A stretch of DNA of 32,000 bases from Geobacter sulfurreducens PCA (lineage in GTDB: Bacteria > Desulfobacterota > Desulfuromonadia > Geobacterales > Geobacteraceae). The first letter of the stretch is position 1. Every line of letters starts with the position of its first letter. The position numbers were made by a program, and so were the translations under genes. Location: positions 30,001-62,000 of the forward strand of contig NC_002939.5 of the NCBI RefSeq assembly GCF_000007985.2. Reading direction: 5' to 3'. Under the pieces are notes generated by a model, which saw only the letters and a program-made list of their open reading frames with translations, was not told the DNA's origin and searched no databases. Positions 1-32,000 of the stretch are shown piece by piece.

Positions 1-339
1 GTTGCGGGTATCCCGCATTACCATCATGGAGAGTTCCGCCGTGCCGACGGTTGTAGGTTTCAGGGGCGGCGCCGTCATTTCCGGCTCGGCTGTCGAGCCG
101 GGGAAGCGGGCTCTCACGTAGTACCCTGATTGGGGGCGCGCCTCGATGAGTCCTCGATCCTCGAGGAGGGTGTAGGCCTCCATCACCGTGGTGAGGCTCA
201 CCTGGAATTGCCGCCCCAGTGCCCTGACCGACGGAATCCGGTCCCCTGCCCGGAATGTTCCCTCGCCGATGAGTTGGGCCACGCGGCCGGCCACCGATTC
301 GTAGAGAGGGATTTTGCCTCCGCTTTTCACCGTGTTCAT
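1..339 (-). CDS. GntR-family HTH transcriptional regulator, N-terminal part (MocR/aminotransferase-fused subtype plausible); ORF runs off the left edge
   Basis: My own translation of the minus strand from ATG (339-337) gives MNTVKSGGKIPLYESVAGRVAQLIGEGTFRAGDRIPSVRALGRQFQVSLTTVMEAYTLLEDRGLIEARPQSGYYVRARFPG... It stays open for 113 codons to position 1. It has a typical GntR winged-helix pattern (PS.R.L......VS..TV..AY..L...G). It is absent from the ORF track, apparently because it is open-ended. Confidence 0.7.
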   Translation of the reverse strand, partial: MNTVKSGGKIPLYESVAGRVAQLIGEGTFRAGDRIPSVRALGRQFQVSLTTVMEAYTLLEDRGLIEARPQSGYYVRARFPGSTAEPEMTAPPLKPTTVGTAELSMMVMRDTRN

Positions 340-577
340 CGCTAGTGTCATGGTCCTAGTCTCCCCGAGAACGTTTTCGACCGGTACACTCGGTGAGGAA
401 AAGTATACGTCGCAACTCCATATGCTGGGTAGATACAGTCGTCCTTGAATTAAACCATAACAGTTGGTGAAATGCCATCATTGTATGTGTACAGATGCTT
501 CTTGTTCTTCCCTTCAGCGGCGGTAAAAAATAGTTAAAGGGATCGAAGAATGATCCGATAAGTGAAAATGGGGAAAG

Positions 578-586
578 TGGTATAAT
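578..586 (+). promoter_or_regulatory. Extended -10 promoter element (TGgTATAAT) for the pentapeptide-repeat gene
   Basis: The sequence tggtataat lies at 578-586. The ATG at 585 used by the ORF track sits inside the TATAAT hexamer, which argues for the downstream start at 633. Confidence 0.35.
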
Positions 587-632
587 GCTCCGCTCCTCGC
601 TTCAAACCCATGAGAAGGAAGCGTATCCGACT

Positions 633-1463
633 ATGCTGAGGTATCTGCTCAGGCCATTCCTGTCGCTCATGGCGGTGGCGCTCATCTGCGGCCCCGCCGT
701 TGAATCAGTGGCATCCGCATCCGGGAACGGGGGGAAAAAAAGGCCCCTCGACTACGAGGAGTACGTCCGTCTCATCACGGGTGGACCCCGCAAAGTTGCA
801 CGCAAGGAGTCACGTAAAGAGTCTCGCAAGTCCAAGGTTGAGGTTGCCGCGGCTGAAAAACCGGCCGCTGTTCAGCAGCCTGTGGTGATGGCAGCGACTC
901 CTGCTCCGCGCCGCGCCGTAACGCCTTCGCCCGGCCGGGACGGATGGCGTCCCTCCCCTGAGCAGGTTCACGAGATCCTGCGCACCTCCCGCAATCTGGC
1001 GGGAGCCGTACTGCGCGGAGCCGTATTGGCCGGCTTCGATCTGCGAGGGGTAACCCTGGCCGGCGCCGACCTCTTCGGCGCGAATCTGGCGGGGGCTAAT
1101 CTCGACGGCGCGAATCTGCGGGGCACGTCGCTGGAAATGGTGAACCTGCGTGGAGCCAGTCTCCGGGGAGCCAACCTGGCCGGTGCGGGGCTGTTCAAGG
1201 CTGACCTGGAAGGGGCCGATCTTCAGGGGGCCAACCTTTCGGGCGTGTACGCCGTGTGCGCTAATCTGAGGGGAGCCAGTCTGGCGGGCGTCACTACCGT
1301 TGGCGGCCATTTTGCCCAGGCGACCTTCGACGACAGAAGTCAGGGTGCAGCGGTTGCACAGGCACAGAATGCGACGCGTAATGACATCGTCCCTGTTGTG
1401 GGAGGAGAGAAGGCACTGCCGTCGGGCGGCGAAAAGGGACGTATTCTGCTTCTGAATTTCTGA
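633..1463 (+). CDS. Secreted pentapeptide-repeat protein
   Basis: ORF 585..1463; I prefer the start at M17 (ATG 633), which has the purine-rich gaaggaa at 614-620 upstream. The signal-peptide-like N-terminus is MLRYLLRPFLSLMAVALICGPAVESVASA. A long run of A(D/N)LxG-type pentapeptide repeats follows (ADLFGANLAGANLDGANLRGTSLEMVNLRGASLRGANLAGAGLFKADLEGADLQGANLSG). Confidence 0.85.
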   Translation: MLRYLLRPFLSLMAVALICGPAVESVASASGNGGKKRPLDYEEYVRLITGGPRKVARKESRKESRKSKVEVAAAEKPAAVQQPVVMAATPAPRRAVTPSPGRDGWRPSPEQVHEILRTSRNLAGAVLRGAVLAGFDLRGVTLAGADLFGANLAGANLDGANLRGTSLEMVNLRGASLRGANLAGAGLFKADLEGADLQGANLSGVYAVCANLRGASLAGVTTVGGHFAQATFDDRSQGAAVAQAQNATRNDIVPVVGGEKALPSGGEKGRILLLNF

Positions 1464-1486
1464 GATCGCCCCGCTGACCATGTCGG

Positions 1487-1532
1487 AAAACTAAACGGAG
1501 CTGGTCCCCAAAGGGCCGGCTCCGTTTAGTTT
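1487..1532. terminator. Bidirectional intrinsic-terminator-like hairpin between convergent genes
   Basis: aaaactaaacggagc (about 1487-1501) pairs with gctccgtttagtt (about 1519-1531). It lies between the stop of the + strand pentapeptide gene and the stop of the - strand hexapeptide gene. Confidence 0.6.
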
Positions 1533-2071
1533 CAGCGGTCCGCGTCTTCCTCAAGATATTCCCGTGAGTAGCGCACGTAGTTGCCTGCCGAGCGCTTCAG
1601 CCAGGCAATTTCGTCGGGGGTCAGGTCGCGCTTGTACTTTGCCGGTGCCCCAACCCAGAGGGTATGGGGCGGGATGACGGTTCCCTCGGTCACCAGTGCC
1701 CGTGCGCCTACGAGTGCTCCTTCGCCCACCACCGCCTTGTCCATGACCATTGCCTGCATGCCGATGAAGGCACCATTGCCGATGGTGCAGCCGTGGAGGG
1801 TCACGCTGTGGCCGACGGTCACGTCATCGCCGATGACAAGGGGGGCTCCCGGGTCGTCGGCGTGCTTTTTATGGGTCACATGGAGCATGGAGAGATCCTG
1901 GATGTTGCTCCGGGCGCCGATGCGGATGAAATTGACATCGCCTCGGGCAACCACGTTGTACCAGATACTGCTTTCGGGGCCGATGGTCACGTCGCCGATG
2001 ACAACGGCGGTGTCGGCAATGAACGCGGACGGATCGATTTGCGGGCTCATTCCCTTGAAGGGGCGAATCAT
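1532..2071 (-). CDS. Gamma-carbonic-anhydrase-like / left-handed beta-helix (hexapeptide repeat) protein
   Basis: 179-aa ORF. Hexapeptide-repeat pattern with the His-containing stretches typical of the gamma-CA/YrdA/PaaY family (IRIGARSNIQDLSMLHVTHK, VTVGHSVTLHGCTIG). Confidence 0.85.
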   Translation of the reverse strand: MIRPFKGMSPQIDPSAFIADTAVVIGDVTIGPESSIWYNVVARGDVNFIRIGARSNIQDLSMLHVTHKKHADDPGAPLVIGDDVTVGHSVTLHGCTIGNGAFIGMQAMVMDKAVVGEGALVGARALVTEGTVIPPHTLWVGAPAKYKRDLTPDEIAWLKRSAGNYVRYSREYLEEDADR

Positions 2072-2104
2072 GGGATACCTCTGGCTGTTATGGTAGGTCC
2101 GGTG

Positions 2105-3019
2105 TCAGTCCCGGGGGATGGCGATCATCCGGTCCAGGGCGAGCTTGGCCGGGACCCGGATTTCTTCGGGGACTTTCACCACCGGCGACATGGTCTGCAG
2201 GCTCGCCAGCACATCTTCCAGGGAGGTCAGCTTCATATTGGGGCAGACAAGCGCCGGCGAGGCGAGGATGAATTCCTTGTCCGGATTCTCAAGCCGGAGC
2301 CGGTAGAGAATCCCCGCCTCGGTGCCGATGATGAACCGTTTGGCCGGATTCGTGCGGCAGAAGTCATACATACCGCTCGTGGAGCAGACATGGTCCGCCA
2401 GGGCCACGACCAAGGGGTTGCACTCGGGATGGCAGATGAAGAGAGCGTCGGGGTGGGCTTCCTTGAGCCTCTGGACGTCGGCGGGCTTCAGCCGTTCGTG
2501 GGTGGGGCAGAAGCCGTCCCAGAAGTGGAACGTCTTGTCGGACTGCTTTGCCACGAACTGTCCCAGGTTGCGGTCGGGAACGAAGATTACCTCCGGGTCC
2601 GGGAGGGAATTCACAACCTTCACAGCATTGGCCGAGGTGCAGCAGATGTCGCTGACGGCCTTAACCGCCGCCGAAGAGTTCACGTAGGTGACGACAGGTA
2701 CGTCGGGGTGGCGGGCCTTCATCTCCAGCAACGCCTCGGCGGTCACCATGTCTGCCATGGGGCAGCCGGCGTCCATGCGCGGCAGAAGGACCGTTTTGTC
2801 CGGCGAGAGGATCGAGGCTGACTCGGCCATGAAGTGAACTCCGCAGAAAACGATGACGTCCGCGTCGGTGCGGGCCGCCTCCTGGGAGAGGGCGAGTGAG
2901 TCACCGGTTATGTCGGCAATCTCCTGCACCTCGTCCCTCATGTAGTTGTGGGCCAGGAGCACAGCGTTACGCTCCTTCAGGAGCTTCCGTATGTCCTGTC
3001 TGATGTCGTTGGCGTGCAT
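2105..3019 (-). CDS. nadA: Quinolinate synthase
   Basis: ORF 2105..3151, with the start trimmed to M45 (ATG at 3019-3017). This gives [27 protein letters not shown]... and a NadA-typical length of about 304 aa. Conserved stretches include [11 protein letters not shown], the TYVNSSA region and LVCPNMK. Confidence 0.9.
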
Positions 3020-3250
3020 GGCGCGCTCTCCCGTGTCGCAGGCGCCCGTATACGGCGCGAAATGGGGTAGATGGTAATCAATGTTCGCCGTGCTGTCAAA
3101 CCCTTTAGGCCGCCTTCTACAGGCTGCGCTTGACATAACTGGGCAGAACACCTATTATTTTCACAGCCACGCGGTCGGGTTTCTGTCGCGCGTGCTGCCA
3201 GATGCGGCGGATCGGAGGCACCGGCTGCCGAAAAGAGGAGGAAGGACAGC

Positions 3251-3586
3251 ATGTTTGGAATCGGGATGCCGGAGCTTATCGTTATACTCGTCATCGCCCT
3301 GATCGTCATCGGGCCCCAGAAGCTCCCCGACATCGCCCGTTCGCTCGGCAAGGGGCTGGCGGAGTTCAAGCGCGCCTCGGACGATTTCCAGCGGAACTTG
3401 GCTGAAGAGGTCCGGACACTGGATGAGAAGGAAAAGGCGGAAAAAGGGGAGGCCGCTGCCGAGCCCGTCAAGCGGGACCTGGCTGCCGAGGTAAAGGCCT
3501 ACGAGGACCAAGCCGCCAGCGGGGTGCATCAGGGCGAACCGGCCCCGGTTGCAGGCAGCCCTGAATCCGAGAAAAAATCAGCCTAG
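3251..3586 (+). CDS. tatA: Twin-arginine translocase subunit, TatA/TatB/TatE family
   Basis: The N-terminus [42 protein letters not shown] is the canonical Tat TM helix plus amphipathic helix. The tail is acidic. The RBS is gaggagga upstream. I cannot decide between TatA and TatB from sequence alone. Confidence 0.85.
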
Positions 3587-3612
3587 AACATCGTTGGTCA
3601 GGATACAGAAAC

Positions 3613-3644
3613 AAACAAGGCGGGGTGAAAACCCCGCCTTGTTT
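3613..3644. terminator. Bidirectional intrinsic terminator between tatA and cpoB (convergent)
   Basis: acaaggcgggg (3615-3625), loop tgaaaa, ccccgccttgt (3632-3642). It is flanked by A-rich and T-rich runs on either side. Confidence 0.7.
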
Positions 3645-4480
3645 CATTTTAGCTCCTTGAGCCTGTCTTTTGCCCGTTTAGCCTCCTCCGAGGAGGGATA
3701 GTCGTCCGCAAGCTTACGGAGGACGAAGCGAGCGCTTTTGGCATCGCCGATCTCAGAGAAGGCCGCTGCCTGCTTGAGCATGGCGGCCGGCACCTTTTCC
3801 TTGCCCGGGTAGTTCTTGATGACCTCCTGGAATTCCAGAATCGCCTGTTCGAATTTCTTCTCGCTGTAGTAAGTCTCGCCCGTCCAGTACCGGGCGTTGG
3901 CCGCCAGTTCGTGCTTGGGATGCTGTTCCAGGAAGCGGGTAAAGCTTTCGCGGGCAACGCCGTAATTTCCCGCCCGGTAGGCGTCGAGTCCCTTCTGGTA
4001 CAGGGCTTCGGGAGTCGGCTTTTCCGTTTCCTTCGGCGAGGGTGCCTGCTCGGCCACCTTTTTCTGCAGCGCCTCGATCCCTGTCTCGGCCTTGGCCAGT
4101 CGCTGGTCAAAGGCCGTGAGCCTGCGCTCCAGATCCTCTCGCAGGAGGATCAGATCGTCGCCCGGCTTCTTGGCGGCGAGCCCAACGTCGTCCACCTTGC
4201 CCGCGAGCACCTGCATGTCCACCTTTATCCCGTCCATGGCCGCCTGCAGGTCGGCCAGCCCCTTGCGTACTCCGGCCCGCTCCGTATCCAGATCCTTGAA
4301 AGAGCTTTCAATGCGTGCGGTCGCCTCGGTCCGGACGCCGCCGACCTCTTTCTCTACCTGGAACTGGCGGTTTTTGAGTTCGTCTAGATCGCGCCGGACA
4401 ACGTCCAGGTCACTGTTGGTGACACACCCTCCGAGGGTGAAAAGGGCGAGGGCCGTCAAGGGCATGGTCAACTGTTTCAT
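3644..4480 (-). CDS. cpoB: Tol-Pal system protein CpoB/YbgF (coiled coil plus TPR)
   Basis: ORF 3644..4522. I prefer the start at M15 (ATG 4480-4478), preceded by aaggag. The signal/lipobox-like N-terminus is MKQLTMPLTALALFTLGGC. The central part is coiled-coil-like and the C-terminus is TPR-like (YQKGLDAYRAGNYGVARESFTRFLEQHP...YWTGETYY). It holds the last position of the tol-pal cluster. Confidence 0.8.
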   Translation of the reverse strand: MKQLTMPLTALALFTLGGCVTNSDLDVVRRDLDELKNRQFQVEKEVGGVRTEATARIESSFKDLDTERAGVRKGLADLQAAMDGIKVDMQVLAGKVDDVGLAAKKPGDDLILLREDLERRLTAFDQRLAKAETGIEALQKKVAEQAPSPKETEKPTPEALYQKGLDAYRAGNYGVARESFTRFLEQHPKHELAANARYWTGETYYSEKKFEQAILEFQEVIKNYPGKEKVPAAMLKQAAAFSEIGDAKSARFVLRKLADDYPSSEEAKRAKDRLKELK

Positions 4481-4529
4481 GGGATAATCGGTCTCCTTTT
4501 GCTGGAGCAACGGTGTCTTCATAGAGAAA

Positions 4530-4549
4530 GGGAGCCGTTACCGGCTCCC
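4530..4549 (-). terminator. Terminator/attenuator-like hairpin between pal and cpoB
   Basis: Perfect 8-bp GC-rich stem, gggagccg (4530-4537) with cggctccc (4542-4549), and a 4-nt loop. On the minus strand it is followed by tttctct. Confidence 0.45.
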
Positions 4550-4571
4550 CTCCGTGCTAGCCCTTTCGGGA

Positions 4572-5156
4572 CTATTTTACAATCACGAATTCGTCCCGCC
4601 GGTTTTTCGCCCAGGCTTCTTCAGTGTGGCCGGGATCGAGAGGCTTCTCCTCGCCGTAGCTGATGATCGACAGCCGTGCGGCCGGCACTCCCAGGGTGAT
4701 CAGGTAGTTCATGGCCGTTTTTGCCCGTTTTTCACCAAGGGCCAGGTTGTATTCGTCGGAGCCCCGCTCATCGCAATGGCCTTCGATGGATACCTTGGCG
4801 TTGGGCATTTTCTTCAGCAACGCCTCGGCATTGCGGGAGAGCGTGTCGCGGGCGGTCTGGGAGAGGACGAAGGCGTCGAAATCGAAATAGATGCGCTCAA
4901 GGGATGTTTCGGCAGCCTCAGCTCTGCCGGCGGTGTCAGATGCCTGCGAAGCCACCGCTACGGGGGCTTCAGTTATGGTCTGGGCTTTGACCGGTTCTTC
5001 CTTGGGCTGGGCAGGCTGCGGCGCCGGCGAGACGGGCGCGGCGGCAGTCGTCGGAGCGGCCTGGTCGGGCTTAACCATTTCCTTCTTTGCGCAGCCGCCG
5101 ACGAGAGACAGGGCGAAGCAAGCCAGAGCAACAACACCGAGTGTGCGAGAATACAT
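4572..5156 (-). CDS. pal: Peptidoglycan-associated lipoprotein Pal (OmpA-like domain)
   Basis: The lipobox is LSLVGGC. The OmpA-family C-domain includes VSIEGHCDERGSDEYNLALGEKRA and NRRDEFVIV. Confidence 0.9.
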   Translation of the reverse strand: MYSRTLGVVALACFALSLVGGCAKKEMVKPDQAAPTTAAAPVSPAPQPAQPKEEPVKAQTITEAPVAVASQASDTAGRAEAAETSLERIYFDFDAFVLSQTARDTLSRNAEALLKKMPNAKVSIEGHCDERGSDEYNLALGEKRAKTAMNYLITLGVPAARLSIISYGEEKPLDPGHTEEAWAKNRRDEFVIVK

Positions 5157-5285
5157 GGTTCCTCTCCTTTTTGTTAATGCAGTGGTCGGGCGGGTACGAC
5201 CCGCGCCGCGTCAACGCGAACAATTATATATAATGGAGATGCTTTTTCAATGGGTTAGATGGTAACTGCAAGTAAAAACGATGTC

Positions 5286-6584
5286 TTACCACCGTGGCGA
5301 CCAAGTTGGGTGGGACGCTTTTCCCTTGCTTCGGTAGACCCGCGTCTGGCCGCTGCCGTCGGAACGCATGACGTAGATGGCTTCGCCTCCATCGCGGGTG
5401 GAACTGAACGTCAGAAATCGCCCGTCCGGGGACCAACGGGGATGCTCGTTGCTCCCTTCGCTGGTAAGGCGGGTGTCACCGGTTCCGTCCGTCGCAATGG
5501 AGTAGATCTGGAAGCCCCCTTCCTGACGACAGTAGACGAGTCTGTCCCCCTTGGGCGACCAGCGGGGCGAGACATTATAGGCGCCGCTGGTTGTGAGTCG
5601 CCGTACGTCGGAGCCGTCGGCGTTCATGATGAATACCTGGGGCTTGCCGAGCCGGTCCGAGACAAAAGCGATCCGCTTGCCATCCGGGGACCAGGCGGGT
5701 GAAACATCTATTGCCTGATGGGTGGTGAGCCGCCTGGGGTCCCTGCCGTCACGGGAAATAGCGTAGATTTCGGAATTGCCGTCCCTGCTCATGGCAAGGG
5801 CCAGTTGTTTGCCGTCCGGGGACCAGGTTCCGGTAACGTTGATGCCCCGGTGTGACGATACCACCGCTTCCGTTCCGGTGAATATTTCGCGTCGAAAAAG
5901 ATCCGGATTGCCGCGGCGATAGGAGGTATAGGCGAGCTCACGGCCGTTGGGGGAAAAATCGGGGTTCAGGTTGATGGAGCGGTTTTTCGTGAGACGCTGT
6001 ACGTTATGCCCATCGTAGTCCATCAGGTAGATTTCCTTGTTGCCGCTCTCGGTGGAGACAAAGGCAATCTTGCCCGTGAAAGGACCCCTCTCCCCAGTCA
6101 TCGTCTGCATGATGTCATCGGAAAAGGTGTGGGTGATCCGTCGCAGATCCGAGCGTTTGCCGGTATAGCGCTTGGCGGCGAGCTCGCGCCCCTGGGTGGC
6201 GTTGTAGAGGCGGAACTCCATGGTAACGGAGTCCCCCGTGATGGTGTAGCCGCTTTTGACCAGCAGGTCGACGCCGGCATTTCTCCAGGAGTCCAAGTCA
6301 AATTCGCCGGGACGAATCCCTCCCGGCGAAGTGCCCGCCGGCGGAGCCATTACGCTGAAGGGGCCCGCCAAGGTCATGTCGAATCTGAGCACCTCGGCCA
6401 CATCACGGGCCAGGGCGGCATCGTCGGCACCGCCGAGATTCCGTGGATTGTCGACGGCAAGGGTGAGGTTGTGGGCCCCCGAGGCGGTCACCTCGCGGTA
6501 GACGTCCTCGGAATGGATCACCGCCGGCGTGACGGAGATGACCAGCAGGGCAAGGAGCGTGGCAAAGATTCTTACGTGTTTCAT
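5286..6584 (-). CDS. tolB: Tol-Pal system beta-propeller protein TolB
   Basis: 432 aa with a signal peptide and the TolB N-domain. Repeated SPDG/WSPDG propeller blades follow (FSPNGRELAY, WSPDGKQLA, WSPDGKRIAF, WSPKGDRLVY, WSPDGRFLTF). The start overlaps the tolA stop by 1 nt. Confidence 0.92.
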   Translation of the reverse strand: MKHVRIFATLLALLVISVTPAVIHSEDVYREVTASGAHNLTLAVDNPRNLGGADDAALARDVAEVLRFDMTLAGPFSVMAPPAGTSPGGIRPGEFDLDSWRNAGVDLLVKSGYTITGDSVTMEFRLYNATQGRELAAKRYTGKRSDLRRITHTFSDDIMQTMTGERGPFTGKIAFVSTESGNKEIYLMDYDGHNVQRLTKNRSINLNPDFSPNGRELAYTSYRRGNPDLFRREIFTGTEAVVSSHRGINVTGTWSPDGKQLALAMSRDGNSEIYAISRDGRDPRRLTTHQAIDVSPAWSPDGKRIAFVSDRLGKPQVFIMNADGSDVRRLTTSGAYNVSPRWSPKGDRLVYCRQEGGFQIYSIATDGTGDTRLTSEGSNEHPRWSPDGRFLTFSSTRDGGEAIYVMRSDGSGQTRVYRSKGKASHPTWSPRW

Positions 6585-7324
6585 TATCTCTTCCCTACCC
6601 CCTCCGGCCTGAAGATGAAACCGGTTTCAAACTCCCCCCCGGACGGCGGCGGAGCGAACGTTTTCTCCGCCATGGCGATGGCTTTCATGACCGATTCTTC
6701 GAATATTCGGTCGCCGGTCGAGCGTTCGATCCGTTGACGTGTTACGCGTCCGCGGGGGTCTATGGTCAGCCGGATCACCACTTCGGGCGTCTTTGCCTGG
6801 TGGGCGATGGTATAGCGGAAGGCGTCCCTGAGACGTGACTGGATGTATGCGGCGTAATCGCTTCCGGCCTGGGTGCCGGTCGCACTTGGCATTCCTGCCG
6901 GTTCGGCCCGGCCGCTGCCGTTTACTTTGCGCCTGAGAGCATCGAGGGCCGCTTCCTGGCGCCGTTCGTCCACGTTGCGTTGGAGAGCGGATAGCCGGTC
7001 TTCGAACTCTTTGCCGGTGTCGGCTGCAGTGGGAGATTTTTTGCCGACAGCAGCCGGAGTATGAGGTGTCAGCCGGGGAGTGGCCATGGCTTGGCTGGCG
7101 GGAGGGGGTAGTTCGGGAGGGGCTCCACCGACCGTCGGGCTTCCGGCTCTCGGAGATGCTACCGGCAGATTCACCACGTCCACATAGTAGACCGGAGCCT
7201 CCGTGTAGCGCGGGACATTAAACTGGGCCACAAGGGCAAGAGCAGCGAGGGCCAAGTGGAGCATAGCCGATGCCGCCAACCCCCAGCCAAGGCCCGGTTC
7301 TCGATGTGCGATACTGCGGTTCAT
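6584..7324 (-). CDS. tolA: TolA-like protein (TonB_C-type C-terminal domain)
   Basis: N-terminal TM segment, a Pro/Ala-rich linker and a TonB-C-like end (VVIRLTIDPRGRVTRQRIERSTGDRIFEESVMKAI). It sits between tolR and tolB, and its start overlaps the tolR stop (ATGA-type overlap). Confidence 0.75.
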   Translation of the reverse strand: MNRSIAHREPGLGWGLAASAMLHLALAALALVAQFNVPRYTEAPVYYVDVVNLPVASPRAGSPTVGGAPPELPPPASQAMATPRLTPHTPAAVGKKSPTAADTGKEFEDRLSALQRNVDERRQEAALDALRRKVNGSGRAEPAGMPSATGTQAGSDYAAYIQSRLRDAFRYTIAHQAKTPEVVIRLTIDPRGRVTRQRIERSTGDRIFEESVMKAIAMAEKTFAPPPSGGEFETGFIFRPEGVGKR

Positions 7325-7740
7325 TTTCCCGGCGCGGGCTCCGTCACCATGCCAAGACGCTCAATGCCGGCACCTTTGATTTCAGCCATGGTTTTGACCA
7401 CCTGACCGTAAGGGACATCCCGGTCAGCCTTCAGGAAAACCTCTTTCTTGGCCCGGTTTGCCACCATGGCGGTCAGCTTGGCCGTTAGGTCGCCGGAGGC
7501 CACTTCGGTGCTGTTCACGAACACCTTGCCGGCCCGGTCGATGGAGACCACTACTGCCTCGTCCTGGGCGGTCATGGCCTTGGTCTCGGCTTTGGGAAGG
7601 TTTACCTGGACCCCCTGCTGCATCATGGGCGCGGTCACCATGAAAATGATGAGGAGCACGAGCATGACGTCAACCAAGGGGGTTACGTTGATCTGCGACA
7701 TGGTGCCGCGGTCGCCGCTGTTTCTGCTGCCGACTTCCAT
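7321..7740 (-). CDS. tolR: Biopolymer transport protein TolR (ExbD family)
   Basis: Carries the signature INVTPLVDVMLVLLIIFMV. 139 aa. GGAG lies upstream of the ATG. Confidence 0.9.
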   Translation of the reverse strand: MEVGSRNSGDRGTMSQINVTPLVDVMLVLLIIFMVTAPMMQQGVQVNLPKAETKAMTAQDEAVVVSIDRAGKVFVNSTEVASGDLTAKLTAMVANRAKKEVFLKADRDVPYGQVVKTMAEIKGAGIERLGMVTEPAPGK

Positions 7741-7749
7741 ACTGACTCC

Positions 7750-8427
7750 CTATTTTCCCGCAAAGGTCCGCTGGACGATGTTGAGGAACTCGGTGGAGAA
7801 GTTGTCCATGGAGGCGATGAGGACCTTGATTTTGTGCTGGAAGTGGTTGTAGGCCATGACCGCCGGAATGGCAGCCACCAGGCCGATGGCGGTGGCGATC
7901 AGCGCCTCGGCGATGCCCGGGGCAACGACGGCAAGCGATGCGGAGCCGGTTTCACCGATCCCCTTGAATGCGTTCATGATTCCCCAGACTGTTCCGAACA
8001 GTCCGATAAAGGGTGCCGTGGAGCCGGTGGTGGCCAAGAAGGTTACGTATTTCTCAAGCCTGGTGATCTCCGAGGTGGTCGCGCGGCGCAGCGCACGGGC
8101 GATGTTATCGATCCCCCCCAGGTCGGTGCTCACCACGCCCGGCTCGTCCCGTTGCTCCCCTCCTTTGTCGAGAAGCCGGCGCAACTCGGCGTAGCCTTCG
8201 TTGAACAGTACCGACAGGGGGGAGTTTCCGAACCGGTCCAGTTGGGAGCTGATGGCGTCGAACCGCTTGGTTTTCCAGAAGAAGTCAAGGAACCGGTCCG
8301 ATTCGCCGTTTGCCCGGTTGATCTGCAGGAGCTTGAAGAAAATGATGGCCCAGGAAACCACGGAAAAGAAGATGAGCACGACCAGTACCAGCTTGACCAC
8401 CAGCCCGGTCCCAGCGAATAGTGTCAC
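7750..8427 (-). CDS. tolQ: Tol-Pal system protein TolQ (MotA/TolQ/ExbB proton channel)
   Basis: 225 aa with three TM segments. The conserved motif is STAPFIGLFGTVWGIMNAF. GTG start at 8427-8425 with ggagg 7 nt upstream. Confidence 0.9.
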   Translation of the reverse strand: MTLFAGTGLVVKLVLVVLIFFSVVSWAIIFFKLLQINRANGESDRFLDFFWKTKRFDAISSQLDRFGNSPLSVLFNEGYAELRRLLDKGGEQRDEPGVVSTDLGGIDNIARALRRATTSEITRLEKYVTFLATTGSTAPFIGLFGTVWGIMNAFKGIGETGSASLAVVAPGIAEALIATAIGLVAAIPAVMAYNHFQHKIKVLIASMDNFSTEFLNIVQRTFAGK

Positions 8428-8478
8428 GATGCAACCTCCGGTTGAGGGTGTCCGCCCTCGGAATAATGAAATAGGAAC

Positions 8479-8501
8479 GACAAGGTAGCTTAGACCTTGT
8501 C
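8479..8501 (-). terminator. Hairpin downstream of the C-N hydrolase gene (weak terminator candidate)
   Basis: gacaaggt (8479-8486) pairs with accttgtc (8494-8501), with a 7-nt loop. There is only a modest T-run after it on the minus strand. Confidence 0.35.
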
Positions 8502-8520
8502 CTTGTGCCCGTCAACTGTT

Positions 8521-9300
8521 TCAGTAGCAGGAAGGCCTGCGGTCGGCGAAGCAGGGTATCTGGTCGCGCCATGTCTCCATCACCTGGAAGTCGAGGGTTG
8601 CCATTGGTTCGCATGGGTCGTAGCCGCCTTCGGCCAGGAGCTCTCCCTTGGGGTCGATGATCAGGCTGGAGCCGAAGAAGTCGAGCTTGCCCTGGACTCC
8701 GCAGCAGTTGGCGGCCACCACGAAGAGCTGGTTCTCGATGGCCCGGGCCCGCAACAGCGCCCGCCAGTGTTCTTCCCGCGGTTTGGGCCACTCGGCAGGG
8801 ACGACGATGATTTCGGCTCCTTCCACCGCCAGCCGGCGCGCCAGCTCCGGGAAGCGAAGGTCGTAGCAGATGAAGACGCCGAGCCGACCCACGTGGGTAT
8901 CGACCACTAGCCACCGGTCGCCGCCGTCTAGGGAGCGGTCCTCTCCCATGAGGGAGAAGAGGTGGATCTTGCGATAGGAACCGAGCAACTCGCCACGATC
9001 AAGAACATACGCGGTATTGAAGACCTTTTCACCGTGGGGCTCCGGCATGCTGCCGACGATGACCATCTCCAGTTCCCTGGAGAGCCGGCCCAATTCCGCC
9101 ACCACTTCAGGGGTCCGCTTGGCCAGTTCGTTGAGCTCCTTGTAGGCGTAGCCGGTACTCCACATCTCGGGGAGAACCGCCAGCCGGCATCCCTGGGATG
9201 CCAGTCGCCGCAGGGCTTTCTGGACGTACGCCACGTTTGCGTCAATATCGCCGAGCCTGACAGTGAACTGTACGGCTCCTGCCTTGACGGTCCGATTCAT
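8521..9300 (-). CDS. Carbon-nitrogen hydrolase (nitrilase superfamily amidohydrolase)
   Basis: The Glu-Lys-Cys triad context typical of the family is present: LPEMWSTGY, YRKIHLF and VFICYDLRFPE. Confidence 0.85.
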   Translation of the reverse strand: MNRTVKAGAVQFTVRLGDIDANVAYVQKALRRLASQGCRLAVLPEMWSTGYAYKELNELAKRTPEVVAELGRLSRELEMVIVGSMPEPHGEKVFNTAYVLDRGELLGSYRKIHLFSLMGEDRSLDGGDRWLVVDTHVGRLGVFICYDLRFPELARRLAVEGAEIIVVPAEWPKPREEHWRALLRARAIENQLFVVAANCCGVQGKLDFFGSSLIIDPKGELLAEGGYDPCEPMATLDFQVMETWRDQIPCFADRRPSCY

Positions 9301-9417
9301 GGGAAAGCCTCCGGGTGCAGGGGATACAAACCCTGTGGATGACGAACGAGTGTACCGTCAACCCGCTTATATTTCAACTCAATAGATGGTGGACGGCCGG
9401 CTGGGCAGTGGCGTATC

Positions 9418-10584
9418 ATGGGGGACATGAACGAGCCGCTGCATCTCTACGTCCATATCCCTTTCTGCCTGAAGAAGTGCCGTTATTGCTCTTTCGTTTC
9501 ACGGTCGGACGCACCCCTGGCGATCGACGACTACGCATCACTCGTGGCCCGGGAGATGGAGATGCGGGTCGCGGCGGCGAATCCCCTCCCCCTCTCTCCA
9601 GCGACTACCCTCTATCTTGGCGGAGGGACCCCGTCGCTTCTGTCGCCGGCGGCCCTGGAGCGCATCATCGATGCGGCAGCGCGCAGCTATGGCCTTGGCC
9701 CCGGCGCGGAGATAACCCTGGAGGCCAATCCCGGCACCGTCACCTTCCAGCGGCTCGCCGATTTCCGCTCCGCGGGCGTGAATCGCCTCTCCCTGGGCGT
9801 CCAGTCCTTCGACGACGGGATGCTGGTCCTGCTGGGCCGGCTCCACACCGCCCGCCAAGCGAGAGAGGCCGTTGCGGCGACCCGTCGTGCCGGCTTCGAC
9901 AATATCGGCATCGACCTCATCCACTCGCTTCCCGGCCAGACGCCCGACCAATGGCGCGAGCAACTGGCCTGCGCCGTGGCTCTTAATCCTGATCACGTTT
10001 CGGCCTACGGTCTCACGGTTGAGGAGGGCACCCCCTTCGCGGCCATGGAGGAGCGGGGAGAACTGGTGCTGCCCGACGAAGAGCAGTCGGCCCTCATGTT
10101 CGAAGCGACGACGGACGTGCTGGTCTCAGCCGGCTTCGAGCACTATGAGATCGCCAATTTTGCCCGTCCGCACCGGCGTTCACGCCACAATCAGGTTTAC
10201 TGGCTCCGCCGAAACTACCTGGGATTCGGCGCGGGCGCCCATTCCTTTCTGCGCGCTCCGGCCTTTGGCGTGCGCTGGAAGAATACCGACGACCTGGAAC
10301 TCTATCGCGACACTCTTGCGGCGGCGGAGCTTCCCGGGGAGGAGCGGACGGTCCTTTCCCGTGCCGACGCTATGGCCGAGTTTTTTTTCCTCGGGCTCCG
10401 GCTGCTGGACGGGGTGCGGGAAGAGGACTTCGTCCGGGAGTTCGGCGATACGATGGAAAACGTGTACGGCCGCGAAATGGAACGCCTCTGCTCGGCAGGA
10501 CTCCTCATGCGCGAGGGGGGCAGGTTGAAGCTCTCCCGCCGGGGAGTCATCCTCGCCAACCGGGTATTCGCCTCCTTTCTCTGA
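9418..10584 (+). CDS. hemW: Radical-SAM HemN-like heme chaperone / coproporphyrinogen-III-oxidase-like protein
   Basis: The CxxxCxxC radical-SAM motif occurs in YVHIPFCLKKCRYCSF. GGGTPS and a HemN_C-like tail are present. The start is ambiguous between ATG 9418 and ATG 9427. Confidence 0.85.
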   Translation: MGDMNEPLHLYVHIPFCLKKCRYCSFVSRSDAPLAIDDYASLVAREMEMRVAAANPLPLSPATTLYLGGGTPSLLSPAALERIIDAAARSYGLGPGAEITLEANPGTVTFQRLADFRSAGVNRLSLGVQSFDDGMLVLLGRLHTARQAREAVAATRRAGFDNIGIDLIHSLPGQTPDQWREQLACAVALNPDHVSAYGLTVEEGTPFAAMEERGELVLPDEEQSALMFEATTDVLVSAGFEHYEIANFARPHRRSRHNQVYWLRRNYLGFGAGAHSFLRAPAFGVRWKNTDDLELYRDTLAAAELPGEERTVLSRADAMAEFFFLGLRLLDGVREEDFVREFGDTMENVYGREMERLCSAGLLMREGGRLKLSRRGVILANRVFASFL

Positions 10585-10633
10585 CCCGCCTGCGTAACTC
10601 GTGTATTCCCCCCTTCAGAAACGGGAAACCCCC

Positions 10634-10662
10634 TTGACAAAGCGGGGGTCGGTTGTTACCTT
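10634..10662 (+). promoter_or_regulatory. Sigma70-like promoter of the hrcA operon
   Basis: TTGACA at 10634-10639, a 17-nt spacer, then TACCTT at 10657-10662. It lies just upstream of the CIRCE element. Confidence 0.5.
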
Positions 10663-10671
10663 AGCAACCAG

Positions 10672-10698
10672 TTAGCACTCACGTCCCTTGAGTGCTAA
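10672..10698 (+). promoter_or_regulatory. CIRCE operator (HrcA binding site)
   Basis: Perfect TTAGCACTC-N9-GAGTGCTAA inverted repeat (ttagcactc acgtccctt gagtgctaa), 22 nt upstream of the hrcA ATG. Confidence 0.95.
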
Positions 10699-10719
10699 TC
10701 TGCTTTGTGGGGCCGAGAG

Positions 10720-11748
10720 ATGACAGATATATCCGAGCGCAACAAGCTTATCCTCGAAGCCATCATCGAGGATTACATCACGACGGCGGAGCCGGTCGGC
10801 AGCCGCGCCGTGACCAAGCGGCACGGCCTGACCCTCTCGCCGGCAACGGTGCGCAACGTCATGGCCGACCTGGAGGAGATGGGGTATCTCGTCTCTCCCC
10901 ATACTTCGGCGGGGCGGGTTCCCACCGACAAGGCCTATCGGCTCTACGTGGACTCGCTTCTGGCGGTTCGGCGCATCGACAAGGTGGAGCGGGAGCGGAT
11001 CCGCAAGCGCTACGCGGAGGCCGGCCGGGATATTGGCGCAGTCCTTCATGAAACGAGCCGATTGCTCTCCTCGGTCTCCCACTACACGGGGATCGTCCTC
11101 GCCCCCCGCTTCTCCGCCACCATTTTCCGGCACATTGAGTTCGTAAAGCTGGGAGGGCGCCGTATCCTCGTCATCCTGGTGGCCGACAACGGCACCGTCC
11201 AGAATCGGCTCATCGAATCCGACGAGGAGTTTTCCTCCGAAGAACTGATCAGGATGTCCAACTACCTGAATGAGCTTCTGGTGGGGGTGCCGGTGGGCCA
11301 GGTCCGCACGCGGATACTGGAGGAGATGAGAAACGAGAAGGTCCTTTACGACAAGCTCCTCGCCCGTGCGCTCCAGCTTTCCGAGCAGAGCCTGAATGAC
11401 GACGGCGCCCAGATCTTCATCGAGGGACAGACCAATATCCTTGAACAGCCCGAGTTCGCCGACTCGCGGCGGATGAGGGATCTCTTCCGGGCGTTCGAGG
11501 AAAAGAACCAACTGGTGGGGCTCCTGGACCGGTGCCTCAATGCCCAGGGCGTGCAGATATTTATCGGCGCCGAAACCCATCTCAGCCAGATGGAGGGTTT
11601 GAGCATCATCACCTCCACGTACCTCACGGGAAAGAACACTCTCGGCGTTCTGGGGGTCATCGGACCGACCCGGATGGGCTATGCCAAGGTGATCCCCATC
11701 GTCGACTATACCGCGAAGCTGGTCAGCAGGCTCCTGGAAGGGGAATAG
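10720..11748 (+). CDS. hrcA: Heat-inducible transcription repressor HrcA
   Basis: ORF 10705..11748. I prefer ATG 10720 (MTDISERNKLILEAIIEDYITTAEPVGSRAV...), a canonical HrcA N-terminus. It is the first gene of the hrcA-grpE-dnaK-dnaJ order. Confidence 0.92.
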   Translation: MTDISERNKLILEAIIEDYITTAEPVGSRAVTKRHGLTLSPATVRNVMADLEEMGYLVSPHTSAGRVPTDKAYRLYVDSLLAVRRIDKVERERIRKRYAEAGRDIGAVLHETSRLLSSVSHYTGIVLAPRFSATIFRHIEFVKLGGRRILVILVADNGTVQNRLIESDEEFSSEELIRMSNYLNELLVGVPVGQVRTRILEEMRNEKVLYDKLLARALQLSEQSLNDDGAQIFIEGQTNILEQPEFADSRRMRDLFRAFEEKNQLVGLLDRCLNAQGVQIFIGAETHLSQMEGLSIITSTYLTGKNTLGVLGVIGPTRMGYAKVIPIVDYTAKLVSRLLEGE

Positions 11749-11787
11749 GAGCGGTTCGGCAGATATTCGCAGGGAGGAACTATCAGC

Positions 11788-12390
11788 GTGGATAAAAAGA
11801 AACACGGCACCGTACAGAGTGCAGATGAAACCATCGCGGCCGCCGGGTTTGCCGGCGAAGCCGCTCAGGGGAAAGGCGAAGACGTGCAATCCGTTGCCGC
11901 CGAGGAGCGGATCAGGCAGCTTGAGACCGAACTGGCGGCCAAGGAGGCCGAGGCCGCTGCGAATTGGGACAAATTCGTGCGCGAGCGGGCCGACCTGGAG
12001 AACTATCGCCGTCGAACCCAGAAAGAAAAGGAAGAGCTCCTCAAGTACGGCAACGAGAGCCTCCTGCAAGACATCCTGCCAGTCGTGGACAGTATGGAGC
12101 GCGCCCTGGGCCACGCGGACAGCGAGAGCCTGTCCGCGGTTATCGAAGGGATCAGGATGACCCACGGCATGCTGTTGGGCACCCTGAAGAAATTCGGCGT
12201 GGTCGCCGTGGAGGCCGAGCGGGGAACTGTCTTCGATCCGGCGTACCACCAAGCCATGTGCCAGGTTGAGGTTTCCGAGCTCCCCCCCAATACGGTCGTC
12301 GAGGTCTTTCAGAGGGGGTATCTCCTGAATGAACGGCTTCTTCGCCCCGCCATGGTATCCGTGGCCACAGTGCCCAAGGATGCCGCGTAA
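11788..12390 (+). CDS. grpE: Nucleotide exchange factor GrpE
   Basis: GTG start at 11788 with agggagg at 11771-11777. GrpE hallmarks are present: [27 protein letters not shown] and [17 protein letters not shown]. Confidence 0.92.
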
Positions 12391-12471
12391 AAAATTCCGC
12401 CGGCCCCTTGCTTTTGGGGAGGGCGATGACTACGTTGTTTCCAGAGAGAGACCACAAGGAGGATTATATTC

Positions 12472-14382
12472 ATGAGCAAAGTGATCGGTATCGACCTCGG
12501 CACCACCAACTCCTGCGTTGCTGTTATGGAAGGTGGTGAGCCGGTTGTCATAGCCAACGCCGAAGGAAGCCGCACCACCCCGTCCATGGTCGCATTCGCC
12601 GAGAGCGGCGAGCGGCTGGTGGGCCAGCAGGCCAAGCGTCAGGCGGTGACCAATCCGGAGAACACCCTGTTCGCCATCAAGCGGCTCATCGGCCGTAAGT
12701 ACGATACGGAAGAGGTGCGCAAGGACATCTCCATCTCCCCCTTCAAGATCGTCAAGGCCGACAACGGTGACGCCTGGGTTGAGGCCCGCGGCAAGATGTA
12801 CTCGGCCCCTGAGATCTCGGCCATGGTGCTCCAGAAGATGAAGCAGACAGCCGAGGACTACCTGGGCGAGACCGTGACCGACGCGGTCATCACCGTGCCG
12901 GCCTACTTCAACGACTCCCAGCGCCAAGCCACCAAGGACGCCGGCAAGATCGCCGGCCTGAACGTCCTGCGGATCATCAACGAGCCGACCGCCGCCGCAT
13001 TGGCTTATGGCCTCGACAAGAAGAAGGACGAGAAGATTGCCGTTTTCGACCTGGGGGGCGGAACTTTCGACATCTCCATCCTGGAACTGGGTGACGGCGT
13101 CTTCGAGGTGAAGTCCACCAACGGCGACACCTTCCTGGGTGGCGAAGACTTCGACCAGCGGGTCATCGACTGGATCGCCGACGAATTCAAGAAGGACCAG
13201 GGGATCGACCTGCGCGGCGACAAGATGGCCCTGCAGCGCCTCAAGGAGGCCGCCGAGAAGGCCAAGTGCGAGCTCTCCACCTCCATGGAGACCGATATCA
13301 ACCTTCCCTTTATCACCGCTGATGCAACCGGGCCCAAGCACCTCACCATGAAGCTGTCCCGGGCTAAGCTGGAGGCCCTGTGCGCCGACCTGCTCAACAA
13401 GCTGGAGGGGCCCTGCCGCACCGCGCTCAAGGATGCCGGTCTGTCTCCCTCCGAGGTGGACGAAGTGATTCTGGTCGGCGGCATGACACGGATGCCGGCG
13501 GTCCAGAAAAGGGTTCAGGAGATATTCGGCAAGGTTCCCAACAAGGGGGTTAACCCCGATGAGGTGGTCGCCATCGGCGCCGCCATTCAGGGCGGGGTGC
13601 TCAGGGGCGACGTGAAGGACGTGCTGTTGCTCGACGTGACCCCCCTTTCGCTCGGCATCGAGACCCTCGGCAGCGTCATGACCAAGCTCATCGAGAAGAA
13701 CACCACCATCCCGTGCCGCAAGAGCCAGGTCTTCTCCACGGCCAGCGACAATCAGCCGGCGGTAACCATCCACGTGCTCCAGGGAGAGCGGGAGATGGCG
13801 ATCGACAACAAGACATTGGGGAACTTCGAGCTGACCGGCATCCCGCCGGCGCCCCGCGGGGTCCCCCAGATCGAGGTAACCTTCGATATCGACGCCAACG
13901 GCATCGTTCATGTTTCCGCCAAGGATTTGGGCACCGGCAAGGAGCAATCCATCAGGATCACTGCATCCTCCGGCCTCTCCAAGGAAGAGATCGACAAGAT
14001 GGTCAAGGAGGCAGAAGCTCATTCAGCCGAGGACAAGAAGAAGCGGGAGCTGGTGGAAGCCCGCAATCACGCTGATACCCTCAGCTACTCAACCGAGAAG
14101 TCTCTCAAGGAATACGGGGACAAGATCGGTGCCGACGAGAAAGCCAAGATCGAGGAATGCCTGGCAAACCTCAGAAAGGCCATGGAGGGAAGCGACGTAG
14201 AGGTCCTCAAGAAGGCCACGGACGAGCTGACCCAAGCGTCTCACAAGCTGGCAGAGGCGGTCTACGCCAAAGCCCAGGCCGAAGGCGCCCAACCAGGCGG
14301 GGAAGCGGCGGGTGAAGCCTCTGCCAAGGATGAGAAGGTTGTCGACGCCGACTTTGAAGAGGTCAAGGACGACAAGAAATAA
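12472..14382 (+). CDS. dnaK: Molecular chaperone DnaK (Hsp70)
   Basis: 636 aa with [23 protein letters not shown] and [11 protein letters not shown]. The RBS is aaggagg upstream. Confidence 0.98.
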
Positions 14383-14389
14383 CCGAAGG

Positions 14390-14419
14390 GGAGGAGGGGT
14401 GTGAATGCACCCCTCCTCC
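14390..14419 (+). terminator. Stem-loop between dnaK and dnaJ (partial terminator / mRNA-stability element)
   Basis: ggaggaggggtg (14390-14401) pairs with cacccctcctcc (14408-14419). It is followed by tgttt, so the T-tract is poor. Confidence 0.45.
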
Positions 14420-14494
14420 TGTTTACCAATCAACCATGCGGAGCAGCAGGAGAGTGGATCTCAGTGCTGCTTTTTGCATTGGAAAGGATCGATC

Positions 14495-15616
14495 TTGGCG
14501 GCAGACAAACGCGACTACTATGAGGTTCTGGGCGTCCACAAGAATGCCTCGGATACGGAAATAAAGAAGGCCTTTCGCAAACTTGCCATCCAGTACCATC
14601 CGGACAAGAATCCCGATGACAAGGAAGCGGAGGAGAAGTTCAAGGAGATTACCGAGGCCTATGAGGTTCTTTCGGATCCTCAGAAGCGGGCCCAGTACGA
14701 TCAGTTCGGCCATGCCGGGGTCGGGGCGGGGGGCTTTTCGGGCGGCGGCTTCGGCGGTTTTGGCGCCGGCACCCCCTTTGGCGATATTTTCGGTGATATC
14801 TTCGGCGACATCTTCGGCGGCCGCCCTCGCGGCAGTCGCGGCCGCCGCGGCGACGACCTGCAGTACAACATGGAGCTTTCCTTCGAGGAGGCTGCGTTCG
14901 GCGCGGAGAAAGAAATTCAGGTCCCCTACGGCAAGCGCTGCGGCGATTGCGGAGGCAGTGGCGCCAAGCCGGGGACCGAGCCGAAGGTCTGCCCTACCTG
15001 CCGCGGCGCCGGCCAGGTGCGTTTCCAGCAGGGATTCTTCAGTGTCAGCAAGACCTGCAACCACTGCAACGGTGAAGGACGCGTGGTGGAGAACCCCTGT
15101 ACTTCATGTCGCGGCAGCGGCATGATCCGGGACACCAAGACCCTGTCGGTCAAGGTCCCGGCCGGGGTCGAAACCGGGACGAGGCTCAAGCTCTCCGGTG
15201 AAGGGGGGCAGGGAATAAAGGGCGGTGGCAACGGCGATCTCTATGTGGCTATTGCAGTCAGGGAGCATCCCATTTTTACCCGCGAGGATAACGACGTTCT
15301 CTGCGAGATCCCCGTCAGTTTCGTGCAGGCAGCCCTCGGATGCGAGATCGAAGTACCGACTCTCGACGGCAAGGTTTCCATGAAGATTCCCGAGGGGACC
15401 CAGTCGGGACGCATCTTCAGGCTGCGTGGCAAGGGGGTTCCCCAGCTCCAGGGCTACGGGCGCGGGGACCAGCTTGTCATCATCAAGGTGGAGACACCGT
15501 CAAATCTCAATAAGCGCCAGCGGGAACTTCTGGAGGAGTTCGCCCGCATCAGCGGCGAGGACGTCCATCCCATGAAAAAGAGCTTTTTCGATAAAGTGAT
15601 GGACTTTATCAGCTGA
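14495..15616 (+). CDS. dnaJ: Molecular chaperone DnaJ (Hsp40)
   Basis: ORF 14405..15616, but the first 30 codons overlap the dnaK terminator hairpin and look non-coding. A TTG at 14495, with ggaaagga 7 nt upstream, gives (M)[13 protein letters not shown], the canonical J-domain start. HPDKN, a G/F region ([14 protein letters not shown]) and four CxxCxGxG zinc motifs are present. Confidence 0.9.
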
Positions 15617-15638
15617 CAGCCGTGCCCGTTCGCCTGTG

Positions 15639-15680
15639 ACGGCCGCCATCCTCATTGAGAAATGGCGGCCGTTTCCATTT
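15639..15680 (+). terminator. Intrinsic terminator after dnaJ
   Basis: acggccgccat (15639-15649) pairs with atggcggccgt (15662-15672). It is followed by ttccattt. Confidence 0.6.
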
Positions 15681-15705
15681 CTTCCCCTCCCCTCTTCTCC
15701 CTCGG

Positions 15706-16257
15706 TCAGCCGGTCAATCGATAGGACGCCTCGCGACGGTGCAGGGCACTGCCCGCGGTTAGCGTGCTCGAATAGAGGAGGAATTCTTCGACAGTGAACG
15801 GCTCCGCACTGAGTCCCCCGTGTCTGGACTGGAAAGCGGGGAAACCCTCCGGTATGGCCTCCTTGAGGCGCGCCAGCGTTATGTGCGGGCAAAACGGGCG
15901 CTCCTCCGGGGGAATACCCGCCGCTGCAACGGCCTTTTCCACCGCGCGCTGCAGGAGGGTCAGCCGCTCATTGGGGGTAATCCCGGCCCAGATTACGCGG
16001 GGGCGTCGTGGGGAGGGAAAACAGCCGACCCCTGCCAGCGCCAGGGTAAAAGGTGGTGACGTTACGGTAGCCAGGCTGTCTTTGATCCGCTGAAAGCATT
16101 CGTCGTCGGCATTTCCGATAAAGCGAAGGGTCAGGTGGAGCTGGTCCGGGGGCACTAGGCGAACCCCGTCCAGTTCCCGGCCGAGATCGGCAAGCTGTGC
16201 CCTGACGGAACCGGGCAGATCAATGGCAACGAAAAGACGATACATAGCCTGCTCCAT
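15706..16257 (-). CDS. thpR: RNA 2',3'-cyclic phosphodiesterase (2H phosphoesterase, LigT/ThpR family)
   Basis: Two HxTx motifs are present (HLTLRF and HITLAR) and the length is about 180 aa. The start could be ATG 16257 or the M5 ATG at 16245. Confidence 0.8.
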   Translation of the reverse strand: MEQAMYRLFVAIDLPGSVRAQLADLGRELDGVRLVPPDQLHLTLRFIGNADDECFQRIKDSLATVTSPPFTLALAGVGCFPSPRRPRVIWAGITPNERLTLLQRAVEKAVAAAGIPPEERPFCPHITLARLKEAIPEGFPAFQSRHGGLSAEPFTVEEFLLYSSTLTAGSALHRREASYRLTG

Positions 16258-17313
16258 TCACTGCCTGCGGGCAAGCCGGGCATTAGCCTCCGCAGGCGCG
16301 ACGAGGTGGCTGCCAGCGGTGGAGGTGATGACCGTGCTAAAGGGGGCTGACAGACGATTCAGCCGGTCCACTACGTCCGCCGCCTTACGGCCCGTGAGGA
16401 TGGCCGGTTGAAAGCGTACCTCGCGGAAAAGAACGTTGAGAGGGATGACCTCCACAATCGGCGGTCCTTCGCCGAGGGTCACCCGGGCGATGATGCTCCG
16501 GTCTGCCGAGGGGCTCCGGCTGCCGAAGGCAAAGTTACCGAGGCTGTAAAAGATCGGGCTGCCGCGATAGATTTCGATTCCCTGGAGGACATGGGGATGG
16601 TGGCCGATGACGATGTCAGCCCCTGCATCGATAGCGCGATGGGCTGTTTCGATCTGGTAGGGCGATGGTAGCGCGGCGCGCTCCTGTCCCCAGTGGAAGG
16701 AGACGACCACATGATCGGCGCTGCTGCGGACCCGTCGGATATCCGCGAGATAGTGGCCTGCGTAGCCGGGTGCGGTGCCAGGACGTCCCTCGGTGGCGAA
16801 GAATTCGATCGGCTGGGTGAGCGAGTAGGCCAGGAAGGCGACGGTCTGCCCCCTGACCGTCACGGATGCTTCGCGTCGGGCATCAGCAATTGACGGCCCA
16901 GCGCCTGCGAAGGCGATGCCGTTACGATTGAGATGGTGAATCGTGTCGCTCAACCCATCGGCGCCAAAGTCCATCATGTGGTTATTGGCCAGTGTCATGA
17001 CCGAGAAGCCGGCCCGTTTCAGGGCCGCTGCCGCGACGGGAGAAGCCTTGAAGCGGAAACGTTTGGCGCGGAACTCGCGCCCCCCGTCGGTGAGGGGGGC
17101 TTCCAGGTTGCCCACCACCAGGTCGCTACGTCGCAGCTCTGCGGCGGTAGCGGAAAACGGATAGCTGTAGCCGTACCGCTGGAGGGTGTCAGTTGCGCTG
17201 CCGGCCAGCATCACATCACCCACAAAAGAAAGGCTGATGCGCTCGGCGAGAGCCCCCGCAGGGACTGCGAGCAGTACGAGCACTAGGGTCAATGCGGCGG
17301 GGAAGATGGTCAT
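16258..17313 (-). CDS. CapA-family metallophosphatase-like protein (poly-gamma-glutamate capsule synthesis CapA/PGA_cap homolog), exported
   Basis: ORF 16258..17595, trimmed to ATG 17313 (MTIFPAALTLVLVLLAVPAGALA, a signal peptide), with ggag upstream. Motifs are FVGDVML, ANNHMMDFG, SFHWGQE and GHHPHV. The stop abuts the thpR start. Confidence 0.8.
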   Translation of the reverse strand: MTIFPAALTLVLVLLAVPAGALAERISLSFVGDVMLAGSATDTLQRYGYSYPFSATAAELRRSDLVVGNLEAPLTDGGREFRAKRFRFKASPVAAAALKRAGFSVMTLANNHMMDFGADGLSDTIHHLNRNGIAFAGAGPSIADARREASVTVRGQTVAFLAYSLTQPIEFFATEGRPGTAPGYAGHYLADIRRVRSSADHVVVSFHWGQERAALPSPYQIETAHRAIDAGADIVIGHHPHVLQGIEIYRGSPIFYSLGNFAFGSRSPSADRSIIARVTLGEGPPIVEVIPLNVLFREVRFQPAILTGRKAADVVDRLNRLSAPFSTVITSTAGSHLVAPAEANARLARRQ

Positions 17314-17392
17314 TTCTGCTCCGGAGGCACAAAAATATTGACTAATTCGCAGGTTAGTGCTAAACACTATAACTTTCATGTCGCAAAAGTAA

Positions 17393-18673
<1,281 letters not shown>

Positions 18674-18679
18674 GCTTTC

Positions 18680-18765
18680 GGAGGGATGGCCGAGTGGTTT
18701 AAGGCGGCGGTCTTGAAAACCGTTGAACGAAAGTTCCGTGGGTTCGAATCCTACTCCCTCCGCCA
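18680..18765 (+). tRNA. tRNA-Ser (anticodon UGA)
   Basis: Hand fold: acceptor GGAGGGA/TCCCTCC, anticodon stem GCGGT/ACCGT with loop CTTGAAA (anticodon TGA), a long variable arm, a GGTTCGAATCC T-loop and an encoded CCA. It starts 6 nt after the serS stop. Confidence 0.9.
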
Positions 18766-18784
18766 TAATTAATAAACAACGATC

Positions 18785-18878
18785 GGAGAGATGGCCGAGT
18801 AGGTCGAAGGCGCTCGCCTGCTAAGCGAGTATACGGGCAAAACCTGTATCGAGGGTTCGAATCCCTCTCTCTCCGCCA
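18785..18878 (+). tRNA. tRNA-Ser (anticodon GCU)
   Basis: Hand fold: acceptor GGAGAGA/TCTCTCC, anticodon stem CTCGC/GCGAG with loop CTGCTAA (anticodon GCT), a long variable arm, a GGTTCGAATCC T-loop and an encoded CCA. Confidence 0.9.
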
Positions 18879-18931
18879 GATATCTAACAGCCCGTGTCAT
18901 TGCGGTAAGGTTCTGGAGACGAGGAGGACAC

Positions 18932-19420
18932 GTGAAGGTGTTGTTCAGGCTGGTGGTCGTTGCCCTTACCGTCATGGTAGCTGTTGCCGGGTGCTCGAAA
19001 AAGGAAGAGCAGAAAGCCGGCGGCGATGCCGGAGCACAGCACGGCCAGGCGGCAAAGAAGGAATCAGTAGTTGTTGTTCCGGATAACGTTAAGGGAAAGT
19101 GGAAGTCCGTAAAGATAGCAGTTACCGATAAGGCTGCCAACAAGGAGTCGGTTTACACCATCAACGTCGGAGCTGAGCTGGCAATTCCGGAGAGCAATCT
19201 CACGATAGCGGTAGACAATTTCCTGCCTCACTTCACGATGGACGGGACGACTCTTACCTCCCAGTCCAATGAGCCGAAGAATCCTGCCGCACAGATCCGG
19301 ATTCTGGAGGGAGGGAAAGAAGTCTTCAAAGGATGGTTGTTCTCTCTGTACCCGACAACCCATGCCTTCAACCATCCCAAGTACGGTTTTACGTTGGTGG
19401 ATTTTATACCCGCCAATTAA
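18932..19420 (+). CDS. Small lipoprotein of unknown function (possibly DUF2155-like)
   Basis: GTG start with gaggagga upstream. The lipobox is VAVAGC. The C-terminal stretch FKGWLFSLYPTTHAFNHPKYGFTLVDF resembles my recollection of the DUF2155 pattern, so the family call is tentative. Confidence 0.6.
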   Translation: MKVLFRLVVVALTVMVAVAGCSKKEEQKAGGDAGAQHGQAAKKESVVVVPDNVKGKWKSVKIAVTDKAANKESVYTINVGAELAIPESNLTIAVDNFLPHFTMDGTTLTSQSNEPKNPAAQIRILEGGKEVFKGWLFSLYPTTHAFNHPKYGFTLVDFIPAN

Positions 19421-19424
19421 CAAT

Positions 19425-19501
19425 GCGCTCGTAGCTCAGCTGGATAGAGCACCAGACTACGAATCTGGGGGTCAGGAGTTCGAATCTCTTCGAGCGCGCC
19501 A
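19425..19501 (+). tRNA. tRNA-Arg (anticodon ACG)
   Basis: Hand fold: acceptor GCGCTCG/CGAGCGC, D-arm TAGCTCAGCTGGATAGAGC, anticodon stem CCAGA/TCTGG with loop CTACGAA (anticodon ACG), a GGAGTTCGAATCTC T-arm and an encoded CCA. It starts 4 nt after the lipoprotein stop. Confidence 0.92.
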
Positions 19502-19508
19502 TTAAAAC

Positions 19509-19540
19509 AAGGGGTTACGGCTAAGGCCGTAGCCCCTTTT
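19509..19540 (+). terminator. Intrinsic terminator closing the serS-tRNA-lipoprotein-tRNA unit
   Basis: aaggggttacggc, loop taag, gccgtagcccctt, followed by tttt (19509-19540). Confidence 0.75.
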
Positions 19541-19920
19541 CACTTTCCGTGGCCTCTGCCGTGGCCTACTGCGAAAATCCTCCCCTAAACCTCCTCCATG
19601 GAATAATATATCAATCCTGCTTCTGCTGGCGGCGACGCGAGATAAAGTCTGCTAGAGCGCGGACGACGATCAAGGTCATGACCAATGATGCCGTAATCAG
19701 TTCGGAAAATCAAGTTCTTGCAACCACATTAGCTGTTTGATCAAGTGTTGCAGTAAACGGCATCGAGCATGCTGGGTAATGGTGAGGAGGAGTAAATAGA
19801 TGGGAAGGAAGGCGGTGCACAAAATACCTGCGTGAGCTTCATGGGCCTATTCATGACAAGTTCAAGGAAGATTGCAGAGCTTGATTTCTTCCGGCTGAAA
19901 AATATTGGAAAAACCCTTCT

Positions 19921-20363
19921 CCCGATGCCGACGTAACGGATGAATATATTCAATAGCTTGTTGATGCGGCAATGGAGTTTGGTATCCCTGTGGGAGGATC
20001 CTGACCCAAGGGGAGATTAGCCGAAGACGGCACAGTCCCTGATATCTACCCAATGATCGAATAGGAATCTCGAAGCTACAGTTCACGGACAGAGCAGAAC
20101 GTTATCGACTCGGACGGTACACTTATCCTCAATAGGGGGAAGCTTTTGGGCGGGACTTTGCACACGGTGGAATACGCCCAAAAATATGCTCGACCCTGCC
20201 TAGTAGTCCGTCTGGACGCTGAATGTGATTTTGCAACCGTAACGCGGTGGATCGCGGACGAGAAAATCCGGTCCTCAACATCGCTGGACCGCGGGAATCT
20301 AAATTTCCCGGTATTCAAGAGAAAGCACTGGCGTTTCTCCGCGAAGTCTTCGCAGAAAGTTAA
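19921..20363 (+). pseudogene. Disrupted SLOG-fold YpsA-like / 'putative molybdenum carrier' family gene
   Basis: One reading frame gives ..LVDAAMEFGIPVGGS*PKGRLAEDGTVPDIYPMIE*ESRSYSSRTEQNVIDSDGTLILNRGKLLGGTLHTVEYAQKYARPCLVVRLDAE..VTRWIADEKI. In-frame stops occur at 19954-56, 20002-04 and 20062-64. After a frameshift near 20265-20270 a second frame gives PVLNIAGPRESKFPGIQEKALAFLREVFAES*, with its stop at 20361-63. I recognise the DSDGTLIL, GGT..T and LN(V/I)AGPRES pattern from memory of this family. The 5' limit is uncertain. Confidence 0.5.
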
Positions 20364-20368
20364 TCACC

Positions 20369-21040
20369 ATGTGCGGCCGATTCACCCTCACGCTCCCGCC
20401 TGACCTGCTGGCCGAGATCATCGGCGAGATCGAGGCTGCCCGCGTCCAGCCACGGTACAATATCGCTCCGGCCCAGGAGGTGGCAGTGGTCCGCCAGGAT
20501 GCCGGCGGCCGGCGCCATCTGGACTACCTCCGCTGGGGCCTGATTCCCCCGTGGGCCAAGGATGCCTCCGTGGGCAACCACATGATCAACGCCCGTTCCG
20601 AGACAGTGGCGGAGAAGCCTGCCTTCCGCCACGCTTTCCGCTCCCGGCGCTGTCTCGTGCTCGCCTCGGGCTTCTACGAATGGAAGGCCGAAGGGAACCG
20701 CAAACAGCCCCTCTATATCCACATGAAGGACGGCGGCCCCATGGTCTTTGCCGGGCTCTGGGAAAGCTGGAAATCCCCTGAGGGGGCAATCGTCGAATCC
20801 TGCACCATCCTCACCACGTACAGCAACAGCCTCATCCGCCCTCTCCACGACCGGATGCCCGTGATCCTCGGCCGCAGCGACTGGGACATCTGGCTGTCCC
20901 GCGAGGCGACCAGTGAGGAGCTTACCCCGCTCTTCCAGCCGTACCCCTCGGACCTTCTCGCCATGTACCCCGTGGGAACCGGCGTGAACAGCCCGCGCAA
21001 CGACTCGCCGGACCTTCTCGAACCCCTGAACGAGCCGTAA
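20369..21040 (+). CDS. SOS-response-associated peptidase (SRAP; YedK/HMCES family abasic-site sensor)
   Basis: The N-terminus MCGRF provides the catalytic Cys2. YNIAPAQ, LRWGLIPPWAKD, INARSETVAEKPAFR and RRCLVLASGFYEW are present. 223 aa. Confidence 0.9.
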   Translation: MCGRFTLTLPPDLLAEIIGEIEAARVQPRYNIAPAQEVAVVRQDAGGRRHLDYLRWGLIPPWAKDASVGNHMINARSETVAEKPAFRHAFRSRRCLVLASGFYEWKAEGNRKQPLYIHMKDGGPMVFAGLWESWKSPEGAIVESCTILTTYSNSLIRPLHDRMPVILGRSDWDIWLSREATSEELTPLFQPYPSDLLAMYPVGTGVNSPRNDSPDLLEPLNEP

Positions 21041-21072
21041 CCCCCGCCCTGGCGGACGTAGATCGAGCGCCC

Positions 21073-21101
21073 TTGACAGGTCGCCTGTACGGTGATAGGT
21101 T
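21073..21101 (+). promoter_or_regulatory. Sigma70-like promoter of lexA
   Basis: TTGACA at 21073-21078, a 17-nt spacer, then TAGGTT at 21096-21101. Confidence 0.45.
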
Positions 21102-21115
21102 GTCACATGTATACC
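21098..21115 (+). promoter_or_regulatory. LexA operator (Geobacter-type SOS box GGTT-N2-C-N4-G-N3-ACC)
   Basis: ggttgtcacatgtatacc fits GGTTNNCNNNNGNNNACC exactly. It overlaps the putative -10 and lies 27 nt upstream of the lexA ATG. The motif is recalled from published work on Geobacter sulfurreducens LexA. Confidence 0.75.
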
Positions 21116-21141
21116 ATGACTGATGACAACCCGGAGGAGCC

Positions 21142-21747
21142 ATGCAGGAACTTGCCCCCCGCCAGCAACAGGTCCTCGCCTTCATCACCGGCTTCATCGC
21201 CGAAAACGGCTACCCGCCGACCCTGCGGGAAATCGCCGCCCACCTCAAGATAAGCGGCACCCTCGGGGTCTCCAAGCACCTGGAGGCCCTGGAGCGCAAG
21301 GGGTACCTGCGCCGGGAGGCCAACAGCTCGCGGGGGATCGCCCTTGTCGGTCGGACAGACACAGCGCTCTCCCTCCCCGTGGCGGGAGTGGTCCGGGCCG
21401 GGCTCCCCCAGCCGGCCGTGGAGGACATCGAGGAGTATTTCGCCATCGACCGGAGCATGGTGCGGGGTGGCACCTTCTTTCTGCGGGTCAAGGGTGACTC
21501 CATGATCAACGCCGCCATTGTGGAAGGAGATCTGGCCCTGGTCCGCCCCCAGGCCACGGCGGAGAACCGGGACATCGTGGTCGCCATGGTGGACGGCGAG
21601 GCCACCCTCAAGCGCTTCTACCGGCAGCGGGACCAGATCCGCCTCCAGCCCGAGAACCCCAACATGGACCCCATCATCATCCGGCCGGGGGAGGGGGACG
21701 TGGCGATCATCGGCAAGGTGGTCGGCATCTACCGACCCCTGGAGTAG
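21142..21747 (+). CDS. lexA: LexA repressor (S24 self-cleaving)
   Basis: The N-terminal wHTH is LTPRQQQVL-like (APRQQQVLAFITGFIAENGYPPTLREIA). An Ala-Gly cleavage site (VAGVV), the Ser nucleophile (KGDSM) and the Lys (ATLKRF) are present. Confidence 0.93.
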   Translation: MQELAPRQQQVLAFITGFIAENGYPPTLREIAAHLKISGTLGVSKHLEALERKGYLRREANSSRGIALVGRTDTALSLPVAGVVRAGLPQPAVEDIEEYFAIDRSMVRGGTFFLRVKGDSMINAAIVEGDLALVRPQATAENRDIVVAMVDGEATLKRFYRQRDQIRLQPENPNMDPIIIRPGEGDVAIIGKVVGIYRPLE

Positions 21748-21753
21748 AGCGCC

Positions 21754-22002
21754 ATGGAACGGGTAGCACAACAGGTCAAGGTGGCGGCCGTCTTTGCCCC
21801 GGGGAGCCGGATCAGACCCGTCTGGTTCGAGTGGAACCGGGAGAAGCACGCCATCACCCAGACCACCTACTTCTGGCGGGACCGGGTGGGGGAGGTGACC
21901 GTCCTGCGCTTTGCCGTCACCGACGGCAGCTCCCTCTTTGAGCTCTCCTACAACACCCGCGACCAGAACTGGACCCTGGATGGGGTGGAGGCGGCACCGT
22001 GA
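21754..22002 (+). CDS. Hypothetical 82-aa protein inside the lexA-dinB operon
   Basis: The ATG lies 6 nt after the lexA stop, and the stop overlaps the dinB GTG (GTGA, 21999-22002). Composition and codon usage look like the flanking genes. I recognise no motif. Confidence 0.6.
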   Translation: MERVAQQVKVAAVFAPGSRIRPVWFEWNREKHAITQTTYFWRDRVGEVTVLRFAVTDGSSLFELSYNTRDQNWTLDGVEAAP

Positions 22003-23240
22003 GCGGGGGAGAGCCCAGGCAGCGAACCATCCTCCACATCGACATGAACGCCTTTTTCGCCAGTGTCGAACAGCAGGCGAACCCGAGCCTCCAGGGAAAA
22101 CCCATCGCCGTTGTCGGCTCCGGCCGCACCGTGGTCACCACCGCCTCCTATGAGGCCCGGGCCTTCGGCGTCAAGACCGGCATGAACAAGTGGGAAGCGC
22201 TCCAGGCCTGCCCCCACCTCATCCTGGTCGTGGGTGACAACCGCAAATACACCCACACCTCCACCCAGATCAACCGGATCTTCCGGGACTTCACCCCGGA
22301 GGTGGAAACCTTCTCCATCGACGAAGCCTTCCTCGACGTCACCGGCTCCCTGGCGCTCTTCGGCTCCGCCGAAACCATCGCCTGCCGGATCAAGGCCCTG
22401 ATCCGCCATCGTTTCGGCCTGACCTGCTCCATCGGCATCGCCCCCAACAAGCTCCTCGCCAAACTCGCCTCTGACATGAAAAAGCCCGACGGCCTCACCA
22501 TCATCCGCCCGGAAGAGGTGACCCGCCTCATGGAGATCATCCCCATCCAGGACCTCTGCGGCATCGGCGTCAAGACCAGAAAACAGCTCAACAGCCTCGG
22601 CATCCAGACCTGTGGCGAGCTGGGGCGCTTCCCGGTGGAGATCTTGCGGCGCACATTCGGGGTGATCGGCGACCGGCTCCACCTCATGGGCAAGGGGATC
22701 GACGATTCCCCCGTGGTCCCCGTCGAGGAGGCCGAAGAGGTAAAGAGCGTCGGCCACTCCATGACCCTGGACAGGGACCTCACCGCTCGACGGGACATCC
22801 TCAAATACCTCCTCCAGCTCTCCGAGATGGTGGGCCGCCGGGCACGGCGCTACGGCGTTGCCGGCAAGACGGTCCATCTCACCATCCGCTATGCCGACTT
22901 CACCACCGTGGGCAAGCAGCAGACCCGGAACCAGGCCACTAACAGCACAGAGGAAATTTACGCCGAAGCGGTGAAGATCCTCGACACCTTTGAGCTGCTG
23001 CAGCCGGTGCGTCTTCTGGGGGTGCGGATCACGAACCTGTGCTACCAGCGGGAACAGTTGCCGCTCTTCGAGAAGGAACGGAGGAAGGCCCTTGCCACCG
23101 GGGCCATGGACGCGGTGAACAACAGGTATGGCGACTTCTCTGTCACCTTCGGGAGCCTCCTTGATGAAGAGGAGAAGGGGAGCTTCGTCATCTCCCCGGC
23201 CTGGCGGCCGGAGGGGATCAGGAATGTGGAGGTGAAGTGA
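21999..23240 (+). CDS. dinB: DNA polymerase IV (Y-family)
   Basis: Y-family motifs are present: ILHIDMNAFFASVEQ, SIDEAFLDVTG and IGIAPNKLLAKLASDMKKPDG, plus a little-finger region. GTG start. Confidence 0.93.
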   Translation: MSGGEPRQRTILHIDMNAFFASVEQQANPSLQGKPIAVVGSGRTVVTTASYEARAFGVKTGMNKWEALQACPHLILVVGDNRKYTHTSTQINRIFRDFTPEVETFSIDEAFLDVTGSLALFGSAETIACRIKALIRHRFGLTCSIGIAPNKLLAKLASDMKKPDGLTIIRPEEVTRLMEIIPIQDLCGIGVKTRKQLNSLGIQTCGELGRFPVEILRRTFGVIGDRLHLMGKGIDDSPVVPVEEAEEVKSVGHSMTLDRDLTARRDILKYLLQLSEMVGRRARRYGVAGKTVHLTIRYADFTTVGKQQTRNQATNSTEEIYAEAVKILDTFELLQPVRLLGVRITNLCYQREQLPLFEKERRKALATGAMDAVNNRYGDFSVTFGSLLDEEEKGSFVISPAWRPEGIRNVEVK

Positions 23241-23351
23241 GGATAGGACCGCTTAATCAAGTCATTGCCATGGAAAATGGACTGCACAGGCATGCCTGGA
23301 AGTTTTCACCAACGACCAGTGGCGGAGGGGTGAAGGTCTACGATCGTTGCA

Positions 23352-23800
23352 TCATTTTGTTCTATTCTCCATCTCTAAGATTACGGCCCCCATTTTCGAT
23401 AAGTTTGTACGGATCAAATCGACATACTCCGCGATGGGTTCGACTAATTCAGGCCCAGAAGTTGTGAGAGGCAGGTTCTTGCTCCGGTAATAAAAGGAAC
23501 TCCCGAAATTGTTGAACCATTTCTGCCCCTTAGGGTATTCGTCTTTAATAGCACTCAAACGGACAGAGGCATTCAAATCAAACCAAATCTCTTTATTCTT
23601 CAGTCGTTCCGCTATGTTAATCGCGTAAGCTTCCCTCGATTTCAAAATTCAATCTGAAACTGTTACCCTGAATCTGGATACCCACAACGGCTGGGCTACC
23701 CTCGTTCTCCTTCTGGTCAGCTACAACATACTTCAGCCATGTAGGATGGATGAAAACTTTGGAGTTGCGATTCCGTATGCAGAGCCAAGACGCTATGTAG
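23352..23800 (-). pseudogene. Remnant of an unidentified gene (frameshifted); includes the 97-aa ORF 23352..23645
   Basis: The 97-aa ORF begins with TTG immediately after an in-frame stop. A neighbouring minus-strand frame reads ..KVFIHPTWLKYVVADQKENEGSPAVVGIQIQGNSFRLNFEIEG and ends where the 97-aa ORF starts, which suggests a 1-nt frameshift. GC is lower than in the flanks. I recognise no family. Confidence 0.3.
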
Positions 23801-23923
23801 CCTTAGTGAAAGACCTCAATGCGGCCACACCAGAGATAACCGCGCTAGTACTAACAGGGGAAGCCTACGGATATGACTGCCGCTTGCCTCAACTTTCCGG
23901 TGTTTCCATCGTCACATATTTGG

Positions 23924-26900
23924 TCACCTGATCACTAACTTCTCTACCACTACAGATCCATTGAAAATTGTGAGGCTTCCATTTATTGTTGTGACGCCAG
24001 CATTTCCGGAGTACTGGTCATCGTAACCGCCTTTTAGCATCACCGAAATGTTCCTGTTGAGAACACATGCTTCTGTCAGGTTTATTCCCCATATCTGTAT
24101 AGTGCTGTTCGATGGAGCAGCATTATAAGCCGCCTGAATAGTCGAATAATACAAGGGCGACGGACTATCTAGACGCACAACGTGCGTATCATCTTTCGTG
24201 AAAGTAGCCGTCACTGTGGTATTCGACTGGAGCGAAATAATACAGTTTCCGGTACCCGAGCATGCCCCTGACCAGCCAGTGAACAACGAATAGTCCGGTT
24301 CTGCCGTAAGGGTGATGGTTGAGCCGCTTTCGTAGAACCCTCCGCAGGTGCTGTTACAGGAAATACCGACCGAAGGACCGGTGATTGCACCCTTACCAGT
24401 ACCGTTAATAGTGATGTCAAGGCGATAGCCCGCACGGACTGTTATGTTAGCGCCAGTTGCATTGCCGGTATTTCCGGCAGCATCGGTGGCGCGAGCTTTG
24501 ATGCTGACAGCCCCTGGCTCGGGCAGTTGCCAGTCGAAGCTCCAGTTTGTCGTCCCGCTTGCCACTCTCCAGCTCTGGCCACCGTCGGTTGACACCTCAA
24601 CCCTCTGGATACCGCTCCCATTGCCATCACCAGCTGTCCCCTTGATGATATAACTCGGCCCGCAAACTGTCTCTCCAGAGACAGGGAGGCTTATGGCTAT
24701 TGATGGTGCCTGCTGATCAAGGCCCACTACTCGGGAGTCTATTGTTTGATTACCAGCCTCATCCACCGCAGCAGTATTTATCTGGTTAAGTCCCGGCAAG
24801 AGAGTAAGTGACTGCGAAAAGGACCCATCATAAGCAAGTGGCACACTGACCCCGTTAATCGTTAACCGACTTACTCGTGTTCCGTCCGTGGTCTTGCCTG
24901 TTAATTCCACCGTCGACAAGCTTGTCCATGACCCTGCAACCGGAGCTGTCACCGACAAGGATGGGCCAGTTGTATCGACGACAAACTGTTCCGTTTGTAC
25001 AGAGCTGGCATTGCCAGCAAGATCAATGGCGACAAGTTTCAGTATCGCGTTACCACTCACAAGTATCGGTTTTGAATAGACTGACGATGCGGTCGTCGGG
25101 TTCGTGCCGTTGAGCGTATAGTAGATGGTTGCAGGCTCGCTGGTCGTGAGCGTAACAGTTTGGCCAGAGTTGTATATCCCGCTCCGCAAAGAGAGGTTGA
25201 CTGTCGGGCTTACTGTGTCAAGGGTTATTGTCGCGTTCAACGGTGCAGTTGTAGCATTGCCTAACTTGTCGCGATACCAGGCATGAACCGTCTTCGGGCC
25301 GTCCCCTGCCGGTATTACCCATTCCTTTGTCCCGATATAAGGTTCCCACCTCGAACAAACATTGTCATTGCTGACGCACATTTCAGAGGCGCCGCTGGCA
25401 TCTTTTGCAGTGAGTTTCAGTGAAACTGTAGTACTTCTTGTAAACGTTCGCCCATCATCTACGACTACAGAACCAATCGGCGACTGACTGTCACTCATAC
25501 CAGCGGCGACACCCGTGAGTTGTGCCGATAGAAGTGGGGTATTGCTGTCGGAAGTTGGTATCTCCACCTGTGCACTTTTGGCGCCGGAATAGGAGGGAAC
25601 AAACTGAACATCTACCGTGCAGGTCGACGCCGCAGCCATACTCTTTCCAGAGCACCCGTTCGCGACTACAGTAAACTCATAGGGGTTAATCCCGGTTGTT
25701 GTCAGACTGCCAAGGTCTATGCTTTCTGATCCGGCATTGGTAACAGTCAACCGCATCGTTTTAACACTGCCAGTATAAGTTCCGAAATCCAGCGCGATTG
25801 GCTTTAAGTGTGCCCCGCTGTTAACTGATAACGATACTCCCGCTTCCCCGTTTCCGAGCCTGTCCCTTGTGGAGTACGTTTCGCTGCTCCTCTGTGCTGA
25901 ACCTGCACTGAAATTCCCGTGTCGCAGTGTGTATCCTTCACTGATCGCGATTACGTTGTAATGAGCAGGATCGGTGTCGCTGGCATCGGGGAGCCCGTCG
26001 CCGTCACTGTCTGCACTGATAAAAGGATCACTGCCATTTGCAGTTGTGTGGAAGACATATACTTCCAGGTAGTCACTCAAACCGTCACTGTCCGAGTCTG
26101 CCAGAATGGGCTTCGTCCCCTTCAGATATTCCTGGAGGTTGACCATCCCGTCGCCATCGGGATCAGCCTGGGCATCGGCCCGGTCGTGGGGATTCAACCC
26201 GTTCGCTGCCTCCCAGACATCGGGCATGCCGTCGTTGTCGTCGTCATCGTCAACGATATCGGCGATGCCATCGCCATCGCTGTCAGCAAGCCCCAGGTAA
26301 CCTGTCTGCCGGCCAAGCGCATCGTTCAGAGCATAGTTTTCGCTCTCGCGTTGCCCGCCCCCCTGGTTGAACCCGACCTGCTGCAGGGAGTCGCGCAGGA
26401 TGTAGCTGTCGCTCAGCTGTGCCGCACCAGTTTGCGAGAAGCTGGCCCGCTTCAGTACGTAATTATCACTGCTGCTGTCCATCTGGGGGTTGTCGGCCTT
26501 GGTCGGGTCGGTTCCCTGCTGGTACTCGCGCTGGTTGTTCCAGCTATCGCCATCCGGGTCAGCCTGGGAATCGATCGTGCCTACCAGGGCATAACGGTTG
26601 GCCCAGGCATCGGGGAAGCCGTCGTTGTTGCTGTCGTTGTCATAGGCGTCTGGGATGCCGTCGCTGTCGACATCGGCCGACAGATACTCGATCTCGGCGA
26701 TTTTGTAGGTCGACTCAATGCCGTTCCTGCGGACTTTGAAGTAAACTGTCTTCTTCCCCGGATCGCCGGTGAGTGTGTAGGAAATGGCGGTTCCGTATGG
26801 CTGCCAGCTGGCTCCGGCGAATTCTGGTGACTCGCTGGCCAAGAACTCGCTCGGGTTGCCGATGGTGACGTTGCTGAGAGTCACCTGCCGGGTGGTGGTG

Positions 26901-29900
26901 TACGGCTGGCCGTTGTTGAGGGAGAACAGGGCCACGATCGGTTTCTGGTCCGTCTTGCCGGTCACCGCATGGGGGCCTGCGCCTGCTTCCCCATAGGTGT
27001 ACTGGGCCATGCTGGTGGTCCCGTTCTGCACGCTGGTTTCGGTCAGCATGTTGCCGATGGGGTTGTAGAGGTAATCCTTCCGGTAGCCGCCGGCGCCGGC
27101 ATCCTCGGCCATCAGCAGCCGGTTGAGCGGATCGTAGGTGAAGTTCTCGGTGCGCGGCGATGCAGGCTGCGTGGCGTTGACGATCTTCTTCACATTGCCC
27201 ACATAGTCGTATTCGTAACTGAAGTTCTGAATGTTCGTCGTGAGAATCCGCTTCAGGTGGAAGTTTTCCGGGTAGTAATTGAACTGGGTCGCGAGGCCGT
27301 TAATGTAGCCACGCCGCGTTTCGCTCCCTGCCTGGTTGTAATCGATGGCGCTGAGAATTCCGGAGATTGCCGACAGTTTCCCCATGCCGTTGTAGGAGAA
27401 GGTCGTCACCTGGCCGTCCGGGTAGGTCTGGCTCGTCAGGCGGTCCATAGGGTCGTACGCCCACGAGGTCGTCCAGGTCATGCCGTCCATTGTGCGGGTT
27501 TCGCCGGTCTTGCGCAGCCGCGCGTCGTAGGTGTAGGCGACCGTGCCCAGAGCGTCGGTCACCCGCGACAGGGCACCAACTTTCCCTTCGTCATAGACGT
27601 AGCTAATGTCCGGATCGTTCGGGTAATCGACCTTCGTCACCCGGTTCAGGGGGTCGAACGTGAACCTCGTGGCAATCCCCTTTGCATCGGTGGTGGCGAT
27701 GATATTGCCGACCCGGTCGTAACGGGATGTCCGTGTGCCGAGATCAGGATCCACCACTTTCGTCTTCCTTCCCAGGGAGTCGTAGCTGTGGGTGGTGGTG
27801 TTCCCCAGGTGATTGGTGGTCGTCAGCAGCTCCCCCAGCGGATTGTAGCCGTAGCGGGTGAGATAGGTCTCGCTGCCGTTCACCTCCGCCACCTGCGCCA
27901 GTTTGCCGTCCGCATCGAACCACTTCTGCTTCAGGTGGCTGTTCTCGTTGGTTTCCGTGACGGACCAGTGGTTGTAACTGCGCAGGCTAAAGGTCCCGTC
28001 GGGATTAGTTACCTTTAGCGGCCGCCCAATGGGGTCATACTCGGTCACCGTCTTCGGTGTCGCCAGAGGAGCAGAATAACCGACGCTTGCGGTGGCGAGG
28101 TATGGCAGGGAGCGCCCCGACTCGCGCCCCATAGCGTCGTGGAAGGTATCGACCACAATCTGGGATGCCGGGTTCTGGTATTCGGCCCTGGTCTGGATGA
28201 CCCGGCCGAGGCCGTCCACCGACTGGATAGTATCCAGCGTATTGGCCGTGCCCGCCTGTTCGCGGGCCTTCACGGTCACGTTCTCCGGGGCGCTGCCGTC
28301 CAGGTTGTAATTGATCTCCGTCGTCGGGAAGGCGAGAGTGTCACCCGGCTTGACCACCTTCATCAGCCGCTTGAAGTTGTCATAGACGTACACCGTCTCG
28401 GCGCCGTTCGGGTCTCTCTCCAGCACCGGCTTGCCGATGGCTGGGTCGAACTGCCGCTCCGTCACCTGCCCCTTGGCATTGGTCACCCGCACCGGGAAGG
28501 CATGGTAGTCCGCATCGTACTCCACCTTCGTCGCCCGCCCCTCGGGGTCGATGGTCTCAATGCGGTTGCCATAGCTGTCGTAGCGGTAGGTGGTTACCGG
28601 GTTCTCGCCGCTATCCAGGAAATGCTCCTCCCGTGTGAGGTTCCCCTGCACCGGCACCGCATTCAGATCGCCTCCGTCGTACTGGAACCAGCTCTCCCGC
28701 AGGTGCGCCCCGCCGGGCGTTGCGGCGCTGTAGAGGCGTTTTACCCTATTCAGCAGCCAGAGGTTCTCGTTCTGGGCGTATTCCCGGAAGGTGAACAGCT
28801 CGTCGCCACTGACAGCAGCATCGCCATAATCTGCCTCCAGGGTCACGTTGCCGAACTGGTCGAACTGGTAGTCTTTCACCACCTGCTTCGGGCTTGCCGC
28901 CACACCGTCATAGGTGAAGGTCTCCACCCGGTCGAGGGTCACATTATGGACACCGTCGGCTGTGGTCGCCGACCAACTGTTCACGGTTTTGATGTACGGT
29001 TTGCCGGCGGCATCCGTCGTCAGCGTCTGGGCTTCGGTCCCTTTCAGGGCATCGTCCTGGTTGAAGGTATGGATGACTTGCGAGATTATGTTCGTGCCAT
29101 CCCGATGGGTTTCCGTCACCATGCCGAAGCCGCGAAATTCGTTGGAAGGAACGTCGAACAGCCCGTTCGCACAGGCATAACCGGTGGTCACAATGGTCCT
29201 CTGGGAGTTGCCGGCCGGCAAGCCATTGTCCCTAGTCACCGATGACACCACCCAGTAGTTGGAGGGGAGGCTGCTGTTCGGGCAGGTGGAGGAAGGGGCA
29301 TAGGCAATAGTGGTAACACCCCCCAGGTCACTGGTGATCGTCTCCAGCAACCTGGTCTGGGCATCGGCCTGTGTGTAGGTGAACCGGGTCGGCGGCAGTG
29401 AGGTGACGCCATCAGAGCCGTATTTGGTGATGCTGGAAAGGAGCGATAGCGGCGTTTCCGGGGTTATGGGGGAATATGCCAGCCTGATACTCTTCACCAG
29501 GCTGCCGCTGACCGAGACGTCGATCCTGCTCAACCGTTTAGCGATGGTGACTGCGGAGCCTTCATCCACCAGCGAAACCGGGTCGGGCCGGTCTTCCCAA
29601 GTAAATTCAATGACCCGCTGCCGGTCGTTGTTGTATTCGATCCTGCCGGGATAGACGACTCCCTGGTCTTCCACGTAGGAATAATAGATGGCGTTGCCGT
29701 TCGTGTCGGTGATCCTGTCCAGGCTCCAGCGCCACCCCTGGGGGGTCTCCGGAATGCCGGGGTAGAGAATGTTGTCCGCATCCTGCGTGATGCCGAAGGA
29801 ATATCTGGTGCCGTCCTTGGCAGTCACCTCCCAAGCTTCGCCGGAACTGTTTGCAGCGCAGGGTTTCTTCTCGATCTTCAGGTACGATTCGATTCTGGTG

Positions 29901-30277
29901 CGGTAGCGGCCGTTCCCGGCATCAACCAAGTCATGCCTGGCGCCGTTCAGGATGAGGGAGTATGTGTCGTTGCTGTTTTTCTGGATGTGGTTGGAAGGAA
30001 TTTCCCAGCCAGTGCCTAACTGGTTGTTGGTGTTGCCAACAAGGAAGCTGTTGTAGGAAAGGGACAACCGCGGGGCAAAACCGTGTACTCCGGATGGATG
30101 TTCTACTTTATAGTCGTAATAATAAGTGCAAGTAAATAAATTTGATTGGTAAAAGTAACTGAAAATATTGCCTGCCCACACAGATGAGTCAAAAATTACA
30201 GAGACGCAAAATATGGCCATTAAATACACCAGCCCGATTATAGTGGCCCGAATATATTTATACGCCTCACAGAACAT
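23924..30277 (-). CDS. Giant secreted SpvB-N / TcdB-mid / YD(RHS)-repeat shell protein with Ca-binding and Ig-like C-terminal modules; no RHS core or toxin tip
   Basis: 2117-aa ORF with GGAG 8 nt upstream of the ATG. The Sec-type signal is MFCEAYKYIRATIIGLVYLMAIFCVSVIFDSSVWA|G. An SpvB-like motif is present (GFAPRLSLSYNS...NQLGTGWEI), as is a TcdB-midN-like stretch (YWVVSSVTRDNGL...NEFRGFGMV). Many YD repeats occur (YRYDSYGNRIETIDPEGR, YGYNPLGELLTT, HSYDSLGRKTKVVDP, SRYDRVGNIIATTDAKG, FTFDPLNRVTKV, YTYDARLRKTGE, WAYDPMDRLTSQ, FTYDPLNRLL). See the sub-features for the tail. Confidence 0.9.
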   Translation of the reverse strand: MFCEAYKYIRATIIGLVYLMAIFCVSVIFDSSVWAGNIFSYFYQSNLFTCTYYYDYKVEHPSGVHGFAPRLSLSYNSFLVGNTNNQLGTGWEIPSNHIQKNSNDTYSLILNGARHDLVDAGNGRYRTRIESYLKIEKKPCAANSSGEAWEVTAKDGTRYSFGITQDADNILYPGIPETPQGWRWSLDRITDTNGNAIYYSYVEDQGVVYPGRIEYNNDRQRVIEFTWEDRPDPVSLVDEGSAVTIAKRLSRIDVSVSGSLVKSIRLAYSPITPETPLSLLSSITKYGSDGVTSLPPTRFTYTQADAQTRLLETITSDLGGVTTIAYAPSSTCPNSSLPSNYWVVSSVTRDNGLPAGNSQRTIVTTGYACANGLFDVPSNEFRGFGMVTETHRDGTNIISQVIHTFNQDDALKGTEAQTLTTDAAGKPYIKTVNSWSATTADGVHNVTLDRVETFTYDGVAASPKQVVKDYQFDQFGNVTLEADYGDAAVSGDELFTFREYAQNENLWLLNRVKRLYSAATPGGAHLRESWFQYDGGDLNAVPVQGNLTREEHFLDSGENPVTTYRYDSYGNRIETIDPEGRATKVEYDADYHAFPVRVTNAKGQVTERQFDPAIGKPVLERDPNGAETVYVYDNFKRLMKVVKPGDTLAFPTTEINYNLDGSAPENVTVKAREQAGTANTLDTIQSVDGLGRVIQTRAEYQNPASQIVVDTFHDAMGRESGRSLPYLATASVGYSAPLATPKTVTEYDPIGRPLKVTNPDGTFSLRSYNHWSVTETNENSHLKQKWFDADGKLAQVAEVNGSETYLTRYGYNPLGELLTTTNHLGNTTTHSYDSLGRKTKVVDPDLGTRTSRYDRVGNIIATTDAKGIATRFTFDPLNRVTKVDYPNDPDISYVYDEGKVGALSRVTDALGTVAYTYDARLRKTGETRTMDGMTWTTSWAYDPMDRLTSQTYPDGQVTTFSYNGMGKLSAISGILSAIDYNQAGSETRRGYINGLATQFNYYPENFHLKRILTTNIQNFSYEYDYVGNVKKIVNATQPASPRTENFTYDPLNRLLMAEDAGAGGYRKDYLYNPIGNMLTETSVQNGTTSMAQYTYGEAGAGPHAVTGKTDQKPIVALFSLNNGQPYTTTRQVTLSNVTIGNPSEFLASESPEFAGASWQPYGTAISYTLTGDPGKKTVYFKVRRNGIESTYKIAEIEYLSADVDSDGIPDAYDNDSNNDGFPDAWANRYALVGTIDSQADPDGDSWNNQREYQQGTDPTKADNPQMDSSSDNYVLKRASFSQTGAAQLSDSYILRDSLQQVGFNQGGGQRESENYALNDALGRQTGYLGLADSDGDGIADIVDDDDDNDGMPDVWEAANGLNPHDRADAQADPDGDGMVNLQEYLKGTKPILADSDSDGLSDYLEVYVFHTTANGSDPFISADSDGDGLPDASDTDPAHYNVIAISEGYTLRHGNFSAGSAQRSSETYSTRDRLGNGEAGVSLSVNSGAHLKPIALDFGTYTGSVKTMRLTVTNAGSESIDLGSLTTTGINPYEFTVVANGCSGKSMAAASTCTVDVQFVPSYSGAKSAQVEIPTSDSNTPLLSAQLTGVAAGMSDSQSPIGSVVVDDGRTFTRSTTVSLKLTAKDASGASEMCVSNDNVCSRWEPYIGTKEWVIPAGDGPKTVHAWYRDKLGNATTAPLNATITLDTVSPTVNLSLRSGIYNSGQTVTLTTSEPATIYYTLNGTNPTTASSVYSKPILVSGNAILKLVAIDLAGNASSVQTEQFVVDTTGPSLSVTAPVAGSWTSLSTVELTGKTTDGTRVSRLTINGVSVPLAYDGSFSQSLTLLPGLNQINTAAVDEAGNQTIDSRVVGLDQQAPSIAISLPVSGETVCGPSYIIKGTAGDGNGSGIQRVEVSTDGGQSWRVASGTTNWSFDWQLPEPGAVSIKARATDAAGNTGNATGANITVRAGYRLDITINGTGKGAITGPSVGISCNSTCGGFYESGSTITLTAEPDYSLFTGWSGACSGTGNCIISLQSNTTVTATFTKDDTHVVRLDSPSPLYYSTIQAAYNAAPSNSTIQIWGINLTEACVLNRNISVMLKGGYDDQYSGNAGVTTINGSLTIFNGSVVVEKLVIR
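23927..25810 (-). other. Domain region: beta-sandwich/adhesin-like modules (aa ~1490-2117)
   Basis: An ASH/choice-of-anchor-D-like segment is LDFGTYTGSVKTMRLTVTNAGSESIDL...CTVDVQFVP. An Ig-like module carries the W.PY...K.W....GDG.KTV pattern, which also occurs at aa ~1120-1185. A CHB_HEX_C-like segment is GIYNSGQTVTLTTSEPATIYYTLNGTNPT. Two further Ig-like modules follow. An InlB-B-repeat-like segment is YRLDITINGTGKGAITG...TLTAEPDYSLFTGWSGAC. The cap is beta-helix-like. All assignments are by eye. Confidence 0.5.
25958..26680 (-). repeat. Domain region: thrombospondin-type-3-like Asp-rich Ca-binding repeats (aa ~1200-1440)
   Basis: DVDSDGIPDAYDNDSNNDGFPDAW, DPDGDSWNNQREYQQGTDP, DSDGDGIADIVDDDDDNDGMPDVWE, DPDGDGMVNLQEYLKGTKP, DSDSDGLSDYLE and DSDGDGLPDASDTDP. 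Confidence 0.7.
26960..28777 (-). repeat. Domain region: YD/RHS repeat shell (aa ~500-1106), ending ...YTYGEAGAGPHAVTG
   Basis: The YD-repeat consensus (Y.YD..G....) recurs throughout. I saw no YYxHxDHLGS, no PFGE...GLYYxRARYYDP and no DPxGL motif after it. Confidence 0.7.
28778..30115 (-). other. Domain region: SpvB-like N-terminal domain plus TcdB-middle/N-like region (aa ~55-500)
   Basis: Motifs are listed under the parent CDS. Boundaries are estimated from residue counting and are not HMM-derived. Confidence 0.6.
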
Positions 30278-30301
30278 TAAACATTCTCCATTTAAATGAA
30301 T

Positions 30302-31170
30302 TTATCCGGCTTTATGTCCAAACAAGCCACATCTGATTTGGATATATATAAACCTTAGTTTTGATATTACCTCATAGGTAAGAGTTAATTTATCAGCAGC
30401 ATATTCAGTTAATGCTTGTGATGCGCTAGCGTAATCACCGTTTTTAATGAATTCAATAATTTTTAATCCAGTTACTGAATCACCTATACCAGGCAGATTC
30501 TCTACAGCTGACAATAAATCATCAGATTCTTCAACGCATTTATCTAGGCTGTTATCATATTCACCAATAAACACAGAAGTGTCTGGTAGATGATTAACAT
30601 CAATATTATTGTCACTTGGGACTTGATTGTTTGTTAAAGATTCAGTTTCATGTGCTGCATTGTTTGTGGCTTTCATTCGGTTGCTTTGTGTTTTGGTTCG
30701 AGAAATATTTTTTGCGACTTGATACTTCTTCCCCTCCTTAAACAGCTTCTTCGCCTTCTTCAGCGGTGTCTTGTCATGATCCGGATCAACCCCATGGGCG
30801 ATCATCCATTTTTCTCTCTTTGACAGCTTTGCCTTCTTTTTCTTCTTGTAGCCATCCAGGTCAACATAACTGAGCGGATTGTTCCCCGCGTACGCATACA
30901 GGTTCAGATCCTGCGGATCATCCAGATCGGGCTCCTCGACATCCGCCTGGGTGAAGTGCCGCAGTTCCGGGCTGACGTAGCGCGCCTCGAAGTTGTATAA
31001 CCCTGCCCCCTTGTCGTTTTCCTTGCCGGTGTAATAATTCTCTGTGCCGCCTTGCCTGACCTCGCCGAAGGGGAGATAGCTGGTGCTGCTGACCACCTGC
31101 CCGGAACCGTTGGTCACCGCGCTCACACCACCCAAATGGTCAGGATGATAGAAATAGGTGTTAGCGGCAA
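30302..31170 (-). pseudogene. 3' fragment of an RHS gene: RHS-associated core end plus uncharacterised AT-rich C-terminal tip (ORF 30302..31210 borrows its first ~13 codons from the IS end)
   Basis: The translation contains TYFYHPDHLGG, YLPFGE, YTGKENDKGAGLYNFEARYVSPELRHFTQAD and NLYAYAGNNPLSYVDLDGY, which together form the RHS core-domain consensus. It is followed by about 180 aa (KKKKKAKLSKREKW...GLFGHKAG) with no motif I recognise. The N-terminal MGQFSISEVGHFY is encoded by the putative IS21 terminus. Confidence 0.7.

Positions 31171-32000
<830 letters not shown>

Follow-up and report, generated by a model that had tools for sequence, protein, structure and literature searches.

We propose that a giant protein of Geobacter sulfurreducens PCA, encoded in a 32,000-nucleotide stretch of DNA (the window), serves as the shell of a split polymorphic toxin of the Rhs/Tc type that is exported through Sec and draws its plug and toxin from the gene directly upstream. 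We put the probability of this reading at about 0.72. The locus consists of a core-less SpvB shell gene that lies behind a gene for a leader, about 100 residues of YD repeats, an RHS core and a tip; in the window this small gene is truncated at its 5' end by an IS21 element, but it is intact in relatives. A two-chain version of the Rhs system, with a shell-plus-adhesin half and a separate plug-toxin, would be previously undescribed: the literature that we searched, including PMC13018210, PMC3482391, PMC7861908 and PMC11435725, yielded no core-less SpvB shell with a trans-encoded core-toxin, an absence that is not proof.

The Shell Protein and Its Tail

The giant open reading frame (table 1) carries GGAG 9-12 nt 5' of its ATG and begins with a predicted signal peptide which, like those of the small proteins discussed below, was called by eye; hydrophobic leaders also open the N-termini of its relatives. 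The SpvB domain aligns with aa 77-351 of the fused relative P0022. It is followed by a TcdB_toxin_midN match (Pfam, E 1.8e-11, aa 307-398) and by a YD shell that runs to aa ~1106 (RHS_repeat in eight stretches, Pfam E 1.6e-40; YD_repeat_2x, 95.8 bits in a profile search). About 450 residues of the fused relatives are missing in the giant between aa 305 and 310, and profile searches found no FG-GAP/VCBS propeller in it, a domain that some family members retain. In addition, TIGR03696, FN-plug and NHL gave no match in the giant at E ≤ 1, and a regular-expression search found no RHS-core motif. In fused relatives, the GPHAVTG motif leads into about 100 residues of YD repeats and then the core. 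The original prediction, which was made from the letters of the sequence, had described an uninterrupted frame with a good Shine-Dalgarno sequence and a Sec-type signal peptide, an SpvB-like N-domain, a TcdB-mid-like region and YD repeats that stop at GAGPHAVTG without a core or tip in the frame, and each of these points holds. The predicted shell also fared well when it was modeled: AF2 placed aa 36-1200, from an input alignment of 52 sequences, in a cocoon-like fold with a pLDDT of 91.7 and a pTM of 0.81. With its repeats and a model that matches solved cocoons at E 1e-50, the giant belongs to the Rhs/YD-repeat shell superfamily; it is not a canonical single-chain Rhs toxin, as it has no core in the chain and no C-terminal toxin, and no immunity gene was seen beside it.

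Table 1. Features of the locus, in window positions; aa numbers refer to the giant protein.
Feature	Positions	Strand	Remarks
Giant ORF, shell-plus-adhesin subunit	23924..30277	-	2117 aa, uninterrupted
Predicted Sec signal peptide, aa 1-35	30173..30277	-	hydrophobic stretch ending ...SSVWA/GN
SpvB-like N-terminal shell domain, aa 42-305	29363..30154	-	Pfam SpvB E 2.4e-10
TcdB_midN-like region and YD-repeat shell, aa 310-1110	26948..29350	-	
GPHAVTG motif, aa 1100-1106	26960..26980	-	fission point
First Ig-like module, aa 1107-1200	26678..26959	-	directly behind shell in 18/18 family members
Two Asp-rich thrombospondin-3-like Ca-binding blocks, aa 1201-1445	25943..26677	-	S-x-x-Y-x-L spacers
Choice-of-anchor D / ASH-like module, aa 1486-1580	25538..25822	-	46.9 bits, cutoff 45
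Second Ig-like module and further C-terminal modules, aa 1598-2117	23927..25486	-	
Partner-gene remnant	30302..31158	-	homology begins ~31158-31160 with TYFYHPDHLGG
RHS repeat-associated core, aspartyl autoprotease	30851..31078	-	ends ...NNPLSYVDLDG/Y
Lys-rich linker and variable C-terminal tip	30305..30850	-	low GC
IS21-family element	31159..32000	+	terminal repeats, then istA from 31245 past window end

Behind the last shell repeat stand about 1000 residues of folded modules, so that the chain would have to exit the shell, in agreement with the earlier view that a tail of this size cannot be shell cargo and has to lie outside. The Ig-like module predicted after the shell is a family-wide feature (table 1). 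The thrombospondin-3-like blocks are a mixed case: the giant has six DxDxDG..D motifs (aa 1202-1431) and 13 of its 18 relatives give MtsD/MtsC-type matches, but TSP3_bac itself matches the giant weakly (Pfam, E 0.67). Likewise, the choice-of-anchor D half of the next predicted module stands, with a match just above the cutoff and the module present in 17 of 18 relatives, whereas its ASH half matches weakly (E 0.014). The last stretch holds an Ig-like module, CHB_HEX_C_1/Fn3_assoc, Glucodextran_B, a Big_7/OmpL47-type barrel, Flg_new_2 and an unassigned 88-aa C-terminus (aa 2030-2117), for which the original prediction had suggested a putative beta-helix-like cap. Within it, the CHB_HEX_C-like and InlB-B-repeat-like modules of the original prediction were recovered as CHB_HEX_C_1 (E 3.8e-21) and Flg_new_2 (E 3.3e-8).

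The Upstream Gene and a Conserved Cassette

The claim that the system lacks a core and a toxin is not supported, as an RHS core and a variable tip are encoded by the adjacent upstream gene, in which TIGR03696 scores 57.1 bits against a cutoff of 32.5 (for five relatives, the partner proteins score 55-70 bits). This neighboring gene was missed because the refutation clause attached to the claim covered the inside of the giant frame only. The called partner frame spans 30302-31210 (302 aa) and starts at 31210 inside the end of the insertion element. The element matches NF033546 with 245.7 bits, and locus L008 has both an IstB_IS21 gene and 32-nt inverted repeats of 84%; this places it in the IS21 family, which is defined by istA (rve) and istB (AAA) genes between multi-repeat terminal inverted repeats beginning TG...CA. 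Its insertion has deleted the signal peptide and the YD part of the partner in the window. Promoter and terminator predictions near both gene ends were no more numerous than in shuffled sequence.

The architecture of the giant and its GAGPHAVTGK-Ig junction recur across several lineages, in 18 clusters of the database (P0001-P0018), down to 40% identity. A contig scan with the giant relied on very specific 8-mers; the single true relative among its matches was Geobacter sp. OR-1 (NZ_BAZF01000023), with 28 further loci matching through the Asp-rich repeats only, so that it lends itself poorly to statistics. In at least 14 related loci, three co-oriented genes keep the same order, that is, a fibre-like protein, a small protein of about 400 residues and the giant (L001-L006 and Geobacter sp. 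OR-1; from metagenomes, L011, L040-L043, L045, L046, L049 and L054). The first gene encodes a secreted protein of about 270 residues, the C-terminal half of which forms a tail-collar-fibre tip of the phage type (E 1e-28 to phrog_1800, 'tail collar fiber protein'). The small protein consists of a signal peptide, about 100 residues of YD repeats, the aspartyl-protease core, a Lys-rich linker and a hypervariable tip, and in the shell protein of about 2100 residues the YD wall ends at GPHAVTG before the tail begins. Wherever enough DNA lies downstream of a small-type frame, an SpvB-shell gene comes next. An intact small gene lies, for example, at L003:1461-2702.

The small proteins form a large family with more than 130 clusters at 50% identity, and the source names of the hits span Geobacter, Geomonas, Nitrospirota and Desulfobacterota. 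All of the best 120 hits are 235-607 residues long, and among the 150 best representatives (50% identity) about 135 do not exceed 520 residues. At L052 the corresponding protein has 1555 residues, a hint that more than one form exists. The catalytic R184, D197 and D224 of the core and its PxxxxDPxG motif are conserved throughout the family, the R/D/D triad invariantly. Among the best 120 small proteins, the tips include CHAP in ten and M23 in six, both peptidoglycan hydrolases. A PLA2-like CCxxHDxCY motif seen by eye in the tip of L004 had no Pfam match and was not counted. No immunity gene was seen between or after the cassette genes at any locus inspected.

Collinearity and Co-divergence of the Two Chains

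The giant and the small protein align, one after the other, to a fused chain. On P0022, aa 310-1110 of the giant correspond to residues 808-1600 and aa 32-227 of the small protein to residues 1606-1822; on the fused relatives P0026 and P0029 the giant ends at 1605 and 1332 and the small protein begins at 1609 and 1336, respectively. Among the fused relatives the two meet 3-14 residues apart, just after GPHAVTG, with identities to the fused relatives of 30-41% over about 800 residues for the shell and 35-50% for the cartridge, as we call the small protein. Furthermore, TIGR03696 matches none of the 18 tail-bearing shells as opposed to 17 of 18 fused relatives. The small protein also aligns to the last ~200 residues (1939-2151), before the cleavage site, of the bacterial teneurin-like protein 9PT5. 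When phmmer was used to align the giant with solved Rhs chains, the repeats fell out of register, and the fission point was therefore not placed by this alignment.

The N-part of the small protein is strongly conserved, and its identities follow those of the shell (Mantel r = 0.92; none of 5000 permutations as high), a co-divergence that linkage alone could produce. Modeled by itself, the small protein reached a pLDDT of 63.5, with the core region below 50, which fits a chain that would fold only in context but is no proof of it; the Foldseek matches of this model were all YD-shell proteins at low TM and give weak support. Based on these comparisons, we infer that shell and cartridge would assemble in trans.

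Alternative Readings and Known Systems

The giant could instead be a cargo-less, teneurin-like adhesion shell, purely a surface or extracellular adhesin, to which the upstream core-toxin gene is functionally unrelated. Its tail is indeed made up of modules of the kind found in adhesins (choice-of-anchor D, TSP3-like, Ig-like and CHB_HEX_C), and its frame is intact though the partner is cut by IS21, in four assemblies. We nevertheless consider this unlikely, given that the partner lies directly upstream in every related locus with enough sequence, supplies exactly the segment that the giant is missing and co-diverges with the shell. Nor does the giant match the FN-plug or NHL, and Foldseek prefers TcB-TcC to teneurins: the best PDB matches of the giant model are TcdB2-TccC3 fusions (TMq 0.80-0.82), as against TMq 0.23-0.46 for teneurins and bacterial teneurin-like proteins and 0.43-0.59 for T6SS Rhs effectors. 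The teneurin logic that the original prediction saw in the giant is therefore not supported. Teneurins and their bacterial likenesses (PMC13018210, PMC5851990; PDB 6FB3, 9IFO/9PT5) do share with it a YD shell (Pfam TEN_YD-shell), an extracellular or Sec-dependent location and adhesion modules attached to the shell, and in metazoan teneurins the C-terminus leaves the shell, as that of the giant would. However, the giant has no FN-plug, NHL or TIP domains, and its adhesion modules are C-terminal rather than N-terminal. The bacterial teneurin-like proteins, to which the cartridge aligns inclusive of the cleavage motif (PMC13018210), keep core and toxin in cis, unlike the cassette.

Alternatively, the small upstream genes might encode secreted toxins that act by themselves, or might be silent orphan Rhs-CT cassettes that serve as a reserve for recombination, and in neither case subunits of the shell. 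Orphan rhs-CT modules are well known in Enterobacteria; the tips are hypervariable and low in GC, and between the window and L003 the tip region has been replaced by recombination. This reading is quite improbable. The small genes have their own start codons and hydrophobic leaders and lie upstream of the large gene, not downstream, and the giant contains nothing homologous to the core that would allow recombination with an orphan. A fragment of 100 YD residues with a plug is unlikely to fold by itself, and the N-part of the small protein is strongly conserved and co-diverges with the shell.

If the giant and the small protein are indeed two halves of one toxin, they might form a BC-type cocoon that docks on a TcA-like translocator encoded elsewhere, as in a classical ABC toxin. 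The structural match to TcdB2-TccC3 and the SpvB and TcdB_midN domains speak for this, yet no TcA/VRP1-type gene was found in the window or in six gene-annotated relatives, and the giant is without the beta-propeller that mediates TcA docking. Tc toxins are assembled in the cytoplasm, whereas both chains here are predicted to be Sec-exported. Together with a split point unlike the TcB/TcC boundary, this makes the ABC reading very improbable. The TcB-TcC cocoon (PDB 4O9X, 6SUP, 6H6G) nonetheless has the same SpvB-like N-domain, TcdB-mid region and YD cocoon as the giant, and like the cassette it is built from two chains, with core protease and toxin together on one of them. The cassette differs in being split about 100 residues before the core rather than in mid-shell, so that its partner contributes ~200 residues of shell plus core, as compared with ~700 residues of shell plus toxin in TcC. 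It also differs in its order (cartridge gene, then shell gene), in the predicted signal peptides on both chains, in the missing FG-GAP/VCBS propeller that gates the TcB cocoon and docks TcA, and in the adhesin-like tail of about 1000 residues into which the shell chain continues.

The closest sequence relatives of the giant and the cartridge are the single-chain SpvB/TcdB-type Rhs toxins, the 'TcdB/TcaC' class of Zhang et al. 2012 (PMC3482391). These share with the cassette the signal peptide, SpvB, the YD shell, the GPHA motif, the core and the polymorphic tip, but in them a single polypeptide of ~1900-2200 residues comprises the shell, the core and the toxin as well as an FG-GAP/VCBS propeller. 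In the cassette, by contrast, the last ~200 residues and the tip are a separate upstream gene, and the shell has gained a tail. The T6SS Rhs effectors (RhsA 7Q97, Tse15 8UXT, Rhs1/Tre23 7PQ5, 8QJA) also have a YD cocoon, an aspartyl-protease core and an encapsulated polymorphic toxin; however, they are single chains with a PAAR/VgrG-linked N-terminus, an N-terminal plug, T6SS delivery and adjacent immunity genes, none of which was seen here.

That the giant is an assembly or frameshift artefact, or a decaying pseudogene in which an unrelated adhesin gene became attached to a truncated Rhs gene, is scarcely credible despite the insertion elements that flank the locus, because the same junction is conserved across the 18 clusters; the frame is moreover identical in a complete genome and three other assemblies, and the AF2 confidence is high.

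A Model of Assembly and Delivery

We favor a split toxin in which cartridge and shell would both be exported through Sec. The hairpins of the cartridge would then lengthen the beta-sheet of the giant at its rim, and the cartridge core would close the shell around the tip and cleave after DP(L)DG-Y/H. The tail of the giant would continue outside the shell as a stalk with Ca-binding, Ig-like and carbohydrate-binding-like modules. Stalk and fibre protein may bind the target surface, where an envelope-acting tip would be set free. More broadly, and more doubtfully than not, the cassette may represent a widespread capsule that is independent of a dedicated secretion system: a Sec-exported shell with a stalk, closed in trans by an exchangeable cartridge and equipped with a fibre-like receptor binder, would deliver envelope enzymes (CHAP, M23 and others) to neighboring cells and would need neither T6SS nor TcA nor an immunity protein. 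The family is large and occurs in several lineages, so that its part in the competition among sediment and subsurface bacteria has probably been overlooked.

Rhs/Tc cocoons are a major bacterial route of toxin packaging and delivery and are being engineered as protein-delivery containers. To our knowledge, in every characterised form plug and toxin either belong to the shell chain, or the split runs through mid-shell (TcB/TcC) and the TcA injector is required. If plug and cargo are a separate, Sec-exported and swappable piece in which the plug has ~200 residues, a YD cocoon could be closed in trans outside the cytoplasm, and the cartridge would be a minimal handle for loading foreign cargo.

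In G. sulfurreducens itself, the partner has lost its leader and YD repeats, and the locus has no fibre gene; we therefore regard the system as probably inactive in this strain, with an orphan shell gene left intact. The four assemblies with an identical giant gene, one of them a complete genome, are independent, and in each the partner is cut by IS21 as well; the contig scan suggests that the species-representative G. sulfurreducens genome has no identical copy. As the partner is truncated yet the giant frame is intact, the shell may do something by itself in this strain. If the broader capsule reading is correct, this locus would be a natural shell that has lost its toxin and kept its adhesin, a step of the kind that has been proposed for the origin of teneurins. 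With its bearing on how teneurins came about, the insertion-damaged copy offers a test case for the function of a shell-adhesin after toxin loss.

The Giant Gene and Its Upstream Partner

Comparative evidence argues strongly that the locus is a split Rhs cassette, its basis being genetic architecture, fission, fold, conserved protease residues, and polymorphic tips; we propose that the two chains assemble. The original prediction was of a core-less, teneurin-like shell-adhesin of 2117 aa (here the giant), and while its observation is confirmed, its interpretation proves partly right. The gene is indeed one open frame of 2117 codons with a good Shine-Dalgarno sequence (GGAG 9–12 nt 5′ of the ATG), and the hydrophobic N-terminus of the protein terminates in ...SSVWA|GN. 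It is no artifact, because the complete Geobacter sulfurreducens genome CP078092.1 and three other assemblies carry an identical ORF. Profile searches reproduced nearly all of the predicted domains (see table). The thrombospondin-3-like blocks stand in part: the Pfam match is weak (E 0.67), but the tail holds six DxDxDG..D motifs, and MtsD/MtsC thrombospondin-3 models match 13 of 18 giant relatives. Each Asp-rich tail block is followed by short S-x-x-Y-x-L-(R/K/N) repeats (DNYVLKR, DSYILRD, ENYALND, EGYTLRH, ETYSTRD), none of which could be placed in a family.

The predicted absence of an RHS repeat-associated core and toxin holds for the giant, in which the core model TIGR03696 has no match at E ≤ 1 and no YxHxDHLGS, PFGE, or DPxGL motif occurs past the repeats. 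It does not hold for the locus, as both are encoded in the adjoining upstream gene. The product of this gene (the small protein, or cartridge) reads ...TYFYHPDHLGG...YLPFGE...GLYNFEARY...DPQDLNLYAYAGNNPLSYVDLDG-Y and matches TIGR03696 at 57.1 bits (cutoff 32.5); therefore, an RHS core and its tip, the variable C-terminus, directly precede the "core-less" shell. A Lys-rich stretch and then ~180 more residues of low GC follow DPQDLNLYAYAGNNPLSYVDLDG-Y. Many cartridge proteins have in common the conserved Lys-rich segment KKKKKAKLSKREKWMIAHGxDPDxDKTxLKKAKK, which may represent a shared pre-toxin or release module. Window positions 30087–30711, spanning the toxin tip and the start of the giant gene (~60 codons, the signal peptide among them), drop to a GC of ~0.41 and have no DNA homology to the related locus L003, whereas the flanks on both sides are 87–91% identical. 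Thus, cassette replacement crosses the gene boundary.

Features of the split locus, its relatives, and fused single-chain proteins
Feature	Position	Remarks
Giant gene	window 23924..30277 (-)	one open frame
SpvB	giant aa 124-206	profile search
TcdB_toxin_midN	giant aa 307-398	profile search
RHS_repeat, 8 stretches	giant, reaching ~aa 1100	profile search
S-x-x-Y-x-L-(R/K/N) repeats	window 26294-26491, 25823-25942	aa 1263-1328, 1446-1485
Choice-of-anchor D	giant aa 1486-1580	46.9 bits, cutoff 45; overlapping weak ASH match
CHB_HEX_C_1/Fn3_assoc	giant aa 1698-1765	profile search
Glucodextran_B	giant aa 1772-1854	profile search
Big_7/OmpL47-type barrel	giant aa 1858-1947	profile search
Flg_new_2	giant aa 1955-2029	profile search
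Partner ORF	window 30302..31210	same strand as giant; next ORF upstream, 24 nt from giant start
Lys-rich segment	window 30700-30850; cartridge alignment columns ~365-460	between predicted cleavage site and variable tip
IS21-family element	window 31159 to beyond 32000	istA from 31245, +; NF033546 245.7 bits
Small ORF, then SpvB shell	L001-L006, L011, L040-L043, L045, L046, L049, L054	
Variant split system	L052:6569-17103; also L053	1555-aa protein, then 1961-aa SpvB-shell protein
Fused relative P0022	808-1600; 1606-1822	giant 310-1110; small protein 32-227
Fused relative P0026	up to 1605; from 1609	giant; small protein
Fused relative P0029	up to 1332; from 1336	giant; small protein
Fused relative P0046	up to 1904; from 1910	giant; small protein

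A Three-Gene Cassette in Related Loci

We retrieved the gene neighborhoods of five giant relatives (47–84% identity), and in 5/5 a fibre protein, the small protein, and the giant are encoded by three co-oriented genes with gaps of 0–45 nt. Flanking genes vary among loci; therefore, the three genes form an autonomous cassette. The fibre protein (268–334 aa) has a hydrophobic leader and a C-terminal half that corresponds to a phage tail-collar-fibre tip (phrog_1800, E 1e-28; Pfam Collar borderline). The small protein (384–431 aa) consists of a leader ending AxA, ~100 aa of YD hairpins, the core (55–70 bits with TIGR03696 in the relatives), a Lys-rich linker, and a hypervariable C-terminus. Scanning metagenomes with the small-protein family as seed and classifying the matches by tblastn added further loci. 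In the whole set (L001–L006, these loci, and Geobacter sp. OR-1), an SpvB-shell gene lies downstream of every small-type ORF with sufficient downstream DNA, and the fibre gene is found upstream in all loci where the contig extends that far. Some loci carry two tandem tail-collar-fibre genes before the cartridge gene (278 and 268 aa, e.g., L004:6961-8659), one of those in L004 also matching T4 Gp10_C weakly.

The small-protein family is large: it comprises 525 representative clusters at E ≤ 1e-30, and among the 150 best, ~135 do not exceed 520 aa. The tip is CHAP in 10 and Peptidase_M23 in 6 of the 120 best clusters; the L002 protein ends in a CHAP peptidoglycan hydrolase, and the L003-type tip has predicted long helices including a Gly/Ala-rich hydrophobic stretch. 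All three kinds of tip would act on the cell envelope. In a more distant variant (L052), a cartridge protein with delta-60/DUF11/CARDB modules, then YD, TIGR03696 core, and tip, precedes a core-less shell that ends in a DUF11 repeat; therefore, the split principle is wider than a single clade.

Origin of the Split by Gene Fission

Among proteins without the tail, the giant is most closely related to single-chain SpvB-type Rhs toxins of 1900–2200 aa. In BLASTP comparisons with 15 of these, the giant and then the small protein align in clean collinearity, and the break point falls directly after a conserved G-x-G-P-H-A-V-T motif, which in fused proteins lies 105–130 residues ahead of the core motif. 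In 18/18 tail-bearing members, what comes next after G-x-G-P-H-A-V-T is one and the same Ig-like module, K-[TS]-D-x-K-P...; therefore, the junction is shared and old. In a controlled comparison of HMM matches, the core proved complementary in distribution, with TIGR03696 matching 0/18 tail-bearing shells versus 17/18 fused relatives. The giant also lacks a ~450 aa FG-GAP/VCBS propeller that fused relatives have between SpvB domain and shell, and which other members of its family retain wholly or partly. A simple frameshift or nonsense mutation is excluded as the origin, because the core-bearing C-terminal module is encoded ahead of the shell, with a leader of its own. Across 12 loci the conserved part of the small protein co-diverges with the shell (Mantel r 0.92; 0/5000 permutations reached this value), and the tips do not. 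These sequence comparisons identify the split cassette as a canonical Rhs protein divided by gene fission.

Fold and Proposed Mechanism

An AlphaFold2 model of giant aa 36–1200 (52-sequence alignment) is nearly all beta, with a mean pLDDT of 91.7 and pTM of 0.81. Foldseek matches it in the PDB to TcdB2–TccC3 fusion cocoons (6SUP, 6H6G, 4O9X; E 1e-50 to 1e-53, TMq 0.80–0.82), to T6SS Rhs cocoons (TMq 0.43–0.59), and to teneurins and the bacterial teneurin-like protein 9IFO (TMq 0.23–0.46). Therefore, aa 500–1106 form a YD shell, as had been predicted, and the shell is Tc-like, contrary to the teneurin-like logic that had been claimed. Nor is the giant a teneurin-like protein as defined by FN-plug, NHL, and YD shell with N-terminal adhesins and the toxin in cis (PMC13018210). 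Modeled alone, the small protein is poorly defined (leader helical, hairpins moderately confident, core region <50), which would fit a piece that folds only against its partner and proves nothing. Its significant PDB matches are YD-shell proteins only. At the sequence level it aligns with residues 1939–2151 of 9PT5, a bacterial teneurin-like protein of known structure; this stretch is the final ~200 residues ahead of the cleavage site, published as lying after L2144 (PMC13018210). The autoproteolysis residues R184, D197, and D224 and PxxxxDPxG are invariant across 39 family members, and the R-to-D spacing of 13 equals that in 9PT5.

We propose that both chains would be exported via Sec, and that the first hairpin of the cartridge would pair with the final strand of the giant at the rim. 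The core would seal the shell, enclosing the tip, and its cut would fall after DP(L)DG-Y/H. The particle would be anchored to a target surface by the tail-fibre-like protein and by the stalk, whose modules are of Ca-binding and carbohydrate-binding-like types, and there the tip would be set free. Speculatively, encapsulation could account for no immunity gene being seen.

The system resembles the BC cocoon of Tc toxins in having two chains, one supplying core and toxin; its nearest kin are the single-chain SpvB/"TcdB-TcaC"-class Rhs toxins (PMC3482391). It differs from these known systems in that the core is not in cis, the giant has no propeller, no TcA gene is present in the window or in six gene-annotated relatives, and the split point and gene order are other ones, and it belongs strictly to neither. 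A literature search found no description of a split core-less shell with a separate core-toxin protein; public annotations call the cassette proteins "chitobiase/beta-hexosaminidase C-terminal domain-containing", "choice-of-anchor D domain-containing", and "RHS repeat-associated core domain-containing".

Insertion Sequence Damage and Neighborhood

In this genome the cassette is damaged by an insertion sequence, an IS21-family element recognized in the genome copy from the inverted repeats at its ends. At the DNA level, homology to L003, an intact relative, starts at 31160 (codon ~124 of the small gene), and the ATG of the annotated 302-aa partner ORF lies within the IS end; therefore, the partner is without leader and YD hairpins. 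Beyond the IS, the complete genome carries a type I-U CRISPR-Cas locus and a further transposase, and that DNA contains neither the fibre gene nor the 5′ part lost from the small gene. Given these losses, the split Rhs system is most likely disabled in this G. sulfurreducens strain, although the shell gene is still intact despite its damaged partner. Two ORFs of 221 and 106 aa at window 31052–31883 are spurious: they overlap istA in a different frame or on the other strand.

In L007 (L007:7212-8795, SRR23092754), a DDE_Tnp_1 transposase directly follows the same giant gene, whose last ~18 codons are altered; with the IS21 and also an IS3-like element on the upstream side, the locus is a hotspot for insertion sequences. 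Window 18680–23240 holds a tRNA-Ser(tga), tRNA-Ser(gct), and tRNA-Arg(acg) cluster, then SRAP, a LexA-like gene, an 82-aa ORF, and a DinB/IMS polymerase; the giant gene and IS elements lie beyond, and in the genome copy L008 also WYL/HIRAN/Cas3 and type I-U cas genes. This tRNA-flanked region around the giant looks like an accessory island.
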